Origin: Sphingomonadales bacterium
Lineage (GTDB): Bacteria; Pseudomonadota; Alphaproteobacteria; CAZZKF01
Assembly (NCBI GenBank): GCA_046756385.1
Contig: JBHHWG010000005.1
Location: forward strand, 1,817-65,816
Direction: 5' to 3'
Length of the DNA: 64,000 nt
Shown here: one piece after another, positions 1-64,000 of the stretch
Position numbering within the stretch: the stretch's first letter is position 1
Layout: each line of letters opens with the position of its first letter
Notes under the pieces: generated by a model
Seen by the model: only the letters and a program-made list of their open reading frames with translations
Database searches by the model: none
Told to the model about the DNA's origin: nothing
Position numbers and translations under genes: made by a program

Positions 1-1130
1 GCGAGCCGCGATCGGTCTTTTTCACCGGCTCGTCGCCGTCGCGCATCAGCGCCCGGATCGCCGTCGGCGCGGTGTAGAAGATATTGACCTGGTGCTTGTC
101 GACGACCTGCCAGAACCGGGACGCATCGGGGTAATTGGGGACGCCCTCGAACATCAGGGTGGTCGCGCCATTGGCGAGCGGGCCATAGACGATGTAGCTG
201 TGTCCCGTGACCCAGCCCACGTCGGCCGTGCACCAATAAATGTCGCCGTCATGATAGTCGAAGACATATTGGTGGGTCAGCGCCGCATAAACCATATAGC
301 CGCCGGTGGTGTGCAGCACCCCCTTGGGCTTTCCGGTTGATCCCGACGTATAGAGGATGAACAACGGGTCTTCCGCCGCCATCTCCTCAGGTTCGCAGTC
401 ATCGTCCACCTGTTCGGCCGCCTCGTGATACCACACGTCCCGGCCGTCAACCCAGTCAATCGCGCCGCCGGTATGGCGAACGACGATCACGCTGTCGACA
501 TTGCCGGCTTGCTCGATGGCGGCGTCGGTGTTCGCCTTCAGGGGGATCGATTTGCCGCCGCGCACCCCCTCGTCCGCCGTGATTACACAACGCGAGGCGC
601 AGTCCTCAATGCGGCCGGCCAGGGAATCGGGGGAAAATCCACCGAAGACGACCGAATGGACGGCGCCGATCCGGGCGCAGGCGAGCATTGCATAGGCCGC
701 TTCCGGGATCATCGGCATGTAGATCGTGACCCGGTCCCCCTTCTCGACGCCCCGGGCCTTGAGCACATTGGCCATCCGGCACACCTCGCGGTGGAGCTCC
801 CGATAGGTGATGTTCCTGGAAACCGAGGGATCGTCGCCTTCCCAGATGATCGCGGTCTGGTCGGCGCGCTCCGGCAAGTGGCGATCGACGCAGTTGACGC
901 TGGCGTTCAGGGTGCCGTCGTAAAACCATCGGATATGAACGTCGCCGGAAAAGGAGACATCCTTGATCTTGCTGTAGGGCTTGATCCAGTCGATTCTCCG
1001 GCCCTGCCCGGCCCAGAACGCCTCCCCATCCTCGATCGACTGTTTATAAAGCGCGCGATATTTATCGTCGTCGCACCAGGCGTCGCGGGCCCATTCTTCC
1101 GGGACCGGAAAAACTCCATGTTCTGACATG
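1..1130 (-). CDS. acs: acetyl-CoA synthetase, N-terminal ~376 aa; the C-terminus runs off the window start, so it is absent from the ORF track
   Basis: Reverse-strand translation from the ATG at 1130 gives [43 protein letters not shown]...[12 protein letters not shown]...[14 protein letters not shown]. These are the AMP-binding/acetyl-CoA synthetase signature motifs. Confidence 0.9.
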
Positions 1131-1291
1131 ATTGTGACGGCTCCCCTCTCCTTTTTATCAAACAATTGCTATAGGCTCTGCCGCATCGTGGCCTAAAGTC
1201 GAACGCGATCATAGGGACCGGGTTGTGCCGGTGACAAGCAATCTGTTGCAACCGGGCGGCCGACGGCCACCCGCCAAGGGAGTGGTTCTTG

Positions 1292-2047
1292 ATGTTGTTG
1301 AGTTTGGCGACCTGGCCGGAAATAGAAGCCTATCTGCAATCGTCAAGCGGCGTCGTGGTTCCGATCGGCTCGACCGAGCAGCATGGTCCCATGGGCCTGA
1401 TCGGTACCGACGCCATCACCGCCGAAGCGATCGCCAGGGGCATCGGCGACACAACCGGCGCCCTGATCGCGCCGACTTTCAATGTTGGCCGGGCCGAGCA
1501 TCATATGGCGTTTCCCGGAACCCTGACCCTGAGGCGTTCGACCATGATCGCGGCGCTTGCCGACTGGGTGACCTCGCTGGCCCGTCATGGTTTCGAGCGG
1601 ATCTTCTTTATCAATGGCCATGGCGGCAACGTGCCGGTCCTGCAAGACGCCTTCAAGGCGATCCACGACAAGCCGGTGCTGGCCAGGGCCGGGGACAATG
1701 CCGCGCGGCCGGTCCGGTGCAAGTTCCAAAGTTGGTGGGCTGGCCCCACAACAGGCAAATTGTGCAAACAGCTTTACGGCACGGCCGAGGGCATGCACGC
1801 AACGCCGTCCGAGGTCGCGATTACCCAGCATGTCTACCCCCATGCCATCAAGCACGCCGATCTTGAGCCCCGTGTCGCGCCGGTGGGCCCGATCAAGGGA
1901 CCGCGGGATTATCGTCATCGATTTCCCGACGGCCGCATCGGTTCGGACTCTTCGCTGGCGACGCCAGAAGCCGGAAAGGACATCTTGAGCACGGCAATTG
2001 CCGAACTTGGCCAGGTCTATCTCGATTTCCTGTCGTCCGAGCAGTGA
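1292..2047 (+). CDS. creatininase (creatinine amidohydrolase) family protein
   Basis: The ORF 1289-2047 begins with a TTG, then the ATG at 1292. IGSTEQHGP and FINGHGGN motifs are typical of the creatininase fold. Confidence 0.75.
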   Translation: MLLSLATWPEIEAYLQSSSGVVVPIGSTEQHGPMGLIGTDAITAEAIARGIGDTTGALIAPTFNVGRAEHHMAFPGTLTLRRSTMIAALADWVTSLARHGFERIFFINGHGGNVPVLQDAFKAIHDKPVLARAGDNAARPVRCKFQSWWAGPTTGKLCKQLYGTAEGMHATPSEVAITQHVYPHAIKHADLEPRVAPVGPIKGPRDYRHRFPDGRIGSDSSLATPEAGKDILSTAIAELGQVYLDFLSSEQ

Positions 2048-2064
2048 CCGGACGACCAACCGCG

Positions 2065-2997
2065 ATGGCGAACCAAACCGCTCAGCGCTCCGGCGTCTCT
2101 CCCGCGGGCCGCGCGGCCATTGCGTTGCCGGCGCTGTTTGTCGGCGCCACCTGCATCGCCTTCGCCCCGATTTTCGTCCGCCTGAGTGAGGTCGGACCAT
2201 CGGCGACTGCTTTCTGGCGGGTCGCTTTCTCGATTCCATTGCTCGCTCTGTGGATGGCGCGGGAACAACGGAGGGCTGACGCACCCCGGCGTGCCCTTGG
2301 TTGGCGCGACTATTGGCGGTTAAGCGCGGCCGGCGTGTTTTTTGCCGCCGATCTGGCTTTGTGGCACTGGTCCATCAAGTTCACCACGGTCGCCAACGCG
2401 ACATTATTCGCCAATTTCGCCCCGATCTTCGTGACCATGGCCGCCTTTTTTCTGTTCAGGGAGCGGTTCAAGCCGTTGTTCCTGCTTGGTCTCGCGCTGG
2501 CGGTCGGGGGCGCCACCGTGCTGGTGGGAGCGAGCGTTCAGCTTAGTACCCGCCATCTGATTGGCGACGGATTGGGGATCGTCACGGCTGTTTTCTATGG
2601 CGCCTACATCGTCGCGGTCGGCCGGCTGCGCAGCCGGTACTCGACCGCGACCATCATGACCTGGACCGGTGTCGTCTGTGCCCTGGTTCTGGCTACGGTG
2701 GCGTTATTGTCCGGCGAAAGCCTGGCCGCCGCCACCCTGTCGGGCTGGCTGGTTCTGCTTGGTCTGGGATTGACCAGCCAGGTCGCCGGCCAAAGCCTGA
2801 TCGCCTTCGCGCTCGCGCATTTGTCGGCGGCCTTCGGGTCGATCAGCCTGATGCTTCAGCCGGTCGTGGCGGCGGCTCTGGCGTGGGCGCTGCTGGCCGA
2901 AGGCCTGGGCGCGCGCCAAATCGTCGGCGGAACGGTGGTCTTGATCGGAATTTTTCTCGCCAATCGGGGGCGGGACAGGGGCCGAACGAGCGGCTAG
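2065..2997 (+). CDS. DMT superfamily (EamA-like) transporter
   Basis: About 10 predicted TM helices; duplicated EamA-like halves; ATG at 2065 lies inside the longer track ORF. Confidence 0.75.
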   Translation: MANQTAQRSGVSPAGRAAIALPALFVGATCIAFAPIFVRLSEVGPSATAFWRVAFSIPLLALWMAREQRRADAPRRALGWRDYWRLSAAGVFFAADLALWHWSIKFTTVANATLFANFAPIFVTMAAFFLFRERFKPLFLLGLALAVGGATVLVGASVQLSTRHLIGDGLGIVTAVFYGAYIVAVGRLRSRYSTATIMTWTGVVCALVLATVALLSGESLAAATLSGWLVLLGLGLTSQVAGQSLIAFALAHLSAAFGSISLMLQPVVAAALAWALLAEGLGARQIVGGTVVLIGIFLANRGRDRGRTSG

Positions 2998-4003
2998 ACA
3001 GGCAGCGGGGCTCCGGTCGGCTCGACATTAAACGGTCGGCTCAACAGTTCCTCGATCACCGCATCGATCCCGGCGCCATGATTGAGAATCCTGTTCACGC
3101 CCTGGCAGATGGGCATCTCAATGCCTGTTTTTTCCGCCAGTTCCGCGACCGCGCTGGCGGAAAACACGCCTTCGGCCACGGTATGCCGGGCGCCCAGAAT
3201 ATCGTCGAGGCGTTGTCCCCGGCCCAGCGCCGCGCCCAGGGACATGTTGCGCGATTGTTCGCTGCTGCAGGTCAGAATCAGGTCGCCGAGCCCACAAAGC
3301 CCCATCAGGGTCTCAGAGCTCGCGCCCTTCGCCCGGCCCAGGCGAAGCATTTCGGCGAGGCCACGGCTGACCAGTGCCGCCCGCGCGTTTTCCCCGAGAT
3401 TGCGACCGCTGATAATGCCGCAGGCGATCGCGAGGACATTCTTGATCGCGCCGCCGATCTCCGCGCCGACCAGATCCGGGGCCAGATAAGGCCTGAAAGT
3501 CGGCTGGCCCAGGGCTTCGATCAGAGCGGCGCCGATCCTGGCGTCGGCACAGGCCAGGGTGACCGCGGTCGGCAGTCCGCGCGCCACTTCGGCCGCGAAG
3601 GTCGGCCCGGACAACACCGCAATCGGCGCGTCGGGCAATGTTTCGGCCACCACCTCGGTCATCAGCATGAGGGATTTTTGCTCGATGCCCTTGGAACAGA
3701 TCACCGCCGGGGCGCCCGCCGCCAGATGGTCGCGCAGTTGTTCGGTAACAGTGCGCAGATGCTGTGCCGGCGCCACCAGCAGCACCGCGTCGGCGTCGGA
3801 GATGTCCACCAGATCGCCGGTGGCGCGGATGCGCGAATCGAGATCGATCCCGGCCAGGAAAACCGGGTTTTCATGTCGCGCGTTAATGGCCTCGACAACG
3901 TCCCCTTCCCGCGCCCAGATGACCACGTCATGCCCGGCTCTGGCGGCGACAGTGGCCAGTGCGGTCCCCCAGGCGCCGGCGCCGGCTACAGCTATTTTTT
4001 TCA
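2994..4003 (-). CDS. gpsA: NAD(P)H-dependent glycerol-3-phosphate dehydrogenase
   Basis: VKKIAVAGAGAWGTALA Rossmann motif and a GpsA-like C-terminal half; GTG start at 4003 inside the longer track ORF. Confidence 0.9.
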
Positions 4004-4178
4004 CAGCAAACCTCGTCGATTTTGATCCGTTATGCCTGCCGGGAGCGGCACTTGCAAGCCTTGGCGCATTCGGCAATACTCGGCGCCGGATATGGGCCGG
4101 ACGCGGGCTGGAAATACCCAAATCGACGCCGGTGAATGGAAATTTGATTATTTATTATTTTCCGGCTATAAAGAAGTC

Positions 4179-4769
4179 ATGGCATCTAAAGAAGAGATCC
4201 GTGAGCGGATTATCGATGCGGCGGCAGAGCGGCTCGCGCATTTCGGTTACACCAAAACCTGTATGGCCGAGATCGCCGACGACTGTGATATGTCGCCGGG
4301 TAATCTTTACCGTTATTTCGATAATAAGCTCGACATCTGTGAATGCATCGTGCGCCGGGCGACCGAGGAACGGCTTGCGGAGTTGCGCGAAATCCTGCGG
4401 CAGCCGGGGCTTTCGGCGTCTCAGTGCCTCAAGACATATATTCTTGAGGAAATGGACAAGACCTACAAGAAATTCGAACGCTATCCGACCCTGGTGGAAC
4501 AGACGACTCGCGAGCTGATCACCCAACGGCCGTTACTGATGAACGAGTTTCTGGCGGCGTCGCGGGCGCTGCTCGCGGAAATTTTGTCGATGGGCAATGC
4601 CAACGGTGAATTTGTCGTCGAAGACGTGGTGACCACGGCCGAAATGATCCAGTCGGCGACCATGAAATTCCGTTATCCACAGCTTCACAGCAGCCTCGAT
4701 CTCGAAAACCTGGAGCGCGAGGCGCGCGGTGTGATCCGTCTGCTGATCGGCGGCCTTACCAAGCACTAG
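4179..4769 (+). CDS. TetR/AcrR family transcriptional regulator
   Basis: N-terminal HTH ERIIDAAAERLAHFGYTKTCMAEIADDCDMSPGNLYRYFDNK is a TetR_N signature; ATG at 4179. Confidence 0.8.
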   Translation: MASKEEIRERIIDAAAERLAHFGYTKTCMAEIADDCDMSPGNLYRYFDNKLDICECIVRRATEERLAELREILRQPGLSASQCLKTYILEEMDKTYKKFERYPTLVEQTTRELITQRPLLMNEFLAASRALLAEILSMGNANGEFVVEDVVTTAEMIQSATMKFRYPQLHSSLDLENLEREARGVIRLLIGGLTKH

Positions 4770-4842
4770 AACCGAATTCCCGGCGCTGGACCGGCGCATA
4801 AATGCGGGTCCAGTCAAATTTTGCCTCTTTTTTTGCCCCATG

Positions 4843-4889
4843 ACTGAATAATAACAAAAATATTCATTGTTATTTCGTTATAATTCAGT
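4843..4889. promoter_or_regulatory. nested AT-rich palindrome between the TetR gene and the mini-ORF; candidate TetR operator/promoter
   Basis: AATAACAA-N9-TTGTTATT (4850-4874) sits inside the outer arms ACTGAATAATAAC / GTTATAATTCAGT (11 of 13 complementary). It lies in a ~45% GC stretch of an otherwise high-GC region. Confidence 0.35.
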
Positions 4890-4978
4890 TATAAGTCAAC
4901 TAAGTTGAATCGTGGTTTTGAGACATGCCTGGCCCGGCCCGGCCCTGGCCACGGTGATTACTCGACAGGAGACCCATC

Positions 4979-5119
4979 ATGAGACGCACTCGATCGAACC
5001 GACGCCCAGACCTGTTCACCGGCGGCGCCAAGATTCTGTTGCTGGTTTTTATTTTCGCCGGCTATGCCACGGCGTTGTCGGACCTGGTGACCGAAACCGG
5101 ATTCGGACGGATTGTGTAA
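4979..5119 (+). CDS. 46-aa single-pass membrane mini-protein, hypothetical; below the ORF-track length cutoff
   Basis: ATG at 4979 is preceded by AGGAGA at -12..-7. Translation: MRRTRSNRRPDLFTGGAKILLLVFIFAGYATALSDLVTETGFGRIV. Basic N-terminus plus one hydrophobic helix. The stop codon overlaps the first base of a hairpin-rich repeat. Confidence 0.5.
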   Translation: MRRTRSNRRPDLFTGGAKILLLVFIFAGYATALSDLVTETGFGRIV

Positions 5120-5277
5120 TACCAAATCCCGATGAGGGCGACTCATCGGGATTTGGTGGACGTGACCCTATTGATTGGAAACAATCAATAGGGTCAAGGA
5201 CTAGCGACCAAGGGGGAGCGCAGCCTGCGTGGCGCTTGAACGCGGATACAAGGGTCATGCTTAATGACCCTTGGTAT
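5119..5277. repeat. MITE-like dispersed repeat, family 1, copy 1 (complete)
   Basis: 7-bp terminal inverted repeats ATACCAA...TTGGTAT. Three internal hairpins: CCAAATCCCGATGAG/CTCATCGGGATTTGG, GACCCTATTGATTG/CAATCAATAGGGTC and AAGGGTCAT/ATGACCCTT. Near-identical copies occur at 15160-15328 and 11356-11438. Confidence 0.7.
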
Positions 5278-5297
5278 AAGCCCCGGCGGCCGCTTGA

Positions 5298-6380
5298 TTA
5301 AGTTGCGATCCGGCGGGTCTGCGCCGCCGCCGGGTCGAGCGGCCAGCGGGCCTTGGCCTCAACATCAAGCCCGTCCATGAGCCCCAGCGCCAATCTCTCG
5401 ATTCCGGCCCAGGCGATCATGGCGCCGTTGTCGGTGCAATATTTCGCCGGCGGCGCCATCAGTTCAAAACCCTGCTCCCGGCACAGCGCGTCGAGTCGCC
5501 TCTTAAGATAAGTGTTGGCGGCCACACCGCCGGCGACCACCAGGACATTCCGGCTCCCCCGCATCGCAGGCGATGCCGCCGCGCGCATGATCTCCATGGC
5601 ATTGCGCGTGCGGTCGCATAAAACATCGGCGACCGCGCCCTGGAAACTGGCGGCGATATCCGCCCTGTCCTGGGCCGACACCGCATTCATGTGGCGCTCC
5701 AACAGCCGGCGCACCGCCGTCTTCAGGCCGGAAAAGGAAAAATCGCATCCTGGGCGGCCGCGCATCGGACGCGGCAATTCAAACCGGTCAGGATCGCCAA
5801 TTTTCGCTGCTTTTTCAATCTCCGGGCCGCCGGGATAACCAAGCTCCAACAGCTTTGCGGTCTTGTCGAACGCTTCTCCGACCGCATCGTCGATGGTGGC
5901 GCCCAGGCGCTGATATCGCGCCACGCCGGAGACCCGAATCAATTGGCAATGACCTCCCGAGACCAGCAACAAAAGATAGGGAAAGTCGATGTCGGCCGTC
6001 AGCCGCGCCGACAGGGCATGGCCCTCCAAATGGTTGACGGCGATGAGCGGCAGGTCCCAGGTCGCGGCGATCGCCTTGCCGGTCATCAGTCCGACGATGA
6101 CACCGCCGATCAGTCCGGGGCCCGCGGTCGCCGCCACCGCGCTCAAGCGATCAAACCCGATGCCGGCGTCCTTCATGACACCGGCGATCAGGCCGTCGAG
6201 CCGCTCGATATGCGATCGGGCGGCGATTTCGGGCACCACGCCGCCATAGGGACGATGCTCGGCGATCTGGCTGTATACGGTTTCCGCCAGCACCCGCTTG
6301 TCGCCGGTGATCACCGCCGCGGCGGTCTCGTCGCAACTGGTCTCGATCCCCAGAACAATGGTGTCCGCACCGGCCGCCAT
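5298..6380 (-). CDS. tsaD: tRNA N6-adenosine threonylcarbamoyltransferase
   Basis: [14 protein letters not shown] and VSGGHCQL...GYPGGP motifs of the Kae1/TsaD family. Confidence 0.9.
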
Positions 6381-6450
6381 GTGCTATTGAACTCCAAAAT
6401 ACGCCGATCCGGTCTGCCGGATCCTTTCAAAGCCTGTTATACGTTGCGCC

Positions 6451-7389
6451 ATGATTTCGCAAGCAAAGCTTCGCATTGGAACCAGGGGCTCGCCCCTCGC
6501 GCTCGCTCAGGCGCACGAGGTCAGGGACCGGCTGGTCAAGGCCCATGGCGACCTCGACGCGGATTGCATCGATATCGTGGTCATCAAGACCAGCGGCGAC
6601 CGCATCCTGGACCGGCCGCTGGCCGATATCGGCGGCAAGGGGCTTTTCACCAAGGAAATCGAGGACGCCCTGCTGACGGGCGACGTCGATCTTGCGGTGC
6701 ATTCGTTCAAGGATGTGGCGACGGTGCTGCCGCCGGGCCTGGTGATCGACTGCGTGCTGGAGCGGGAAGATCCGCGGGACGCCTTTATCAGCCTGAAGGC
6801 GCAAACCCTTGCCGACTTGCCCGCGGGATCGGTGATCGGCACCGCGTCACTGCGCCGTCAGGCCCAGATCCTCGAATTGCGTCCCGAGCTCGAAGTAGTG
6901 AATTTCCGCGGCAATGTCCAAACCCGGCTGCGCAAGCTGCAAGACGGCGTGGTCGACGCCACGCTATTGGCGTGCGCGGGGCTGCGCCGGCTGGGCAAGA
7001 CCGATGTGATCAGTTCCATCATCGAGGTCGAGGACATGCTGCCGGCGGTGGCTCAGGGGGCGATCGCGATCGAGACGCGAGAGAACGACCCGGACACCGC
7101 GCGACGGCTGACGCCGCTTAACCATGCCGCCACACGGGCTTGCGTTGCCGCCGAACGGGCGCTGCTGGAAGCGCTCGACGGCTCGTGCCGGACGCCGATC
7201 GCGGGTTTGGCTCAAATCGAGGGTGACGGCCGGCTTGTTTTGCGCGCCGCGCTCTATACGCCAGACGGCGCCAAAGGCTGGCATGCGGTAAGGCGCGGGC
7301 CGGTTGACGAGGCGCGCCGTCTTGGCCACGACGCCGGGGATGAACTCAAGCGTCTCGCGGGACCCGACTTTCCAGTAGTCGACCAATGA
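6451..7389 (+). CDS. hemC: hydroxymethylbilane synthase (porphobilinogen deaminase)
   Basis: LRIGTRGSPLALAQA N-terminus and GSCRTPIAG cofactor-binding motif. Confidence 0.9.
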   Translation: MISQAKLRIGTRGSPLALAQAHEVRDRLVKAHGDLDADCIDIVVIKTSGDRILDRPLADIGGKGLFTKEIEDALLTGDVDLAVHSFKDVATVLPPGLVIDCVLEREDPRDAFISLKAQTLADLPAGSVIGTASLRRQAQILELRPELEVVNFRGNVQTRLRKLQDGVVDATLLACAGLRRLGKTDVISSIIEVEDMLPAVAQGAIAIETRENDPDTARRLTPLNHAATRACVAAERALLEALDGSCRTPIAGLAQIEGDGRLVLRAALYTPDGAKGWHAVRRGPVDEARRLGHDAGDELKRLAGPDFPVVDQ

Positions 7390-7426
7390 CCGATCCCCGG
7401 CATGCCTGTCTCTTATCTGGCCCGCC

Positions 7427-8137
7427 ATGCGCATTCTGATCACCCGACCACGGGCTGATGCCGAGCCGCTGGCCGCGACCCTGATCGCCCACGGTCACGA
7501 TGCTATCATTGAGCCGATGCTCGACATCCGGCCGGTGACGGGTCGGCCGCTCAATCTCGATGGGGTGCAGGCGGTTCTGGCCACCAGCGCCAACGGCGTG
7601 CGGGCCCTGGCCGGTGTGAGCGACGAACGCGCCATGCCGATTTACGCGGTCGGCGACGCCACCGCGCGTCAGGCTCTGGCCCTGGATTTTACCAATATCC
7701 GCTCCGCCGCCGGCGACGTTCGTTCGCTGTCCACCCTGGTGGCAAGGGATTTCGACCCGCGGGACGGGACCCTCATTCATGTCGCGGGCAGCCACCTCGC
7801 CGGGGACCTGACGTCCGAACTCCAGCGTAGGAAATTTACTATACGCCGCGAAGTGCTGTATTGCGCCCGGGCGGCCAGGCGTTTGAGCGATCACGTCCGG
7901 GCGGCCCTTTCCGGGGGCGCGATCGACGCCATTATGTTTTTTTCGCCACGCTCGGCCGACATTTTCGTCAATCTGGTCGTTCAAGCCGAACTCGGCCCGG
8001 CCTGCCGTGGGACTGCGGCCCTGTGCCTAAGCAAGGCCGTGGCCGACAATGTTACCTCGCTACCTTGGGCCAGGGTCGCCATTGCGTCCGAACCCACCCA
8101 GGCATCGCTCCTGAAGTTGATCGGAATTGGCCCCTAG
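7427..8137 (+). CDS. hemD: uroporphyrinogen-III synthase
   Basis: HEM4-like fold with MRILITRP start; immediately downstream of hemC. Confidence 0.8.
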   Translation: MRILITRPRADAEPLAATLIAHGHDAIIEPMLDIRPVTGRPLNLDGVQAVLATSANGVRALAGVSDERAMPIYAVGDATARQALALDFTNIRSAAGDVRSLSTLVARDFDPRDGTLIHVAGSHLAGDLTSELQRRKFTIRREVLYCARAARRLSDHVRAALSGGAIDAIMFFSPRSADIFVNLVVQAELGPACRGTAALCLSKAVADNVTSLPWARVAIASEPTQASLLKLIGIGP

Positions 8138-8158
8138 GATACAGTAGGATTTATCCTA
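8135..8158. promoter_or_regulatory. inverted repeat TAGGATA-N10-TATCCTA upstream of the mic60-like gene
   Basis: Perfect 7-bp arms in the 41-bp hemD/mic60 spacer; the spacer contains a direct TAGGAT copy. Confidence 0.25.
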
Positions 8159-8178
8159 ATCCTGTCCAGGGGCCGGCA

Positions 8179-9450
8179 ATGTCGACGCAAAACGAGTTCC
8201 GCGAACAAGTCGAAGCCTTTCTCAAACGCCATCAGTTTGGCGCGGCGACATTGGGCAGTCAGGCGCTCAAGGATCCCAAATTCGTTTCCGATCTGCGACG
8301 CGGACGATCGCCGTCGCTGAAGACCATCGACCGGGTTCGGGCATGGATGGCCGCCTATGATGCCGAGCATGGCGGCGATCAAGGCGGCGATCAGGGGAGG
8401 CCGGAATTGAGTAAGCCGCGAAGTTCGCGCTTCAGATCACGGCTGTTCGGGGTCGTTGCGGCTTTGGCCGTCGTGGCGGTGCTGGCCGGGGCCACGGTGA
8501 GTTTCTGGCCCGATGTAAAATCGTGGCTCGGTCCGGTAGTGGCGTGGTTTTCCGATAGCTCAGACGCGGAAAATGACATCGCGGATCATGCGCGCCGGCT
8601 GGTGGAGCTGGAAGGGCGACTCGCCGCGACGCAAAAGCGGCTGGAGGAAATGGAACGCTCGGTCCGAAATTCGGCGCAAAATGCCAGGCCGGGCCCGGCG
8701 GACGCGACGCTCACGGATTTCAACGCCCGTTTGAGCGCGCTGGAACATGCTCCGGCGGCGGGCGGGACCGCGTTGGCCCTGGAGCCGGTGCAGGCGGAAC
8801 TGGCGCGGCTCGGGGTTGCAACAGACGAGATTTATGTGCGGCTGGAAGACCTCGAACAATCAGGTTTTGGCGGCTATGAAGGAACCACCCTGTTGCTGGC
8901 GTTTGGCCGACTCGAAAACGCAGTCGCCTCGGGTCGTCCGTTTCGCGAACCGCTGGCCTATTTTACCACGCTGCTGTCGGGCCGGTTGGATGACGCACAG
9001 AGGCGGACGGCGCTTGATGTTCTTACGGCGCGCGCCGGGATCGGGGTGGCGGGTCTAAAGGCGCTCAAGGCGCGTTTTCCGGACATGGCGCGGGAGGTGA
9101 TGCGGGCAGCGGCGATTCCCCGCGACGCGGGCTGGGTTGACGAAACCATCGCCCGGCTCGGCATGTTGATCACCATAACGCCCAGGGGCGACAACTCGGG
9201 CAACCAACCGGCCGTCGTGCTGGCCCGCGCCGCCGCGTTCCTTGAGGCCGGCGAACCGGGTCAGGCCGCGTCGGCTTTGGAGCCGCTGGTTGAGGACGCG
9301 GCCGAGGCGGCGGCCGCGTGGCGGCGCGACGCCCGCGCTCTCGCGGCGATCCAGGATGCGCTGGCCACGCTCGAGACCTTGTTGTACGAGGACCTGTCGC
9401 GGGCAACCGCGTCCGGCGACCGGCCCGAACAGGGGGTTCCCGCGCAATGA
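8179..9450 (+). CDS. mitofilin-family (alphaproteobacterial Mic60/HemX-like) membrane protein with a ~90-aa cytoplasmic N-terminal extension
   Basis: ATG at 8179 lies inside track ORF 7861-9450. One TM helix (LFGVVAALAVVAVLAGATVSFW) at about residue 95-116, a coiled-coil segment (LVELEGRLAATQKRLEEMERS), and a C-terminal alpha-helical domain. Position between hemD and a HemY_N gene matches the known alpha-Mic60 synteny. Confidence 0.6.
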   Translation: MSTQNEFREQVEAFLKRHQFGAATLGSQALKDPKFVSDLRRGRSPSLKTIDRVRAWMAAYDAEHGGDQGGDQGRPELSKPRSSRFRSRLFGVVAALAVVAVLAGATVSFWPDVKSWLGPVVAWFSDSSDAENDIADHARRLVELEGRLAATQKRLEEMERSVRNSAQNARPGPADATLTDFNARLSALEHAPAAGGTALALEPVQAELARLGVATDEIYVRLEDLEQSGFGGYEGTTLLLAFGRLENAVASGRPFREPLAYFTTLLSGRLDDAQRRTALDVLTARAGIGVAGLKALKARFPDMAREVMRAAAIPRDAGWVDETIARLGMLITITPRGDNSGNQPAVVLARAAAFLEAGEPGQAASALEPLVEDAAEAAAAWRRDARALAAIQDALATLETLLYEDLSRATASGDRPEQGVPAQ

Positions 9451-10934
9451 TACGGATCATCCTTTACCTCACCCTGGCGATTGCCTTGGCGGTTGTCGCC
9501 GCGTGGTTCGCCGACAATCCGGGCACGGTGGCGGTCGACTGGCTGGGCTATACCGTGGCGGCCCCGGTTGCGCTGGTGCTGTTGCTGATGTCGGGGCTTG
9601 TGATATTGGCGGCCCTGGCCTACCGGCTGTGGCGCTGGTCGCTGGGGGCGCCGGGGGCGGTGCGGTCGTCTTTCGTTGCCCGTGGCCGGCGGCGCGGCGA
9701 TGGCGCAATCGCCGCCGGGCTGGTCGCGGCCGCCGCCGCCGATACCGCCGAGGCCCGCCGTCAGGCCGGGATCGCGGCCAGGCATGTTTCCCCGGGAGAT
9801 ACGCTGCTGTTGCTGCTTGAAGCGCAAATTGCCGGGATTGAGGGCGATGCCGGGCGTATTCAGGCCGCCTGCCATGCCATGCGGGACCATCCGGGCACCG
9901 AACTTCCTGGTATTCTAGGCTTGATCCGCGAGGCCCATGTCAGGGCGGAGGATGGGGAGTTGCTGCCTCTGGCCATGCGGGCGCGGGAGCTGGCGCCGAA
10001 AAATGCCGGCGTGGTGGCGCTGGCCCTGGAACTGTCGATCGATGCCGGCGACTGGGACGAAGCCGCGCGCGCGCTCAAGGAACTGGGTCGTCTCAAGGGC
10101 GTAACCAGGACCCATGCGGCGCGCGCCAGGGCGGCGATGCTCGCTCATCAGGCGCGGGAAGCGGCGGAAGAGGACCGGGAACGGGGTCTCGGCCTGGCGC
10201 GAAGGGCGCACAAGGCGTGGCCCGGCCATCTGGGGGCGGCGCTGATCGCGGCGGAACTGAGCGCCGAGACCGGCAAACCGGACCGCGCGGCGGCAATCCT
10301 TGAACAGGCCTGGAGCCATGCTCCCCATCCGGAAATCGCCATCGCGTATGCGCGGCTGGTTGCCGACGAGACCCCGACCGGGCGATTGCGACGCATCGAG
10401 CGACTTGCGGCGCAAAATCCTGAACATCCTGAAAGCCTCGCGGCGCTGGTCGAACACGCGATTGCCGCGCGTCTTCCTGGCGTCGCCCGGCACCATCTGA
10501 ACGCGCTTTTCAGGTTCGGGCCGTCGGCCCGCGCCTGTCGGCTGGCGGGCGCGCTGATTCAAGAAGAAACCGGGGACCAAAGCGCCGCCCGTTTGTGGCG
10601 GACAAAGGCCGCGCTGGCCCCGGAGCCGGGCTGGCGGTGCGGGCGCTGCCGGCGCCGCTGGGCGGACTGGTCGCTGACCTGCCCCCACTGCCTGGCGGTT
10701 GGCGATATGGAATGGCAAAGAGGGTCCGCGGGCGTCACCACGGCCATGACCGGTATCGCGGTCGCCGAGCCCACGCCCCGGCAGCAGACGGCGCCTCCCG
10801 CTGTCGTGGCAGCGGTCCCGGCCGATCACGACCTGTATCAGACCATAGCCAAGGGCGATGCCCTGGACGCCGCCGATCACTGCGAACAGGAAAAGCAGGA
10901 CGATCAGGAAGCGCGGACCGGCCCGGCGAACTGA
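9447..10934 (+). CDS. HemY N-terminal domain protein (TPR-like) with C-terminal zinc ribbon
   Basis: Two N-terminal TM helices (MIRIILYLTLAIALAVVAAWFADNPG...), TPR-like helical body, and a C-terminal CGRC...CPHC zinc ribbon. ATGA overlap with the upstream gene. Confidence 0.75.
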   Translation: MIRIILYLTLAIALAVVAAWFADNPGTVAVDWLGYTVAAPVALVLLLMSGLVILAALAYRLWRWSLGAPGAVRSSFVARGRRRGDGAIAAGLVAAAAADTAEARRQAGIAARHVSPGDTLLLLLEAQIAGIEGDAGRIQAACHAMRDHPGTELPGILGLIREAHVRAEDGELLPLAMRARELAPKNAGVVALALELSIDAGDWDEAARALKELGRLKGVTRTHAARARAAMLAHQAREAAEEDRERGLGLARRAHKAWPGHLGAALIAAELSAETGKPDRAAAILEQAWSHAPHPEIAIAYARLVADETPTGRLRRIERLAAQNPEHPESLAALVEHAIAARLPGVARHHLNALFRFGPSARACRLAGALIQEETGDQSAARLWRTKAALAPEPGWRCGRCRRRWADWSLTCPHCLAVGDMEWQRGSAGVTTAMTGIAVAEPTPRQQTAPPAVVAAVPADHDLYQTIAKGDALDAADHCEQEKQDDQEARTGPAN

Positions 10935-11073
10935 TTCGGCCCACGATCACACAGGCCCTTGCAGCGGAGCGCGGCAAGTCCTATGTTGCCAGCCGCGCGC
11001 CGTCATAGCCTGTAAAGGGCTTGATCAGCGGCACACACTTGGGCGCCATCGCGAAGCAGGGATGCCGCTCGGG

Positions 11074-11149
11074 GCCGATGTAGCTCAGATGGTAGAGCAA
11101 CGCATTCGTAATGCGTGGGTCGGGGGTTCGAGTCCCTCCATCGGCACCA
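11074..11149 (+). tRNA. tRNA-Thr (anticodon CGT)
   Basis: Manual cloverleaf: acceptor GCCGATG/CATCGGC, D arm GCTC..GAGC, anticodon stem ACGCA/TGCGT with loop TTCGTAA, T arm GGGGG-TTCGAGT-CCCTC, CCA encoded. Confidence 0.9.
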
Positions 11150-11196
11150 TCTTTCCCATTGTCCGACCCGGAGACATAGGTAACAGAATGCACCTG

Positions 11197-11355
11197 GAGC
11201 GTTTTTAACCTAATCGGAATCAAGTTCGGCTGTTTATATGCCGCCCTGGCGGCGCCCTCAAAGCCTTGCATAGCGCCGCTATGCCGCGTTTTAACGACTT
11301 GCCAGGACAACATCTAAACACCCTCCTTTTGATCCCGATTAAGTTGAAAACGCTC
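11197..11355. repeat. MITE-like repeat, family 2 (complete), with ~25-bp imperfect terminal inverted repeats
   Basis: Left end GAGCGTTTTTAACCTAATCGGAATC and right end GATCCCGATTAAGTTGAAAACGCTC are inverted copies. The left ~76 bp recur at 60998-61073 with 4 mismatches. Located 47 bp downstream of tRNA-Thr. Confidence 0.6.
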
Positions 11356-11438
11356 TAGCGACCAAGGGGGAGCGCAGCCTGCGTGCTGCGTGGCGCTTGA
11401 ACGCGGGTACAAGGGTCATGATCAATGACCCTTGGTAT
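11356..11438. repeat. family-1 MITE-like repeat, copy 2 (right portion only), abutting the family-2 element
   Basis: TAGCGACCAAGGGGGAGCGCAGCCTGCGTG...AAGGGTCATGATCAATGACCCTTGGTAT matches the right halves of copies at 5119-5277 and 15160-15328; left hairpins absent. Confidence 0.6.
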
Positions 11439-11452
11439 AAAACGGACCGGCA

Positions 11453-11965
11453 TCAGGCGCTGCGCTTTTGTGACAGCAGGTCGTTGGCCGCGCAAATGCG
11501 CTTGAACCGGTCCTCGGCTTCCTTGCAGCCGGGATTGGCGTCGGGGTGACTTTCCTTGGCGAGTTGGCGAAACCGCCGCTTGATGTCGTCCGGGCTGGCC
11601 TCATCGTCCAGGCCCAGAACCTCAAGCGCCTGCCGCCTTTTGCGCTGCTCGGGCGATTCGCTCGGCGATGCCCAGCCCCACGGATTGGCGTTATTTTTAT
11701 AGCCGCGTCGAATATGCTCATCTTCCTGCGCGGCACGTTCTTTTTCCCGGTCGCTCATCCCGGCGAAAAAATTCCAGCCGCGATTATATTCGGCGGCGTG
11801 TTCCTGGCAAAACCACCATTTTTCTTCGGAAAATTTCGCCTTGGGAGCCGGACTGTCGCCCCGCTTGCCACAGCCGTCATGATCGCACAGACGCACCTGC
11901 GCGGCATCGCGGCCTTTGTTATAGCCACCCCAGCGGGGAAATTTCCAGTTCTTGTCTCTCACCAT
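11453..11965 (-). CDS. J-domain (DnaJ-like) protein with N-terminal Cys/His zinc-ribbon-like segment
   Basis: C-terminal J domain (DDIKRRFRQLAKESHPDANPG with the HPD tripeptide). N-terminal LCDHDGCGKRG...WWFCQEH. Confidence 0.75.
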   Translation of the reverse strand: MVRDKNWKFPRWGGYNKGRDAAQVRLCDHDGCGKRGDSPAPKAKFSEEKWWFCQEHAAEYNRGWNFFAGMSDREKERAAQEDEHIRRGYKNNANPWGWASPSESPEQRKRRQALEVLGLDDEASPDDIKRRFRQLAKESHPDANPGCKEAEDRFKRICAANDLLSQKRSA

Positions 11966-12053
11966 TGCCGTACGCCAAAAATCCGCCAGCCACGGAAGCT
12001 GATCGATCCATTCTAATAAAGTAAAACCCTGAATGCGCGGTAAAAGAACCGTT

Positions 12054-12809
12054 CTAGCAGGGTGCTTCGATCTGTCGGCATAAAGTGTCGGTCGTGGTTG
12101 TCAGCCGGTCGATATCAGCCGGTTCGGACATGCGGTGGTCGCCCTGCTTGACCAGGGTGACAATGACATCCGTGCTGTCCAGGTGCTCCGCGATCCTCAG
12201 GGCGTGACGCCACGGCACATCGGCGTCCCGCATCCCGTGCAGCAGCCGGACCGGGCAGGTGATCGGAATCGGTCCACCGAGCAATAAATGATCGCGCCCT
12301 TCCTCGATCAATTTAAGGGTGATCGCATAGGGCTCGTCGCCATATTCCGACGGCTGATGATAAACGCCCTCGGTCAGTAAAGTGGTTCGCGGGCCGTCGT
12401 CAAACTGGTCCCACATCAGCTCTTCGGTAAAATCGGGCGCGGCGGCGACGGTTACCAGACCGGCGACCCGGCCGGGCCGCGCCAGCGCCGCCAACAGGGC
12501 GATCCATCCCCCCATGCTTGAGCCGACGATGATTTGCGGGCCTTCGGTTACCTGATCGATGACGGCCAAGGTGTCGTCGAGCCAACCGCCGATCGTCCCG
12601 TCCGTAAACTTGCCGCTCGATGCGCCGTGGCCCTGATAGTCGAATCGCACAAAGGCTCGCCCGGCCCGCCGGCAATCGTCCTCAAGCGCCACCGCCTTGG
12701 TTCCGGTCATGTCCGACATGAAGCCGCCGCAAAAAATTACGCCGGGCCTGGCGCCGTCCAGCGCGTGATACGCGATCGATGCGCCGCTTTGGGTTTTGAC
12801 GATCCGCAC
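12054..12809 (-). CDS. alpha/beta-fold hydrolase
   Basis: GSSMGG nucleophile elbow (GxSxG); likely GTG start at 12809 preceded by GAGGAA, inside the longer track ORF. Confidence 0.7.
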   Translation of the reverse strand: MRIVKTQSGASIAYHALDGARPGVIFCGGFMSDMTGTKAVALEDDCRRAGRAFVRFDYQGHGASSGKFTDGTIGGWLDDTLAVIDQVTEGPQIIVGSSMGGWIALLAALARPGRVAGLVTVAAAPDFTEELMWDQFDDGPRTTLLTEGVYHQPSEYGDEPYAITLKLIEEGRDHLLLGGPIPITCPVRLLHGMRDADVPWRHALRIAEHLDSTDVIVTLVKQGDHRMSEPADIDRLTTTTDTLCRQIEAPC

Positions 12810-13083
12810 TTGTTGTTCCTCTCCCCGTTCTTCCTTTTCCTGGCCCGTGACGCGACGAGGCGCACGGACTATTGCGCTTGATTCGATTCTATCCCGGTCC
12901 CGGTGTCGGCGCTGCAAATAGTTTTCAGCGCCTGATGCGCGCCTGTGGACCGTTATTTGTCGCAAGGTCCATGTGTTTTGCCCCATAGTGGCGCGATGGG
13001 TGTGCTGGGCGCTTGACAGCCCTTGAAATCCCTCTAGTTTTCGACCTTGATCGGCTCATATAGGGGAACGCGGACGATAAAGC

Positions 13084-15033
13084 ATGGCTGAACAGAGTAA
13101 CCGGATCGTCATCACTCTGCCCGATGGCAGCGTCAGACCCTATGACAGCCCCGTGACCGGCGCCACCATTGCCGCCGATATTGGCCCGGGACTGGCCAAG
13201 GCGGCCCTGTTTTTGCGGATCAACGGCGAGGTTTTCGATCTCTCGTTGCCAATCGAACGCGACGCCAATATCGAGATCGTCACAGCCAAGGACGATGCCC
13301 TGCTTGAGCTGTTGCGTCACGATGCCGCCCATGTCATGGCCGAAGCGGTGAAGGAGCTTTATCCCGAAACCCAGGTGACGATCGGCCCCGCGATCGAAAA
13401 CGGTTTCTATTACGATTTCGCCCGTAAAGAGCCGTTCGTGCCCGAGGACCTCGAAAAGATCGAGGCCCGCATGCGGGAAATCGTGGCGCGCGACGAGCCG
13501 ATCACACGCGAAGTCTGGGACCGGGACGAGGCGATAAAATTTTTCCGGGACCTGGGTGAAAACTATAAGGCGGAAATTATCGAGGATATCCCGGCCGGCG
13601 ACCAGATCACGCTCTATCGCCAGGGTAACTTCGTGGATTTGTGTCGCGGACCGCATCTTTCGTCGACCGGCAAGCTGGGCGTCGCCTTCAAGCTGATGAA
13701 ACTGGCCGGCGCCTATTGGCGTGGCGATTCGCGCAATGAAATGCTGCAGCGGATCTATGGAACCGCCTGGCGCGACGACAAGGAACTCAAGGCCTATCTG
13801 CGTCGGCTTGAGGAGGCCGAGCGGCGCGATCATCGCAAATTGGCCAAGGCCATGGGCCTGTTTCATTTCCAGGAGGAAGGCCCCGGCGCGGTGTTCTGGC
13901 ACCCCAAGGGATGGACGTTGTTTCAAGGTCTGATCGACTATATGCGCAACCGCCAGCAAGCGGCGGGCTATGTCGAGATTTCAACGCCCGATCTGCTCGA
14001 TAAATCCTTGTGGGTCACGTCGGGCCACGTCGACAAGTTCGGCGAGGACATGTTTTATTCCGAAACCCCGGACGGCCGGACCTATGCCATCAAGCCGATG
14101 AATTGCCCGGGCGGCGTCCAGGTGTTCAAGCAGGGCCTGCGAAGCTATCGCGAGCTGCCGTTGCGGATTGCCGAGTTCGGCAAGGTTCACCGGTTTGAAC
14201 CTTCGGGCGCCCTGCATGGCCTGATGCGGCTGCGCGCCTTCACCCAGGATGACGCCCATATTTATTGCACCGCTGACCAGTTGCAGGATGAGTGCATCAC
14301 GGTCACTGAACTGATTCTGGAAATCTATAAAGACTTCGGTTTCGAGGATGTGCGGATCAAGTTCGCGGATCGGCCCGACAAGCGTATCGGCGCCGATGAG
14401 GTGTGGGATACCGCCGAAGCCGCCCTGCGCAAGGCCCTGGATGCGACCGGCATCGACTACACCTATAATCCGGGCGAAGGGGCGTTCTACGGACCCAAGC
14501 TGGAGTTTGTGCTCAGGGACGCGATCGGCCGGGATTGGCAATGTGGCACCTTGCAGGTCGATCTGAACCTGCCGGGCCGTTTCAATGCCACCTATGTCGG
14601 CGAAGACGGCGAGCGCCATTTCCCGGTCATGCTGCACCGGGCGCTTTTCGGCTCGCTTGAGCGCTTCACCGGCATTCTGATCGAGCATTATGCGGGACGC
14701 TTGCCGCTATGGCTGGCGCCGGTGCAGGTCGTCGTCGCGACAATCACCTCGGACGGCGATGACTATGCGCGCGACGTTTGCCGGCGACTCACGAAGGCAG
14801 GGCTGCGGGCCGAGACCGATTTGCGCAACGAAAAAATCAATTACAAGGTCAGGGAGCATTCCCTGGCCAAGGTTCCGGTGTTGTTCGTCGTCGGCAAGCG
14901 GGAGGCCGAACATCAGACCGTTTCCATCCGGCGTCTCGGACGCAAGGATCAAGAAATCCTTGCGCTTGGCCAAGCGGTGGATAAACTGAGCGACGAAGCG
15001 GCGGCACCGGGAGCGGATCGGGGGCGATCTTGA
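13084..15033 (+). CDS. thrS: threonine--tRNA ligase
   Basis: N-terminal TGS domain, class II aaRS core motifs and a C-terminal anticodon-binding domain; 649 aa. Confidence 0.95.
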
Positions 15034-15159
15034 ATTCCAGCAAGCCTGCGAATTCGCATGCCTGAAATTTGGTGTGCGGCGAGGGTGCGTTGTTGCTGAC
15101 CGATGGCGCCTGTGCCGTTGGCACGCGAGACGTCTTGAGCGTGAACGCAAGGTGTGACT

Positions 15160-15328
15160 TATACCAAATCCCGATGAGGACGACTCACTGAGATTTGGGA
15201 GATTTGGTGGACGCTGACCCTATTGATTGGAGACAATCAATAGGGTCAAGGACTAGCGACCAAGAGGGAGTGCAGCCTGCGTGGCGCTTGAACGCAATAT
15301 AAGGGTCATGATCAATGACCCTTGGGAT
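15160..15328. repeat. family-1 MITE-like repeat, copy 3 (complete, with a ~10-bp insertion in hairpin 1)
   Basis: ATACCAAATCCCGATGAGGACGACTCA...CAATCAATAGGGTCAAGGACTAGCGACCAAGAGGGAGTGCAGCCTGCGTGGCGCTTGAACGC...AAGGGTCATGATCAATGACCCTTGGGAT; lies between thrS and infC. Confidence 0.7.
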
Positions 15329-15362
15329 TAGACTAAGGAGGACTTAAATAGCCAGACGACCC

Positions 15363-15884
15363 ATGCCCGCGCAGCCGTCCCGTAAGGGACCGCGCGTGAA
15401 CGAACAAATCACCGCATCAACTGTGCGTCTGATTGACGAGACTGGAGAGAACCGGGATGTCGTGAGTCGAGATGAAGCGCTCGAACTGGCGCATAATGCC
15501 GGTTTGGATTTGGTGGAAATTTCACCGAACTCTGATCCGCCGGTCGCCAAGATTCTCGACTACGGCAGGTTCAAGTACGAGGCCCAGAAAAAAGCCAACG
15601 AGCAGCGCAAAAAGCAAAAGGTCATTGACGTCAAGGAAATCAAAATGCGTCCTGGCATTGATGACCATGACTATTTTGTCAAGGTTCGGGCGATGACCCG
15701 ATTCTTCGAGGAAGGCGACAAGGTCAAGGTGACCTTACGCTTCCGTGGTCGCGAGATGGCGCATCAGGAATTGGGGCTCAAGGTGCTCCAACGTGTCCAA
15801 AAGGAATTCGAGGAAACCGCCAAGGTCGAGCTGTATCCCAAAATGGAAGGCCGGCAGATGACCATGGTGTTGGCGCCGCGTTAA
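15363..15884 (+). CDS. infC: translation initiation factor IF-3
   Basis: [21 protein letters not shown]...[23 protein letters not shown]3 N- and C-domain motifs; thrS-infC-rpmI-rplT synteny. Confidence 0.9.
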
Positions 15885-16099
15885 CCGCGCCGAGTTTCAA
15901 ATTGTGGCCGCTGGTCGAACTTTCAGACGGTCTGGTCGAAGCCGCCGCCCCTTTTCCGTGGCGCGCGCGGGCCGATTGTGGCGCTTGCCTGTCGCGGCGC
16001 TTGCGGCTATAAGCCTCCCTTCATCGAGTGGCCAGGCGTCCAGGGCATGCCGAACCGCTCCGAAGCTTTTCCAAAAACCGAGCAACGAAAGAAAGCAAA

Positions 16100-16297
16100 A
16101 TGCCCAAGCTTAAGTCGAAAAGTGGCGCCAAGAAGCGTTTTAGCCTCACGGCCTCCGGGAAGGTCCGTATGAATCAGGCCGGCAAACAGCACGGCATGAT
16201 CAAACGGACCAACAAACAGATCCGCAATCAGCGCGGAACCACGATCATGTCGGCGACGGATGCCAAGATCGTGAAGAAGTTCATTCCATACGGCTAG
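16100..16297 (+). CDS. rpmI: 50S ribosomal protein L35
   Basis: [31 protein letters not shown]...; ATG at 16100 inside track ORF 16028-16297. Confidence 0.9.
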
Positions 16298-16309
16298 GAG
16301 GCCAGAACA

Positions 16310-16675
16310 ATGTCGCGTGTAAAACGAGGGGTGACCACTCACGCCCGTCACAAAAAGGTGCTCCAGCAAGCGAAAGGCTATCGTGGACGCCGCAAGAATA
16401 CGTTCCGTGCCGCGGTTCAGGCGGTTGAAAAGGGTCTGCAATACGCATACCGCGACCGGCGCGCTCGCAAGCGGAATTTCCGGGCGTTGTGGATTCAGCG
16501 AATCAATGCGGCGTCGCGCCTGCACGGCCTGACCTATGCCCGTTTCATGAACGGCTTGAAATTGTCTTCGATCGAGATCGATCGCAAGGTGCTGGCCGAT
16601 CTCGCGGTGCGCGAGCCCGAGGCGTTTAAGGCATTGGCGGAAAAAGCCCAGGCGGCGCTCGTCAAGGCTGGCTAG
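16310..16675 (+). CDS. rplT: 50S ribosomal protein L20
   Basis: [30 protein letters not shown]... canonical L20. Confidence 0.95.
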
Positions 16676-16704
16676 GAGCGCCCTTTCGATTCAAATACAA
16701 TCGA

Positions 16705-16731
16705 GGGGGCCCGCTTGAGGCCCCCTTTTTT
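16705..16731 (+). terminator. rho-independent terminator after rplT
   Basis: GGGGGCC-cgcttga-GGCCCCC perfect 7-bp stem followed by TTTTTT. Confidence 0.6.
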
Positions 16732-16755
16732 GTTCCGGGATGTGTGGTGGGAACG

Positions 16756-17832
16756 ATGCAGGAATGGGAAGCGCTCGAAAATGAGGTCATGGCCGCCATG
16801 GGGCGCGTCGAGGATCTCGATGGTCTGGAAAAATTGCGGGTGGCGACCCTGGGAAAAAAGGGCCGGCTTACCGGGTTGATGAAGCAACTGGGCGGCATGA
16901 CGCCGGAGCAGCGCAAGACCGCCGGCCCGGTGCTGAATGGCGTCAAGAACAGGATCGCCGAGGCCGTTGCCCAAACCAGGGAACGGTTCCGTCTTGAGGC
17001 CCTGGAGGCCCGGCTCGCCGAGGAGCGTGTCGACGTGACCCTGCCGGTTCGGCCCGAGGCCGAGGGCCGGATTCATCCGATCAGCCAGGTGGTGGATCAG
17101 GTGGTGGAAATATTCGGTGACATGGGTTTCTCGGTTGCCGAGGGCCCGGACATCGAAGAGGATTTTTACAACTTCACCGCCCTTAACATTCCGCCGGAGC
17201 ACCCGGCCCGGCAGATGCATGACACGTTCTATTTTGGGCCGGACCGGGATGGCGTCAGCAAGGTCCTGCGCACCCACACCTCGCCGGTGCAAATCCGGGC
17301 CATGCAGGCTGGCGAGCCGCCGTTCCGGGTCATCGCGCCGGGCCGGACCTATCGCTGCGATTCGGACATGACCCATACCCCGATGTTCCATCAGATCGAG
17401 GGGCTGGTGGTCGACAGTTCGACTCATATGGGCCACCTCAAAGGGTGCCTCGAAGCATTCGCCAAGGCGTTTTTCGAGGTCGATACGGTCCGCATGCGAT
17501 TCCGGCCCAGCTATTTCCCGTTCACCGAGCCGTCGGCCGAAGTCGATATCGGGTGCTCTTACGGGGACGGGGAACTGCGGATTGGCGAAGGCGGCGACTG
17601 GCTGGAAATTCTGGGGTGCGGCATGGTTCATCCCCGGGTCCTCGCGGCCGTCGGGATCGACCCGGACAAATATCAGGGCTTCGCGTTCGGGATGGGGCTC
17701 GATCGCCTGGCCATGCTCAAATATGGAATTCCCGATCTCCGGGCGTTTTTCGAATCGGACCTGCGCTGGCTGCGCCATTATGGCTTCGCCGCGCTCGATG
17801 TGCCGACCTTATCCGCGGGGCTAAGCCGATGA
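16756..17832 (+). CDS. pheS: phenylalanine--tRNA ligase alpha subunit
   Basis: [11 protein letters not shown]...[16 protein letters not shown] class II motifs; ATG at 16756 (the track start 16744 is a GTG). Confidence 0.9.
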
Positions 17833-20234
17833 AGTTCACCTTGTCATGGCTCCGGGATCATCTGGAAACCGATGCCGACCTCGACACCATCACCGATAAG
17901 CTGACGGCGCTGGGGCTGGAGGTCGAGGAAGTCGAAAATCCGGCGCTGGAGCTTGCGCCATTCACGGTCGCGAAGGTGATCGAGGCGGTCAAGCATCCCA
18001 ATGCCGATAAACTCAAGCTGTGCACGGTCGAAACCGCGAGCGGCATCGAGCAGGTGGTTTGCGGCGCACCAAATGCCCGAACCGGCATGACGGCGGTCTT
18101 TGCCCCGGTGGGGACCACGATTCCCGGCAACGGCATGGTGCTCAAACCGGCCAGGATTCGCGGCGTCGAATCAAACGGCATGCTGTGTTCGGAAATGGAG
18201 CTCAAACTTTCCGAGGAGCACGAAGGCATTATCGAATTGCCCGACGACGCGAAAGTGGGCACGCCATTCGCCGAGCTGTTGGGCCTCGACGATCCGGTGA
18301 TCGAAATCGCCATTACCCCCAACCGGCAGGACTGCTTGGGCGTACGGGGCATCGCGCGGGATCTGGCCGCCGCCGGTCTGGGCACGTTGAAGCCGGCTGC
18401 AGACCAGCCGGTGCCGGGCGGGTTCGAAAGCGCCACCAGGGTGCATTTGAAATTCAGCCCGGACAAGGCCGATGCCTGCCCGATGTTCGTCGGAAGGACG
18501 ATCCGCGGGATCAAAAACGGGTCGAGCCCCGAATGGCTGCGCCGACGCCTGACCGCGATCGGGCTGCGGCCTATATCGGCGCTGGTGGATATCACGAACT
18601 ACCTGACCCATGACCGGGCCCGGCCGCTCCATGTCTATGACCTGGCCATGGTGAGCGGGGACATTTGCGCGCGGATGGGCGCTGAAGGAGAACGCCTGGC
18701 GGCGCTCGACGGCAAGACCTACGATGTGGATGACAGCATCTGCGTGATCGCCGATGACGCCCGGGCGGTGGCGTTGGGCGGCGTAATGGGCGGCGAGGAC
18801 AGCGGCTGCACCGAGACAACCACCGACGTCTTTGTCGAGGCCGCCTTGTTCGATCCGATCCGGACCGCGACGACCGGGCGCAAGCTCGGTATCGACAGTG
18901 ACGCGCGCTATCGGTTTGAGCGCGGGGTCGACCCGGCCTTCACGATCGCGGGCATGGAAGTCGCGACCCGCATGATCCTTGAACTGTGCGGCGGCGAGGC
19001 CAGCGACATTGTCGTGGCCGGCGCCCCACCCGCCCGGGACAAGACCCTGACGCTGCGGCCATCCCGCGTAGCGTCGCTGGGCGGTGTCGATGTGCCGGCG
19101 AACGAGTGCCGGCGGATACTTGAATCGCTGGGGTTCACCGTCGAGCACGATGGCGAAAACTTTCGGGTGGCGGCGCCGACATGGCGGTGTGACATTGATG
19201 GCGAGGCCGACCTGGTCGAGGAAGTGGTCCGGGTCTACGGCTACGACCGGATACCGTCGGTCAACATGGAACAGGCCGAAGCGGTCGCCAGGCCGATTCT
19301 CAAACCGCTCCAGCATCGTGTGCGTACCGCCAAGAGAACCCTGGCAGGGCGCGGGTTGGTCGAGGCTGTCACCTGGTCATTCATGTCGTCGCGTGACTGG
19401 ACGCTGTTTGGCGGCGGCGATAAAACCCTGGAGCTGATCAATCCGATCAGCTCCGAACTCGATGTGATGCGGCCGAGTATTGTGCCTAACCTGGTTGCCG
19501 CGGCGGGCCGTAACCGGGATCGCGGATTCAACAATGTCGCATTGTTCGAGGTCGGACCCCAATATGGCGATGACACGCCGAACGGCCAATTGACCCTTGC
19601 CGCCGGTATCCGGCTCGGCGCCACCGGTGAACGTCACTGGGCGGGTCCGGCGCGAGCGGTCGATGCGTTTGACGCCAAGGCCGATGCGTTGGCGGTTCTG
19701 GCCGCGTGCGGTGTTCCGGTCGACAATGCCCAGATCGTCAGCGAAGCGCCAGGCTGGTACCATCCCGGCCGTTCAGGGGTTATTCGGCTCGGACCGAAGG
19801 CGATTCTGGCTTATTTCGGCGAGATTCACCCGGCGACTTTGATGAAAATGGATATTGCCGGTCCGATCGTCGGTTTCGAAATATTCCTCGATGCGATTGT
19901 GCAACCACGCCGGAAATCCGGCCGGACGCGCCCGCGTCTCGATGCGCCCGACCTTCCCGCCGTGCAACGCGACTTCGCCTTTGTGGTGGCGAAATCGGTA
20001 CCCGCTCTTGATATCGTGCGAAGCGTGAAAAATGTCGACAAGGGCCTGATCACCGATGTCCGCGTCTTCGACGTGTATGAGGGACCGGGCATTGACGAGG
20101 ATCAGCAGTCCGTGGCCGTAACCATCCGGTTACAACCAAGGGATAAGACGCTTACCGATAGCGAGATCGAGGAGATAGCAAGGCGAATCGAGGCTGCCGC
20201 GGCCAGGAAAACCGGCGCTGAGCTGCGCCGTTAG
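17829..20234 (+). CDS. pheT: phenylalanine--tRNA ligase beta subunit
   Basis: [19 protein letters not shown] start overlapping the pheS stop; tRNA-binding, B3/B4 and FDX-ACB domain order; 802 aa. Confidence 0.9.
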
Positions 20235-20495
20235 TCGACTCGGGGACCCGATTGTCATAACGAATCAACCGTTAACGAATCGAAAACCAGTCTTCTGTAG
20301 GGTAAGGTTTGAATCGGTGTGTTATAAATTCGACTAAGGGGTGCAACTTTGTATTCTGGCGCCATCGACTGATGGCTTGGTGAGGTTGGTTGCTTTCGTA
20401 TTCGATTTTTGTGCGGCTGGTTTTTTGTGGCGCCTGGCATATTCCCAGGACAGTTGAAGTGGGCTGTATTGTGGTCTTGCGAATGAGGTAACGGA

Positions 20496-21539
20496 GTGAT
20501 GTCGCGAGCCGGAAACAGAAAAGCTGCAACGGCAGAGGCCGATATACCATTTTCCGTGCGCCTGAAGGCCTGGTGGGAAGGTTATGACCCATCTGATCTG
20601 TGGGCCACCATGCAGATCACTCCGGTGCGGAACGGTAAAGAGGATATCGAGGCCACCAAGGTCGCGAATGCCACGGTTCCGCTGGCCCGGGACGGCAAGG
20701 CCGAAGCTCCCCGCCGCATGCAGCGTCCCACCATGCCCTGGGATGAAAAGCGGGTTGAGACCGCTCAGTTCGTCTGGGGAAAAGGCTATTGCGGACCAGG
20801 TGGGCCTAAGCATGTCGTCGCAATGTCGAAATTGCTGGCTTTGTCTCCGGAGATGAGTGTGCTTGCGCTTGGCGCCGAGTTGGGCGGACCGGCGCGAACC
20901 TTGGCCAAGGAGTATGGCGCCTGGATCAGCGGCTATGAGCAGTCCGAGGAACTTGTCGAGGCCGGCAATCGGCTTTCCGAGGCCGCTGGCCTGAGCAAGA
21001 AGGCGAAGCTGCAACACTATGATTTCAAAAAACCAAAGCCGTTCAATCGACAATTCGATCGGGTGTTTTCCAAAGAGGCCTTGTTTACGGTCAAGGAGAA
21101 GGCCGACCTTTTCAAGGCCATGGAGCAAAACATCAAGGGCGACGGCCTGGTCCTGCTGACCGATTACGTGCTGGGCAAGGACAGCGATCTGAAATCCAGG
21201 GAAATAATCGAATGGCGCAAGCAGGAGCCGAATGAGCCCCATTTGGTTACCGCCGAGCAATTGATTTCCGATATCAAGGACGCGCAACTGAGCATTCGCG
21301 TCAACGAAGATGTCACCGAACAATATATCAAGCTCATTGCCAACTCCTGGAACAAAGCGGACCGTCTGGTCGCCGAACTCGTCGCTCGTGGCGAGGATGG
21401 GGAAGGGATGGTCGAAACGCTGTTGCACGAGGCCGAACTATGGTCGCGACGCTCCAGGCTTCTGGAAAGCGGCAAGCTCAAGCTGTGGCGCGTCGTGGCG
21501 CACAAGAAAGTTCTCAACAGTCTGATGTCGAACTGGTAG
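20496..21539 (+). CDS. hypothetical protein with class-I SAM-methyltransferase-like fold and a degenerate glycine loop
   Basis: Rossmann-like core strands [10 protein letters not shown] (motif I), [13 protein letters not shown] (motif II) and [11 protein letters not shown] (motif III). Coding GC (~55%) and the upstream 260 bp (~45%) are below neighbours. The antisense ORF 20334-21428 has junk-like composition. Confidence 0.55.
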
Positions 21540-21625
21540 GCCTTCAGGCTTCCGAGAGCGGCAATCGGCACGGCGTTCTTCAGGCGGGCTTGGCAGACCC
21601 TGCCGGCGATGATAAAAGCCCGGCC

Positions 21626-23431
<1,806 letters not shown>

Positions 23432-23450
23432 TCCGGCTGTTGCGGAGCGG

Positions 23451-24437
23451 CTACCGCGAATTATGGTCCGAAAACTGACCGGACCGCCGGTGGCGCCAAA
23501 GGTAGGTCGGGATGATCGCTTCCACCGTTGTCGGCGTTATCCCGATATCGGCCAGCGTCAGCGCATCGTCAGCCACCACATTGTCGGTGGCCAGAAGTTT
23601 GACTTGATCGACCGTCAGGAGCGGGGCGACCATGAGCAATCTGCTTGCGATCTGCAACAGCCAGGCCTTGATTTTCGCCAACCCGAACGGGATCGACACG
23701 CAAAGGCGCTTGCGTCCGGTTTCGGCCAGTACGATTTCGAAGATTTGGCGCAGCGTGTAAATCCGCGGGCCGCCAAGCTCGAACACTTTTCCCGCCATTG
23801 ATCGATCCCCAAGCGCGGTGACGATCGCGTCCGCCACGTCACCAACATAGACCGGCTGAAATTTGGTCTGTCCGCCCGGGCGCAGAACCGGAACGCCACC
23901 GAACAGAGGCAATACCGGCGTCATCCGGATCATGGTCGCAAATCTGTTGAAGAAGCCATCCTCTGGCCCGAATACAACGCTGGGGCGCATGATGGTGACG
24001 TTTGGAAAAGCTTCCGTCATCGCCTTCTCCCCGGCGGCCTTGCTGCGAGCGTAGTGGGAGGCCGAAGCGCTGTCGGCGCCGATCGCGGAAAGGTGAACAA
24101 GCCGCGACACGCCGGCCGCCCTGGAGGCACGCGCGATGCGGTCCGCGCCGTCGGCCTGCAGGTCGTCAAAGCGCTGTCGCCCGCGTTGATACAGGATGCC
24201 GACCAGATTGACCACGGCGTCTGCCCCGGCAACGGCGCGAGCGACCGAATCGTCATCCCGTACATTGGCCTGGACGATCTGAATTTGCCCGACATCACCT
24301 AAGGGTTTGAGGAACAGGGCCAGATTGGGATTGCGAACCGCGACACGAATCCGGACCCCTGTTCGCGCCAGGCGTTGCACGAGGTGCCGGCCCACAAAGC
24401 CCGATCCGCCAAAAATCGTTACCAGTCGATCCGCCAT
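23451..24437 (-). CDS. NAD(P)H-binding NmrA/NDUFA9-like epimerase/dehydratase family protein
   Basis: TIFGGSGFVGRHLVQRLA Rossmann motif; ATG at 24437 preceded by GGGAGAGG RBS. Confidence 0.8.
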   Translation of the reverse strand: MADRLVTIFGGSGFVGRHLVQRLARTGVRIRVAVRNPNLALFLKPLGDVGQIQIVQANVRDDDSVARAVAGADAVVNLVGILYQRGRQRFDDLQADGADRIARASRAAGVSRLVHLSAIGADSASASHYARSKAAGEKAMTEAFPNVTIMRPSVVFGPEDGFFNRFATMIRMTPVLPLFGGVPVLRPGGQTKFQPVYVGDVADAIVTALGDRSMAGKVFELGGPRIYTLRQIFEIVLAETGRKRLCVSIPFGLAKIKAWLLQIASRLLMVAPLLTVDQVKLLATDNVVADDALTLADIGITPTTVEAIIPTYLWRHRRSGQFSDHNSR

Positions 24438-24684
24438 GATTTCCTCTCCCTTTACCCCTGCCGCTCGAACGCCGCCCGGGAACCGATGCCGGGAACACCA
24501 CTGAAGCTTTTTCTTGGCTCCATAGAGGTTTGGGTGAACAATGTCCAGATAATCTGAAGCCCGGGCTGAAACTCGGGGACCGTGGAATTGGAACGGGATC
24601 TTTTCAGGTGCGCTTTCAATTGCACATTGACAATCGTGCAAGAGGCCTGTAGCCAACTGCCAGGATTGCTCAAAGCGATTTCAA

Positions 24685-24771
24685 GCCCAGGTGGCGGAAT
24701 TGGTAGACGCGCTAGCTTCAGGTGCTAGTGACCGTAAGGTCGTGGAAGTTCGAGTCTTCTCCTGGGCACCA
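24685..24771 (+). tRNA. tRNA-Leu (anticodon CAG)
   Basis: 87 nt with long variable arm; acceptor GCCCAGG/CCTGGGC, anticodon stem CTAGC/GCTAG with loop TTCAGGT, T loop TTCGAGT. Confidence 0.9.
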
Positions 24772-24844
24772 ATTCTCCTTTTTCGACCGCGGTCGGCGGC
24801 AGCACCCCGGCCGGCGGGGAGGCAGGTCGGGAAGGGGACACAAT

Positions 24845-25456
24845 ATGACGATTGAACTGTATCACGGTGATTTGCCGGATGGCCTGGACCTTGGCGACGT
24901 GGTTGCCGTGGACACCGAAACCATGGGGCTCAACCCCGTGCGCGACCGGCTCTGTCTGGTGCAGCTTTCTTCCGGTGACGGAAACGCCCACATTGTAAAG
25001 CTGGAAGCCGGTTGTTATGACGCGCCCAATCTGCGGGCGTTGCTTGGCGACGAAACGGTCACCAAGATTTTTCACTTCGCCCGATTCGACATGGCGATGT
25101 TGTGGCGTTACCTGAACGTCATGCCCACCCCTGTCTACTGCACAAAAATCGCATCCAGGCTGGCCCGGACCTACACCGACCGGCATGGACTAAAGGATCT
25201 ATGCCGGGAACTCGTGAACGTCGATTTGTCGAAATATTTCCAAAGCTCCGATTGGGGCGCGTCGAAACTGTCGCCCGCGCAGCTTGAATATGCCGCGTCG
25301 GATGTACTGTATCTTCACAAGCTGCGCGATATTCTGGATCGGATGCTTGAGCGCGAGGGGCGGACTGCCCTGGCCCGGTCGTGTTTCGATTTCCTTGCCG
25401 CCCGAGCGCATCTCGATCTCGGCGGTTGGGCGGAAGTCGATATCTTCCACCACTGA
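24845..25456 (+). CDS. rnd: 3'-5' exonuclease, short RNase D-like (DEDDy domain only)
   Basis: VAVDTETMGL (exo I), FHFARFDMAML (exo II) and YAASDVLYL (exo III). 204 aa, lacking the HRDC domains. Confidence 0.75.
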   Translation: MTIELYHGDLPDGLDLGDVVAVDTETMGLNPVRDRLCLVQLSSGDGNAHIVKLEAGCYDAPNLRALLGDETVTKIFHFARFDMAMLWRYLNVMPTPVYCTKIASRLARTYTDRHGLKDLCRELVNVDLSKYFQSSDWGASKLSPAQLEYAASDVLYLHKLRDILDRMLEREGRTALARSCFDFLAARAHLDLGGWAEVDIFHH

Positions 25457-25757
25457 TCGCCGCGCCCGAGTTGGCTGCGCCGGTCTCCGGTTCGGCTGTC
25501 ATGCTTGATCCGGCAGCCGTCCCGCGATACATAATTGGCACAGTTTTCGCATTCACAGCTTTCGCATTTTGCCTTTCTTCCTGTATGATTGCGGTTTTCT
25601 GGATGGTGGGCTTGAGGGGCGGTAAGTCACAACCATGTTTAATCGGAATAATACGGACAATGCAGACCGGACTTCCGTTGGGGGGAGTGGCCAAAAGGTT
25701 TGGCCCGTATCCGGTGAACTTGCCGCCTTTGACACACCCGGCTTAAGGTCCGGCGGC

Positions 25758-26351
25758 ATGGTTGACGACCTGCATCACAGGCTTGTTCGCCTGGCGAAGG
25801 TTCTGCTGCCGGCCGCGACGCTGGTTCTGATCGGCTTTTTGGTCGCCTGGCCCCGTTTCCACTCGGGCGAGACCAGCTTCATGCTGTCCTATTCGGACAT
25901 TTCGAATTATGACGACAGAATTCGCATGGTCAGGCCGCGTTATGAGGGAACGGATAAGAAAAATCGACCGTTTGTGATTACCGCCGATGCCGCGGTGCAG
26001 GACCGGCCCGGCGCCGAGGAAGTGACTTTGCAGGGGCTGAATGCGGATATCACGCTGTCGGACGGCACATGGCTGTCCGTGGAAGCGGCAACAGGGATTT
26101 TCCGGCCCGGCGATGAAATTCTCAAAGGGGCCGACGGAGTGGGTATATTTTCCGATCTTGGGTATGAGCTTCATGCTGAAGAGGCCGAAATCGACGTTGG
26201 GCTGAGCCGGGCGAGCGGCAATCATCCGGTAAGCCTGCGGGGGCCCATGGGGAAATTCAAAGCCAATCGCTTTGCCGCCGACCTGGAAGCGCGATCGGTG
26301 ACGTTTGAGAACGCGGTCAAGGCTACAATTTATCCCAGGCCGGGAAAATAA
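25758..26351 (+). CDS. lptC: LPS export system protein LptC
   Basis: N-terminal TM anchor (LLPAATLVLIGFLVAW); position immediately upstream of lptA-lptB. Confidence 0.7.
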   Translation: MVDDLHHRLVRLAKVLLPAATLVLIGFLVAWPRFHSGETSFMLSYSDISNYDDRIRMVRPRYEGTDKKNRPFVITADAAVQDRPGAEEVTLQGLNADITLSDGTWLSVEAATGIFRPGDEILKGADGVGIFSDLGYELHAEEAEIDVGLSRASGNHPVSLRGPMGKFKANRFAADLEARSVTFENAVKATIYPRPGK

Positions 26352-26385
26352 GAGGCGGAGGAGGGGACCAAGGTCCTACGAGTTG

Positions 26386-26952
26386 ATGAGGGTATCCAGT
26401 ATACGGTTTATAAGACGAGGATTGATCGCCACGCTATTGCTGGTGACCGCGCTCACCGGCGGGCGTGCGATCGCCAGGGACGCGGCCGAACTTGATCACG
26501 ACATATCTCAGCCGATCGAGTTTTCCGCCGACAGGCTGGAGGTTGAGGAAAAGAACCGCGTTGCGACGTTCGAAGGCAATGTCAAAGCCGTTCAGGGCGA
26601 ACTTCGGCTGTTGGCCGACATTGTGAGGGTTTATTTCCGCGGGCCGGGCGGGAATGCCGGCGATCAGCCCGAGGTAGACAGGATCGATGCCACCGGCAAC
26701 GTCACCCTGCTATCGCCGGACGAAACGGCACAGGGCGATTGGGGCATTTATGACGTTGACAACAAGATCATAACATTGGGGGGCGCTGTCGTGCTGACAC
26801 GGGAGACGACGGTGATCGAGGGCACACGCCTCGTACTGGACCTCGAACTCGGCCGCAGCAGGATTGAAAGCATCGCAACAGCGACCGGCGAGGAACAGCG
26901 GGTGCGCGGTGTTTTCCAGCCCGCCAGGCCGGGCGATCAGGACGAAAAATAA
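26386..26952 (+). CDS. lptA: LPS transport periplasmic protein LptA
   Basis: Signal peptide plus OstA-like beta-jellyroll repeats (ADRLEVEEKNRVATFEGNV...). Confidence 0.8.
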   Translation: MRVSSIRFIRRGLIATLLLVTALTGGRAIARDAAELDHDISQPIEFSADRLEVEEKNRVATFEGNVKAVQGELRLLADIVRVYFRGPGGNAGDQPEVDRIDATGNVTLLSPDETAQGDWGIYDVDNKIITLGGAVVLTRETTVIEGTRLVLDLELGRSRIESIATATGEEQRVRGVFQPARPGDQDEK

Positions 26953-27032
26953 AGGCGCGCGCCCAAAAACGCGGGACGGCGACGCGCCGGAAAAACGATT
27001 TGTTAATGGGTTAAGGCTTCAATGGTAGCGGG

Positions 27033-27836
27033 ATGAAAGTTGCATCAATCAACGGACCGGCGGGACCAAAGCGATCCGGTTTCCGCGCCGACAGACCGCA
27101 CCTCGTGTCGGACAATAAAGGTCTGTTCATCAATTCGATCGGCAAGAACTACAAAAAACGACCCGTGCTGCGCGGCATCAGCCTGTCGGTTCAGCGCGGC
27201 GAGGTGATCGGTCTGCTCGGGCCGAACGGCGCCGGCAAGACGACGACTTTCTATATCGTGTCGGGCCTGATCGCACCGGATTTCGGCTGGGTGGTGCTGG
27301 ACGGCCAGGATATCACGAAATTGCCCATGTACCGCCGGGCGCGGCTGGGGATCGGCTATCTGCCGCAGGAAGCGTCGATCTTTCGCGGCATGTCGGTGGA
27401 AGACAATATTCGCGCCGTCCTGGAGGTCGTGGAGAGTGACCGCGAAAAGCGGGAGGCCACCCTCGATCATTTGCTGTCGGAGTTTTCGCTGTCCCATTTG
27501 CGGCGGGCGCCGGCATTGGCGCTGTCGGGGGGCGAGCGCCGCCGGGTTGAAATTGCACGGGCCTTGTCGGCAAGGCCAAGCTTTATTCTTCTGGACGAGC
27601 CCTTTGCCGGTATCGACCCGATCGCACTTAACGAGATCCGCAATCTTGTCCATCATTTGAAGGACCGCGGAATCGGCGTTCTGATCACCGACCATAATGT
27701 GCGGGAAACCCTGGATATAATCGACCGCGCCTACATTATTCACGATGGGCAAGTGTTGATGGAGGGCACGCCCGCTGAAATCGTCGCCAACGAAGACGTT
27801 CGACGCGTCTATCTTGGTGAGCGCTTCAGTTTGTAG
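27033..27836 (+). CDS. lptB: LPS export ABC transporter ATP-binding protein LptB
   Basis: GPNGAGKTT Walker A, LSGGERRR signature and ILLDEPFAG Walker B. The true start may be the internal GTG at 27105. Confidence 0.9.
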
Positions 27837-27845
27837 GCCGCGATC

Positions 27846-29423
27846 ATGGCGTTGACACCAAGACTGGAGATCCGGCAAAGCCAGACACTGGTCATGACGC
27901 CGCAGTTGCAGCAAGCGATCAAGCTGCTGCAATACTCCAATCTGGAATTGTCTTCCTTTGTCGAGCAGGAAGTCGAAAAGAATCCGCTCCTGGAAATAGG
28001 GGACAGGCCGGAACCCGCGGCGGCGGACCGGTTATCCGAGCCGCCGGATTGGGCGAGCTCCGACGACGGGCCGGCGCACGCCGCTGAGGGATCCAGTCCG
28101 GAGCCGGCAGGGATCGACACCAAGCTTGGCGAACCCGGCTACGCCACACCCGGCGACGAGGCCCCGCTCAAAACCGCCTTTGAAAATGAATTCAGCAGCG
28201 CGGGACCGGCCGACGGCACCCTGGGAGATTCTTCGGCAGTGTGGAGCAGCGTAAGCGGCTCCGGCCGTTTCGATGATGGCGCCGACCGGCTGGAGCCGGC
28301 GCCCGGCCAATCGCAAACCTTGCGCGATCACCTGCTCGACCAGCTTCCTGATTCCCTTATGGCGCCGACGGAACAGTTAATTGGCCGTTATTTGATCGAT
28401 ATGATCAACAGTGACGGGTATCTGACCGATAGCGTTGATGCAATCGCCGAGCGGCTTTTCTGCCCCACCGAAGCAATTGAGAAGACGCTGGGCATCATGC
28501 AAGGCCTGGGGCCGGCCGGTGTGTTTGCCCGCAATCTCAAGGAATGTTTGGCCCTGCAACTTGCCGATCGCGATCGCCTCGACCCGGTGATGGAGACTTT
28601 TCTCAACCATCTGGACCTTGTCGCCAAGCATGATTTCGCCGCGCTTAAGCGGGTTTGCGGCGTGGACGATGGGGACCTCTCCGACATGATTGCCGAGATC
28701 AAGGCGCTCAATCCGAGACCGGGGGCGGCTTTTTTCTCCGAACCGCTGCTGCCTGTGGTGCCGGATGTGTATGTCCGCGCGAGCCCCGACGGAGGCTGGG
28801 CGGTGGAGCTCAACAGCGGGACCTTACCCAAAGTGCTCGTGAATCGGCGCTATTTCACTGAAATCAGCGGCTCGGCGAAAAGCAAGAGCGACAAGACTTT
28901 TATTTCCGACTGCCTGACGACGGCGAACTGGCTGGTAAAGGCACTCGATCAGCGCGCCCGCACGATCCTGAAAGTCGCGACCGAGATCGTTCGCCAGCAA
29001 AGCGGCTTTCTGGAAAATGGCGTCCATTATCTCCGGCCACTTAATCTTCGCACCGTCGCCCAGGCCATCGACATGCATGAAAGCACCGTAAGCCGGGTAA
29101 CGAGCAACAAATACATGGCTACCAGCCGCGGCATCTTCGAATTGAAATATTTCTTCACGTCAGGGGTGGGGTCCGAGGACAACGGCATTTTGCATTCGGC
29201 GGAGGCCGTGCGCCACCGCATCAAGGAAATGGTCGATAATGAGGGCGCGGATGCCGTGCTTTCGGACGACAAGATGGTTGAGATCTTACGCGCCGCCGGT
29301 GTCGATGTCGCCCGGCGCACGGTCGCGAAATATCGTGAGTCGATAAACATCCCCTCCTCGGTGCAGCGCAGGCGGATGAAAAAAATGGAACAGGCGCTAA
29401 AGCAAAGGGCGGGGGACGGCTAA
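27846..29423 (+). CDS. rpoN: RNA polymerase sigma-54 factor
   Basis: Region I MALTPRLEIRQSQTLVMTPQLQQAIKLLQ and C-terminal RpoN box ARRTVAKYR. Confidence 0.95.
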   Translation: MALTPRLEIRQSQTLVMTPQLQQAIKLLQYSNLELSSFVEQEVEKNPLLEIGDRPEPAAADRLSEPPDWASSDDGPAHAAEGSSPEPAGIDTKLGEPGYATPGDEAPLKTAFENEFSSAGPADGTLGDSSAVWSSVSGSGRFDDGADRLEPAPGQSQTLRDHLLDQLPDSLMAPTEQLIGRYLIDMINSDGYLTDSVDAIAERLFCPTEAIEKTLGIMQGLGPAGVFARNLKECLALQLADRDRLDPVMETFLNHLDLVAKHDFAALKRVCGVDDGDLSDMIAEIKALNPRPGAAFFSEPLLPVVPDVYVRASPDGGWAVELNSGTLPKVLVNRRYFTEISGSAKSKSDKTFISDCLTTANWLVKALDQRARTILKVATEIVRQQSGFLENGVHYLRPLNLRTVAQAIDMHESTVSRVTSNKYMATSRGIFELKYFFTSGVGSEDNGILHSAEAVRHRIKEMVDNEGADAVLSDDKMVEILRAAGVDVARRTVAKYRESINIPSSVQRRRMKKMEQALKQRAGDG

Positions 29424-29678
29424 TATCAAGGAAACTTGGTATAAGGCGGTCCGGCCCGATAGTTGACAGCGATTGGAGGTCAGCACTATGTTCGCGCTTT
29501 CTGGATATCCTAAATCGTTGTGAACAAGCTTATGCGTGTGCCCTTATGAGCACGGGGTCATAAAGAATGAAAATCCCTGTTTTTAAGAGAGATCAGGACA
29601 AAGGCGCGGCGTCCTTGCCCCATTGGGTCGCGGATTGAGGCCGCCGTCGGAAGTCCCGATACCGAGGATTGTTTGACA

Positions 29679-30143
29679 ATGAAGATCGAGGAGCTTGTAA
29701 GCCTTAACGCGGTGGTTGCCGATCTCAAGGCGAAAAGCAAGAAACAGGCGCTCCAGAAACTGGCGAAACGCGCGGCTGAGATCACCGGCGTGCGGGAGCG
29801 CGAGATTTTCGAAACGATTCTGGAACGCGAAAGATTAGGCACCACCGGCGTCGGGCGGGGGATCGCGATCCCCCACGGGAAACTGACCGAGCTTGAACGC
29901 CTGTATGGCCTGTTTGCGCGCCTCGACCAGCCGGTCGATTTCGAATCGATCGACGAGCAGCCGGTCGATCTGATTTTCATGTTATTGGCGCCGGAGTCTG
30001 CCGGGGCGGATCATCTCAAGGCCCTCGCCAAGGTGTCGCGCCTGCTCCGCGACCAGACGATTTGTGACAAATTGCGGGGTTCTGACGGACCGGACGCGCT
30101 CTATGCCCTGCTGACCGAAACCGCCGTCACCCATGCCGCCTAG
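29679..30143 (+). CDS. ptsN: PTS IIA-like nitrogen regulatory protein
   Basis: EIIA(Fru/Ntr) fold with phosphorylatable His in GVGRGIAIPHG; downstream of rpoN. Confidence 0.85.
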   Translation: MKIEELVSLNAVVADLKAKSKKQALQKLAKRAAEITGVREREIFETILERERLGTTGVGRGIAIPHGKLTELERLYGLFARLDQPVDFESIDEQPVDLIFMLLAPESAGADHLKALAKVSRLLRDQTICDKLRGSDGPDALYALLTETAVTHAA

Positions 30144-30155
30144 GCGGCATGGCCG

Positions 30156-30371
30156 TCAGTGGACGCTGAATGGCTCCATGTCGTTTTGAATGGCCGCGCC
30201 GATGGCGGCCTCCCGGCTTTCCAGCATTGCAAGCGGTTGTCCATCGGCCGAATGGACGGCATAGCCTGGCACACCGTTTTCCAGGACGGGTCTGATATAG
30301 ACGATGTCGGTAATTCCGATGCTCGCCAATGCCTGTTGCGTAACGTGGGCGGGTTCGGCGTTTTTACGCAT
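30156..30371 (-). CDS. DUF1150-like small protein (Hsp20-associated)
   Basis: 71 aa, co-oriented directly downstream of hsp20; the pairing is common in alphaproteobacteria. Confidence 0.55.
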   Translation of the reverse strand: MRKNAEPAHVTQQALASIGITDIVYIRPVLENGVPGYAVHSADGQPLAMLESREAAIGAAIQNDMEPFSVH

Positions 30372-30389
30372 GCCAAGTTACTCCCATTT

Positions 30390-30812
30390 TCAAATGCCGC
30401 CGTTGCCTGAGGCGATTTCGATTTTCTGGATGACCGGGCTCGGATGGGGGCGGACCAGTGTGACGGTCAAGAGACCGTTGTCCAGCCCGGCGCCCTCGAC
30501 CCGCATGCCATCGGCGAGCAGGAACCGCCGCTGGAACCGCCGCGACGCGATACCGCGATGGATAAATCTACGATTGGGCTCATCAGTTTGCCGCCCCTGG
30601 ATAACGAGCTGATTGTTCTCAACGGTCACGCTGAGATCGCCGGCGGAGAAGCCCGCCGCCGCGAGGACGATCCGCCAGACATTCTCTCCGCTTTGTTCGA
30701 TATTGTATGGAGGATAACCGTCGGCCGCCGACTTGGCGATCCGGTCGAGCGTCTGCTCCAGATAATCGAATCCCAGCAAAAGCGGATTCGATAGCAACGA
30801 TTTGTTGTCCAT
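30390..30812 (-). CDS. Hsp20/alpha-crystallin family small heat-shock protein
   Basis: Alpha-crystallin domain (PPYNIEQSGENVWRIVLAAAGF...) with the GLLTV motif. Confidence 0.9.
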   Translation of the reverse strand: MDNKSLLSNPLLLGFDYLEQTLDRIAKSAADGYPPYNIEQSGENVWRIVLAAAGFSAGDLSVTVENNQLVIQGRQTDEPNRRFIHRGIASRRFQRRFLLADGMRVEGAGLDNGLLTVTLVRPHPSPVIQKIEIASGNGGI

Positions 30813-30996
30813 GTCTGCCTCCTCGGTTGAGCGGGCGGACCTTGCCGGAGCCCTGCTTGTGGCGCTCCACGCCTCACTAATTCCAGAGCCCGAAACGGCG
30901 CTCCGTCTGCACTGAACATGGGAATTATTGCCGAAGATACAAGACGACAGCCACGGGGCGGAAAAGTTTATCCGCTTGACGTCCGCGCTTTCTGTC

Positions 30997-32352
30997 TCAT
31001 TCGGACAGAGCTTGCGGGGCCGTGTTCAGCGCTGGCAGGACATCGTCTTCGGTTGGCGGTTCCGGCAGGCGCCCCTCGGCCGGTTCCGGCGGCCTGACCC
31101 AGCAATCGCCGCCACGGACCTGAATTTCCACGCAAATCGCCTCGGCCTCGGATAGCAACTTCAAGGGACCGGCATTGAGGCGGAAGAAGAAACCGCTCGG
31201 CTCACCTTCCCGGTCTCCAAAGTCCTTCTCGGAGCGGCGCGGTTCGAGATGGCCGATCAAATCGCCATACAAGCTGTTCAGCTGCCGCCACCCCGGCATC
31301 AGCTCTTCCTTCTTGCGGTAGGCCGCGATCTGAACGGCGTATCCGGTCGGGTCCACCAGTGGCGGGATCTCGATCTCGACCAGCGGTTCCGGCTCGGGTT
31401 CCGGCTCCGGCATGGGTTCGGGTTCGGGTTCGGGCGCGATTATTCGCGCGATCGTCTCATCGGCAACTTCCTTATCCGCTGTAAAAGACGGATTGGCGGG
31501 TTGCCTGGTATCATGCTTCGGATTGACGACCCCGCTCAAAACGGCCCTTCTTCGGGCGTCAGGAGTCATGGCCCGCAGTTCGGCGAAGAATGCGAGATTT
31601 CCATTGACCGCGGCGTTGTCGAGATCGATCGCGGCGATATTCCGGGCGGCCCCGGCCCGTCCCGCCAGGCCATATGCCAGTGCAAGATTCTGACGATGCC
31701 GAGGGGATGCGGCGCCGTCGAGCGCGACTTCCTCCAGCAGTGGAATCGCCTCCTCCAAAGACCCGGCCAGAGCCAGAGAGAGGCCGAAATTGTTGCGCAA
31801 CTGAATATCCGAGGGCGCGATGTCAAGAGCCTGGCGATAGGCCGTGACGGCCTCGCGGTGCCGGCCCAGCGCATCGAGCGCTACCGCCATGCCGTTCCGC
31901 GCCTCGATATCAACGCCATCAAGCGTAACCGCGGTCTCGAACAGGGGAAGCGCCAATTCAGGCCGACCGAGCGCAATCCAGGCGCCCCCCAGGCCCCGCA
32001 GGGCCAGCGGGTCGCGCGCATCGTTGTCCAATGCGGTTCGGTATACCTCGGTCGCCTCTTCATATTGGCCCAGGGCGGTGAGCGCGCGGCCGAGTCCAAC
32101 CAGCGGCCGATTGTCGCCCGATCTCTGATCGTGGGCGCGCCGGTAGATCGGGATTGCCGAGGCAAAGCGTCCTTCGCTCGCCAGATTATCGGCCAGGCGG
32201 AGCAGCGTGGAGCTTTCTCCGCCGCCCCTGCTCTGGGTTTTGATAATCGTCTGCGCCGGCCTCGATGCGGGTGTGCTGGCGCAGGCCGCCGCCACCAGCG
32301 AAACACCGGCGAGCAGAATCGCCAGGCGCCGCCGACCGGTTGCTTGCCCCAT
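30997..32352 (-). CDS. TPR-repeat lipoprotein with C-terminal SPOR domain
   Basis: Lipobox LVAAAC after a basic N-terminus; ~6 TPR-like repeats; PEPEPEPMPEPEPEPEP linker; SPOR-like C-terminus (YAVQIAAYRKKEEL...FFFRLNAGPL...EAICVEIQ). ATG at 32352 avoids overlap with the upstream gene. Confidence 0.7.
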   Translation of the reverse strand: MGQATGRRRLAILLAGVSLVAAACASTPASRPAQTIIKTQSRGGGESSTLLRLADNLASEGRFASAIPIYRRAHDQRSGDNRPLVGLGRALTALGQYEEATEVYRTALDNDARDPLALRGLGGAWIALGRPELALPLFETAVTLDGVDIEARNGMAVALDALGRHREAVTAYRQALDIAPSDIQLRNNFGLSLALAGSLEEAIPLLEEVALDGAASPRHRQNLALAYGLAGRAGAARNIAAIDLDNAAVNGNLAFFAELRAMTPDARRRAVLSGVVNPKHDTRQPANPSFTADKEVADETIARIIAPEPEPEPMPEPEPEPEPLVEIEIPPLVDPTGYAVQIAAYRKKEELMPGWRQLNSLYGDLIGHLEPRRSEKDFGDREGEPSGFFFRLNAGPLKLLSEAEAICVEIQVRGGDCWVRPPEPAEGRLPEPPTEDDVLPALNTAPQALSE

Positions 32353-32368
32353 CGGACGCTGCTTTTGT

Positions 32369-32941
32369 CTATCCTTGAACAAGGATGCCCTCTCTCACAT
32401 TGTCACCTGTCATTTCAACGACGCCGATCACAGACCTTATTAGTCCGAGATCGTCCGTCAAGGGCAGTGTGACGCAGTTGTACTCCGTGCCGTCCGGGCC
32501 GCAGGGAAAAAAGTCCCTGCGCGCAATGGGCAGGCCGCTCGCCAGGGCCTTGCGGGCGAGATCGGTGATCCACTCCAGCAACATGGCCCCGTCGCGGGCA
32601 TTGGCGACACCGCCGCCCGCGGCAAGCGGCAAGCGCGCGATCCGCGTAAAAACAAGCGCGCCCGCCCGATCCGGCTGATCCACCATGAAGCACCGCGGCC
32701 ACAGGTCCCGCAGCCGCTCGGGCCCGGCCTGGCGTTTGGTCACATATCCTTTCCGGCCCCGGGCGTGATACCACAACGCCAGCAATCTTTCGGTCGCCGT
32801 CGCGCATCCTTCCGCGCTGTCCGAAGGGTTGTGGCCTGTTAAATCGGAGTCGAGTCGTTGGGTGGCGCGACCGTTTCCGGTCGTTCTCTGGGGTGTAAAG
32901 CGGCCCGCCTTCATGTTGGTTGCTTTGCCGGCATCGGTCAT
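32369..32941 (-). CDS. hypothetical protein with Lys/Arg-rich disordered N-terminal tail; candidate ParA partner
   Basis: Start codon at 32939-32941 directly abuts the parA-like stop at 32942-32944. N-terminal MTDAGKATNMKAGRFTPQRTTGNGRATQR. No domain is recognisable by eye. Confidence 0.5.
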   Translation of the reverse strand: MTDAGKATNMKAGRFTPQRTTGNGRATQRLDSDLTGHNPSDSAEGCATATERLLALWYHARGRKGYVTKRQAGPERLRDLWPRCFMVDQPDRAGALVFTRIARLPLAAGGGVANARDGAMLLEWITDLARKALASGLPIARRDFFPCGPDGTEYNCVTLPLTDDLGLIRSVIGVVEMTGDNVREGILVQG

Positions 32942-33661
32942 CTACTTCCTGAGCGCAATGTTACGCCGCCCGAAAACCGCCCGGTTCGGAGCGTGAAACA
33001 GGGCCCTGTCGGTCCGTGGTTGCCCCATTGCGTTGGGCGGGCAACGGCGCAAACGGTCGCGCAAATATATCCAGAGGGCGCTGATTTCGGACTTGGACAG
33101 GGATTTCGGATCGAGCTCTCCCACTGTTTGCCCGTCTATCATGCTGACCGCAAAGTCGACCCGCTGATGAATCGTCTGCGGGGCCACGGTGCCGTGCTGT
33201 GACAACGCAACCGCCGCATCCGCCGTGATTCGCGCACGCCTGGTGGCGGCATTGACCACAAACACCAGGGGTTTTGCATTCTGCTCAATAAGCTCGACCG
33301 TCGCGGCCACCGCATGGAGGTCATGGGGGCTGGGCCGGGTCGGCACGACAACGAGATCGGCAAGCGCGATTACGCTTTGAATCGCGGTGGTGAACGCAGG
33401 CGGCGTGTCGATTACCGCGAGTTTGAATCCCTTGGCGCGCGCTTTTGTGAGATCATTGAGCAGCCTGGCCATGCTGGACTGCGCGAAGGCCGGCGTTGGT
33501 GAAGCGCGTTCGCTCCACCAGTTGGCGAGACTGCCCTGGGGATCGGTATCGACCATTACGACCGGCCCGTCACCGGCAAGTTCCGCCTCGACAGCAATGT
33601 GGCCCGATAGCGTGGTCTTGCCGGAGCCGCCTTTTTGAGATGCGAATGCCAGAACCTGCAT
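32942..33661 (-). CDS. ParA/MinD-family ATPase (orphan ParA-like)
   Basis: Deviant Walker A SQKGGSGKTT, MVDTDPQGS and a Walker B-like VIDTPP; 239 aa. No parB or parS-like gene nearby. Confidence 0.8.
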   Translation of the reverse strand: MQVLAFASQKGGSGKTTLSGHIAVEAELAGDGPVVMVDTDPQGSLANWWSERASPTPAFAQSSMARLLNDLTKARAKGFKLAVIDTPPAFTTAIQSVIALADLVVVPTRPSPHDLHAVAATVELIEQNAKPLVFVVNAATRRARITADAAVALSQHGTVAPQTIHQRVDFAVSMIDGQTVGELDPKSLSKSEISALWIYLRDRLRRCPPNAMGQPRTDRALFHAPNRAVFGRRNIALRK

Positions 33662-33699
33662 GGCGCGGCGGCCTATCTGTCACCCATCCGCGACGGGAA

Positions 33700-34020
33700 A
33701 CGGGTTTGCGGGATAATAATGGAGTTACTTTTCATGAAATTAACGGCCAAACCAACTCTATCCGATAATTAAGTCACAATCGCGTGAGACCATTTAATAT
33801 AGAAATAAAAACGTTAACGATAAGTAAAATGAGTTTTGGACTGATCTAATTACGACCACTTGAGCTTGATGATATTTACCGAAAATATAATAATAATTTT
33901 AACTTAACATGATAAAAATTGCAGCCCAGAACACATTTGTCCGGGTTGGTGCAATAATGCAGGCTATCTTTAATATCTCGCTCGCCACAAAGGAATGACC
34001 AAGCTAATATTGGTATAGAG
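33700..34020. other. ~320-bp AT-rich (~30% GC) divergent intergenic island between the parA-like operon and the Sel1/SPOR gene
   Basis: Strong compositional contrast with ~63% GC flanks; many TTAA tracts, including TTAACGATAAGTAAA, a one-mismatch CtrA-box-like TTAA-N7-TTAA. Confidence 0.45.
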
Positions 34021-34083
34021 TTGATCATCGAAGACAGTCGACGGCAAATTATCGCCCTTAACCATTTGAAGGACCGTCCGATA

Positions 34084-35007
34084 ATGTCGAAGGCAGGGAA
34101 AAGTGCTCTAGCAGCGACGATGGGGCTTTGCGCGGTCATGATGGCCCACGAGGCTGTTGCCGATATGTCGAAGGCGTTGGGCGCCTATGAACGGGGCGAC
34201 TACCCGGCCGCGGCACGGGAATGGCTGTCTCATGCCGCGCAAGGAAACGCCGAGGCATTATTCAATCTGGGTCAGCTATATCGGCAGGGCCTTGGTGTGG
34301 AGCGCGATGCCGGGCGCGCTGAAAAATACTATTTGCGAGCGGCGCGGCGTGGCCATGTCCGGGCGCAAAGCAATCTCGGGACGATGCTGTTTTTCAAGAA
34401 TCCAGCGCCCGATTATGAAAATGCGCTGACCTGGTGGCGGGTGGCGGCGAAGGCTCGGGAGCCGCAAGCCCGTTACATGCTGGGGGTGGTCCATTTGAAC
34501 GGCGAGGTCGTGCCCAGGGACCTGGTCAGGGGCTATGCGCTGCTGACACTGGCCGCCGCCGCGGGTGTCGAGAAAGCGGCCCAGGCCCGCAAGGCGGTCC
34601 GAGAATCACTCGATCAGAAGACGCGAATCGCCGCCGAGGCCCTGGCCCTGGAGATCGACCCGCGGGCGCAACTGTCGGCGCTGGAACCGGGCCCTGAGCC
34701 GCACCCTCAACCCGCCCCATCGGCCGATCAAGTCCCCGTTGGCGAACCCGCCGGCTTTCGGATTCAGCTTGGCGCGCTCGGCTCAAAGGCGATGGCCTGG
34801 GAAACCTGGGACCGGCTGGTTAAGCGGCACGGCGATTTGCTGACGCGTCTCGCGGCCGGAGTCGAAATATTTGATCGCGGCCCCGGTCACCAACCGCTTT
34901 ACCGGCTCCGCGCCGGTCCATTCCCGAATAAAGACGCCGCAGCCAGGCGCTGCGAGGCGCTGGCGTCACACGGCGCGGGATGCTTTGTCGTCCCGCCGTC
35001 CCGATGA
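34084..35007 (+). CDS. Sel1-repeat protein with C-terminal SPOR domain, secreted
   Basis: Signal peptide MSKAGKSALAATMGLCAVMMAHEAVA; Sel1-like repeats (AEALFNLGQLYRQGLGVERD...); SPOR-like C-terminus (FRIQLGALGS...LYRLRAGPF...CFVV). Confidence 0.7.
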   Translation: MSKAGKSALAATMGLCAVMMAHEAVADMSKALGAYERGDYPAAAREWLSHAAQGNAEALFNLGQLYRQGLGVERDAGRAEKYYLRAARRGHVRAQSNLGTMLFFKNPAPDYENALTWWRVAAKAREPQARYMLGVVHLNGEVVPRDLVRGYALLTLAAAAGVEKAAQARKAVRESLDQKTRIAAEALALEIDPRAQLSALEPGPEPHPQPAPSADQVPVGEPAGFRIQLGALGSKAMAWETWDRLVKRHGDLLTRLAAGVEIFDRGPGHQPLYRLRAGPFPNKDAAARRCEALASHGAGCFVVPPSR

Positions 35008-35010
35008 CCG

Positions 35011-36669
35011 TCAATGAGGCGCTTCGGCGCGCACACCGCTAAGGGTCTTGCCTGGCGCGAGTGCTTCGGGATCGACCCGCAGTTCAAGAACCGCGGGCTT
35101 GCCCGATTTCATCGCCCGGTCGAATGCGGGCAGGAACTGGTCGGTCGTTTCGACGATCTCCGAATAGGCGCCGAACGCCCAGGCATAGGCCGCGAAATCA
35201 GGATTTTCCAGGCTGGTGCCGCAAACCCGTCCCGGATAATTGCGTTCCTGATGCATGCGGATGGTGCCGTACATGCTGTTGTTGATGATCAGCACGATCA
35301 CATTGGCGCGGTACTGCACCGCGGTCGCCAGCTCCTGCCCGGTCATCAGGAAGCAGCCATCGCCAGCCAGGGCGACAACACAGCGTTCGGAGGCGGCGAT
35401 TTTGGCCGCAATCGCGGCCGGCAGGCCGTAGCCCATGGCGCCGCTGGTCGGCGCGATCTGGGATCGGTAGCTCCGGAACTGGTGGAAGCGGTGGGACCAG
35501 GCGGTGTAATTCCCGGCGCCGTTGGTGATGATGGCGTCATCGGGCAAATGCTGGCGCAGGGCGATGAATATGGCCGCGAGGTCGAGAGCGCCGGGGCAGG
35601 GTACCGGCTCAATAAATGCTTCATAGTCCGCCCTGGCCCCCGCTGTCCATTCCGCCCAGCGCCCCGGTTCGGCAGCAGCTCGACGGCGCAGCTTCCGGCC
35701 CAGGGTTCCGACGCCGGCGTTGATCGCCAGATCAGCCTGATAGACGCGATTGAGTTCCTCTGCCCCGGCGTGGACATGGACCAGTTTCTGACGGGTCCGC
35801 GGCGCATCCAGTAAAGTGTAGCCCCCGGTGGTCATTTCGCCGAGCCGGGGCCCGATTGCGACGATCAGGTCGGCGCCGGTCACGCGCTCGGCCAGCTTCG
35901 GGCTGATGCCGATGCCAATGTGACCGGCATAGCTGGGGCTGGAATTGTCCAGAAGATCCTGGCACCGGAACGATACGCCGGCCGGAAGATTGTTGGCCTC
36001 GATGAATGTCCGGATGTCGGCGCACGCCTCGCGCGACCAGCCGCTGCCGCCCAACATCACAAAAGGGCGTTCGGCCTTTGACAGCATGGCGACCAGTTGG
36101 TCGATGTCGCCGTCCGCCGGGCTGGGCTGGATGACCTGGTAGGGCTTCAGATCCGCGGTCTGGCATTGCTGGCTCAGAATATCCTGGGGCAATGCCAGAA
36201 CCACCGGGCCGGGCCGCCCCGAGGTCGCGGTGTGGAAAGCACGGCTGATAAACTCCGGCAAACGGGCGGGATCGTCGACCTGCGCGGTCCATTTGGTCAT
36301 ATCACCGAACATTTTGGTAAAGTCGACTTCCTGAAACGCCTCGCGGCCCAGATGGCCGCGGTGAACCTGGCCAACGAACAGGATCATCGGAGTCGAATCC
36401 TGGAAGGCGGTATGAACGCCAATGCTGGCGTTGGTCGCGCCCGGCCCTCGCGTGACGAAGCAAATGCCCGGCTTGCCGGTGAGCTTGCCATGGGAATCGG
36501 CCATATTGGCGGCGCCGCCCTCGTGGCGGCAGGTTATCAGGCGAATGGCGTCCCCGGCCCCGTGCAGGGCATCGAGAACCGGCAGGTAACTCTCGCCTGG
36601 AACGCAGAAAACAGTATCGGCGCCGTGAATGCGCAGGGCGTCAACCACAATCTGTCCGCCGGTTCGCAT
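35011..36669 (-). CDS. thiamine-pyrophosphate-dependent enzyme (acetolactate synthase large-subunit-like)
   Basis: TPP_enzyme N, central and C domains; GDGCFLM...NNSMYG TPP-binding motif. Confidence 0.85.
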   Translation of the reverse strand: MRTGGQIVVDALRIHGADTVFCVPGESYLPVLDALHGAGDAIRLITCRHEGGAANMADSHGKLTGKPGICFVTRGPGATNASIGVHTAFQDSTPMILFVGQVHRGHLGREAFQEVDFTKMFGDMTKWTAQVDDPARLPEFISRAFHTATSGRPGPVVLALPQDILSQQCQTADLKPYQVIQPSPADGDIDQLVAMLSKAERPFVMLGGSGWSREACADIRTFIEANNLPAGVSFRCQDLLDNSSPSYAGHIGIGISPKLAERVTGADLIVAIGPRLGEMTTGGYTLLDAPRTRQKLVHVHAGAEELNRVYQADLAINAGVGTLGRKLRRRAAAEPGRWAEWTAGARADYEAFIEPVPCPGALDLAAIFIALRQHLPDDAIITNGAGNYTAWSHRFHQFRSYRSQIAPTSGAMGYGLPAAIAAKIAASERCVVALAGDGCFLMTGQELATAVQYRANVIVLIINNSMYGTIRMHQERNYPGRVCGTSLENPDFAAYAWAFGAYSEIVETTDQFLPAFDRAMKSGKPAVLELRVDPEALAPGKTLSGVRAEAPH

Positions 36670-36816
36670 GTCGCAATCCCCCATTGCCAAATAATCCTGG
36701 GCCAGATAATCCTGAATGCGGCCACCACAGATAATTCACAAGCGCGAAAAGCGCCAGCGTTACGATGGTCAATGCAGGTGTTATTTTGACCGCCCGCCCG
36801 CCGTCCGGACAGGCTC

Positions 36817-37080
36817 TTAGTCTTCCCTGGCCGCTTCGCCAATCTCTTCAGCAGTCTCCTCGGCGGCTTCATCGCCGGTTGCCTCAGTGGCTTCCTCGAC
36901 AACATCCTTGATGGCCTCGGCGGCGTCATAGCCGGCCGCCGGCGTCGATGCGGCCGGTGCGTCAGGCGTTGCCGCCTGTTCCTCGCCGCCCTGGTCGCCA
37001 CAAGCCGACAAAATGGTCAGCGGCATTGCCAACAGGCTCACGACAATCAGCTTGGTCCAGATTTTCTCCACTGATTTCAT
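36817..37080 (-). CDS. small acidic low-complexity lipoprotein
   Basis: ATG at 37080 with GAGGAG RBS. Signal peptide plus lipobox LSAC, then an Ala/Glu/Thr-rich acidic tail. The upstream part of the track ORF overlaps tRNA-Ala and is discarded. Confidence 0.5.
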   Translation of the reverse strand: MKSVEKIWTKLIVVSLLAMPLTILSACGDQGGEEQAATPDAPAASTPAAGYDAAEAIKDVVEEATEATGDEAAEETAEEIGEAARED

Positions 37081-37191
37081 GACGCTACTCCTCTGTTGAG
37101 TATTTGCCCTTGAAACGCGATGGAAAGGGAAGATTAGCATAATTGCCGTGCTCCACAAGAGCCGGCCTTTTGTAATTTGCTTGTTATTTAT

Positions 37192-37267
<76 letters not shown>

Positions 37268-37395
37268 CGAATTTTTGCGCCGCGTTCCAAGCGGCGAGGT
37301 GAAACTAGATTCCGGTCCGACGAATTTCAAGCAAAAACACGATGCCTTTGCAACGAGGAACAAAGGCTACGGTTTACACCCTTCGACAGCGTCAA

Positions 37396-37641
37396 TCAGG
37401 CAGTCGGCTGGGCCTCGTCAACGCCGTCGTCCTCTTTGATTGCATCCGCGTCCGTGTCCTTGGCGTCCGGTTCCTTGACTTCCATGTCTTTTGACCGGCG
37501 CGACTTGAGCAACGGCTCAGGCGTGAAGCTCGTTTCACACTTAACGCAGGTAATGGGCGTGCGGTTAAGATCATAAAATCTTGTCCCGCAGCTCGGACAC
37601 TGCTGTTTGGTTCCCCATTCAGGTTTTGCCACCGTCGACAC
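37396..37641 (-). CDS. FYDLN_acid (TIGR02300-like) zinc-ribbon protein
   Basis: CPSCGTRFYDLNRTPITCVKC zinc ribbon followed by an acidic tail. Confidence 0.7.
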   Translation of the reverse strand: MSTVAKPEWGTKQQCPSCGTRFYDLNRTPITCVKCETSFTPEPLLKSRRSKDMEVKEPDAKDTDADAIKEDDGVDEAQPTA

Positions 37642-37847
37642 TCCGCCAAGTCTTTAACATCAGAACGGCCCCCAATTGCCACGTTCGGAGGCCCCTGTCA
37701 AAACTTTGTTTTGGCGATCGCGCACCACGGTTTGGCCGGCGGCGAGGCTTCCGGGATTTAATGTCCGTGTTGGCGGCTGCCCGCACTATATGATAGAGAC
37801 CGGGATATGGCATTGCGCAACCTGATGAATCGGAACATATTCTGCTC

Positions 37848-39194
37848 GTGACAACACTCATTTCAACTCGAACCGAGGGCCTTTTCGGGACCGTCGCCGT
37901 GCCCGGTGACAAGTCGATTTCCCATCGTGGCTTGATCCTGGGCGCCCTCGCGGTCGGCGAGACGCTGCTTGAGGGTCTGTCGGAAGGCGACGACGTGTTG
38001 CGCACCGCTGCCGCCATGGGCCATCTGGGCGCGCGGGTCGACCGGGAGGGCGACCATGTGTGGCGTGTGCGCGGCGTGGGCGTCGGTGGGCTTCGTGAAC
38101 CTGTTACCGCACTTGACATGGGCAACTCGGGGACCGGGATGAGGCTCCTGATGGGGGTCGTCAGCGCTCAGCCGATGGCGACCCAGTTTGTCGGGGACAT
38201 CTCCCTCTCGGGCCGGCCGATGGACCGGGTGATAACGCCGCTCAAAGGCATGGGCGCGCGATTCGCCGCCCGGCGTGGATCCTATCCGCCGATCACCGTG
38301 ATCGGTACCGGCCATCCCATGCCGATCGAATACCGGCTGCCAATGGCGTCGGCCCAGGTTAAATCAGCCGTGTTGCTGGCCGGCTTGAACGCGCCGGGCG
38401 TGACCACGGTGATCGAACCGGCGCCAAGCCGCGATCACACCGAACGCATGCTGGAATATTTCGGAGCGGACATTGACGTGCGGCGGAACGCCGACGGCGA
38501 AACCGTCATCGGACTGAACGGCCAACCCGAACTTCAGCCCAGGGATCTCAAGATTCCCGGCGATCCATCGTCGGCGGCCTTTCCGTTGGTCGCCGCGCTG
38601 ATCGCGCCCGAAAGCCGGGTGACAGTGAACAATGTCTGCGTCAACCCGTTGCGCGCCGGCTTATTCCAGACCTTGCGGGATATGGGAGCCGATCTGACAA
38701 TCGAACCCGTTGACCGGGGCGGTCTTGAACCGGTCGCCAACATCACCGCTCGCACCAGCACATTGCGGGGCATTGACGTGCCGGTGTCGCGAGCGCCGTC
38801 GATGATCGACGAGTTCCCGGTGTTAGCGGTGGCGGCCGCTTGCGCCGAGGGAACAACAGTGATGCGGGGGCTGGCTGAGCTCAGGGTCAAGGAAAGCGAC
38901 CGGCTCGCCGCCATGGAGGCTGGCCTGAAGGCTTGTGGGGTGGCAGTCGAAGGGCTCGACGACGGGCTCGTGATCCAGGGCCGGGGACGACCGCCAAGGG
39001 GCGGTGCAAGGGTATCGTCCCGGGACGATCATCGCATTGCGATGTCGTTTTTGGTTCTCGGTCAGGCGACGGGCGAATCGGTCGAGATCGACGATGCGGC
39101 CATGATTGAAACCAGCTTCCCGGGATTCGCCCGGTTGATGAATGGCCTTGGTGGCGCCATTGAAAGTGCGGCGAAGGACGGGGAAAGTTCATGA
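37848..39194 (+). CDS. aroA: 3-phosphoshikimate 1-carboxyvinyltransferase
   Basis: [19 protein letters not shown]-terminal motif; ~448 aa EPSP synthase fold; GTG start. Confidence 0.9.
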
Positions 39195-39820
39195 TTATCG
39201 CCATTGACGGCCCGGCGGCGGCGGGCAAGGGGACACTGGCCCGGGCCCTGGCGCGGCATTTCGGCTTCGCTTATCTCGATACCGGGTTGCTGTACCGGGC
39301 CGTCGGCATGAAAATCGTGCGCGATGGCAAGGACCCCGACGATCGCGACGCCGCGGTCGCCGCGGCCGGGAATTTGCGGGCGCGGGATCTAGACGACTCG
39401 GATTTGCGCAGCGAGGCCGCCGGGGCCGCGGCCTCCCGGGTCGCGGCGATTCCCGAGGTCCGGGCGGCTCTGGTCGCTTTTCAACGAGACTTTGCCGCAT
39501 ATCCGCCCGGAAATGCGGGCGGCGCGGTGCTGGATGGTCGCGATATCGGGACGGCCATCTGCCCCGACGCCGACGTGAAGCTGTTTGTCACCGCCAGCGC
39601 TGTCCAACGTGCGCGCAGGCGGTTCATGGAACTCAACGACCGCGGCATCCGGGCCACGGAGGAAATGGTGCGGACTGATCTCGAGGCCCGGGATGCGCGC
39701 GATGCGAAACGCGCCGTTGCGCCCATGGTCGCCGCCGACGATGCCCTCTTGCTTGACACGACGAATTTGGATATAGACAGCGCGTTTCGTGCGGCGAAAG
39801 CACTGATTGCAGGGGATTGA
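39191..39820 (+). CDS. cmk: cytidylate kinase
   Basis: [15 protein letters not shown]-loop; overlaps the aroA stop (ATGA). Confidence 0.9.
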
Positions 39821-40033
39821 GACCTGACTATCGGCTAAGTGGCCCTTCAACTGAACGGCCTGTCCTCTGAATGAATTGCCGCTCGCCGGCAACGAAACTG
39901 ATCTGACGTTTTAGAACGCGTACCGCTGCACCGTTTCCGCAATGGCCGGTTTGCAGCAATTTGAGTGAAGGCCTTTAAAGGCAAGACCGCCGGACAAAAC
40001 CGGTTGGCCGGAAACCGACAATTTGGAGTTATC

Positions 40034-41791
40034 ATGACAAAACCACCCCTTTCCGACTCTCAGGTTCCCAACGAAACGCAAGAAGATTTCGCATCGCTTC
40101 TTGAAAGCAGCTTTGGCGCCCAGCCCGGCATTGTCGGCAGCGTCATCAAGGGCACTGTCGTCGCCATCGAGAATGACGTCGCCCTGATCGACGTTGGCCT
40201 GAAAGCGGAAGGCCGCGTCTCCCTCAAGGAATTTGCCGGACCTGGACAGGCTGCCGAGATCGCTGTCGGCGATACGGTCGATGTCTATCTCGACCGGATG
40301 GAAAATGCGCAGGGCGAGGCGGTCATCAGCCGCGAGCGCGCTCTTCGTGAGGAATCATGGAACAATCTCGAAAAAGCCTTCGAGAAGGGCGAGCGGGTCG
40401 AGGGCGTCATTTTTGGTCGCGTCAAGGGCGGCTTTACGGTCGATCTTTCAGGCGCCGTGGCGTTTTTGCCGGGCAGCCAGGTCGACGTGCGGCCGGTTCG
40501 CGACATTTCGCCCTTGCTTGGCGTGCCGCAGCCGCTCCAGCTTCTCAAGATGGATCGCCGGCGCGGCAACATCGTCGTGTCGCGGCGCGCGGTGCTTGAG
40601 GAAACCCGGGCCGAACAGCGCTCCGAATTCATTGCCAACCTGCATGAGGGTCAGATCATCGAAGGTGTGGTCAAGAACATTACTGATTACGGCGCGTTCG
40701 TCGATCTCGGCGGGATCGACGGTCTATTGCACGTTACGGATATGTCCTGGCGTCGCGTGGCCCATCCCAGCGAGGCGTTGAGCATCGGCGAAACCGTGAA
40801 AGTCCAGCTCATCAAGGTCAACCCCGAGACCCAGCGCATCAGCCTGGGCATGAAACAGCTCGAGGTCGATCCGTGGGAAGGCGTTGACGCCAAATATCCG
40901 ATCGACACCAAGATCACCGGCCGGGTCACCAACATCACCGATTACGGTGCGTTCGTCGAGCTGGAGCCGGGGGTCGAAGGCCTGGTCCATGTCTCCGAAA
41001 TGAGCTGGACCAAACGCAACGTTCATCCGGGCAAAATTGTTTCGACCAGTCAGCAGGTTGAAGTCATGGTGCTCGATGTCGATCCCGGCAGGCGCCGGAT
41101 CAGCCTGGGTCTGAAGCAATGTGTCTCCAATCCGTGGCAGTCGTTCGCTGAAACCCACTCCGAGGGCAGCGAGATCGAAGGCGAGATCAAGAACATCACC
41201 GAATTCGGCCTGTTCGTCGGACTTGAAGGCGATGTTGACGGCATGGTCCATCTGTCGGACCTGTCGTGGGATCAAAGTGGCGACGACGCGATCAAGGCCT
41301 ACAAGAAGGGTGACATGGTCAAGGCCGTGGTGCTCGACATCGATGCCGAAAAAGGGCGCATCGGGCTCGGCGTCAAGCAATTGGCGGGCGATCCGTTCGC
41401 TTCGGCACTGAAGCTGAAGCGGGGCGCGGTGGTCACCTGCACGGTCGAAGCGGTCACCGACGGCGGCATCGAGGTGGGCATCGGCGATGCCGGCCTCAAA
41501 TCGTTCATTCGGCGCGGCGACCTGGCCCGGGATCGTTCCGAGCAACGGCCGGAGCGGTTCTCGGTCGGCGATAAGGTCGACGCCAAAGTCACAAATGTCG
41601 ATCGTGCCAGCCGCCGGGTCGGCCTGTCGATCAAGGCACGTGAAGTGGCCGAAGAGAAAGAGGCTGTCGCCCAGTACGGTTCGGCGGACAGCGGGGCGAG
41701 CCTTGGCGACATTCTGGGCGCCGCCATGACCAAAGCCCGCGCCGCAAAAACCGACAACGGTGACGACGCGGAAGAAGAAAAAAGCGAATAA
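40034..41791 (+). CDS. rpsA: 30S ribosomal protein S1
   Basis: Six S1 repeats ([23 protein letters not shown], etc.); ATG at 40034 inside the longer track ORF. Confidence 0.95.
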
Positions 41792-41802
41792 TCATCGCTT
41801 GC

Positions 41803-41838
41803 GGGGCGCTGGAAGCTGGTCTTCCGGCGCCCTTTTTT
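41803..41838 (+). terminator. rho-independent terminator after rpsA
   Basis: GGGCGCTGGAAG-ctggt-CTTCCGGCGCCC stem followed by TTTTTT. Confidence 0.6.
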
Positions 41839-42010
41839 GGGCGCGCCATCCTGCACCTGGCCTGAAGATATCCGAAAAAACGTTGTTTTTTTAACGACTT
41901 ATACTTGACCTGCCGGGTTCCGTTTGGCACCCTTTAGCGCAGTCGGCTCATCCTGGAGCCCTTTCAGCTCTTATGGAAACATTGGCTAGGATCGGAAAAG
42001 GACCCGCGGC

Positions 42011-42301
42011 ATGATTAAATCTGAACTCATCGCACGTTTGGCGGAGGCAAATCCGCATTTGTTCCACCGCGACGTAGAGCGCATCGTCTCGACCTTATTC
42101 GAGGAGATGACGGCGGCACTTGAACGGGGCGATCGGGTGGAGTTGCGCGGATTCGGGGCGTTTTCGGTCAAATGCCGACCCGCCCGGATTGGGCGGAATC
42201 CACGCACTGGGGAGACCGTGCAGGTGTCCGAGAAATTCGTGCCTTTTTTCAAGACCGGCAAGGACTTGAGACAAAAACTGAACAAGGATCGGGCGAACTA
42301 G
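42011..42301 (+). CDS. ihfB: integration host factor beta subunit
   Basis: [12 protein letters not shown]...[28 protein letters not shown] family. Confidence 0.9.
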
Positions 42302-42326
42302 ACCTGTCTTCAGAAGTGGCGGGCCC

Positions 42327-42635
42327 ATGACGAGCTTCCGACCCTATAAGCCGATAAAATGGGCCATCCTGGGCATACTGGGCGTCGGCATTGCCGCTCT
42401 GGCCGTGGCGAATCGCACGCCGGTCGCATTGCATTTCGATCCGCTGCCATTCCGGGTCGAGGCGCCGCTTTATCTTTTGATCCTGCTGTCACTTTTGCTG
42501 GGTGTCGTGATGGGAGGCGCCACCGTCTGGATGTCGCAACGTTCCTGGCGACGCAGAGCCCGGGTAGCCGAACGCCAGGCAACAAAACTGGAACGCGAGG
42601 TCGCGGATATCAAGGCGGGGGACGGACCCCGGTAA
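42327..42635 (+). CDS. LapA (lipopolysaccharide assembly protein A / DUF1049) family inner-membrane protein
   Basis: Two TM helices and a C-terminal coiled coil; the conserved position after ihfB. Confidence 0.7.
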   Translation: MTSFRPYKPIKWAILGILGVGIAALAVANRTPVALHFDPLPFRVEAPLYLLILLSLLLGVVMGGATVWMSQRSWRRRARVAERQATKLEREVADIKAGDGPR

Positions 42636-42723
42636 GCGCGGATATGTGGACCTGATTGGTATTTTGAGGTATGGACGGAGCAGGGATCTTTCCAACCGGA
42701 TCCAGGAAATTGGGTAAACTGCG

Positions 42724-43647
42724 ATGAACTGGCTTACAAATTACGTTCGGCCGAAATTGCGCGCCGTATTGGGTAACCGCAAGGAGACGCCTGAAAACTT
42801 GTGGGACAAATGCCAGAAATGCGGGCAGATGATCTACCACAAGGAGTTCAAGGCCAATTTGCATGTTTGCGGGCATTGCGGACACCATCACCGCATCGGC
42901 CCCGAGCTTCGCCTCGCGTCACTGTTCGACGCCGGCCAATATCGGTCGATCGAACTGCCGGAGGTTCCGTCCGATCCCCTGAAGTTTCGCGATCAGAAAC
43001 GGTATGCCGATCGCTTGAAGGAAAATCGCGCCAAGACCGGGCAAAACGACGCCCTGAATGTCGCGTTCGGCACGATGGGCGGAAACCCGGTGGTCATGGC
43101 GGTTCAGAATTTCGCGTTCATGGCGGGTTCAATGGGCGCCGGCCTGGGCGAGGCCTTCGTTGCCGCCGCCCGCCATGCGGTGAAAAAAAAGGCGGCCTTT
43201 ATCGTCATCACGGCGGCAGGCGGCGCGCGAATGCAGGAAGGCATCCTGTCATTGATGCAAATGCCGCGAACCACGGTTGCGGTGCAGATGGTGCGCGATG
43301 CCGGTCTGCCTTATCTCGTGGTCCTGACTGATCCGACCACTGGCGGGGTGACGGCTTCCTACGCCATGCTCGGGGATGTTCAGATTTCCGAGCCCGGTGC
43401 GCTGATCGGCTTTGCCGGCCCCCGGGTGATTGAAAATACCATTCGTGAGAATCTTCCCGAGGGATTTCAGCGCGCCGAATATCTTCTGGAACACGGCATG
43501 CTCGACATGGTGGTTCACCGGTCGGAGCTTCGCGACACCCTTACCCGAATCATCGATCTGCTGACCAGGCCGACGCTGTCCGACCGCGTGCCGACTCCGT
43601 TGCTGGGAAATCCTGGCGGAAGGAGCCGCGCAGCGACCAATGCCTGA
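42724..43647 (+). CDS. accD: acetyl-CoA carboxylase carboxyltransferase beta subunit
   Basis: N-terminal zinc ribbon [13 protein letters not shown]...CGHCGHHHR plus carboxyltransferase domain. Confidence 0.9.
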
Positions 43648-44950
43648 TCACGGCCGTCGTCGGGGCAGCAGCGATCGGATCCTTGAGCGGCTGATCGGCC
43701 TTCACCCGAAACTTATCGACCTGTCCCTGGACCGGATCGCCGAACTGCTGGCGCGACTCGGGTCGCCCGAGCGCGCGCTGGCGCCGGTGATTCATGTCGC
43801 CGGCACCAACGGCAAAGGCTCAACCATCGCCTTCATGCGCGCCATTCTGGAGGCTGCGGGAAAAGCCGTTCAGGCTTATATTTCGCCCCATCTGGTGCGG
43901 TTTCACGAACGGATCCGGCTCACTGGCGGACTGATCGATGAGGCGGGCCTTTGCGCCCTGCTCGAAGAATGCGAGGCCGCCAATCAGGGCGAGGCGATCA
44001 CCTATTTCGAAATCACGACGGCGGCGGCCTTCCTCGCCTTCTCGCGCCAGCCGGCCGATGCGCTCTTGCTTGAGGTCGGTCTCGGCGGCCGCTTCGACGC
44101 CACCAATATCGTCGCCGCGCCGAAGGTTTGCGTGATCACGCCGGTCAGCGCCGATCACCAACAGTTTCTGGGCCACGGTTTGGCGGCTATCGCCGGCGAA
44201 AAGGCCGGAATTATCAAACCTGGCGTGCCGGTCGTGGTCGGCCCCCAGGACCCCTCTGTCCTGACGGTCATCAAGGATAAGGCCAGGCAAGTCGGGGCGC
44301 CGGTATTTGCCGAGGGGGAGGACTGGCGGGTCCAGCCGGCCGAGGGCGGACGGTTTCGATATCGCGACAGCCGGGGCGAGCTGGAGCTTGCCTCGCCGTC
44401 GCTCCGTGGCGCTCACCAGATGTGGAATGCGGGCCTGGCGATTGCGGCTCTGCGCCATTTCCCTTCTTGTGAACCGGACCCAAAGGCCATCGCCGCCGGC
44501 CTTGGCACGGCGGCGTGGCCGGGCCGATTGCAGCGGCTTGAGGAAGGCCCATTGCCAAGCCTGCTGCCCGAAGGGTCAGAACTTTGGCTCGACGGCGGGC
44601 ACAACCCGGCAGCGGCGGAAATTCTTTGCGCGTATTTTAGGGATAAAAAGCCGCTTCATCTCATTGTCGGCATGATGGCGAGCAAAAGCGTCAATGATTT
44701 CCTGGCGCCGTTCCAGCCGCTCGTCGTAACCCTTCATGCCGTCGCGATCCCCGGTGAGAAGGGCTGTATCCCGCCCTCGGATCTGGTTGCGATCGCTTCC
44801 CACCAGGGCATTTCGGCTCGCTCGTCGGACGGCGTCGAAAGCGCGTTGGCCGAGATTGCCGCTAATTGTAACGCGTGCGCGCCGCCGACCGTGGTCATTT
44901 GCGGGTCGCTTTATCTTGCCGGCACTGTGTTGCGGCTGCAGGGGGCCTGA
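43640..44950 (+). CDS. folC: bifunctional folylpolyglutamate synthase / dihydrofolate synthase
   Basis: [12 protein letters not shown]-loop and Mur-ligase central and C-terminal domains. Confidence 0.85.
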
Positions 44951-44954
44951 ACGA

Positions 44955-44995
44955 AAAAGGGCAAGCGCCGTGTCCCGGCGCCTGCCCTTCCAGAG
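44955..44995. terminator. bidirectional hairpin between convergent folC and trxA
   Basis: AAGGGCAAGCGCCG-tgtc-CCGGCGCCTGCCCTT near-perfect inverted repeat. Confidence 0.4.
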
Positions 44996-45002
44996 CACTC
45001 AA

Positions 45003-45323
45003 TCAGACAGCGCTGTTGATCCACTCCACAATTTTGCTTTTCGGCATGGCGCCGACCTTTGTGGCCGCCAACTCGCCGTTCTTGAACAGCAACAGGGTGG
45101 GGATGCTGCGCACGCCAAAGCGCGACGGGGCCTGCGGATTTTCATCGATATTGACTTTGGCCACGGTCAGCTTGCCGCTCATTTCCGCCGCGATCTCTTC
45201 GAGCGCCGGACCGATCTGCTTGCAAGGGCCGCACCATTCCGCCCAAAAATCCACGAGCACGGCGCCGTCGGCGTTCAAAACATCGGTTTCAAAACTTTGG
45301 TCTGTTACAGCAATAGTAGCCAT
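45003..45323 (-). CDS. trxA: thioredoxin
   Basis: WAEWCGPCK active site; 106 aa. Confidence 0.95.
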
Positions 45324-45408
45324 TTCATTTCCTGATAATCGTTGGGTTTAGAGAGACGCGGGAGGGCGGTCACTTTCAGCGTCAATGTAGGAACCGCTCC
45401 GACATCCG

Positions 45409-48400
45409 TCAAGCGGTGGCCATGGCGATCATCTCAGCCCAACCGCGAACCAGTGCGTTTTCGGGCAGGATCATCAACTGTGGCTGGTCGGTCCATAACA
45501 GCGCGCAGCGTATTTCCTTGTCGGGATATATCTGACGCAAAATGGCCCAATAGGCCGCCATCTGCCGCAAATATACCGGCGGAATTTCGTCAACATTTCG
45601 CGGCGGCATACGGTTGGTTTTGAAGTCCACGACCAGGACCTCGCGATCCATGACCGCAAGCCTGTCGACCTGGCCGGACACCGGCAATCCGTCCGCCACT
45701 CCGATCACAGGAACCTCGGCGCGGCTGCCGGGCGCGAAAACCGGGGCGAAGTCCGGCGCGTTCAGGACGCCGAGCGCGCCCGAAATTATCCGATCGATGT
45801 CGCCCGGTTTCAGGCCATGGCCGCGCTGTCCGAGCAACCGTCTCGCCGCGTCCTCCCTTTGATCGCGCTCAAGACCCGGCAGCGATTGCAGAAGCCGATG
45901 GGTAATCGTGCCGATGCGATAGGGCGGGTATTTGCCAGTGGTCAGCGGGCTTCGAGCCGGGGGTTCCGTCCCGCCCGGCTTGGACGGGATGAGCGCCATG
46001 GGGTAGCGTGGCTCGGCCGGCGCGGGGCGGGTGGTCCAGTCAGGAAGATCGGGCGACGGTGCGCCGGATTCAGTTCTCGGGGCGGTTTCCTTGAGGGCCG
46101 CGGTTTGCTCTGTCCGGAACCGCAAAAAAGGGCCGCCGTCGCCAGAAACTGTTTCAAGGCCCGGCAAGTCGGGCAGGGCGCTGGCAATCAGGTCGTACCA
46201 GCAGACTTCGTCTTTGCCCTTTGAAGTTTCCCAGCCTGAAATATAGAGCCGGTCTTCCGCGCGGGTCAGGGCGACATAGAGCAGACGCCGATACTCCCGC
46301 ATGCGCTCTACATCCCGCGCGTTTCGGGCGCGCCCGATAATGCCGACCTCGTTGTCCTTCTTCAGCGTCCAGATGGGAAGGGGAATGGTGCCGTCGTCGA
46401 TCCACAGCAGGTGAGACCGCGACCTCGGGACCTGACAGGTATCGGGCAGCATCACGATTGGCGCTTGCAAGCCCTTCGCGCCGTGAACCGTCATGATCCG
46501 GACCTCGTCGCGGCCCTGCTCCATGTCCCGCTTGATTTCCGCCTCCCCGGCCTCGACCCAATGCAAAAACCCCTCCAGTGACGGCGGATGAAGACGTTGA
46601 TATTCCAGCGCGAGCGACAGGAATTCGTCGATCGGGTCGCTCGCCTCAGGGCCCAGGCGAGCCATCAGCTTCCGCCGCCCGTCGCGCCGCGTCAGCAGGT
46701 CGGCAAAGAATTCATATGGCGCCAGGCCGCCGGGCCGCCCCAACAAATTCGACAGAAACGCCGCCGCCTGCTCAAATCGTGGACCGTCGCCTGTTCTTTG
46801 CCGGAGCTCCCGCCACAGGGTCGACCGGCGGCCGCGGGCAAGCGCGAACAGCGCGTCGTCGTCAAGGCCCACCAGGGGTCCCTTGAGGACGATGGCGAGG
46901 TTCAGATCATCGTCCGGCAGCAGGACAAACCGGCCCAGCGCGATCAGGTCCATCACCGCGATCTGTTGGGTCAACTTCATGCGATCGGCCCCGGAGACCG
47001 GAATGCCGCGAGCCTTGAAGGCCGATACGAGCTGGTTGACGAACGCGGTGCGTCTGCGAACCAGGATCATGATGTCGCCGGGGCGCACCGGCCGCCCGCG
47101 CGCCTCCAGCATCTCCTTGTTTTCCAGCCAGTATTTTATTTGATCGGCGATGCGGCCCGCCAATCTGGCGGGGGGGTCGTCGCTGCTGTGCTGGGTGACC
47201 GGCGCGGCCCAGTCGTCCTCGCCCTCACCGCCGTCCAACGGCTTCTCGGTGGGCCACATTTCGACCAGTCCCGCATGGCCGTTCCGGTGGGCGTCATGGT
47301 CAATCGGCTCGCCGGTGAACATGAGGCCGTCGGCAGCCGCCGGATTGTAAAAGACCTGATCAACCAGATTGAGCACGGCCTCGGTGGAGCGGAAAGACAC
47401 CTTCAGCTCGACATTGCGAAATTTAAGCCTGGCTTCCCGCACCCGATTTCGGAAATGCCCGCGCCATTGTTCGAAGGCCTCCGGGTCGGCCCGCTGGAAA
47501 CCGTAAATCGATTGTTTGGCGTCGCCCACGGCGAAGATCGTGCGGTGCTGGTCCCGGGCGCCTTCGCCGGCGAAAAATTCCTCCGCCAGCACTGTCACCA
47601 CCTGCCATTGTTCGGGATTGGTATCCTGCGCCTCATCGACCAGGATGTGGTCGATGCCGCCATCGAGCTTATAAAGCACCCAGGACGCGGTGCTGCCCTC
47701 GCTCAGCAGGTCGCGGGCTCTCAATATCAGGTCGTCATAGTCGAGGGCGGCATGGCGGTCCTTGATGGCTTGATAGGCATCCGAAATCTTGACGGCGAGC
47801 AACATCAGCGCCGCACTGGCCTCCGCGACCCGCGCCAGCCGGCGCTGATGGTTGACCGTTTGCAGGCGTTCCGCCTCGTCGGTCAACGCCACGAGGGCAT
47901 CGGGATTTCGCGCCGCCGCGGCCTTGGTGATCAGGGTCTTTTTCGGGACGCCCTTCTTGGTGAGGAATTCCGCCTGATAGCGTTGGAAGTCCCGCTCCCG
48001 TGTTCCGGGCGACGCCAGCCAGTCGGCCACCACCTGCCCGCGCCGTTGATCGGTCTTGCCGCCGCCAGCCAGCGTGCCGGCCGCCGCGCGCAGACGGTCG
48101 GCGTCGAAAAAGCCGTCGGAACAGGCTTCCGCAAGGATGGCTTCCTCGGTGTCGGTGAGGCCGAGCCCAAATTCCTGCCGCAGTTTGGCCACCGCGACAT
48201 CAATCCCATGGATCCCGGACAATCTCTCCAGCTTGCCGCGCTCCTTGAGAATGTCGGCCAGCAAGGCAAGAAAATCCCGCTCGTCACTATGACGGGAGAT
48301 CACGGACAGGGCGTGGGCCAGGCGGTCGTCGCCGGAATTGGTCCGGGCCGCATCCAGAACGGCCTCGGTGGCCTCGCGCAAATATTCGGCGGCCGTGCGT

Positions 48401-48825
48401 TCGTCGATCGCCTTGAAATGGGGCGTGATACCGGCCTCTAACGGAAAGCGCCCCAGCAGCGACTGGCAAAAGGAATGAATGGTCTGGATCTTGAGCCCGC
48501 CGGGCACGTCGAGGACATGGGCGAACAACCGCCGGGCATGGGCCAGCGTCTTGCTGTCGCAGTCCCCGGCGAGCGCGGCCACTTGCCGGGTCAGCTCTGG
48601 ATCGGACATCTGCGACCACTTGCCCAGGCGCTCGTAAATCCGATTGGCCATTTCGGCGGCGGCGGCCTTGGTGAAGGTCAGACATAAAATAGCCTGGGGA
48701 CGGGCCCCCGCCAGCATCAGGGACAGCACCCGGTTCGTGAGCACATGGGTCTTGCCGGTCCCGGCCGAGGCCGACACCCATGCCGAAACAAATGGATCCG
48801 ATGCTTGTCTTTGCTGATAGGTCAT
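45409..48825 (-). CDS. addA: double-strand break repair helicase AddA
   Basis: UvrD-like helicase motifs (ASAGTGKTHVL) and a C-terminal PD-(D/E)xK nuclease; 1138 aa. Confidence 0.9.
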   Translation of the reverse strand: MTYQQRQASDPFVSAWVSASAGTGKTHVLTNRVLSLMLAGARPQAILCLTFTKAAAAEMANRIYERLGKWSQMSDPELTRQVAALAGDCDSKTLAHARRLFAHVLDVPGGLKIQTIHSFCQSLLGRFPLEAGITPHFKAIDERTAAEYLREATEAVLDAARTNSGDDRLAHALSVISRHSDERDFLALLADILKERGKLERLSGIHGIDVAVAKLRQEFGLGLTDTEEAILAEACSDGFFDADRLRAAAGTLAGGGKTDQRRGQVVADWLASPGTRERDFQRYQAEFLTKKGVPKKTLITKAAAARNPDALVALTDEAERLQTVNHQRRLARVAEASAALMLLAVKISDAYQAIKDRHAALDYDDLILRARDLLSEGSTASWVLYKLDGGIDHILVDEAQDTNPEQWQVVTVLAEEFFAGEGARDQHRTIFAVGDAKQSIYGFQRADPEAFEQWRGHFRNRVREARLKFRNVELKVSFRSTEAVLNLVDQVFYNPAAADGLMFTGEPIDHDAHRNGHAGLVEMWPTEKPLDGGEGEDDWAAPVTQHSSDDPPARLAGRIADQIKYWLENKEMLEARGRPVRPGDIMILVRRRTAFVNQLVSAFKARGIPVSGADRMKLTQQIAVMDLIALGRFVLLPDDDLNLAIVLKGPLVGLDDDALFALARGRRSTLWRELRQRTGDGPRFEQAAAFLSNLLGRPGGLAPYEFFADLLTRRDGRRKLMARLGPEASDPIDEFLSLALEYQRLHPPSLEGFLHWVEAGEAEIKRDMEQGRDEVRIMTVHGAKGLQAPIVMLPDTCQVPRSRSHLLWIDDGTIPLPIWTLKKDNEVGIIGRARNARDVERMREYRRLLYVALTRAEDRLYISGWETSKGKDEVCWYDLIASALPDLPGLETVSGDGGPFLRFRTEQTAALKETAPRTESGAPSPDLPDWTTRPAPAEPRYPMALIPSKPGGTEPPARSPLTTGKYPPYRIGTITHRLLQSLPGLERDQREDAARRLLGQRGHGLKPGDIDRIISGALGVLNAPDFAPVFAPGSRAEVPVIGVADGLPVSGQVDRLAVMDREVLVVDFKTNRMPPRNVDEIPPVYLRQMAAYWAILRQIYPDKEIRCALLWTDQPQLMILPENALVRGWAEMIAMATA

Positions 48826-51800
48826 TCATCCTGCCCGGCTGGCGTGGACCATTCCTTGACCCGCGCGAGATGATCGTATTCCCCGTAGCCCGCATGCGCG
48901 GGCCGCGGGACCGAAAGATAAGGCGTTTCCGGCCGCTCGAATTCCGCGGCCAACCGGATCAGGCCTTCACGCGCCTCTTGCGCCAGTTCCCCGATATCCA
49001 GATTGACCGGTTTGATCTCCGCCACCGGATCCTGTCCCCTGAGCCGCCAGAACGCCAGCTCCGCAACCGGCTGAGCGGCGATGCCCTCGAACCCTCCTTC
49101 GGCCGCCAGCAGCGCCTCCAGCGGCAATTGGGGGGCGAATCCGGCCTTGATCTGCTTGACCGTCGGCGTGCCCCCGGTCTTGTAGTCAATGATCGCAAGT
49201 CCGCCGGCCGCCAGCCGGTCGATGCGATCCGCCTTTGCCCGCAGCCTGAACGTGCCGCCCGGCAGGTCGAGCGGGATCTCGCCCGAGACTTCTGTCGCCA
49301 CCGGCCGGGCGTCGGGGCGGCGCGCGCGTTCGTGATCGACGAACCAGGCCGCGATTCGGCAAAATCTTGGCCACCAGAATGACCAGACCGACGGTCGCTG
49401 TAATGCTTCGCCGAAAGCGTCATGACCGTGCTGGATCAGACGCTGCAAGGCATCGGCCGGAAGGTGATCCGGGTAGGCGCGAATGAAACTGTCCAGTGCC
49501 TGGTGGATGAATGTGCCGTGCTCGGCCGCTCCCGGATCGGCATCCATGGGATCGAGCGGCTTGAGATTCAGAATATGCCGGGCGTAGAGGGCATAAGGGT
49601 CCCGCATCCAGGTCTCGACCTGGGTCACCGACAATGTTCGCGGGCGCGCCGCGACCGGGGGTCTTGGCCGCGGCGGCGCGACCGGGTGGATCGCCGCCGG
49701 CCGGTCGAGTTCGGCAAGCCAGTCGAGCCACGGCTCGGCCGGGGTCAAGGACTGGTCCAGCAGATTATGCAGCCGTTGCAGCCAGCGCGACGGCACCGTG
49801 GGCGTGCCATCGACTTTTTCGGCCCGTGTCATCACCACCCGAGGCGCATTGACAGCCTGTGCGAAATCATGTGCGGCGAGCCCGATTCGGCGTTCCGGCG
49901 ACGGCAAGCCAAACTCCGCGCGCATCGGCCGGCTAAGCCACGGGTCAGCGCCCGCATCGGCGGGCCAACTACCTTCGTTGAGGCTGCCGAGGATCAGCAG
50001 GTCGGCGCGCTGAAGCCGCGCTTCCAGTGGCCCCCATATGTTGAGGCGTGGATGCAGGCCGTGGCGCGGGCGGACCACATGGCCGGTCATGAGCCGATCG
50101 AGGAGCGCCGGATAGCTGCGTCCCGCCATTTCGGGAAGGCAGTCGGCGGCCTCGGCCAGCTCGGCGAAAAACCGGGCCGCGACCCGCCCGGCCTCCCCGG
50201 CCCATAATTGGCTGTCCCCCGTGGGGGCGTCGCTGGCGGCAAGTTGCTCGGCTACCGCGACGTGATGATGAACCAGCGTTGCGAGCGACACTTCGCCGCG
50301 GTCCATGCTGGTGGAAAAAGGCTCAACCATGGCGGCGAGACCGGAAAGCCAGTCGTCAAGATCGCCATCGTTTGAGCCACCGTTCGCACGCAGGGCGCGC
50401 AACAGCCCGTCAAGACCCGGCGCCGGTCGGGGACCCCGCAGCAACTTGATCTCCAGCCGCCTTGTCATGCTGAGACATATCTCCCGGCCGCCCATCCCGG
50501 TGGCCAGGGGATGCTTGAGAAAGCTCAGCAGTGTCGCCGGAGCCGCCTTGTCGCCGATCATGTTCGCGAGCAGCCGCATGAAAGTTCCGGGGGGCGTCTC
50601 GGCCAACGGCTCCCCGGCCGAATCATCGATTTCGATGTTCCAGCGCCGCAGCTCGGCGGCGACGCGGCGACCAAGTTTGCGATCCGGCGTCACCAAGGCC
50701 GCGGTCCGGCCCGCGGTCTCGAGTGCGCGGCGCATCATCAACGCAATCACGCCAGCCTCTTCGCGCGGCGTCGGCACGTCAATCCGCTCCAGCCCGGCGA
50801 CCGCCATCGGGTCGGTGGTCTCGATCCGTCTCCAGGCGTCGGTCGTCGCCGCCGGTCGCAACGCCTCTGAGATCAAAGCCGATCGTGCCGGATGGCTGGC
50901 GGCGACGGGCGACCCCTTCGCGACAAGCGGCCATTCCCGCACATCGTCGCGGCTGGCGCTAATGCGATCAAGAAGCTGCTTCATGCCGAATTGCGAATGG
51001 GTCGGGTCCAGCGCCCGCCAGCTTGCGGCGTCCATTTCGAGGTCGAGACCGGGCAAAATGACGGCCCCTTGGGGCAGGCGGGCGATCGTGCCCAGCAATC
51101 GGGCCGTGGCCGGGATGCTGCCGGTCGATCCCGCGGCGATGATCGCCTCCCGGGGCGGATTTCGCCGCCAGATCCCGGTTTGGTGCTCAAGCAGCCGATT
51201 GCGCCGCGTCGCGGCGTCAAGCAGCCCGTGATCGTCGAGGATCGCCGGCCAATATTCGGAGACGATGGCGAGAAAATCCAGAATCTTCTGCCAGTGCGCG
51301 GCATAAGTCGCGGGCGCCAGATCGACCAGGCGATCGAATGACAGTCCTTCGGTCTGAACCTGATCAATGAGTCGCGCCAGTTCCTGGGCCAGCGCCGCGG
51401 CCTGGGCGACATCGCGACGAGACGGATCGTCCGCCGTGGCAGGCAACCGGCTGATGAGGCGGGTCAGCAACAATTGCCGGCGCAGCGGCTCGATTGCAGG
51501 CGGCGGATCGATATCGAGGTCTGCTGAAATCCCGGTGTTTGCGAGAATCATTTCCTCTTCATCGATATCGCCGATGGCCCGGATCGTGGGGAGCAACATC
51601 GAACGGCCGTCTCCCGTGCGCATGCCCGCGCGCATGCCCGCGCGCATGAAGGCATCGCGCAGCGCACGGGTGGCGCGGCGTGTCGGCACCAGAATCGTGG
51701 CGCGGGAAAGCGCCAGCGGCTCGTCGCCAAAGCGCGCCAACAGGCCGGCGGCCAGCGCATCGGTGAATGCGAACCGGGCGGCGATGGTGTAGATGGTCGG

Positions 51801-51827
51801 CTTGCCGGCGTCCCCCCGGCCGGTCAT
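48822..51827 (-). CDS. addB: double-strand break repair protein AddB
   Basis: Alphaproteobacterial AddB architecture, overlapping the addA start; likely ATG at 51827. Confidence 0.85.
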   Translation of the reverse strand: MTGRGDAGKPTIYTIAARFAFTDALAAGLLARFGDEPLALSRATILVPTRRATRALRDAFMRAGMRAGMRTGDGRSMLLPTIRAIGDIDEEEMILANTGISADLDIDPPPAIEPLRRQLLLTRLISRLPATADDPSRRDVAQAAALAQELARLIDQVQTEGLSFDRLVDLAPATYAAHWQKILDFLAIVSEYWPAILDDHGLLDAATRRNRLLEHQTGIWRRNPPREAIIAAGSTGSIPATARLLGTIARLPQGAVILPGLDLEMDAASWRALDPTHSQFGMKQLLDRISASRDDVREWPLVAKGSPVAASHPARSALISEALRPAATTDAWRRIETTDPMAVAGLERIDVPTPREEAGVIALMMRRALETAGRTAALVTPDRKLGRRVAAELRRWNIEIDDSAGEPLAETPPGTFMRLLANMIGDKAAPATLLSFLKHPLATGMGGREICLSMTRRLEIKLLRGPRPAPGLDGLLRALRANGGSNDGDLDDWLSGLAAMVEPFSTSMDRGEVSLATLVHHHVAVAEQLAASDAPTGDSQLWAGEAGRVAARFFAELAEAADCLPEMAGRSYPALLDRLMTGHVVRPRHGLHPRLNIWGPLEARLQRADLLILGSLNEGSWPADAGADPWLSRPMRAEFGLPSPERRIGLAAHDFAQAVNAPRVVMTRAEKVDGTPTVPSRWLQRLHNLLDQSLTPAEPWLDWLAELDRPAAIHPVAPPRPRPPVAARPRTLSVTQVETWMRDPYALYARHILNLKPLDPMDADPGAAEHGTFIHQALDSFIRAYPDHLPADALQRLIQHGHDAFGEALQRPSVWSFWWPRFCRIAAWFVDHERARRPDARPVATEVSGEIPLDLPGGTFRLRAKADRIDRLAAGGLAIIDYKTGGTPTVKQIKAGFAPQLPLEALLAAEGGFEGIAAQPVAELAFWRLRGQDPVAEIKPVNLDIGELAQEAREGLIRLAAEFERPETPYLSVPRPAHAGYGEYDHLARVKEWSTPAGQDE

Positions 51828-52567
51828 GGGGGACCGCCCGCGCTTTTGAGGATACGCGCCGCGGGCGCGATGGATTCGGGCGCGCCGACATGCAGCCAAA
51901 GGCCTTCATGACGGCTCCCAAACAGGCGATTGCGCCCCTGGGCGCGGTCATAGAGGAGATTAAGGGAAAACGGCCCGTCCGGCGTGTTTACGAAACTGCG
52001 TTCATCGAGAATCTGGATGCCGCCAAACAAATAGGGGGCGACCCGGCTCTCGGCCTTGCGCGTCAAATGGCCGTCGGCGGTCATGGTGAAGTCGCCGGTT
52101 CCGTCATAGCCCACCGCGCCGACCGTCGGGACCATGAGCAGCAGCGCATCCATGACCTCCGGGTCCCAGCGGGCCGCCATTTGGAGCAGTGTGTTCTGAA
52201 CTCCGTCGAGCCAGATCACGTCGCTGTTGATGACGAAAAACGGTTGGCCCTCGAACCGGTCGAGCGCCGCCCGCACCCCGCCCCCGGTTTCGAGCAACAA
52301 TTCCGTCTCGTCGGAAAATTGAATGGCCGGGCCCGCTTCTCGTGACGCCAGATGGGACTTCAACAGGCTGGCCTTGTAATGCAGATTGACCACAATCTGT
52401 TTGATCCCCGCGTCCGCCAGCCTGTCGATCGCCCGATCAATGAGGGAGCGGCCATCCACTTCGATCATCGCCTTGGGCCGATCGTCGGTCAGGGGCCGCA
52501 TACGAAGCCCCAGGCCCGCCGCCAGGACCATTGCGCGGCTGGGTATCAAGCCGGGCCGCCGGGTCAT
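51824..52567 (-). CDS. nucleotidyltransferase, MurU-like (N-acetylmuramate alpha-1-phosphate uridylyltransferase family)
   Basis: AMVLAAGLGLRMRPLTDDRPKAMIEV, a G1P-nucleotidyltransferase motif; paired with an AmgK-like kinase. Confidence 0.7.
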   Translation of the reverse strand: MTRRPGLIPSRAMVLAAGLGLRMRPLTDDRPKAMIEVDGRSLIDRAIDRLADAGIKQIVVNLHYKASLLKSHLASREAGPAIQFSDETELLLETGGGVRAALDRFEGQPFFVINSDVIWLDGVQNTLLQMAARWDPEVMDALLLMVPTVGAVGYDGTGDFTMTADGHLTRKAESRVAPYLFGGIQILDERSFVNTPDGPFSLNLLYDRAQGRNRLFGSRHEGLWLHVGAPESIAPAARILKSAGGPP

Positions 52568-53613
52568 CGGATCATTCCTTCCTTCAGTTTATTTCCCCGG
52601 ATCGCGCGGGGAACATGGCGGTCGAACCATTTCCGGGCGGGTGTCAGTGCCGGATGCTCCAGGTCGCGCTCCAGCAGTCCCCAGACCCGGCCAATCAGGT
52701 CGAGATAGGCCGATTTGCCGTCGCGCCGCCACAGCCGTGTAAAAATGCCGATGATCTTGGTGTTGCGCTGGGCGCCAAGCAGGTGATAGGCGCCGATGAA
52801 CCATGTCGCGTCGAATGCCGGGTCAGCGGCTTTGGCGGCGGCCTGGTAACGCGCGATCATGGCGCTTTCCAGTGCCGGGGGCACGTCCCGCCGGGCGTCC
52901 TGCAGCAGGGACACCAGATCGTAGGCGGGACAGCCGATCACCGCATCCTGAAAATCCAGCAGCCCGACCCGGTCGAGGCCGGTTCGCCCCGGCAGCCACA
53001 TCAGATTATCGGCGTGATAATCGCGCAGAACGAGAACGGATCGACCGAGTTCCGCGTCGGCAAACAGAGCCCGCCACATATTTTCGAACGCGGTGCGCAG
53101 GGCCGGCGCGGTGCCCTGACCGGTTAGCGCCGGCAAATACCAGTCGATAAACAGCCTGGCTTCACCCAGAAGAGCCGATTCGTCATAAGCCGGCATGTCG
53201 AAATGCAAGTGGTCCCTTATCGGCAGGCGAGATGGCGGCTGGTGGCGGTGCAGATCGACCAGCACATCGACCGCCGCCTCGTAAAGCGCTTTTTCGCCGG
53301 GTTCCCGGCCGCTCGACAGCAAGGCCGTGAACCTGTCGTCGCCCAGGTCTTCGAGAAGGAGGAAACCCTCATCGATATCGGCCGCCAGAATTCCCGGGCT
53401 GCTGTAGCCAAGCGCCGCCAGATGGTTGGCGACGGCGATGAATGGCCGCACATCCTCGTGCTCGGGCGGGGCGTCCATCAACACGGCGCGCGCCGGGCCC
53501 TGAAGGCGGAAATAACGGCGGAACGAAGCATCGCCGGCCAGCGGTGCGACGCCGGCGCCCCCCCAGCCGTGGCGCTTCAGAAAATCCGCGATCCGCTCCC
53601 TGCGCCCGGTCAT
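52564..53613 (-). CDS. aminoglycoside-phosphotransferase-fold kinase, AmgK-like (anomeric MurNAc/GlcNAc kinase)
   Basis: APH-fold motifs (DYHADNLMW Brenner-like, LLDFQD); the pair with the MurU-like gene suggests peptidoglycan recycling. Confidence 0.7.
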   Translation of the reverse strand: MTGRRERIADFLKRHGWGGAGVAPLAGDASFRRYFRLQGPARAVLMDAPPEHEDVRPFIAVANHLAALGYSSPGILAADIDEGFLLLEDLGDDRFTALLSSGREPGEKALYEAAVDVLVDLHRHQPPSRLPIRDHLHFDMPAYDESALLGEARLFIDWYLPALTGQGTAPALRTAFENMWRALFADAELGRSVLVLRDYHADNLMWLPGRTGLDRVGLLDFQDAVIGCPAYDLVSLLQDARRDVPPALESAMIARYQAAAKAADPAFDATWFIGAYHLLGAQRNTKIIGIFTRLWRRDGKSAYLDLIGRVWGLLERDLEHPALTPARKWFDRHVPRAIRGNKLKEGMIR

Positions 53614-54161
53614 GGGGTCCTGGTCTGTTTGAGGGCAGCCAGCCGACTCGTCCAGGAGATGCCAGCGCTCAGGCGTGCCCCGCGGGCGCCCGTGTCACCG
53701 CGAAATTCGAGATCGAGATTCAGAATGTCCTCCGGCAGTAAAGACGCCATTTTGTCGGGCCACTCGATCAGGCTTACGCCCTCTTCAAAAGCGTCCTCAA
53801 TGCCAAGTTCAAAAACTTCCTCGGGCGCCGCGATGCGATAAAGGTCGAAATGCCACACCGAGGTCACGGGCGCGCGCGACTGGCCGGCATTTTCCATGGC
53901 GTTGCCGAAGCTGTAGACCTGCACCAGGGTAAAGGTCGGGCTGGGCACTTCCTCGCCGCATCCCAGGGCGTGAATGAAATGGCGGGCGAATGTGGTTTTG
54001 CCGGCGCCGAGGTCCCCTCTCAGTGCGATTACGTCGCCGGTCCGGGTCACAGAGGCCAGGGTTTGGGCCAGCGTCGCCGTGGCGGTCTCGTCAGGCAACT
54101 CCAGCACCAGCGAGACTTGCTGGCCGGATCCTTTCGCGTCGCATTCCAGATGGTCGGGCAT
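53610..54161 (-). CDS. tsaE: tRNA threonylcarbamoyladenosine biosynthesis protein TsaE
   Basis: LRGDLGAGKTTFAR P-loop and PTFTLV motif; ATG at 54161 inside the longer track ORF. Confidence 0.8.
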   Translation of the reverse strand: MPDHLECDAKGSGQQVSLVLELPDETATATLAQTLASVTRTGDVIALRGDLGAGKTTFARHFIHALGCGEEVPSPTFTLVQVYSFGNAMENAGQSRAPVTSVWHFDLYRIAAPEEVFELGIEDAFEEGVSLIEWPDKMASLLPEDILNLDLEFRGDTGARGARLSAGISWTSRLAALKQTRTP

Positions 54162-54214
54162 GGGGAATTTGTAACGTGGCGGCTCCTGGCCTGCAACTCG
54201 CGAGGTTGCCGATT

Positions 54215-56644
54215 TCAATTTATGGCGGTGGTGGGAAGGGCCTGGCCACCGTCGTCCGTTTCGCCCGCCGGCTCCCCTTTTTTCGTGAGGGTGAGGCGCT
54301 TTGGCAGAATGCACCGAACCATCGTTCCCTTGCCGGACTGGGATGACAATTCAACCCGGCCGCCATGGAGCTCGACAAAACTGCGCACCAGCGAAAGCCC
54401 GAGGCCGGCGCCCTGGGTCGGCCGACCGACACTGCCGGTCCAGAATTTCTCGAAAGCCGCGATCTGCTCCGTGGAGTTCATGCCGATGCCGGTGTCGGAT
54501 ACGTAGAATTCGAAGTGATCGCCTGTGGAGCGGGCGCCGAGACTGATGCCGCCTTCCGACGGCGTAAATTTGATCGCATTGCTCAGCAAATTGAACAAGA
54601 CCTGTTTGAGGCGGCGTTCGTCGGCTTCGATCCGGCCAATCCTGGGAAAACAATCGAAATGGATTGAAATTCGCTTTTTCTCCGCTTGTTCCTGCGCGAT
54701 CGACAGCACGCTCTTCAGGGCCTCGTAGAAATCGAACTCGGTCGGCTCCAGCGTCATGGCGCCAGCCTCGATGGTCGCCAGATCGAGAATGTCGTTGATC
54801 AGGGTCAATAGCTGCTTCGACGAATCGAGAGTGCCATCGACATATTCGTGCTGCCGCTCGTTGAGGGGCCCGTAAAATTCCTTATCGAGAATTTCCGTGA
54901 AGCCCAGAATGGTGTTGAGCGGCGTTCTCAACTCATATGACACATGGGCGATAAATTCTGATTTAAGGCGGTCGGAAGTCTCCAGCGCTTCATTACGCTC
55001 GCGCAGTGCCTGCTCGATGCGAAACCCGTCCGACACGTCGAGATAGGTATACAAAGTCGCACCGTCGGGCAGGGGAAGCGATGCATAATCAATCACGGTG
55101 CCGTCCGGCCGGTGCATGCGGCCGACGTTTGACGTGCGTTCGGTGGCATGATCGAGAATCGCGCCCGTGACCTTCCGCCATTCCTCGTCATGATCGAACT
55201 GTTTGCGGCATCGCTCGACGACTTCCTTGATGTGCGGCGTTTTCTGAAGAAAGCTGTCGTCGAGCCGCCAGATCTTGGCGAAGGCCGGATTATAGAGCTT
55301 GAGCAACCCGTCGCTGCCGAAAACGGCGACCCCTTCGAACAGATTGTTGAGGGATTCGCGCTGCACCGCTGTCAGCGTGTTGTATTGCGCCTCAAGCTTC
55401 AGCCGATCGGTCACGTCCTCATACAAGACCAGCAGGCCGCCGAACGGGTGGGGCTGGGTGACGACCCGCAGGGTCGACTCGTCCGGCAAATGCCACAGCT
55501 CTTCCCTGGGAGCGATGAGTTCGGTGTAAAGCATGAGCTGTTCACGCTTCCAGGCCGGGAAATCCGCCTGTTCCGGCAGCCGCCGCTTGGCCTGCATCGA
55601 TTCCAGAATTTCACTGTGGTGCGGCTTGGTCGCAAGCCAGTCTTCCGGCAGCCGCCATAATTGGGCAAATGTGCTGTTGAAGAATTCCAGAAAACTGTCG
55701 CGACCGAATATGGCGATTGCGGAGGACATCTTGTTGAGGGTTTCTGAATGGGCCTCAATGTGGCGCGACAGTTCGGCGCGAGCGCACTCCAGATCGGTGT
55801 TGTCGATCGCGAAACCCGCTACCGCCTTGCCAGAAGCCAATGGAACGTCGGTCGTTGCAATCGCCCGGCGCTGGCCCTTTATGACCACAAAATGTTGCTC
55901 GGTCCTGGCCGTCTTGCTCGCCAGCGCCTCCCCGGCGGCCATGTTTGGCGAACGCGCCAGCGCATTCGAAACCAGCTCGGTTTGCGCGTCGATCACCGCC
56001 TCGGCGGATTGACCGTCGACCGCCTCGACATAGGCTTTGTTGACCCATTCAATCTTCAAGTCCCGCCTTCGCCGCCAAATCGGGAACGGCGCGGCGCCAA
56101 GTATGGCTGTCAGATAGTCATTCGCCCGTGTCACCTCCGAGATGCGTTCATCCCGATGTTTCTCACGGGCCGCCTGGTCTGTGATGTCGCTAAACCAGAT
56201 TATGTGTCGCGGGGAGGCGGGGCCATCATTTGCCCGCCCCTCGGCCCGCAGGGTTTTTTGTCCGTTTGCGGCATGAAGCGTGATGGCGAAGGGGTGGTTG
56301 ATCGCCGTAAGTTTTGTCAGGGCGTCGGCAAATTCAGCAAAATCCGATGGGTCGATGCCGTGGGCGCCATCCGTTGCGGCGAGTTGCCGCCATTCGGTCA
56401 CCGGCGTGGCGATATCCAGCCATTCCAGAAGCCTGGGGCAACAATGATCCGGCGCTTGCCGGTCGATAATCAGGTAACCGCCGGAGGCGGACGTCAAAAC
56501 CTCCTCGGCTAGTTGGGCGGACCGGCGCACCGCGTTGCCTCGGATAAGAGCCCACACCATGCCGGCAAGACTTCCAATGGCCAGCAAGGCAATGGCCAGG
56601 AAGCCAATCACTGTAAACAATCCCGGATTGGGTCCAGGATTCAT
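54215..56644 (-). CDS. membrane-anchored multi-PAS sensor histidine kinase
   Basis: N-terminal TM helix, at least three PAS-like segments, HisKA (HVSYELRTPLNTILGF) and HATPase_c (N, G1, G2 boxes). Confidence 0.8.
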   Translation of the reverse strand: MNPGPNPGLFTVIGFLAIALLAIGSLAGMVWALIRGNAVRRSAQLAEEVLTSASGGYLIIDRQAPDHCCPRLLEWLDIATPVTEWRQLAATDGAHGIDPSDFAEFADALTKLTAINHPFAITLHAANGQKTLRAEGRANDGPASPRHIIWFSDITDQAAREKHRDERISEVTRANDYLTAILGAAPFPIWRRRRDLKIEWVNKAYVEAVDGQSAEAVIDAQTELVSNALARSPNMAAGEALASKTARTEQHFVVIKGQRRAIATTDVPLASGKAVAGFAIDNTDLECARAELSRHIEAHSETLNKMSSAIAIFGRDSFLEFFNSTFAQLWRLPEDWLATKPHHSEILESMQAKRRLPEQADFPAWKREQLMLYTELIAPREELWHLPDESTLRVVTQPHPFGGLLVLYEDVTDRLKLEAQYNTLTAVQRESLNNLFEGVAVFGSDGLLKLYNPAFAKIWRLDDSFLQKTPHIKEVVERCRKQFDHDEEWRKVTGAILDHATERTSNVGRMHRPDGTVIDYASLPLPDGATLYTYLDVSDGFRIEQALRERNEALETSDRLKSEFIAHVSYELRTPLNTILGFTEILDKEFYGPLNERQHEYVDGTLDSSKQLLTLINDILDLATIEAGAMTLEPTEFDFYEALKSVLSIAQEQAEKKRISIHFDCFPRIGRIEADERRLKQVLFNLLSNAIKFTPSEGGISLGARSTGDHFEFYVSDTGIGMNSTEQIAAFEKFWTGSVGRPTQGAGLGLSLVRSFVELHGGRVELSSQSGKGTMVRCILPKRLTLTKKGEPAGETDDGGQALPTTAIN

Positions 56645-56842
56645 GCCGCCGCCGCCAGGCTAAATGTCAGGTGGACGTGCATCCGTGATGTCCATCGGGT
56701 AGCTATTTTCCGACAGAGATTAATGCCTTGGCATGGATAAAAACAAGCCTCCATGCCAGCTTTCGTCCATGCCGGGATGGGGATGGAGCCGGGTTGGGCG
56801 CGCTGTCATGTCCTGATCACGGCGCGCCCCCGAAAATCCCGC

Positions 56843-58138
56843 TTAGTATCGGTAGTGGTCGGGCTTGAACGGGCCGTTGACCGGCACGCTGATATAATCG
56901 GCCTGATCGTCGTTCAGTTTTGTAAGCTTGGCGCCAAGCCGGTCAAGGTGAAGCGAAGCCACCTTTTCGTCGAGATGCTTTGGCAGGACATAGACCTTAC
57001 GCTCATATTTGGCGTGGTTGTTCCACAATTCGATTTGCGCCATGACCTGATTGGTGAACGATGCGCTCATGACGAAGCTGGGGTGGCCGGTGGCGCAGCC
57101 CAGATTGACCAGCCGGCCCTTGGCCAGCAGGATCAGCCGCTTGCCGTCCGGGAACTCGATTTCGTCGACCTGGGGCTTGACTTCGTGCCAGGTGTAGTTG
57201 CTAAGCGCGTCCACCTGAATTTCAGAATCGAAATGGCCGATATTGCACACGATGGCCCGGTCCTTCATCTGGCGCATATGGTCGAGCGTGATGACGTCGA
57301 TATTGCCGGTGGAGGTGACGAAAATGTCGCCGGTCGCGGCGGCATCGTCCATGGTAATGACCTGATAGCCTTCCATTGCCGCCTGCAGGGCGCAGATCGG
57401 GTCGATCTCGGTAATCATGACCCGGGCGCCCTGGCGTTGCAGGGCGGCCGCGCAGCCCTTGCCAACATCGCCATAACCGCAAACCACGGCGATCTTGCCC
57501 GCGATCATGACATCGGTCGCCCGTTTGATGCCGTCAACCAGACTTTCGCGGCACCCATAGAGATTGTCGAATTTTGATTTGGTCACGCTGTCATTGACGT
57601 TGATCGCCGGGACCTGAAGGCGGTTTTCCTTCTCCATCTGATAGAGCCGCAGCACACCGGTCGTGGTTTCCTCCGACAGGCCGCGAACATCCTCTAAAAG
57701 CTCGGGATATTTGTCGTGCATCAACGCCGTCAGATCGCCGCCGTCGTCCAGTATCATGTTCGGGCGCCAGCCATCTGTACCGACGACCGTTTGCTCGATG
57801 CACCAGTCGAATTCCTCATCTGTCTCGCCCTTCCAGGCGAAAACCGGAATATCGCTGGCGGCGATGGCCGCCGCGGCGTGATCCTGCGTCGAAAAGATAT
57901 TGCACGAGCTCCAGCGAATCTCGGCGCCCAGGGCGACCAGCGTTTCGATGAGCACGGCGGTTTGAATCGTCATGTGAAGACAGCCCGCGATCCGGGCGCC
58001 GGCAAGTGGTTTCTGGCCCGCATATTCGTCGCGCAACGCCATCAGACCGGGCATTTCGGTTTCAGCAATGGCGATTTCGCTGCGACCCCAATCGGCAAGC
58101 TCGATGTCGGCGATTTTGTAGTCCGAAAACAGGCCCAT
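56843..58138 (-). CDS. ahcY: adenosylhomocysteinase
   Basis: [19 protein letters not shown] start; NAD-binding [10 protein letters not shown]; ~431 aa. Confidence 0.95.
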
Positions 58139-58305
58139 CGGGACCTCCTGCAAAGTTGAAATGAATTCGTTCAAGACTGTTGGCAAAGACCGTTGGCGCC
58201 GGCAATCCGGAGCCCGCCCCATGAAATGCCGCTATATAGCAACGTGGGGGCCGTTGGGCAATCATAAAGATATCTTTATATTTGCATTTGGGTCGAAGGA
58301 CCTGT

Positions 58306-58623
58306 CTATTCCTCGCCGAAGTTGCCTTCCACCAGATCGACCAGGGCCCGCAATGCGTTCTGGGCTTCACGGCCGGCGGCTTCGATGGAGATTTGGGAAT
58401 TCGTTGCGGCGGCCAGCATCATCAGGCCCATGATGGAGGTGCCGCAAACGATTATGTCGCCTTTGGTGACCGTCACTTCAGCGTCGAATCGCGTGGCCAT
58501 CTTGACGAATTTCGCCGAGGCTCTGGCGTGAAGGCCGCGCCGATTGCCAATTCTGACGGTTTGTCGGCGGATATTTTTTTCGACGTCGGCCGAACGCTGG
58601 GAATGCTTGTCCTGATGGTCCAT
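58306..58623 (-). CDS. ptsH: HPr family phosphocarrier protein (NPr-like)
   Basis: GLHARASAKFV active-site His region and a regulatory Ser (GTSIMGL). Confidence 0.85.
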   Translation of the reverse strand: MDHQDKHSQRSADVEKNIRRQTVRIGNRRGLHARASAKFVKMATRFDAEVTVTKGDIIVCGTSIMGLMMLAAATNSQISIEAAGREAQNALRALVDLVEGNFGEE

Positions 58624-58662
58624 TTTTGAGGGATGTATCTAAAAATCCTGCCGCGACGGCGG

Positions 58663-59067
58663 CTACTCTTCACCGGCCAGCAGGTGGGATGCAACACTGA
58701 TGTATTTCCTCCCCGCTTCTTGCGCCGCGGCCACCGCATTATCGAGGGTCGCCTGTTCGCGAACGCTGGCGAGCTTGATTAACATGGGCAGGTTGACGCC
58801 GGCAATCACTTCGACATTGGCGTTTTCAATAATCGATATGGCAAGATTTGACGGAGTGCCGCCGAACATGTCGGTCAGCAAAATCACGCCGCTTCCATTG
58901 TCGACATCAGCGACCGCGTCGAGGATATCCTGACGACGTTGTTCCATGTCGTCGTCCGACTCGATGCAGATTGAGCGCACCTCGGTTTGAGGACCGACGA
59001 CATGCTCGGTCGCCGCCAGAAATTCCTCCGCCAGTCTGCCATGCGTAACAAGCACCAATCCGATCAT
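58663..59067 (-). CDS. PTS EIIA(Man)-family protein
   Basis: IGLVLVTHGRLAEE with the phosphorylatable His of EIIA-Man. Confidence 0.8.
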   Translation of the reverse strand: MIGLVLVTHGRLAEEFLAATEHVVGPQTEVRSICIESDDDMEQRRQDILDAVADVDNGSGVILLTDMFGGTPSNLAISIIENANVEVIAGVNLPMLIKLASVREQATLDNAVAAAQEAGRKYISVASHLLAGEE

Positions 59068-59086
59068 GAAACTTTCCCTAAACGCT

Positions 59087-60019
59087 TCATTTTCGATCAA
59101 GCTCGCGGTGGACTATCTGCACCTTGTAGCCCGCGTCTGCAAGGATAACCGAGATTTGCTCGGCCAGATAGACCGAGCGATGACGGCCGCCGGTGCAGCC
59201 AAATGCTATGGTGAGATATGATTTTCCCTCGTCCTGGTAGCGCGGCAGCAACGAAAGAATCATAGACCGCGTCTGGTCCAGAAATTGCTGATAAAAGGGA
59301 TCGGCCGCGATGAAGGCGCCGACCTCAGAATCCTTTCCGGTCCCATCCCTGAGTTTGTCCACATAGTGAGGATTTGCCAGGAAACGGACATCAAAAACGA
59401 GATCCGCCTCTCGGGGCAATCCCCGCCGATAGGAAAAAGACACCACCGACAACGTCAAGGATGCGTCACCCTCCAGTTCGAAATGTCCCCGAACAACGCG
59501 GCGCAGGTCGGCGATCGTCAGGTCGGTGGTGTCGAAAACATAATCGGCGCGCTCGCGAAGCCGGTTCATTGTTTGCCGCTCCCGCTCAATGCCCTCGATT
59601 AACGGTCGGTCCCCGGCCAGGGGGTGGCGACGGCGGGTCTCGGTGAAGCGATGATGAAGAATTTCGTCGCTGCAGTCGCAAAAGACCAGCGACACGTCGA
59701 GGTTGTCATTGGCCTTGAGCGTCGCGGTTCGGCTTTCGAATCGCTCCGCCCGAAAGGCGCGTGTGCGACTGTCGATGCCGATCGCCAGACTACGTGGGCG
59801 GCGGTGATCCGGGTTGTCGTCGATCACCTCTATCAAATTAGGAAGCAACGAAAATGGCAGATTGTCCACCGCTTCGTAGCCGATATCCTCCAGCGCCTTG
59901 AGCACTGAACTTTTGCCCGCCCCCGACATCCCTGTCACCAGTACGATGCGCAATCGGGATATTGGCGCGGCCGTTTCCCGGGCCAAGCTGTTCGCGGTAT
60001 CCGATGACCTGACCATCAA
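59087..60019 (-). CDS. rapZ: RNase adapter protein RapZ (YvcJ/YhbJ P-loop ATPase)
   Basis: VLVTGMSGAGKSS Walker A plus a C-terminal RapZ domain. Confidence 0.85.
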   Translation of the reverse strand: MMVRSSDTANSLARETAAPISRLRIVLVTGMSGAGKSSVLKALEDIGYEAVDNLPFSLLPNLIEVIDDNPDHRRPRSLAIGIDSRTRAFRAERFESRTATLKANDNLDVSLVFCDCSDEILHHRFTETRRRHPLAGDRPLIEGIERERQTMNRLRERADYVFDTTDLTIADLRRVVRGHFELEGDASLTLSVVSFSYRRGLPREADLVFDVRFLANPHYVDKLRDGTGKDSEVGAFIAADPFYQQFLDQTRSMILSLLPRYQDEGKSYLTIAFGCTGGRHRSVYLAEQISVILADAGYKVQIVHRELDRK

Positions 60020-60546
60020 ACGCGCCTTATTCTGTCCTGGGTCGCTTCGACGGCCAGCCTGATCTTGGCGGCGGCGGAAATTTCAAACGGGTCCAGGACA
60101 ATGCGGCTGACCATGATGCCGTCAATCTCGATCTGTTCCGGTTCGGGCAAACGCGGCACCTGTTCCCGGTCAACCAGATCGACCACCAGGCTGACGGTGC
60201 ATGAACTGGCATTCGGCAAACTGATCAGACCGATGCCGCGCACCTCCATAATGCCGGCGATCGATTCGGGCGGGGTGGCGTGTAACAGCCCGTCGCGCGC
60301 GCTTAAGGAAACGTAATCGTCGGACAACAGCCTGGCCCCGCCGTCGATCAGCCGCAGGGCAAGGTCGGATTTGCCACTGCCCGACGGACCGCGCAACAAT
60401 ATACCGGCGCCGTCAAGATCAATGCAGGTTGCGTGCTCCAGGATCATGTCGCTCTCATTCGGGCCGGAATAGGTTCCCAATCCAGGCGGGCATGGTAGCA
60501 CAAGCCTGGACAAAGACCGACACCGGATCCTGGTGGTGTAAATCAA
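60016..60546 (-). CDS. hprK: HPr kinase/phosphorylase C-terminal-domain protein (alphaproteobacterial short HprK)
   Basis: GPSGSGKS P-loop and GIMEVRGIG signature; 176 aa with no N-terminal domain. Confidence 0.8.
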   Translation of the reverse strand: MIYTTRIRCRSLSRLVLPCPPGLGTYSGPNESDMILEHATCIDLDGAGILLRGPSGSGKSDLALRLIDGGARLLSDDYVSLSARDGLLHATPPESIAGIMEVRGIGLISLPNASSCTVSLVVDLVDREQVPRLPEPEQIEIDGIMVSRIVLDPFEISAAAKIRLAVEATQDRIRRV

Positions 60547-60632
60547 GTTAATTTGATGGCATGGACGCCTCTTGTCCCGGCGCCGAGAGCGTCATAATGG
60601 AAGTTGCTGAACTTCATCAACAGGAGGCGACC

Positions 60633-60836
60633 ATGAGGGATATTACGACAGTTGGATTGGATCTGGCAAAGAGGGTGTTTCAAGTACACGGGGCGGACGG
60701 TGAGGGGCGGATGGTTTTGCGCCGGAAGATGCGGCGCGGCCAGGTGCTGAAGTTTTTTGCCGGGTTGCCGCCGTGCCTGGTTGGTCTGGAGGCCTGTGCC
60801 AGTGCGCATTACTGGGCGCGACTGGGAGCGCATTGA
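60633..60836 (+). pseudogene. IS110-family transposase, N-terminal 67-aa remnant
   Basis: MRDITTVGLDLAKRVFQVHGADGEG...CLVGLEACASAHYWARL matches the DEDD-transposase N-terminus, then an immediate stop. AGGAGG RBS intact. No remainder of the ~340-aa gene downstream. Confidence 0.65.
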
Positions 60837-60997
60837 AACGCCCTACTTTCATGGGATGGGCGAAATACCATTCCCACGAAAGAATCTAAAAGCTTGATCG
60901 GGAAGGTCCGGTTTGGGACCGGAATAGCGAACTACCGCAATCGACTTGGGAAGGAACGTCAATAGCCAAGAAGCGGTCATTCCTTTTTAGGTGCTTA

Positions 60998-61073
60998 GAG
61001 CGTTTTTAACTTAACCGGAATCAAGTTCGGCTGTTTATATGCCGCCCTGGCGGCGCCCTTAAAGCCTTGCATA
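60998..61073. repeat. family-2 repeat, partial copy (left TIR plus ~50 bp)
   Basis: GAGCGTTTTTAACTTAACCGGAATCAAGTTCGGCTGTTTATATGCCGCCCTGGCGGCGCCCTTAAAGCCTTGCATA; 4 mismatches versus 11197-11272. Confidence 0.55.
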
Positions 61074-61252
61074 CCCGCTGCCACCGTCCTCTCTGGCAAT
61101 AGCCCCGACACCCCGCACGGTGTTGTGATATGTAAAAATACATCAGACATGCTATATGATATGCGCTGGCATATCGATCTTGAAATGCTTTCATGGGAAT
61201 GATATATTAAAAGACATTATAGGCTGTCTCAAATATAGAATTATGCATCAAG

Positions 61253-61861
61253 ATGAACTATGCCACCGAATATATCGCCAGCACCCTGAAGGCAGCCCGA
61301 GAAAACAAGGGGCTCAGCCAGCGGGAGCTGAGCGCCAAATCAGGCGTGCCGCAGGGCCATATCTCGAAGATTGAGAACGGGGCTGTTGATCTCAGAGTTT
61401 CAAGCCTGATCGCGTTGGCCCGTATTCTTGAGCTGGAGTTGACGCTCGTGCCCCGCAAAGCGGTGCCTGCCGTCAAATCGATTGCACGAAGCAGTGCACG
61501 CAGCACCCACGGGAAGAGCGGCCAGGATTTGCGTCTGGCCCACCAAGAGCTGACGCGTCTTCAGCTCACCATTGGGAGCTTGCCCAAGATAGCTCTGTCC
61601 ACAAGGGAAGTGGCGCAGCTCCAGCGCCAGGTGAGGGAACTTCAGCATTTTCCGCTTTCACGACCTGATCTTGAAGCGATACGGACAATCAATCAAACAC
61701 TGAAGGCATTCAGGAATAACGCTGGGAATCTGAGCGCTATCCGCCAGTCACTTTCCCAAATTCAAAGTTTGCGCAACGCTCTGGCGCACAGTTCAGTCAA
61801 TGTGCCGCGGATAGAATCCGTGCGCCCTGCCTATAGTCTTGATGAGGACGATCATGGCTGA
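61253..61861 (+). CDS. hipB: HipB-like XRE-family HTH antitoxin with a long C-terminal helical extension (202 aa)
   Basis: N-terminal HTH (LKAARENKGLSQRELSAKSGVPQGHISKIENGAVDLRVSSLIALARIL); overlaps hipA by 8 nt; C-terminal ~110 aa are coiled-coil-like. Confidence 0.7.
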   Translation: MNYATEYIASTLKAARENKGLSQRELSAKSGVPQGHISKIENGAVDLRVSSLIALARILELELTLVPRKAVPAVKSIARSSARSTHGKSGQDLRLAHQELTRLQLTIGSLPKIALSTREVAQLQRQVRELQHFPLSRPDLEAIRTINQTLKAFRNNAGNLSAIRQSLSQIQSLRNALAHSSVNVPRIESVRPAYSLDEDDHG

Positions 61862-63077
61862 TGTCTCCGTCCTCGATGTCCTGCTTTATGACGAGCCGAT
61901 TGGCACACTCACTCGTGTTGGCGGTGACCGCACGCTCTTTGCCTTCAACGATGCCTATATCGAGGATCAAAACCGGCCTGTGCTCGGGCTGAGCTTCAAG
62001 GACCAGTTCGGTGAATTGATCACCGAATTCAGGCCCACCCAAACGCGGGTAATGCCGTTCTTTTCGAATTTGCTCCCTGAAGGGCATATGCGCACTTATC
62101 TGGCCGAGCGTGCCGGTGTAAATCCCGTGCGCGAATTCTTCCTGCTCTGGGTGCTCGGCGTGGATTTGCCAGGGGCGATCACCATCAAGCCTGCTGATGG
62201 TGAAGCATGGCCGCCGGATGCCCATGATGATGGCGATGACAATCATGATAATGATCGTCGCGAAAACGCGCTGAGGTTCTCGCTGGCCGGAGTGCAACTC
62301 AAATTCTCGGCCATCAACGAGGCTCGCGGCGGACTGACAATTCCTGCCAAAGGTATTGGCGGTTCGTGGATCGTGAAGCTGCCCTCGCGTGAGTTTGCCG
62401 GTGTACCCGAGAACGAATTCTCGATGTTGACGTTGGCCCGGCTCATCGGCATGGATGTACCGGCACTGCAACTCGTCGATATCGATGCGATCAAGAATTT
62501 GCCAGAAGATATCGGGGCTTTGCAAGGGCAAGCCCTCGTCATCGAGCGCTTTGACCGGCAGCAGGGCAGCTACGCCGTTCACATTGAGGACTTTGCGCAA
62601 ATTTTCGGGATTTATCCCGAGGACAAATACAAAAGAGCCAGTCACCGGAGCATTGCAAGGGTGATTGCCGCCGAGGGTGGCGAGGCCGACATTGTCGAAT
62701 TTGTCCGGCGTATGACTTTCAACGTGCTGATCGGCAATGCCGATATGCACATGAAAAACTGGTCGATGATCTATTCGGACCGGCGTAATGCCGCGCTGGC
62801 TCCGGCCTATGATTTTGTTTCAACGATTCCGTACATGCCGGATTGCAACGCCGCTCTGAATTTTAGCCGGACCAAGCGCTTCAATGAATTTTCGGAGGAC
62901 GAGCTTTCCCATCTTGCCGCCAAGGCCCTGCTGCCGGAAAAGCTTGTTCTCGATACCGCGCGTGAAACCGTCGCCCTGTTTCATCAGCACTGGCAGGCGG
63001 AAAAGGCAAACCTGCCGCTATCTGTAGACGTAATTAAGGCGGTCGAAGATCATCTCTTAGTGATCCCCATTGCCTAA
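61854..63077 (+). CDS. hipA: HipA-family Ser/Thr kinase toxin
   Basis: HipA_N Couple motif LAGVQLKFSA, catalytic loop GNADMHMKNWS (D-x-H-x-K-N), YDFVST Mg-binding motif. Confidence 0.85.
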   Translation: MADVSVLDVLLYDEPIGTLTRVGGDRTLFAFNDAYIEDQNRPVLGLSFKDQFGELITEFRPTQTRVMPFFSNLLPEGHMRTYLAERAGVNPVREFFLLWVLGVDLPGAITIKPADGEAWPPDAHDDGDDNHDNDRRENALRFSLAGVQLKFSAINEARGGLTIPAKGIGGSWIVKLPSREFAGVPENEFSMLTLARLIGMDVPALQLVDIDAIKNLPEDIGALQGQALVIERFDRQQGSYAVHIEDFAQIFGIYPEDKYKRASHRSIARVIAAEGGEADIVEFVRRMTFNVLIGNADMHMKNWSMIYSDRRNAALAPAYDFVSTIPYMPDCNAALNFSRTKRFNEFSEDELSHLAAKALLPEKLVLDTARETVALFHQHWQAEKANLPLSVDVIKAVEDHLLVIPIA

Positions 63078-63144
63078 CCGCTCCAACTCCGTGCACACTG
63101 CCGCTCGCGCCATGCTTGTTCTCTGGTGACGGGGAGTGCGGTTC

Positions 63145-64000
63145 GTGAAGTCCGGTTTTTTTCGTCATTATCTGCTGCCCGGGGTGGTCTTTCAGTCGGT
63201 GATCATTGGCGGCGGTTATGCGACCGGGCGGGAGTTGGCGGCGTTCTTTTTGCCCTCGGGGCCGGGGGGCGGGCTGCTGGCGATCGGGGTTGCGACGGTG
63301 ATCTGGAGCGTGACGCTGGCGCTTAGTTTCGAGCTGGCGCGGGCCAGCCGCAGTTATGACTATCGGTCGTTTTTCAAGGAACTGATCGGGCCGGGCTGGG
63401 TTCTGTTCGAACTCGCCTATCTGGCGCTGCTGCTGCTGGTGCTGTCGGTGGTGGGCGCGGCGTCCGGGGTTGTCGTCGCCGCGAGTTTCGGCCTCGATCC
63501 GCTGGTCGGCACCCTGGGGCTGCTGGTCGCCATCGGCTTTCTGGCATTTTACGGCAGCGGGGCGATCGAGCGGTTTCTGGCCGGCTGGTCGTTCGTGCTT
63601 TACGCCACCTATATCGTTCTGGTGGTCTGGGTGTTCGTGGTGTTCGGGGACCGGATCGTCGGCAATTTCGGCCAGTACGGCGTCGGCGCGGGCTGGTTCA
63701 AGGGCGGCGTCAGCTACGCCGGCTACAACGTGGCCGGAATCGCCGCGGTGTTGTTCTGCATTCGCCATCTGGCAAGCCGCCGTCAAGCGGTGGTTGCGGG
63801 GCTGCTGGCCGGGCCGATCGCGATGATCCCCGGCCTGCTGCTGTTCCTGGCGGTGGTGGCGTTCTATCCGGAAATTTCCACGCAGGAAGTGCCGCTCAAT
63901 TTTCTGGTCGGCGAACTGGGCGCGCCCAGGTTCCTGATCCTGTTTCAAATCGTCATTTTCGGCACCTTCATCGAGACCGGCATCGCCATGATCCATGCCA
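63145..64000 (+). CDS. YkvI-like polytopic membrane protein (transporter-like); 3' end beyond the window
   Basis: GTG at 63145. Translation VKSGFFRHYLLPGVVFQSVIIGGGYATGRELAAFF... contains the GGGYATGRE motif and at least 8 TM helices. Open to the window end, hence absent from the ORF track. Confidence 0.5.
   Translation, partial: MKSGFFRHYLLPGVVFQSVIIGGGYATGRELAAFFLPSGPGGGLLAIGVATVIWSVTLALSFELARASRSYDYRSFFKELIGPGWVLFELAYLALLLLVLSVVGAASGVVVAASFGLDPLVGTLGLLVAIGFLAFYGSGAIERFLAGWSFVLYATYIVLVVWVFVVFGDRIVGNFGQYGVGAGWFKGGVSYAGYNVAGIAAVLFCIRHLASRRQAVVAGLLAGPIAMIPGLLLFLAVVAFYPEISTQEVPLNFLVGELGAPRFLILFQIVIFGTFIETGIAMIHA

Follow-up and report, generated by a model that had tools for sequence, protein, structure and literature searches.

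A putative IS630-type MITE family carrying a conserved passenger module with a candidate link to conjugative transfer

Results

Three related repeats in a 64-kb stretch

The window analysed here, a stretch of 64,000 nt of Sphingomonadales DNA, contains three copies of one repeat family (family 1), all on the same strand: one next to a 46-aa ORF, one in the spacer between thrS and infC, and a truncated one 3' of a tRNA-Thr gene. A fourth copy was not found elsewhere in the window, and none of the three (157, 166 and 82 bp) holds an ORF confined to the element. The 64 kb also contain no transposase, relaxase or coupling-protein gene, so that the case for mobility in the source genome draws on other genomes. 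The features are as follows.

5117-5119 (+): left flanking triplet TAA of copy 1, read from the sequence; stop codon of the 46-aa ORF at 4979-5119
5120-5276 (+): copy 1, complete MITE, 157 bp, ends TACCAA...TTGGTA (TACC...GGTA); folding z-score -9.7 on this strand
5121-5157 (+): hairpin HP1, terminal foldback, ACCAAATCCCGATGAG / CTCATCGGGATTTGGT, 16 bp, perfect
5163-5196 (+): hairpin HP2, TGACCCTATTGATTG / CAATCAATAGGGTCA, 15 bp, perfect; sequence specific to the subfamily
5201-5221 (+): upstream arm of the passenger module, CTAGCGACCAAGGGGGAGCGC; its AGCG(A)CCA complements TGGCGCT of the core
5222-5243 (+): invariant core, 22 nt, AGCCTGCGTGGCGCTTGAACGC
5249-5273 (+): hairpin HP3, terminal foldback, CAAGGGTCAT / ATGACCCTTG, 10 bp, perfect; resembles the end of an IS630-family element
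5277-5279 (+): right flanking triplet TAA of copy 1, equal to the left TAA
11356-11437 (+): copy 3, 82 bp, right part only (module and HP3)
11386-11404 (+): 19-mer of the core in copy 3
11438-11440 (+): right flanking triplet TAA of copy 3
15159-15161 (+): left flanking triplet TTA of copy 2
15162-15327 (+): copy 2, 166 bp, in the thrS-infC spacer; right end mutated to GGGA
15274-15295 (+): core of copy 2
15328-15330 (+): right flanking triplet TTA of copy 2

The positions first assigned to these copies hold, with an offset of only 1-3 bases, and copy 1 does abut the stop codon of the 46-aa ORF. Copies 2 and 3, which the initial annotation had placed after thrS and 3' of tRNA-Thr, lie at some distance: copy 2 is 128 nt past the thrS stop and 32 nt ahead of infC, and copy 3 is 206 nt 3' of tRNA-Thr, with another MITE in between. 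This other MITE (11197-11355) ends exactly where copy 3 is cut off, the left part of copy 3 having been lost at the junction; the earlier description of a right-half copy (11356-11438) had thus recognised a partial copy and overlooked its truncation. Copy 3 further contains a 7-nt tandem duplication, CTGCGTG, at 11379-11392.

The identity of more than 90% initially given for the family needs qualification. In an alignment of 169 columns, copies 1 and 2 share 87.6% identity, a value that rises to about 93% when a 10-nt indel is disregarded; copy 3 reaches 95% over the last 55 nt. The 10-bp insertion reported at the outset is real; it lies in copy 2, where a tandem duplication (15190-15209) breaks up HP1, so that the three perfect palindromes described for the family exist in copy 1 and not in copy 2. 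The complementary strand of copy 1 folds with a z-score of -8.8, and copy 2 has a z-score of -6.6.

Matches to the core 22-mer number three in the window, compared to none in any shuffle of the window. Beyond it, the matches listed include more than 113 core-containing stretches, drawn from over 40 assemblies that belong to Alphaproteobacteria and Acidimicrobiia, and the core is also present in six contigs of phage type. The copies are dispersed, with dozens per genome in several MAGs and with flanks that differ each time. Cultivable carriers include Caenispirillum salinarum, Rhodobium orientis and Jiella pacifica. That the repeats arose by segmental duplication within the contig or as an artefact of its assembly, as the presence of just three copies in 64 kb on one strand might have suggested, is hardly credible in view of these matches, in which core and architecture recur together; moreover, the window copies each possess their own flanking triplet and private indels.

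Inverted ends and duplicated triplets point to an IS630-type transposase

The 7-bp inverted repeat ATACCAA/TTGGTAT originally proposed for the ends is present in copy 1 and absent from copy 2, which reads TTGGGAT. The ends are better parsed as TACCAA/TTGGTA plus a duplicated outer triplet (TAA/TAA in copy 1, TTA/TTA in copy 2). In related elements of other genomes the terminal inverted repeats match at up to 16 of 16 positions. Pairs of TNA flanks are identical in 11 of 16 cases and in 11 of 15 of a further set, compared to an expectation of about 0.3, and the triplet following GGTA conforms to TNA in 22 of 37 copies.

A likely partner was found in another alphaproteobacterium, in which two loci (L111, 5490-6661, and L066, 3303-5806) carry 1.2-kb IS630-family insertion sequences with TACCARCGG ends, reading TACCAACGGAA.., and both insertion-sequence copies have matched flanking triplets (TAA/TAA and TTA/TTA). 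In L111 the transposase is encoded at 5504-6567 by two ORFs with a frameshift. The transposases of these elements match Pfam DDE_3 (E=5e-27 and 1e-28) and HTH_Tnp_IS630 (E=2e-17) as well as HTH_32/33 (the Pfam ids found in the partner elements being PF13358, PF01710, PF13565 and PF13592), and next to them lie MITEs that contain the core, together with a solitary 40-bp foldback made of the TACCARCGG ends. The MITE-like nature suspected at the outset is therefore borne out by short inverted ends, duplicated flanking triplets, the lack of an ORF, a presence in many copies and genomes, and an autonomous IS630-family element with the same ends. This evidence supports the view that the three repeats would be copies of a non-autonomous DNA transposon, that is, a MITE.

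In canonical IS630/Tc1-mariner elements, the duplicated target is the dinucleotide TA and not a triplet. The layout of the ends in the present family, TNA-TACC...GGTA-TNA, could also be parsed as TA-CC..GG-TA, but this leaves the matching outer triplets unexplained. A 3-bp TNA duplication probably fits better than TA, as judged from matched flanks rather than from an empty site. As to the latter, the thrS-infC spacer measures 329 nt here and 142 nt in an element-free relative with an InfC of 83% identity, the two spacers being too diverged for mapping at the level of single bases.

The flanks also bear on a REP/BIME-like origin, in which a domesticated tyrosine transposase of the HUH class (RAYT or IS200/IS605-type) would multiply the repeats by way of their single-stranded hairpins, the repeats possibly including PATE-like derivatives that serve as TnpB guide scaffolds. 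The hairpin-rich, mosaic and modular organisation of the elements, their occurrence in tandem arrays in some genomes (L015, L088 and L122) and the covariation of their hairpins, which we describe below, would suit such an origin. HUH transposition, however, duplicates nothing, whereas the copies have matched flanking duplications and share inverted ends with an IS630-family element. They also lack a GTAG-type REP head, and clustering of all ORFs at 113 loci returned only spurious or housekeeping clusters and no recurrent neighbour protein. Rfam, finally, gave no match of the TnpB, IscB or HEARO/IS605-orfB type. Taken together, these findings render multiplication by a HUH enzyme very improbable and speak against the TnpB/IscB scaffold association that had been raised earlier.

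The interior is the most conserved part of the element

HP1 and HP3 form terminal foldbacks at the two ends of the element, and we infer that they are back-to-back copies of a transposase-binding end. At the position of HP1, elements in other genomes also contain a hairpin, though of different sequence, and in L013, L077, L112 and L130 unrelated hairpins take the place of HP2. The part between HP2 and HP3 behaves differently, its layout being a hairpin, 2-4 nt and then the conserved 22-mer. The consensus of the core is AGCCTGCGTGGCG-NNT-GAACGC, preceded by small covarying hairpins, and over the 164 copies in the fetched loci it varies only at three central positions. Between Alphaproteobacteria and Acidimicrobiia it is identical over 19-22 nt. 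In the helices 5' of the core, 85.8% of cells are paired, with a covariation score that was reached by none of 500 shuffles; helix P2 alone is 98% paired, with double changes at three of its four pairs. Dyad or direct-repeat symmetry within the core is limited to GCGT/ACGC. Scanning metagenomes for the subtype of the window gave only five matches, and in one pair of these (L128/L129) an additional hairpin interrupts the core halfway.

The core resides in at least three unrelated MITE backbones, with duplications of 3 bp, 5 bp and probably 2 bp. One of these, of Ilumatobacter type, is 186 bp long and has the terminal inverted repeat CCTGRATCCACCGATC, a 5-bp duplication and the same core; another with the same core is of TAGAGC type. 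Our comparisons show that the interior of the element is not IS-derived and constitutes a passenger module. The initial annotation had passed over this interior, a module shared with conjugative-transfer regions and conserved across phyla.

Several possible identities of the module were considered. Complementarity to IS630 elements, as an antisense relationship would entail, is absent. A fragment of a universal RNA kept in E. coli was rejected, since the module has no BLAST match in E. coli genomes, and a piece of rRNA was rejected for lack of similarity to the 16S, 23S and 5S genes of an alphaproteobacterial rrn operon that bears a spacer copy. Sigma-32, ECF and sigma-54 promoters, the LexA box, the IHF site, attC, dif, boxA, and tRNA-like, CRISPR-repeat-like and ribozyme readings also seem unlikely, as the core does not appear to fit the respective consensus or the orientation data speak against them.

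The repeats show few signs of acting as RNA

Stable hairpins at gene 3' ends had led to the proposal that the repeats double as transcription terminators. We find no T-run after HP1, HP2 or HP3 on either strand, and a terminator scan gave one weak match where 0.5-0.9 would be expected. Likewise, the idea of small-RNA paralogues with promoters of their own finds no counterpart in the copies, in which promoter-like sites are absent and Rfam gives no match, even with the threshold relaxed to E<=10; Rfam searches of the whole window at the gathering score and of copy 1 at E<=10 returned only tRNAs and noise.

In more general terms, the elements could still act as RNA, be it as stabilising or terminating modules in 3' UTRs or as small RNA genes, with the core as seed or protein-binding sequence. 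Their hairpins are indeed very stable and located at gene 3' ends, the small helices undergo compensatory changes, and the core strand is mildly richer in G-U than in A-C imperfections (83 vs 59). The corresponding G-T and A-C hairpin imperfections (83 vs 59, and 24 vs 15), however, clearly name neither a strand nor a type of nucleic acid, and the folding energies of the two strands are almost equal and likewise name no strand. In tandem gene contexts the elements are found antisense as often as sense (14 vs 11), and two rRNA spacers contain them in opposite orientations, which does not suit a transcript-borne function. Considering also the absence of U-tracts, promoters and Rfam matches, we regard a role as RNA as quite improbable; a protective effect, of which every 3'-terminal hairpin is capable, would be incidental.

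The gene context as a whole is dominated by convergent neighbours (27, compared to 14+11 tandem and 4 divergent). tRNA genes and rrn spacers adjoin few copies, no more than expected, and the orientation of copies shows no bias relative to local GC skew.

The core recurs in the leaders of relaxase genes

The core also occurs outside MITEs. In five of eight diverged relaxase loci (L110, L135, L136, L137 and L140) it lies at the same position, about 110-135 nt 5' of a MobA/MobL (MOBQ) relaxase gene and on the same strand, the relaxases being merely 43-60% identical; the chance expectation of such a core match is about 2e-5 per locus. In L110 the adjoining gene encodes a MobA_MobL relaxase with E=4e-36, and genes for TraG-D_C (TraG-type) coupling proteins are present in the same relaxase loci. 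The relaxase-bearing elements include ones of Jiella (J. pacifica) and Jannaschia type. The comparable upstream arm in the relaxase leaders reads ..AAGCGACCAC.., and the leaders contain two blocks:

Block 1: hairpin followed by AGCCTGCGTGGCGCTTGAACGC
Block 2: GCAAAC..GTTTGCGTATACGAGCATC

The core is missing from three of the eight loci. The second block, which follows a hairpin and contains ..TGCGTATACG.., is present in all eight and is closer to the nick regions of known alphaproteobacterial MOBQ plasmids. With this block as the better nick candidate, the MITE core may be an accessory or regulatory site and not the nick site, in which case the MITEs would be without a complete oriT.

We consider the module a candidate recognition site for the transfer machinery, at which a relaxase or relaxosome would act on folded single-stranded DNA and which would be either oriT-like or accessory to a nick site. 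From the sequence comparisons we deem this possible, if short of probable. Somewhat more doubtful is the wider proposition that the recognition module of a conjugative or mobilisable MOBQ family was acquired independently, in two phyla, by several unrelated MITE backbones, and that these backbones scatter it through chromosomes and phage genomes.

An alternative without any role in DNA processing would be a double-stranded operator or promoter element, for example the site of a regulator of the mob operon, that has been spread by MITEs and whose chromosomal copies titrate or recruit the regulator. Such a site would be at home in the leader of a relaxase operon, 5' of the better nick-site candidate; three relaxase loci manage without the core, and the orientation relative to host genes is random, as for a DNA site. 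On the other hand, no sigma-70-like promoter was found, and the core has no symmetry beyond GCGT/ACGC. The covarying hairpins next to the core and the hairpin in the middle of the L128/L129 variant point to a single strand that folds on itself and not to an operator in duplex form, and a regulator common to Alphaproteobacteria and Acidimicrobiia would itself need mobility. An operator or promoter element therefore appears unlikely, though less so than a function as RNA.

Discussion

As a whole, the data are best explained, with a probability of about 70% by our estimate, by an IS630-type MITE with a passenger module that has a candidate link to the transfer machinery, the copies being neither terminators nor small-RNA genes. 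In this scheme, an IS630-type transposase encoded elsewhere in the genome would cut at the TACCA ends and insert the element at TNA, duplicating the triplet. In a genome of 60% G+C, TNA sites would mostly be stop codons and the A+T-rich spacers at gene 3' ends, and such clustering of target sites would account for both the adjacency to stop codons and the excess of convergent genes. A MITE bearing the module would in addition gain a link to conjugative transfer, which could explain the strict conservation of the module and its spread across phyla.

Bacterial MITEs derived from IS630/Tc1-mariner elements include the Correia elements of Neisseria and RUP of Streptococcus pneumoniae. The present family resembles them in its size of about 100-200 bp, in the lack of an ORF, in inverted ends shared with an element encoding an IS630-family transposase, and in its dozens of copies at T..A sites with a preference for gene 3' ends; like the Correia elements with their internal IHF site, it has an internal site unrelated to the transposase. 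It differs from both in flanks that behave as a 3-bp TNA duplication instead of TA, in ends that each form a complete foldback hairpin, and in an interior that is a cross-phylum passenger module shared with relaxase leaders; such cargo is not known from Correia elements or RUP. With REP/BIME and RIME-type repeats it shares the mosaic of palindromic units, the intergenic position at gene 3' ends and the occasional tandem arrays. Unlike REP/BIME, however, it has ends and duplications that point to a DDE transposase, lacks the REP head motif and contains a core conserved far past species or genus, and at the 113 loci no recurrent repeat-flanked gene of the kind known from REP/REPIN-RAYT systems was found.

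The resemblance to the oriT regions of MOBQ relaxases (RSF1010/R1162, pSK41 NES, pTi) lies in a hairpin followed by a strictly conserved stretch, just 5' of the MobA/MobL gene and on the same strand. The type-B module consists of a hairpin and TAAGCCTGCGTGGCGCTTGAAC, and RSF1010 has a hairpin and TAAGTGCGCCCT (a string verified in IncQ/MOBQ plasmids), a resemblance that is loose. The relaxase-adjacent position holds for the plasmid or ICE copies of the core and not for the MITE copies. These, similar to the 'oriT-only' hitchers pOriT and iOriT, have a candidate site without a relaxase; instead of a plasmid or an integrative element, however, their carrier is a MITE of 150 bp that is present many times in chromosomes and phages. 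Neither the window element nor the type-B consensus has a BLAST match among PLSDB plasmids, and no similarity of the family to Rfam entries or E. coli genomes was found either. Literature searches with the core, its complement, sub-strings and block 2, and on alphaproteobacterial MITEs, returned nothing relevant, and a search for a link between MITEs and oriT found none, the one review that covers both treating MITEs and oriT-only elements as separate classes of hitchers (PMC11389934).

If a relaxosome acted on the MITE copies, these would be hitchers in two ways, using a transposase to move within genomes and a relaxase to move from cell to cell. Adjacent host or phage DNA could then be mobilised in trans, or the copies could offer incoming elements a place to land or recombine. 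Transposition and conjugation would thereby be connected in a way not previously described.

In the usual view, a MITE is a reduced transposon, the interior of which is junk or a remnant of the parental insertion sequence. In the family described here, the interior is the most conserved part, while the backbones vary in their ends and duplications. Together with its sharing by relaxase leaders, this gives the interior the appearance of cargo under selection. As a functional transfer signal, if it is one, the cargo would couple intragenomic to conjugative mobility and offer a mechanism for the spread of MITEs across phyla, possibly also for the mobilisation or rearrangement of chromosomal and phage DNA. 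Even if it is the site of a regulator only, it would still be a plasmid control element sown across host genomes.

For the window itself, the copies are most likely neutral passengers, and in annotation the repeats should be labelled as MITE copies rather than as terminators or small RNAs. Two local consequences can be read from the insertions: the left TAA of the insertion duplication is at the same time the stop codon of the 46-aa ORF, and the thrS-infC spacer has been enlarged by an insertion immediately 5' of the infC ribosome-binding site.

Anatomy and placement of the window copies

The three family-1 repeats lie essentially where the initial annotation had placed them, all on the + strand:

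5120-5276, +: copy 1, MITE
5121-5157, +: HP1, perfect 16-bp hairpin of copy 1
5163-5196, +: HP2, perfect 15-bp hairpin of copy 1
5201-5243, +: unpaired-looking stretch of copy 1, CTAGCGACCAAGGGGGAGCGC-AGCCTGCGTGGCGCTTGAACGC
5249-5273, +: HP3, perfect 10-bp hairpin of copy 1
15162-15327, +: copy 2
11356-11437, +: copy 3, only the part from CTAGCG to the right end

Copies 1 and 2 share 87.6% identity over 169 columns, or about 93% outside one indel; this indel, in copy 2, is a 10-nt tandem duplication (15190-15209) and disrupts HP1. A 7-nt tandem duplication (11379-11392) is found in copy 3. No further copy was found in the window, even at low stringency, and a 22-nt invariant block, hereafter the core, matches three times in the window and never in shuffled windows. 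The 7-bp terminal inverted repeat described initially is real, but is better parsed as TACCAA/TTGGTA plus a flanking triplet, TAA...TAA in copy 1 and TTA...TTA in copy 2.

A 46-aa ORF (4979-5119) uses the left TAA of copy 1 as its stop codon, placing the insertion point exactly at this codon, with the stop kept by the duplicated TAA. With AGGAG 7 nt ahead of it as a good ribosome-binding site and a hydrophobic core (KILLLVFIFAGYATAL) in its product, the ORF resembles a genuine gene for a small membrane protein; it has no Pfam match. For copy 2, the thrS-infC spacer measures 329 nt in the window and 142 nt, without the element, in a relative with an 83% identical InfC, although the spacers of relatives are too diverged to resolve the empty site at base level. 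Directly downstream of copy 2, the 30 nt 5' of infC (AAGGAG..TAAATAGCCAGACGACC; window 15331-15362) are kept among relatives (L123 ~9970-10000; L125 ~3905-3935), whose spacers are otherwise unalignable.

Ends and flanks point to an IS630-family transposase

TACC...GGTA elements of other genomes are flanked by TAA/TAA, TTA/TTA or TGA/TGA. Identical TNA pairs were found in 11/16 and 11/15 cases in two samples, where about 0.3 would be expected from triplet frequencies, and the triplet 3' of GGTA is TNA in 22/37 copies. Two larger elements with matching ends and matched flanks are present in OZ245893.1, a complete alphaproteobacterial chromosome:

L111 5490-6661, 1172 bp: IS630-family element, TAA|TACCAACGGAAAAATT...ATTCTTGCCGCTGGTA|TAA
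L066 3303-5806: IS630-family element, TTA flanks, with an IS110 nested within

In each, two ORFs in succession encode IS630-type HTH domains and the DDE_3 catalytic domain (Pfam E = 1e-17 to 1e-28). The earlier MITE reading gains support from these shared ends and matched TNA flanks, which support the view that the window repeats are MITEs of an IS630-family transposase; since the window holds no transposase gene, we infer activity in the source genome from other genomes. At their ends the IS630-family elements hold a short foldback, and these ends are similar to the window element's right end (TACCAAsGG..TTAArnATGACC). Adjoining one of these elements are a core-bearing MITE, whose left end reads TACCAGCGA, and a 40-bp 'solo' foldback made up of two ends; together they form a dense TACC-type nest (L111 4441-6830), bracketed by a pair of long inverted segments (4450-4643 versus 6665-6800).

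IS630/Tc1-mariner elements usually duplicate TA. Here, a 3-bp TNA duplication appears to be the better reading, because a TA parse, while possible, leaves the matching outer triplets unexplained. Such targeting would explain the observed placement of the copies: at about 60% G+C, the tolerated TNA sites would be stop codons and A+T-rich spacers. Where both neighbours were called, by a crude custom gene caller, 27 copies stand in convergent, 25 in tandem and 4 in divergent contexts.

A widespread core with covarying neighbour helices

A scan of one genome per species with an exact 19-mer common to all three copies returned >113 stretches, with >40 other assemblies among the matches listed, which disposes of a merely local duplication. 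Carriers of the core belong to many orders of Alphaproteobacteria (among them Kiloniellales, Rhodovibrionaceae, Methyloligellaceae, Marinicaulis, Rhodobiaceae, Caenispirillum, Azospirillum, Rhodobium, Jiella, Asticcacaulis and a Rickettsiales MAG) and include several Acidimicrobiia, with about 30 copies in one Ilumatobacter MAG. The core also occurs in six phage-type contigs (IMG/VR; L115, L116, L119, L120, L121, L122), where capsid and terminase genes adjoin copies. Sites there include the side of a capsid gene, a gap between terminase and cell-wall hydrolase genes, which in L122 holds a tandem array of ~119-nt units, and a position ~190 nt from an ArdC-like anti-restriction gene.

Among 164 core copies found by a tolerant search of the fetched loci, variation is almost wholly confined to three central positions (consensus AGCCTGCGTGGCG-NNT-GAACGC). 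The surrounding sequence differs per genome, while the layout is constant: terminal hairpin, one or two small hairpins, core, terminal hairpin. Two small helices just 5' of the core keep their pairing via compensatory changes (GCGC/GGGC/GGCC/GCCC; CGCGCC-TTAT-GGCGCG versus CGCACC..GGTGCG versus CGCCGC..GCGGCG). In 62 distinct sequences, 85.8% of cells pair, the covariation score was reached by 0/500 shuffles, and slid registers collapse; as the shuffle control leaves relatedness in, this supports conserved helices rather than proving them.

For copy 1, folding gave z = -9.7 (+ strand) and -8.8 (- strand). A terminator role, as initially suggested, is not supported: no T-run comes after any hairpin, and a terminator scan gave nothing above shuffled expectation. 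Nor is a reading as sRNA genes supported: a promoter scan likewise stayed within shuffled expectation, and no Rfam family matched. More generally, unbiased orientation relative to genes (tandem contexts 14 versus 11), local GC skew and rRNA spacers argues against a strand-specific RNA role; the slight lean of G-T over A-C imperfections to the core strand (83 versus 59; 24 versus 15) is not decisive. The rRNA-operon copies, both between tRNA-Ala and 23S rRNA, have opposite orientations, sense in a Rhodospirillales MAG (L059 4702-4723) and antisense in Asticcacaulis (L093 132-150). The proposed TnpB/IscB or IS200/IS605 relationship is likewise not supported, since no protein family recurrently adjoins the copies and flanking duplications are present.

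The interior behaves as cargo

Neither the core nor its complement occurs in the IS630-family elements. Three backbones carry the core. One is the TACCAA type, flanked by TNA; another is a TAGAGC...GCTCTA type (L007, L047, L090); the third, the 186-bp Ilumatobacter type, combines 16-bp ends (CCTGRATCCACCGATC) with a 5-bp duplication (for example CTCAC, TTCAT or CTGAG). These backbones cannot be linked to one another through descent of their ends. Bare modules, comprising small hairpins and core without inverted ends, exist as well. In a Methyloligellaceae MAG (L073 ~940-1040), three tandem bare cores at 33-nt spacing (CTGCGTGGCGCTTGAACGCAAAACTAAAA..) look iteron-like; they follow one full module, and the array has a MazF/PemK-like toxin gene on one side and ffh on the other. 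In a metagenome variant (L128/L129), an 18-nt hairpin replaces the three variable central bases, GGCGC[CAGGGGCCGAAGGCCCTG]AACGC. An invariant unpaired-looking block, neighbouring helices that covary and tolerance of an inserted stem would all be expected if the site is recognised on a folded single strand.

The core recurs in leaders of MOBQ relaxase genes

The L110 locus of Jiella pacifica has a bare module ~115 nt 5' of a MobA/MobL (MOBQ) relaxase gene (Pfam MobA/MobL, E = 4e-36), both on the same strand, with an antitoxin gene and a DUF2958 gene nearby. We compared seven more homologues of this relaxase, 38-60% identical, with their surroundings. Six of the seven loci share a downstream order: after the relaxase gene comes a 140-165-aa ORF, then two inverted genes, one a ~225-260-aa ORF and the other encoding a TraG-type coupling protein; L140 has two extra ORFs separating the small ORF from this pair, and in L141 a 584-aa inverted ORF without Pfam match takes its place.

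The core stands at the equivalent position in L135, L136, L137 and L140 (AGCCTGCGTGGCGCCTGAACGC, ..GCAATTGAACGC, ..GCAACTGAACGC and AGCCTGCATGGCACGTGAATGC, respectively), with one hairpin 5' and one 3' of it, and is absent from three of the eight loci. Its differences fall mostly at the central positions variable in MITEs, with two more, off-centre, in L140. As a match of such quality within 300 nt has a chance expectation of ~2e-5 per locus, its presence in 5/8 loci is not fortuitous. Further upstream, the leaders have ..AAGCGACCAC.. in common, which recalls CTAGCGACCAAG of the window element and is able to pair with GTGGCGCTT of the core. A further leader block (L110 4380-4470; L134-L137, L140) consists of a CCTCCCC..GGGGG hairpin, a GGCC-CGAGC-GGCC hairpin and AAGCGACCACGG, whose 3' part could pair with GTGGCGCTT, a pairing without support from the covariation seen.

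The equivalent core in relaxase leaders identifies the MITE cargo, on sequence grounds, as part of the leader (oriT region) that precedes the transfer genes in a family of mobilisable or conjugative elements. The link between core and relaxase family is a sequence fact; the function of the core we infer.

Possible roles of the cargo

MOBQ origins consist of a hairpin followed by a conserved stretch, which the relaxase recognises in single-stranded form. RSF1010 has a hairpin plus TAAGTGCGCCCT, its nick region, a string found between mobB/A and mobC in IncQ/MOBQ plasmids; the commonest MITE type has a hairpin plus TAAGCCTGCGTGGCGCTTGAAC. By analogy, this arrangement would favour an oriT-like core. 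However, a second block is common to all eight relaxase loci, namely a hairpin that covaries (GCAAAC-N4-GTTTGC) with GTATACGAGCATC after it, or TTGGC-AAA-GCCAA plus TGCGTATACGTG in L141. This block resembles the GCGC-TTATAC regions that precede mobQ in known alphaproteobacterial plasmids more than the core does, which, together with the three coreless loci, speaks against the oriT-like reading. The second block is the more likely nick site, and the core would then be a further site of the same region. It could bind the relaxase or an accessory protein, act as a regulatory operator, or provide a signal that is used in single-stranded form once transfer has taken place. We give about one chance in three to the transfer machinery recognising MITE copies in a way that matters, be it mobilisation, recombination or titration.

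As a mobile element, family 1 is an ordinary IS630-family MITE, closest in design to Correia and RUP elements. New are the apparent TNA duplication, terminal foldbacks able to exist alone, and a passenger module far more constrained than the transposon ends, common to unrelated backbones in two phyla and phages and with a homologous block in the leaders of MOBQ relaxase genes. A recent 'hitcher' review treats MITEs and oriT-only elements as separate classes (PMC11389934). Our literature search, of incomplete coverage, found nothing on the core sequence or on MITEs with transfer-region modules, making 'undescribed' a provisional term.

A second MITE in the window

The left limit of copy 3 coincides exactly with the end of a different, 159-bp MITE (11197-11355; 28-bp inverted ends, GAGCGTTTTTAAC...), which abuts and truncates it; we therefore rejected copy 3 as a decayed half. 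The lost left half is absent upstream of this MITE. This element, unrelated to family 1, has inverted ends of ~28 bp (GAGCGTTTTTAACCTAATCGGAATCAAG / CTTTTGATCCCGATTAAGTTGAAAACGCTC), and its flanks (TTA|GAGCG, CGCTC|TAGCG) hint at TA or CTAG as the target, in this case the CTAG within the family-1 module. A second occurrence of the element's first 76 nt, 96% identical, lies at 60998-61073, with divergence beyond. A small island-like stretch of lower G+C (60561-63077) comprises a fragment similar to the N terminus of an IS110-family transposase (60561-60836, VGLDLAKRVFQVH; no Pfam match at such length) and a hipB-like XRE gene (61253-61861) that overlaps a hipA-like kinase gene (61839-63077).

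What the first reader, a model, noticed from the sequence alone, without database searches (positions are those of the whole stretch)
30997..35007. Orphan ParA-like ATPase coupled to an unassignable basic-tailed protein, flanked by two different SPOR-domain proteins
Seen in sequence: parA-like (32942-33661, deviant Walker A KGGSGKTT) ends at the codon directly before the start of a 190-aa ORF (32369-32941). That ORF has a ~40-residue Lys/Arg-rich, Gly/Thr-rich N-terminal tail and a C-terminal domain I cannot place in any family. A TPR lipoprotein follows on the same strand, ending in a PEPEPE linker and a SPOR domain. A Sel1-repeat secreted protein ending in another SPOR domain is transcribed divergently from a shared ~320-bp AT-rich region. 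No parB or parS-like site is present. Established knowledge: SPOR domains bind denuded septal glycan at division sites. ParA/MinD-family ATPases position cargo: MipZ-FtsZ, PpfA-chemoreceptor arrays, McdA-carboxysomes. Their partner proteins typically stimulate the ATPase through basic unstructured N-terminal peptides (ParB, McdB, MinE-like). Inference: this looks like a division-site or envelope-associated positioning module. The partner protein has no named counterpart that I recognise.
Basis: partly seen in the sequence, partly recalled or inferred. Interest (0 to 1): 0.7.

Follow-up and report, generated by a model that had tools for sequence, protein, structure and literature searches.

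The report
ParA operon that lost its DNA-binding partner
This is a rare variant of an unstudied, widely conserved chromosomal gene cluster: a plasmid-type ParA ATPase sits between two septal-wall-binding (SPOR) proteins, its usual small DNA-binding partner gene is missing, and a PAS-fold sensor-like protein sits next to it instead.

Summary
The interpretation needs revision.

**ParA.** It is not a family-less orphan. Its core is 53-61% identical to small plasmid type Ib partition ParAs, and ParF is the closest solved structure.

**The usual partner.** In 79 of 80 related species genomes, mostly Sphingomonadales, the gene after this ParA encodes a ParG-like ribbon-helix-helix (RHH) protein. It carries a conserved N-terminal ASL..LLARKG.A.PAMRPQ peptide. 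Plasmid relatives have the same pair. That gene and that peptide are absent from the window.

**Conserved cluster.** In those genomes a Sel1-SPOR gene is divergent upstream in 70 and a TPR/SPOR gene follows in 74. A CtrA-box-like element (TTAA-N7-TTAA) lies upstream in 78 of the 80 upstream regions scanned, the window's included.

**Protein X.** X can be placed. It is a divergent PAS_5-type PAS domain with a disordered N-terminal tail that is not conserved. The family of Caulobacter MopJ is the closest named one. X-like genes are rare, present in 1 of 80 genomes. Where found they usually follow the RHH gene, so X is an accessory, not the standard partner.

**Unresolved.** Whether X now serves as ParA's partner here remains open.

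I found no paper on this cluster. I rate it a new variant of a known kind.

The parts
32942..33661 (-). ParA/MinD-family ATPase, type Ib (ParF-like) core of about 206 aa plus a 33-aa C-terminal tail ending VFGRRNIALRK
   Evidence: Walker A is KGGSGKTT. NF041546 ParA_partition scores 161 bits, E 2e-47. Best solved relative is ParF 4dzz/5u1g at E 2e-16. The core is 53-61% identical to plasmid ParAs. It is 61-74% identical to more than 7,600 chromosomal homologues. An FG[RK][RK] tail motif is present in 84 of 85 family members, and the NFRRTVF motif is lost here.
32369..32941 (-). X: a disordered N-terminal tail (about 1-44) followed by a divergent PAS_5-like PAS domain (about 48-180)
30997..32382 (-). 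TPR lipoprotein with a PEPEPE linker and a C-terminal SPOR domain, co-oriented with and overlapping X
   Evidence: TPR families score up to 67 bits and SPOR 23.8 bits against a cut-off of 21. The lipobox LVAAC is seen in the translation. A homologue lies downstream of ParA in 74 of 80 species loci.
34021..35007 (+). Secreted Sel1-repeat protein with a C-terminal SPOR domain, transcribed divergently (likely start ATG at 34084)
   Evidence: Sel1 scores 67.8 bits and SPOR 47 bits. A homologue is divergent upstream of ParA in 70 of the 80 species loci, 76 of which have enough upstream sequence to judge.
33662..34020 (.). AT-rich divergent promoter region
   Evidence: GC is 39% against 61% for the window. 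It holds 5 of the 6 sigma-70-like hits in the 4.4-kb scan, against 1.3 expected for that whole scan. No iterated centromere-like repeat array was found.
33814..33828 (-). CtrA-box-like element TTTACTTATCGTTAA(C), which is TTAA-N7-TTAAC with one mismatch, 153 nt upstream of the ParA start
   Evidence: It aligns with equivalent elements in L005 and L090. An element within one mismatch of TTAA-N7-TTAA lies within 300 nt upstream of ParA in 78 of 80 upstream regions scanned, against 5.5 +/- 2.2 in shuffles. The motif definition is from PMC6180460.

Best explanation
**What it is (shown).** The locus is a derived, RHH-less variant of a conserved chromosomal module of Sphingomonadales and neighbouring alphaproteobacterial lineages.

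- The module is a domesticated plasmid-type (type Ib, ParF/ParG-like) partition pair. It consists of a ParA ATPase plus a ribbon-helix-helix adaptor that carries an N-terminal LLARKG peptide.
- This pair is co-transcribed with a TPR-SPOR lipoprotein. It faces a divergent Sel1-SPOR gene across a promoter region that carries a CtrA-box-like site.
- In the window's lineage the RHH adaptor gene has been deleted. ParA is now directly abutted (stop-start) by X.
- X is a lineage-restricted PAS_5-type PAS protein. In sister genomes it sits after the RHH gene as an accessory.

**How it most likely works (inferred).**
- ParA cycles between an ATP-bound dimer on a surface and a released ADP form. By analogy with type Ib ParAs that surface is the nucleoid.
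- In relatives the RHH protein, bound to DNA, triggers hydrolysis through its N-terminal peptide.
- The operon is expressed in a CtrA-timed manner together with septal-glycan-binding proteins. The system therefore serves a cell-cycle or division-linked positioning or regulatory task.
- In this window X is the only operon-encoded candidate that could modulate or be carried by ParA. It would most likely do so through its folded PAS domain rather than its non-conserved tail.
For: **Identity of ParA**
- Family and structure matches.
- 53-61% identity to plasmid ParAs. The downstream genes on those plasmids have the same N-terminal peptide plus RHH architecture.

**Module conservation**
- RHH gene present in 79 of 80 loci, Sel1-SPOR in 70, TPR/SPOR in 74.
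- The RHH assignment rests on a profile that hits ParG 1p94, PutA and CopG RHH domains and on weak Pfam RHH hits.

**Loss in the window**
- No RHH homologue by tblastn.
- No N-terminal partner peptide by HMM. The plasmid positive controls scored 22.9 and 8 bits.

**X as an accessory**
- Gene order ParA-RHH-X-TPR/SPOR in L005, L090 and L091, and ParA-RHH-X in L094. Order RHH-X in L087.
- L001, an independent sample, has the same RHH-less order as the window.

**ParA still looks functional**
- ParA is 73% identical between the window and L001, while X is 46-48% identical. All ATPase motifs are intact. ParA therefore seems to have been maintained after the RHH loss.

**Link between X and ParA**
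- Every X-bearing locus whose ParA tail is visible lacks the NFRRTVF tail motif. That motif, or its NFRRIVF variant, is present in all 81 other family members examined.

**Cell-cycle link**
- CtrA-box-like element.
Against: - No direct evidence shows that X touches ParA.
- X's tail is not conserved and lacks the partner motif.
- In L095 an X-like gene sits with TPR-SPOR but without ParA or RHH directly upstream. X may therefore be tied to the envelope protein rather than to ParA.
- An RHH adaptor could be encoded elsewhere in this incomplete genome (MAG). Only this window was searched.
- No centromere-like repeats were found near the operon in the window or in three relatives.
- CtrA control is inferred from a motif only. 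In this AT-rich region one-mismatch matches arise by chance at roughly 0.5 per region, by my own estimate.
- The link between a cytoplasmic ParA and periplasmic SPOR proteins rests on gene order alone.
Confidence: 0.6

Rival explanations
1. X is the dedicated partner of ParA. Its basic, unstructured N-terminal tail stimulates the ATPase, as in ParB, ParG or McdB, and X links ParA to a division-site cargo.
For: - The stop and start codons abut, and the order ParA-X-TPR/SPOR recurs in an independent sample.
- Residues 1-44 of X are disordered. The first 30 residues hold 6 basic and 1 acidic residue, by my count from the sequence (one search gives 6 K+R and 5 D+E for residues 1-49).
- The canonical RHH partner is absent.
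- Distant X-like proteins carry a conserved N-terminal GSLLSI.IR-type motif followed by a linker and the PAS_5-like domain. That layout resembles an adaptor.
- X-bearing loci have lost the NFRRTVF tail motif of ParA.
Against: - The tail is not conserved among the four closest homologues and its net charge over residues 1-49 is +1 to +2.
- It scores nothing against the partner-peptide HMM.
- In L005, L090, L091 and L094, X coexists with an intact RHH partner.
- The GSLLSI.IR motif is missing from the window's clade.
Confidence: 0.25
2. X is a PAS_5 signalling protein that works with the TPR-SPOR envelope protein or with cell-cycle kinases, as MopJ does in Caulobacter. It has no direct role in the ParA cycle. 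ParA here works alone or with an adaptor encoded elsewhere.
For: - PAS_5 relationship.
- MopJ is a single-domain PAS_5 protein acting on the DivJ/DivK/CtrA circuit (PMC4432633).
- L095 has X-like plus TPR-SPOR without ParA or RHH directly upstream.
- L067 (Aurantiacibacter flavus) keeps a typical ParA with neither RHH nor X at the locus.
Against: - Of 8 X-like contexts examined, 6 include the ParA gene and 7 include ParA or the RHH gene.
- Loss of the ParA tail motif correlates with the presence of X.
- X is cytoplasmic and TPR-SPOR is periplasmic, so a direct contact is unlikely.
Confidence: 0.3
3. The cassette is a decaying remnant of an integrated plasmid partition system. After the loss of its adaptor it has no function in this organism.
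For: - Close similarity to plasmid ParAs.
- The adaptor is missing.
- The window ParA deviates at 23 of 150 highly conserved family columns, including R116H, R127Q and R178Q.
Against: - The ORF is intact with all nucleotide-binding motifs.
- Sister genomes that still have the RHH deviate almost as much, at 18-21 columns, so the deviation reflects lineage rather than decay.
- ParA is 73% identical to the L001 copy, which also lacks the RHH.
- The module sits at a syntenic housekeeping position next to rpoN and ptsN in several lineages.
Confidence: 0.1

Closest known systems
ParF-ParG type Ib partition system of plasmid TP228 (PDB 4dzz, 5u1g, 1p94)
   Same: A small ParA without an N-terminal DNA-binding domain. 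ParF is the best solved match to this ParA. In relatives the partner is an RHH protein with a flexible N-terminal tail, and its profile hits ParG. The gene order is ParA then adaptor.
   Different: This system is chromosomal, vertically conserved and embedded between SPOR-protein genes. ParA carries an extra 33-aa tail. In this window the RHH partner is absent. No centromere repeat array was found.
Small plasmid ParA plus N-peptide/RHH pairs (Comamonas pZM22-2, Xanthomonas pXCV19)
   Same: The ParA core is 54-61% identical to the window's ParA. It is up to 69% identical to other members of the chromosomal family. The downstream proteins carry the same SL..GL[IV]A.KG.A.P peptide and an RHH domain.
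   Different: The plasmid ParAs end near residue 206-216 and lack the FG[RK][RK] tail. They have no SPOR neighbours and no PAS_5 gene.
MopJ, the single-domain PAS_5 protein of Caulobacter crescentus (PMC4432633)
   Same: A single PAS_5-type domain with no effector domain, restricted to alphaproteobacteria. The X profile matches PF07310 proteins at 99.1% probability.
   Different: X itself does not reach the Pfam PF07310 threshold. It has a 45-residue disordered tail and sits in a ParA operon. I did not compare it with the MopJ sequence itself. MopJ's partners, DivJ and DivK, have not been shown to be relevant here.
Cargo-positioning ParA/MinD ATPases (MipZ, MinD, PpfA, McdA/McdB)
   Same: A deviant Walker A ATPase that may have been repurposed for something other than plasmid segregation, with a possible link to division.
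   Different: The MipZ profile matches only the N-terminal P-loop region (30.6 bits, residues 3-52) and MinD scores 23 bits against a cut-off of 213. The match to McdA covers residues 66-130 only. None of these systems uses an RHH or a PAS_5 partner.

Membership tests
ParA/MinD (deviant Walker A) ATPases | KGGxxGK[ST] deviant Walker A with the signature lysine, plus Walker A' and Walker B aspartates | tested here: met
   KGGSGKTT at residues 10-17, DTDPQG and VIDTPP, all invariant across 20 family members. CbiA and AAA_31 score above their cut-offs.
Type Ib plasmid partition ParA (NCBIfam NF041546, ParF-like) | Full-length match to the family profile at or above the curated cut-off | tested here: inconclusive
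   161.3 bits against a cut-off of 180, covering profile positions 1-201 of 203. The core is 53-61% identical to annotated plasmid ParAs. ParF is the top PDB hit.
Type Ib plasmid partition ParA (NCBIfam NF041546, ParF-like) | A cognate small centromere-binding (RHH) partner encoded immediately downstream | tested here: not met
   Absent from the window. Present in 79 of 80 related species loci and on the plasmids.
Type Ib plasmid partition ParA (NCBIfam NF041546, ParF-like) | Iterated centromere repeats next to the operon | tested here: inconclusive
   Only short two-copy repeats were found in the window's intergenic region and in three relatives. Binding sites elsewhere cannot be excluded.
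Chromosomal ParABS | A ParB (Spo0J) gene and a parS site (TGTTNCACGTGAAACA) | tested here: not met
   No parS within 3 mismatches.
MipZ / MinD | Full-length profile match. For MinD, also a C-terminal amphipathic membrane helix. | tested here: not met
   MipZ PF09140 matches only residues 3-52. minD_bact scores 23.3 bits against a cut-off of 212.9. The tail was not tested for membrane binding.
PAS_5 (PF07310) for protein X | Match to the Pfam profile at the gathering score | tested here: not met
   No hit at E<=0.1 for X itself. Of ten relatives scanned, one passes the cut-off (P0129, 29.1 bits against 22) and four show sub-threshold hits.
PAS_5 (PF07310) for protein X | Remote homology and a PAS fold: a five-stranded antiparallel sheet flanked by helices | tested here: met
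SPOR domain proteins (PF05036) | Profile match at or above the gathering score | tested here: met
   23.8 bits for TPR-SPOR and 47 bits for Sel1-SPOR, against a cut-off of 21. Glycan binding was not tested.

The most novel reading that the evidence does not exclude
In this lineage a PAS-fold protein has taken over from the DNA-binding RHH adaptor as the only operon-encoded partner of a partition-type ParA. A DNA-segregation cassette would thereby have become a signal-responsive ATPase switch with a non-DNA cargo. It would be expressed under CtrA control together with two septal-glycan-binding proteins. More broadly, the ParA-RHH-SPOR module of Sphingomonadales would be an undescribed system coupling chromosome and division.
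Probability: 0.2. Interest if true: 0.8.

Novelty: new variant of a known kind. Interest (0 to 1): 0.55.

Why it matters
**A conserved but unstudied module.** ParA/MinD ATPases are the general bacterial solution for placing things in the cell. Each new pairing of ATPase and adaptor has revealed a new cargo. This work shows that a plasmid-type ParA-RHH pair has been fixed on the chromosome of a large group of alphaproteobacteria. ParA is 61-74% identical across lineages, and the pair is always wired to two SPOR-domain envelope proteins and a CtrA-like site. I found no description of this module in six full-text literature searches.

**A natural experiment.** The window is a case in which the DNA-binding adaptor has been lost and a PAS-domain protein remains. 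This makes two questions directly testable:
- What does the module position?
- Can a ParA switch partners from a DNA-binding adaptor to a sensor-type protein?

Several cultured relatives in the list of 80 loci (species of Sphingomonas, Novosphingobium and Qipengyuania) carry the full module and could be used for such tests.

Tried and rejected
1. **Centromere-like repeats.** I looked for direct and inverted repeat arrays in the ParA-upstream regions of the window and three relatives. Only short two-copy matches turned up, so no centromere call is possible.
2. **Strict CtrA box.** The strict TTAA-N7-TTAAC box and GANTC sites are rare in the 300 nt upstream and absent from the window. The signal appears only when one mismatch is allowed.
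3. **Fusion of the RHH N-terminus onto X.** I asked whether X's N-terminus might be a remnant of the RHH protein's LLARKG peptide, since the start of P0002, 'MNIARKDNAS', looks similar by eye. The motif HMM gives no significant score to any X-clade tail, so I rejected the idea.
4. **Decay of ParA after adaptor loss.** The window ParA has 23 deviations at conserved columns. Sister genomes with the RHH have 18-21, and L001 keeps the arginines that the window changed. The test does not discriminate.
5. **Word-indexed protein searches with X.** These returned only 2 and 7 hits. The exhaustive HMM search was needed.
6. **Literature.** Six full-text searches found nothing on a ParA-RHH-SPOR module.
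7. **AlphaFold database search.** The afdb50 fold library was unavailable.
8. **ParA-X complex prediction.** I did not attempt one. The structure tool folds single chains and reports no inter-chain error estimate.

Full report
**1. Observation**

- ParA-like protein: 32942-33661(-), 239 aa.
- X: 32369-32941(-), 190 aa.
- TPR lipoprotein with a PEPEPE linker and SPOR domain: 30997-32382(-).
- Sel1-SPOR protein, divergent: 34021-35007(+).

Pfam confirms TPR plus SPOR (23.8 bits against a cut-off of 21) and Sel1 plus SPOR (47 bits). The ParA TAG stop is followed immediately by X's ATG in the same frame, with AGGAAG just upstream. X overlaps the TPR-SPOR ORF by 14 nt.

The intergenic region is 359 nt at 39% GC, against 61% for the window. 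No parS and no ParB-like sequence is present.

The surrounding genes are chromosomal housekeeping genes: lptB, rpoN, ptsN, hsp20, a TPP enzyme, tRNA-Ala and aroA. NCBI labels the source a Sphingomonadales MAG.

**2. What the ParA is**

It is not a family-less orphan.
- It scores 161 bits against NCBIfam ParA_partition, whose cut-off is 180.
- Its best solved relative is ParF of TP228.
- Residues 1-206 are 53-61% identical to thousands of small plasmid ParAs.
- It also has more than 7,600 close chromosomal homologues at 61-74% identity. They come from Sphingomonadales, Emcibacter, Iodidimonas, Kordiimonadaceae and Rhodothalassiaceae, many on megabase contigs.
- The chromosomal family differs from the plasmid proteins by a tail of about 33 aa. 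The tail ends in FG[RK][RK] in 84 of 85 members and usually contains NFRRTVF.

**3. The conserved module, and what is missing here**

I examined 80 species-representative genomes.
- The gene directly after ParA is the same small protein in 79 of 80.
- A Sel1-SPOR gene is divergent upstream in 70 of the 80 loci, 76 of which have enough upstream sequence to judge.
- A TPR/SPOR gene follows in 74 of the 80.

That small protein has three features.
- An N-terminal peptide with consensus pfASLssxLLARKGgAkPAMRPQ.
- A variable linker.
- A C-terminal block RAAFTLRLDxxRHLKLRLA..SAQQLVTEALD.

A profile of the C-terminal block hits RHH domains in the PDB, including ParG (1p94), PutA and CopG. Plasmid relatives (Comamonas pZM22-2, Xanthomonas pXCV19) encode the same peptide-plus-RHH protein after their ParA. 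The module is therefore a domesticated type Ib ParA-RHH partition pair.

In the window neither the RHH gene nor the peptide motif exists. tblastn finds nothing. The motif HMM's best window hit has E 0.35, while the plasmid controls score 22.9 and 8 bits.

**4. What X is**

An exhaustive HMM search of 1.84 billion representatives finds only 25 relatives. Several carry weak PF07310 (PAS_5) hits.

| Test | Result |
|---|---|
| Profile-profile against PF07310-bearing proteins | probability 99.1%, E 6e-19 |
| AF2 model | mean pLDDT 78; disordered 1-44; confident alpha/beta core 48-180 |
| Foldseek against PDB | top hits PAS/LOV/Cache domains |

The characterised PAS_5 protein is MopJ of Caulobacter, a polar single-domain regulator of the CtrA circuit (PMC4432633). 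X is therefore a divergent PAS_5-type PAS protein, not an unplaceable fold.

**5. Where X-like genes sit**

| Locus | Gene order |
|---|---|
| L005 (ParA 74% identical to the window's), L090, L091 | ParA-RHH-X-TPR/SPOR |
| L094 | ParA-RHH-X |
| L087 | RHH-X |
| L095 | X-TPR/SPOR, no ParA or RHH directly upstream |
| Window and L001 (independent sample) | ParA-X-TPR/SPOR |

Among the 80 species genomes only one carries X. X is thus a rare accessory that normally coexists with the RHH partner. The window and L001 represent loss of the RHH.

ParA has stayed 73% identical between the window and L001, while X is 46-48% identical. This argues that ParA remained under selection after the loss.

A second, independent RHH loss without X is seen in Aurantiacibacter flavus (L067).

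**6. Is X ParA's partner?**

For:
- The stop and start codons abut.
- The RHH is absent.
- Every X-bearing locus has lost the NFRRTVF motif of the ParA tail. That motif, or its NFRRIVF variant, is present in all 81 other members examined (plus the tails). The X-bearing loci fall in at least two separate ParA lineages.

Against:
- X's tail is not conserved among its four closest homologues. Its net charge over residues 1-49 is +1 to +2.
- It lacks the partner peptide.
- In L095 X travels with TPR-SPOR alone.

I put direct ParA-X coupling at roughly one in three to one in two. If it exists, the folded domain is the more likely contact than the tail.

**7. Regulation**

The intergenic regions are otherwise unalignable, but they share one element. 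It is TTTACTTATCGTTAA(C) at 33814-33828 in the window, with equivalents in L005 and L090.

A TTAA-N7-TTAA site with at most one mismatch lies within 300 nt upstream of ParA in 78 of 80 upstream regions scanned, mostly at -75 to -150. Shuffles give 5.5 +/- 2.2. TTAA-N7-TTAA is the CtrA full site (PMC6180460). This is motif evidence only, and the relatedness of the genomes inflates the count. Even so, it fits cell-cycle-timed expression with division genes.

**8. Verdict**

It is wrong on three points:
- ParA is a plasmid-type partition ATPase.
- The standard partner is an RHH protein, which is absent here.
- X is a PAS_5-like accessory.

Function remains inferred. I found no literature on the module.

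Noticed in passing
window 33814-33828 (also 33794-33808 and 33893-33907): A CtrA-box-like TTAA-N7-TTAA element with one mismatch lies upstream of parA. An equivalent element is present in 78 of 80 upstream regions scanned, against about 5.5 expected from shuffles. The two extra window matches may be chance in AT-rich DNA.
   Followed up: partly
window 32939-32944: The ParA stop codon TAG is followed directly by X's ATG in the same reading frame. Read-through of a single stop would produce a ParA-X fusion protein.
   Followed up: no
window 32942-33040 (ParA residues 207-239); loci L007-L086: The chromosomal ParA family has a C-terminal tail that plasmid ParAs lack. FG[RK][RK] near the end is kept in 84 of 85 members. 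NFRRTVF, or its NFRRIVF variant, is kept in all members except the X-bearing loci (window, L007, L090, L094; also the partial L001 and L091). The FGRRQ-type ending loosely resembles, from memory, the FtsZ C-terminal peptide (AFLRRQ). That resemblance is untested.
   Followed up: partly
window 29424-29672: No hpf (ribosome hibernation factor) gene lies between rpoN and ptsN, and tblastn finds none anywhere in the window. Relatives L003, L005 and L090 have hpf at that position.
   Followed up: partly
L094 72-1247: A second ParA-like ATPase fused to a C-terminal PilZ domain is encoded just upstream of the ParA-RHH-X cluster in this metagenomic contig.
   Followed up: no
L067 5001-7103 (Aurantiacibacter flavus): A family-typical ParA, with only 1 deviation at 150 conserved columns, is followed directly by the TPR/SPOR gene. 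Neither an RHH gene nor X is present. This is an independent loss of the adaptor.
   Followed up: partly
P0125-P0134; L091 856-1416; L094 2792-4036; L095 352-1572: Distant X-like proteins carry a conserved N-terminal motif (GSLLSI.IR, LSLIAIKPRR, GSLTQLKIRR). Some also have linkers of 200-250 residues before the PAS_5-like domain, an adaptor-like layout. The motif is absent from the window's clade and does not score against the RHH-partner peptide HMM.
   Followed up: partly
window 32369-32941 (X residues 84, 147, 156): Cys84 is invariant and Cys156 nearly so across 8 X-family members. Cys147 is kept in the three closest sequences. This may indicate a redox or cofactor site in the PAS core.
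   Followed up: no
L002-L086, the RHH genes after ParA: Besides the LLARKG peptide and the RHH domain, many RHH proteins in the Sphingomonadales-type loci share a third short motif, (E)DLGWNDMG, about 40 residues from the N-terminus. Its role is unknown.
   Followed up: no

Follow-up and report, generated by a model that had tools for sequence, protein, structure and literature searches.

The window (the whole stretch of DNA analysed here, 64,000 nucleotides) contains an ordinary toxin-antitoxin (TA) module that represents a variant subfamily so far uncharacterised. With a probability of roughly 0.7 this module is a type II HipBA cassette of the y4dL/y4dM kind, intact, autoregulated and accessory in the genome, and it works as follows. 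Dimers of HipB would bind four GATAT-N8-ATATC operators that flank or overlap a σ70 promoter and abut the start of hipB, whereby the operon is repressed, and HipB would additionally hold the toxin in an inactive state. Loss of HipB would free HipA to phosphorylate a factor essential for translation (an aminoacyl-tRNA synthetase being the most probable target), and growth would stop. The extra 135 residues of HipB would comprise a helical scaffold and, joined to it by a flexible linker, the conserved peptide RPAYxL(D/E)EDD, which would act as a tethered HipA-docking or inhibitory element. The toxicity of hipA, the antitoxin activity and the kinase target are proposed by homology.

The way in which HipA is kept in check by HipB has been described as not yet fully understood (PMC8262856). 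The antitoxin of this large subfamily carries an extra domain with neither a Pfam model nor a solved structure, together with a sharply conserved tail, and is amenable to simple truncation and point-mutant tests.

The hipBA gene pair and its family

The gene pair and the signal between the two genes are located as follows.

61253–61861, + strand: hipB-long, 202 aa, XRE HTH core with a C-terminal helical extension and a conserved tail
61854–63077, + strand: hipA, 407 aa, putative HipA-family Ser/Thr kinase toxin with N-subdomain 1
61844–61848, + strand: Shine-Dalgarno sequence of hipA, GAGGA, embedded in Asp/Glu codons of the HipB tail

The open reading frames bear out the lengths of 202 and 407 aa given by an earlier reading of the sequence (the first-pass annotation), as well as the 8-nt overlap between the 3' end of hipB and the hipA ATG at 61854. 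A longer hipA frame can be read from a TTG (61839–63077); this start was rejected in favour of ATG 61854, which is regarded as the real start because alignments of the HipA family begin at MADVSVL. HipB is a Cro/XRE-type HTH protein encoded directly 5' of hipA and in the same orientation, and in all 79 family loci with room for the gene hipA is found directly 3' of hipB, the 8-nt overlap recurring in 71 of the 79. A Shine-Dalgarno-like motif is present at -16 to -5 in 62 of 71 family loci, and from this arrangement hipB and hipA are predicted to be translationally coupled, with the Shine-Dalgarno sequence of hipA lying inside the codons of the HipB tail.

Searches with HipB-long gave 1,522 matches, the best 120 of which are 196–235 aa long with at least 96% coverage, and its relatives are nearly all ~200 aa. 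The extension alone retrieves at least 150 clusters (50% identity); it is seen only in HTH proteins of ~200 aa and starts around residue 70 in the full-length matches. The description of this HipB as unusually long consequently holds when compared with HipB of E. coli but not within its own large family, which includes y4dL and where long is the norm. The y4dL/y4dM-type subfamily is defined here by a HipB of ~200 aa with an HTH, a helical extension, the motif [LF]RNxxxH and a (R/x)PAYxL-acidic tail, together with a HipA of ~405–410 aa, and full-length alignments place the hipBA pair of the window within it. HipB scores below the cutoffs of both the NCBIfam HipB equivalog NF007271 (28.7 bits vs 79) and the Y4mF family TIGR03070 (42.6 bits vs 71.65) and is therefore considered to belong to a distinct subfamily.

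The family is carried by 88 plasmid records; many plasmids of rhizobial, roseobacter, acetic-acid-bacterial and sphingomonad hosts bear it, and the hipBA pair is found in unrelated gene contexts across genomes and plasmids. The subfamily is thus an accessory gene pair, residing mostly on alphaproteobacterial plasmids and islands. An association with phages was rejected, there being no matches among GenBank phages and a single full-length match in IMG/VR. PADLOC returned generic HTH matches and weak PDC-M03A kinase matches only, the signature motifs of the family are absent from the part of Table S1 of Gerdes et al. (2021) that was consulted, and a search of the searchable literature found no experiments on any member of the subfamily.

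Promoter region and putative operators

Upstream of hipB the following elements were identified, the operators being given without strand.

61127–61144: putative operator O1, GATATGTAAAAATACATC, 9/10 half-site bases, family site class at about -128 from the hipB ATG
61158–61175: putative operator O2, GATATGCGCTGGCATATC, perfect GATAT-N8-ATATC, family site class at about -97
61201–61218: putative operator O3, GATATATTAAAAGACATT, 8/10, overlapping the -10 box, the most populated family class, at about -53
61232–61249: putative operator O4, AATATAGAATTATGCATC, 7/10, ending 3 nt before the hipB ATG, family class at about -21
61180–61208, + strand: predicted σ70-type promoter, TTGAAA, 17-nt spacer, TATATT, TG before the -10 box, -10 box inside O3

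The region 61120–61252 has a GC content of 32%, and the short palindromes previously pointed out in this AT-rich stretch are not due to chance but correspond to an array of four putative operators conserved in the family. When 71 upstream regions of the family were analysed, 161 GATAT-N8-ATATC sites matching in nine or more of the 10 half-site bases were found, compared with 1.3 in shuffled sequences. The sites cluster at about -128, -97, -53 and -21 from the hipB ATG and form, family-wide, two pairs (O1–O2 and O3–O4) with a spacing of ~31 bp, that is three helical turns. The promoter has 10 of 12 consensus matches, and a cTTGAa box is present at the equivalent relative place in many homologous loci. 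Putative palindromic operators are hence situated within the promoter of hipB itself, as would be expected of an autorepressor, which suggests that a distant branch, using another half-site, has kept the regulatory scheme of E. coli hipBA, a likeness found by comparison alone.

In the window O3 and O4 are degenerate, which counts against the overall reading of the locus.

A shorter HipB starting from an internal codon was considered and rejected; the homologues align in full length from residue 1, and O4 abuts the ATG of the 202-aa protein.

The putative kinase HipA

The two motifs that carry the catalytic residues of HipA are placed as follows.

62274–62312, + strand: Gly-rich ATP-binding loop, RFSLAGVQLKFSA, residues 141–153, family-invariant
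62742–62813, + strand: catalytic loop D297-M-H299-M-K301-N302 together with the Mg-binding D320, aligned to E. coli HipA, family-invariant

The HMM searches that the first-pass annotation had proposed gave HTH_3 for HipB and, for HipA, two domains above the Pfam cutoffs; Couple_hipA (PF13657) at residues 7–111 (E 1.2e-21; 77.5 bits vs cutoff 22.5) and HipA_C (PF07804) at residues 142–380 (E 6e-48; 163.8 bits vs cutoff 30.5; model positions 1–213 of 213). HipA also matches TIGR03071 (56.9 bits vs cutoff 27.8). The protein accordingly has the HipA_C kinase domain, N-subdomain 1 and the catalytic residue set of a HipA, and it is N-subdomain 1 that sets HipA apart from HipT and other small Hip kinases.

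In the alignment with E. coli HipA, residues D297, H299, K301 and N302 fall on D309, H311, K313 and N314, while K175 (the ATP-binding Lys) and D320 fall on K181 and D332; S143 falls on the autophosphorylation site S150. The earlier claim of intact kinase motifs agrees with this alignment, where every catalytic residue is present and none is replaced, and S143, K175, D297, H299, K301, N302 and D320 are invariant among 24 HipA members of the family. Judged from these residues HipA is an intact-looking kinase with a complete catalytic apparatus. The AF2 model of HipA, built on a 24-sequence alignment of low diversity, has a mean pLDDT of 43.5 and is of too low quality for use.

The C-terminal extension of HipB

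HipB can be divided into three parts.

61253–61453, + strand: HTH core, residues 1–67, canonical and HipB-like according to Pfam, profile searches and Foldseek
61454–61798, + strand: predicted helical extension, residues 68–182, with the motifs QLQRQVRELQHF and LRNALAH, from the AF2 model
61823–61858, + strand: tail, RPAYSLDEDDHG, residues 191–202, conserved

HTH_3, at residues 12–64 (E 3e-14), is the sole Pfam domain of HipB, and the core matches E. coli HipB in a profile search at 1e-8 and both HipB(Lp) (8ezt) and E. coli HipB in Foldseek with an rmsd of 1.6–2.0 Å over 64 columns. The structure prediction of the extension suggested earlier gave a confidently modelled helical bundle and an extended tail (AF2, mean pLDDT 88.3 for HipB as a whole), in the order HTH, helical bundle and tail. 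The model proposes a helix at residues 68–83, a variable linker at 84–88 and bundle helices at 89–108, 112–115, 118–130, 137–155 and 160–182. Residues 68–202, 135 in all, share one architecture consisting of the helical bundle, a variable linker and the tail RPAYxL(D/E)EDD. No Pfam model matches the extension, and neither sequence searches of the PDB nor Foldseek against the PDB revealed a solved relative; sequence and profile searches of the PDB with the extension matched only coiled-coil or designed helical proteins, and Foldseek with the HipB model matched the HTH only, alignments to Stl having an rmsd of ~11 Å.

Conservation is unevenly distributed along the protein, with values of 0.73 for the HTH, 0.39 for the bundle, 0.21 for the linker (residues 183–190) and 0.75 for the tail (residues 191–200). 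Members of the HipB family are only 33–76% identical, yet the core of the tail is kept; Y194 is invariant in 91 members, and A193 and L196 are conserved in at least 90%. The selection on RPAYxL acts at the protein level, since the codon wobble positions vary. The conservation of the acidic run and of the last two residues can partly be explained by the putative ribosome binding site and start codon of hipA that overlap them.

This pattern speaks for a tail docking on HipA rather than for a second regulatory input, and it is most likely, as judged from conservation, that the extension would act in this way. In E. coli the C-terminal tail of HipB sits in a pocket of HipA, and the peptide of HipB-long is proposed to be an elaborated counterpart. 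More tentatively, RPAYxL and the acidic run, tethered by the linker on the scaffold, could plug the active-site or substrate cleft of HipA. HipB of E. coli HipBA does not contact the HipA active site, from which such a mode would differ, and if it is true a single polypeptide would join the DNA binding of HipB with a HipS-like blocking of the active site.

It is also possible, if doubtful, that the extension serves chiefly for oligomerisation, where the bundles of dimers bound to O1–O2 and O3–O4 would associate for cooperative repression and the HTH core would neutralise HipA as in E. coli. The family-wide pairing of the operators at ~31 bp fits such a role, as do the all-helical, coiled-coil-like composition of the extension, the coiled-coil and designed helical proteins matched in the PDB and a weak sign that a helical hairpin has been duplicated (hhalign probability 67%), but it leaves unexplained why a short peptide after a variable linker, and not the surface of the bundle, is what is most conserved. 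Oligomerisation and docking by the tail are not mutually exclusive.

A role for extension and tail as a regulatory input or degron, read by the proteases Lon/ClpXP or by a signal of cellular or phage origin and setting the stability of HipB with no contact to HipA, is unlikely. The tail is predicted to be extended (pLDDT 61–74), and the unstructured C-terminus of E. coli HipB is likewise its protease-sensitive part; degradation of E. coli HipB by Lon has been cited (PMC8262856). However, an invariant Tyr and a near-invariant A-Y-x-L among proteins of 33–76% identity are rarely needed by degrons, and no ligand-binding fold was detected in HipB by Pfam or Foldseek.

Genomic context at hprK

Upstream of the hipBA pair a transposase remnant and a partial repeat were found.

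60622–60836, + strand: IS110-family transposase remnant, the 5' ~200 nt of the gene, adjoining hipBA but outside the TA module
60998–61073, + strand: half copy of a ~160-nt MITE-like repeat, 96% identical to 11197–11272

The 67-aa N-terminal fragment of an IS110 transposase noted earlier (ATG 60633, stop 60834–60836) is real according to both NCBIfam and blastn. Residues 30–87 of the open reading frame at 60561–60836 match positions 1–65 of 343 in the NCBIfam model transpos_IS110 (E 3.4e-13; 49.5 bits, below the cutoff of 140), and at the DNA level only 60622–60821 resembles annotated IS110 transposase genes. The full DEDD transposase of ~340 aa that marks a complete IS110 element is absent here, no second copy of the remnant is present within the window, and Rfam, whose matches in the window are three tRNAs, has no hit at the remnant. 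The partial repeat, previously assigned to a second repeat family, is likewise genuine and equals 60998–61073; a full copy with inverted ends is located at 11197–11357, of which 11197–11272 is the left half. Delivery of the cassette by IS110, as the first-pass annotation had proposed, could not be upheld, as the remnant of only ~200 nt has no mechanistic tie to hipBA and the same cassette occurs elsewhere without IS110.

When 80 related loci were compared none had hipBA within 10 kb of hprK-rapZ. In the nearest relatives chvG or chvI-chvG is located directly upstream of hprK without any hipBA, as in the two nearest whose contigs reach upstream of hprK (L172 and L174), where chvG is present, and the relatives are collinear with the window precisely up to the start of hprK and no further. 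The suggested interruption of the chvG-chvI-hprK synteny is thereby supported, and since collinearity stops at hprK in relatives that lack hipBA the cassette is regarded as accessory. On the right flank, followed on the longer contig, no homologues of the 361-aa membrane protein or of the genes after it were found near hprK in the 80 relatives, and this side therefore gives no synteny anchor. Based on these comparisons the cassette appears to be situated at the breakpoint of a rearrangement by which hprK lost its ancestral neighbours chvI-chvG.

That the cassette is instead ancestral at this position, with the IS110 and MITE debris arriving later, is improbable. No relative is near enough to date the event (the nearest HprK is 72% identical and the best RapZ 60%), which leaves some room for it, but none of the 80 related loci has hipBA at this position, the two nearest relatives with upstream sequence have chvG, the family is patchy and plasmid-rich, and the GC content of hipBA (0.55–0.56) is below that of its surroundings (0.61 for the window). 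For the source genome the meaning of an accessory insertion is modest, one TA cassette marking the rearrangement by which chvG-chvI and hprK were parted; in alphaproteobacteria their linkage is believed to play a part in envelope and carbon regulation.

Comparison with known systems

In E. coli K-12 HipBA (hipB b1508, hipA b1507) the genes are, as in the window, arranged with hipB before hipA and overlap, and both systems have an XRE HTH antitoxin and a HipA with N-subdomain 1, the Ser of the Gly-rich loop, DxHxKN and the Mg-binding Asp. The HipA of the window is 28% identical to that of E. coli and lacks two insertions, while E. coli HipB is 88 aa long compared with 202 aa in the window, where the 135-residue extension with its RPAYxL-acidic tail is added. 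E. coli hipBA likewise has four palindromic operators around its promoter, with 5-bp half-sites 8 bp apart, the half-site being GATAT in the window and TATCC in E. coli, whose HipB binds four TATCC-N8-GGATA operators (PMC3920265).

HipBST of E. coli O127 and Legionella (Lpg2368-2370) has a similar kinase core, which gives the best PDB sequence matches (E ~8e-20), and the HTH of the window HipB is structurally closest to HipB(Lp) 8ezt. HipBST, however, consists of three genes with a separate HipS, and its HipT is without the N-terminal subdomain, whereas the window family has two genes in 79 of 79 loci, no HipS gene is present and the window HipA keeps N-subdomain 1, for which reasons the locus does not belong to HipBST. 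It is very unlikely that HipB-long is only a transcriptional regulator like HipB of HipBST, which is not the antitoxin (PMC8262856), with HipA restrained in another way such as autophosphorylation of S143; the kinase core matches HipT slightly more strongly than E. coli HipA (7.8e-20 vs 1.1e-16 in the PDB sequence search), but there is no third gene or HipS-like open reading frame, HipA has its own N-subdomain 1 and the pair is bicistronic in 79 of 79 loci.

Among the long HTH antitoxins listed by Gerdes et al. (2021), HipR and others (Stl-like, PAS-containing) are likewise HTH partners of Hip kinases with extra C-terminal sequence, and Stl has no meaningful structural likeness to HipB-long beyond the HTH.

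A further counterpart is y4dL/y4dM of plasmid pNGR234a in Sinorhizobium fredii NGR234 (UniProt P55411/P55412), for which no experimental characterisation was found in the literature searched and which belongs to the same subfamily as the window pair. The HTH protein y4dL, of 196 aa, has the same extension, the motif LRNAAVH and the tail SAYALDEEDD, and overlaps the 409-aa HipA by 8 nt; the identities to the window proteins are 37% for HipB and 60% for HipA. The pair is plasmid-borne and located between tra/trb genes, and its GenBank record names it a "symbiotic plasmid stability locus".

Organisation of the hipBA locus and the HipA kinase

The features bearing on the organisation of hipBA are as follows.

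left of hipB, minus strand: hprK, rapZ, EIIA-Man, ptsH and ahcY (Pfam)
60622-60821: only stretch with IS110 DNA homology, between hprK and hipB; 67-aa transposase N-terminal fragment (model positions 1-65 of 343)
60998-61073: half MITE-like repeat, 76 nt, upstream of the hipB promoter; 96% identical to the full copy
11197-11357: full MITE-like element, ~160 nt, with inverted ends GAGCGTTTTTAAC...GTTGAAAACGCTC
61253-61861, plus strand: hipB, 202 aa (ORF list)
61844-61848: hipA Shine-Dalgarno GAGGA, doubling as the HipB tail codons GAT GAG GAC GAT
61854 (ATG)-63077, plus strand: hipA, 407 aa

A TTG at 61839 was ruled out as the hipA start, since all homologues begin with MADVSVL, corresponding to the ATG at 61854, and the overlap with hipB is therefore 8 nt. 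The HMM search proposed in the first-pass annotation, run with Pfam, identified HTH_3 (residues 12-64) as the sole domain in HipB, and Couple_hipA (7-111) together with a full-length HipA_C (142-380) in HipA. Pairwise alignment with E. coli K-12 HipA (28% identity) placed the Gly-rich loop serine S143 on S150, the ATP-binding K175 on K181, the catalytic loop D297-x-H-x-K-N302 on D309...N314 and the Mg-binding D320 on D332, and all these residues are invariant across the HipA proteins that accompany long HipBs. Judged by these catalytic residues, all of which are kept, the kinase appears intact, in line with the earlier view of HipA as probably active. Directly before the Gly-rich loop there is, subfamily-wide, an acidic, His-rich loop of variable length (PPDAHDDGDDNHDNDRRENA; 62211-62270, HipA residues ~120-139), which stands in place of a longer segment in E. 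coli HipA.

The long HipB and its pairing with hipA

A protein search with the 202-aa HipB gave 1,522 matches, the best 120 of which are 196-235 aa long, most of them 201, with query coverage of at least 96% and 56-76% identity. A length of ~200 aa is thus usual in this family, and describing HipB as unusually long was an overstatement. When residues 70-202 alone were searched against 1.84 billion cluster representatives (E ≤ 0.001), 150 matches were obtained, and the full-length ones all begin around residue 70 of a ~200-aa protein, so that the extension (residues 68-202) is confined to a single architecture. In two alignments, A1 and A3 (91 sequences, identity down to 33%), R174 and Y194 are invariant and the motifs QLQRQVRELQHF and LRNALAH and the tail RPAYSLDEDD recur. 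The long HipB is a true protein family and no artefact.

The family was found by tblastn in 88 plasmid records, with hosts including Sinorhizobium, Bradyrhizobium, Agrobacterium, Rhizobium, Sulfitobacter, Novosphingobium and Komagataeibacter; the pair on pNGR234a, y4dL (P55411) and y4dM (P55412), is labelled 'symbiotic plasmid stability locus' in GenBank. Searches of phage sequences showed a negligible phage association. A literature search found no experimental papers on the subfamily, and it is absent from the text and from a portion of Table S1 of a Hip kinase phylogeny paper (PMC8262856). The hipBA of the window is a further member of an uncharacterised HipBA variant subfamily.

Altogether 84 further loci were compared (80 metagenomic contigs, three plasmid regions and two assembly contigs). 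Wherever there was room downstream (79 loci), hipA directly follows hipB, and 71 of these 79 have the identical 8-nt overlap; hipB-hipA is a fixed cassette. Its settings vary. Neighbours include transposases, a serine recombinase and a HEPN/AAA_13 pair; on pNGR234a they are tra/trb genes along with a reverse transcriptase, a Phaeobacter plasmid also has a reverse transcriptase, together with DUF4365, and on a Novosphingobium plasmid the cassette lies near parDE. The GAGGA preceding hipA lies inside Asp/Glu codons of the HipB tail (residues 191-202; 61823-61861) in 62 of 71 loci, and the final HipB codons overlap the hipA start (ATGGCTGA), so protein and translational-coupling constraints are superimposed there. 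An identical 218-aa HipB is present in two contigs, L004 (8001-9868) and L005 (5047-6913); hipA is intact in L005 (405 aa), but all that L004 retains of it is, beyond a gap, a C-terminal HipA_C fragment of 217 aa, which looks like decay of the toxin with the antitoxin/repressor kept.

Genomic setting

A RapZ scan of species-representative genomes gave 80 loci (identity ≤60%), all with rapZ-EIIA-Man and nearly all with recognisable hprK and ptsH, and none with hipBA within 10 kb. Directly upstream of hprK, chvG is located in 45 of the 68 loci with enough left flank, and chvI precedes chvG in the three loci checked upstream by Pfam. The closest relatives that a search of the protein collection yielded have chvG immediately before hprK (L172, HprK identity 72%) or the order chvI-chvG-hprK-rapZ-EIIA-ptsH-ahcY-PAS kinase-tsaE-APH (L174, 64%), with hipBA at hprK in neither. 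Collinearity between the window and L174 runs from APH (52576) to hprK (60447) and ends there, the block shared with the two relatives being APH-tsaE-PAS histidine kinase-ahcY-ptsH-EIIA-rapZ-hprK. Neither chvG nor chvI was found in the window or in the 8 kb past hipA (longer contig L001), and no relative has the right-hand neighbours of hipA linked to hprK. The GC content of hipBA is 0.55-0.56 against 0.61 for the window. Given its absence from the relatives' hprK loci, the end of collinearity at hprK and the lower GC, the cassette is accessory and coincides precisely with a breakpoint in synteny, amid IS and MITE debris, and the suspected break of chvG-chvI-hprK synteny at this junction is supported.

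The first-pass annotation had also proposed delivery by a mobile element. Its observation of hipBA with an IS110 remnant and a half repeat stands, as does its interpretation in outline, but IS110 as carrier is unsupported, because a 200-nt stump is all that is left and the cassette is mobile elsewhere without IS110; the role of the IS was, like the oddity of HipB, overstated. The full MITE-like copy lies just downstream of a tRNA gene (11074-11146). Three more short, hairpin-rich repeat families (D1, D2 and D4; 5104-5279, 11386-11440 and 15146-15330; e.g. TGACCCTATTGATTGG...CAATCAATAGGGTCA) are scattered through the left part of the window and look like REP/MITE elements.

The hipB promoter

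A stretch of 32% GC (61120-61252), located between hprK and hipB, contains these predicted elements.

61127-61144: operator O1, 9/10
61158-61175: operator O2, 10/10
61180-61208: promoter TTGAAA-17-TATATT, 10/12 to consensus, extended TG
61201-61218: operator O3, 8/10
61232-61249: operator O4, 7/10

An inverted-repeat listing for 71 loci revealed a recurrent palindrome, TGATATA-N6-TATATCA, upstream of hipB. Scoring of GATAT-N8-ATATC (at least 9/10 bases) in the 71 loci gave 161 sites against 1.3 in shuffled sequences (maximum 5), in four position classes at about -128, -97, -53 and -21 from the hipB ATG. The ATATGATAT palindromes noted earlier are real and represent fragments of this four-operator array. 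When no more than one mismatch is allowed, this region matches at O1 and O2 alone, and the 64-kb window holds one more match, at 13573. The -10 hexamer lies within O3. Only 3 nt separate O4 from the ATG, both in the window and across most of the family (consensus ...TATCAAnATG), so a repressor bound there might also block translation initiation of hipB. There is no recognisable Shine-Dalgarno sequence before hipB (61232-61255).

Structure of HipB and proposed model

The structure prediction suggested for the extension was performed with AlphaFold2 on A3 (mean pLDDT 88.3). In the model, the HTH core with helices up to residue 58 and an LELTLVP segment is followed by a helix (68-83), a short low-confidence loop, a predicted all-helical bundle (89-108, 112-115, 118-130, 137-155, 160-182) and an extended tail (183-202, pLDDT 61-74). 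In a Foldseek search of PDB, the HTH alone gave matches, to HipB(Lp) (8ezt) and the HipBs of E. coli and S. oneidensis; no credible match to the extension was found there, and profile searches of PDB sequences concur. The bundle halves ~98-131 and ~141-174 (within residues 89-182; 61517-61798) self-align weakly (hhalign probability 67%, E 5e-5), a faint indication that the bundle may be an internally duplicated helical hairpin.

By region, the conservation scores over the 91 sequences are HTH 0.73, helix 68-83 0.61, loop 84-88 0.12, bundle 0.39, residues 183-190 0.21 and tail residues 191-200 0.75. This pattern, in which a variable linker leads into a peptide conserved to the same degree as the DNA-binding domain, is what characterises a tethered docking motif. 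In the R-P-A-Y-x-L codons the wobble positions are free to vary, so that the constraint acts on the protein; for the acidic run and the two C-terminal residues the argument is weaker, since they overlap the hipA ribosome binding site and start codon.

The two-gene architecture, the complete catalytic motifs, the HTH resembling that of HipB, the operators and the conserved extension are seen directly in the sequences. In the model that we propose for the rest, after the HipBA paradigm, HipB dimers on O1-O4 would repress the promoter and HipB would keep HipA inactive, free HipA would phosphorylate an aminoacyl-tRNA synthetase and arrest growth, and on plasmids HipBA would stabilise the replicon. 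Within this model, docking on HipA or its inhibition by the tail is the favoured role of the extension, with a probability of about one half. The ~31-bp spacing inside the O1-O2 and O3-O4 pairs suggests the main alternative, oligomerisation through the bundle that bridges operators, and this is compatible with tail docking. Experimental follow-up would be most worthwhile for the extension of the antitoxin, its conserved tail and the promoter with its four operators.

Tail docking would be analogous to the role of the C-terminus of E. coli HipB, which occupies a pocket of HipA (PMC8262856). The regulatory logic is also alike, as E. coli HipB binds cooperatively to four TATCC-N8-GGATA operators (PMC3920265), and with four operators and the N8 spacer in common it is the half-site alone that differs, GATAT-N8-ATATC being used here.
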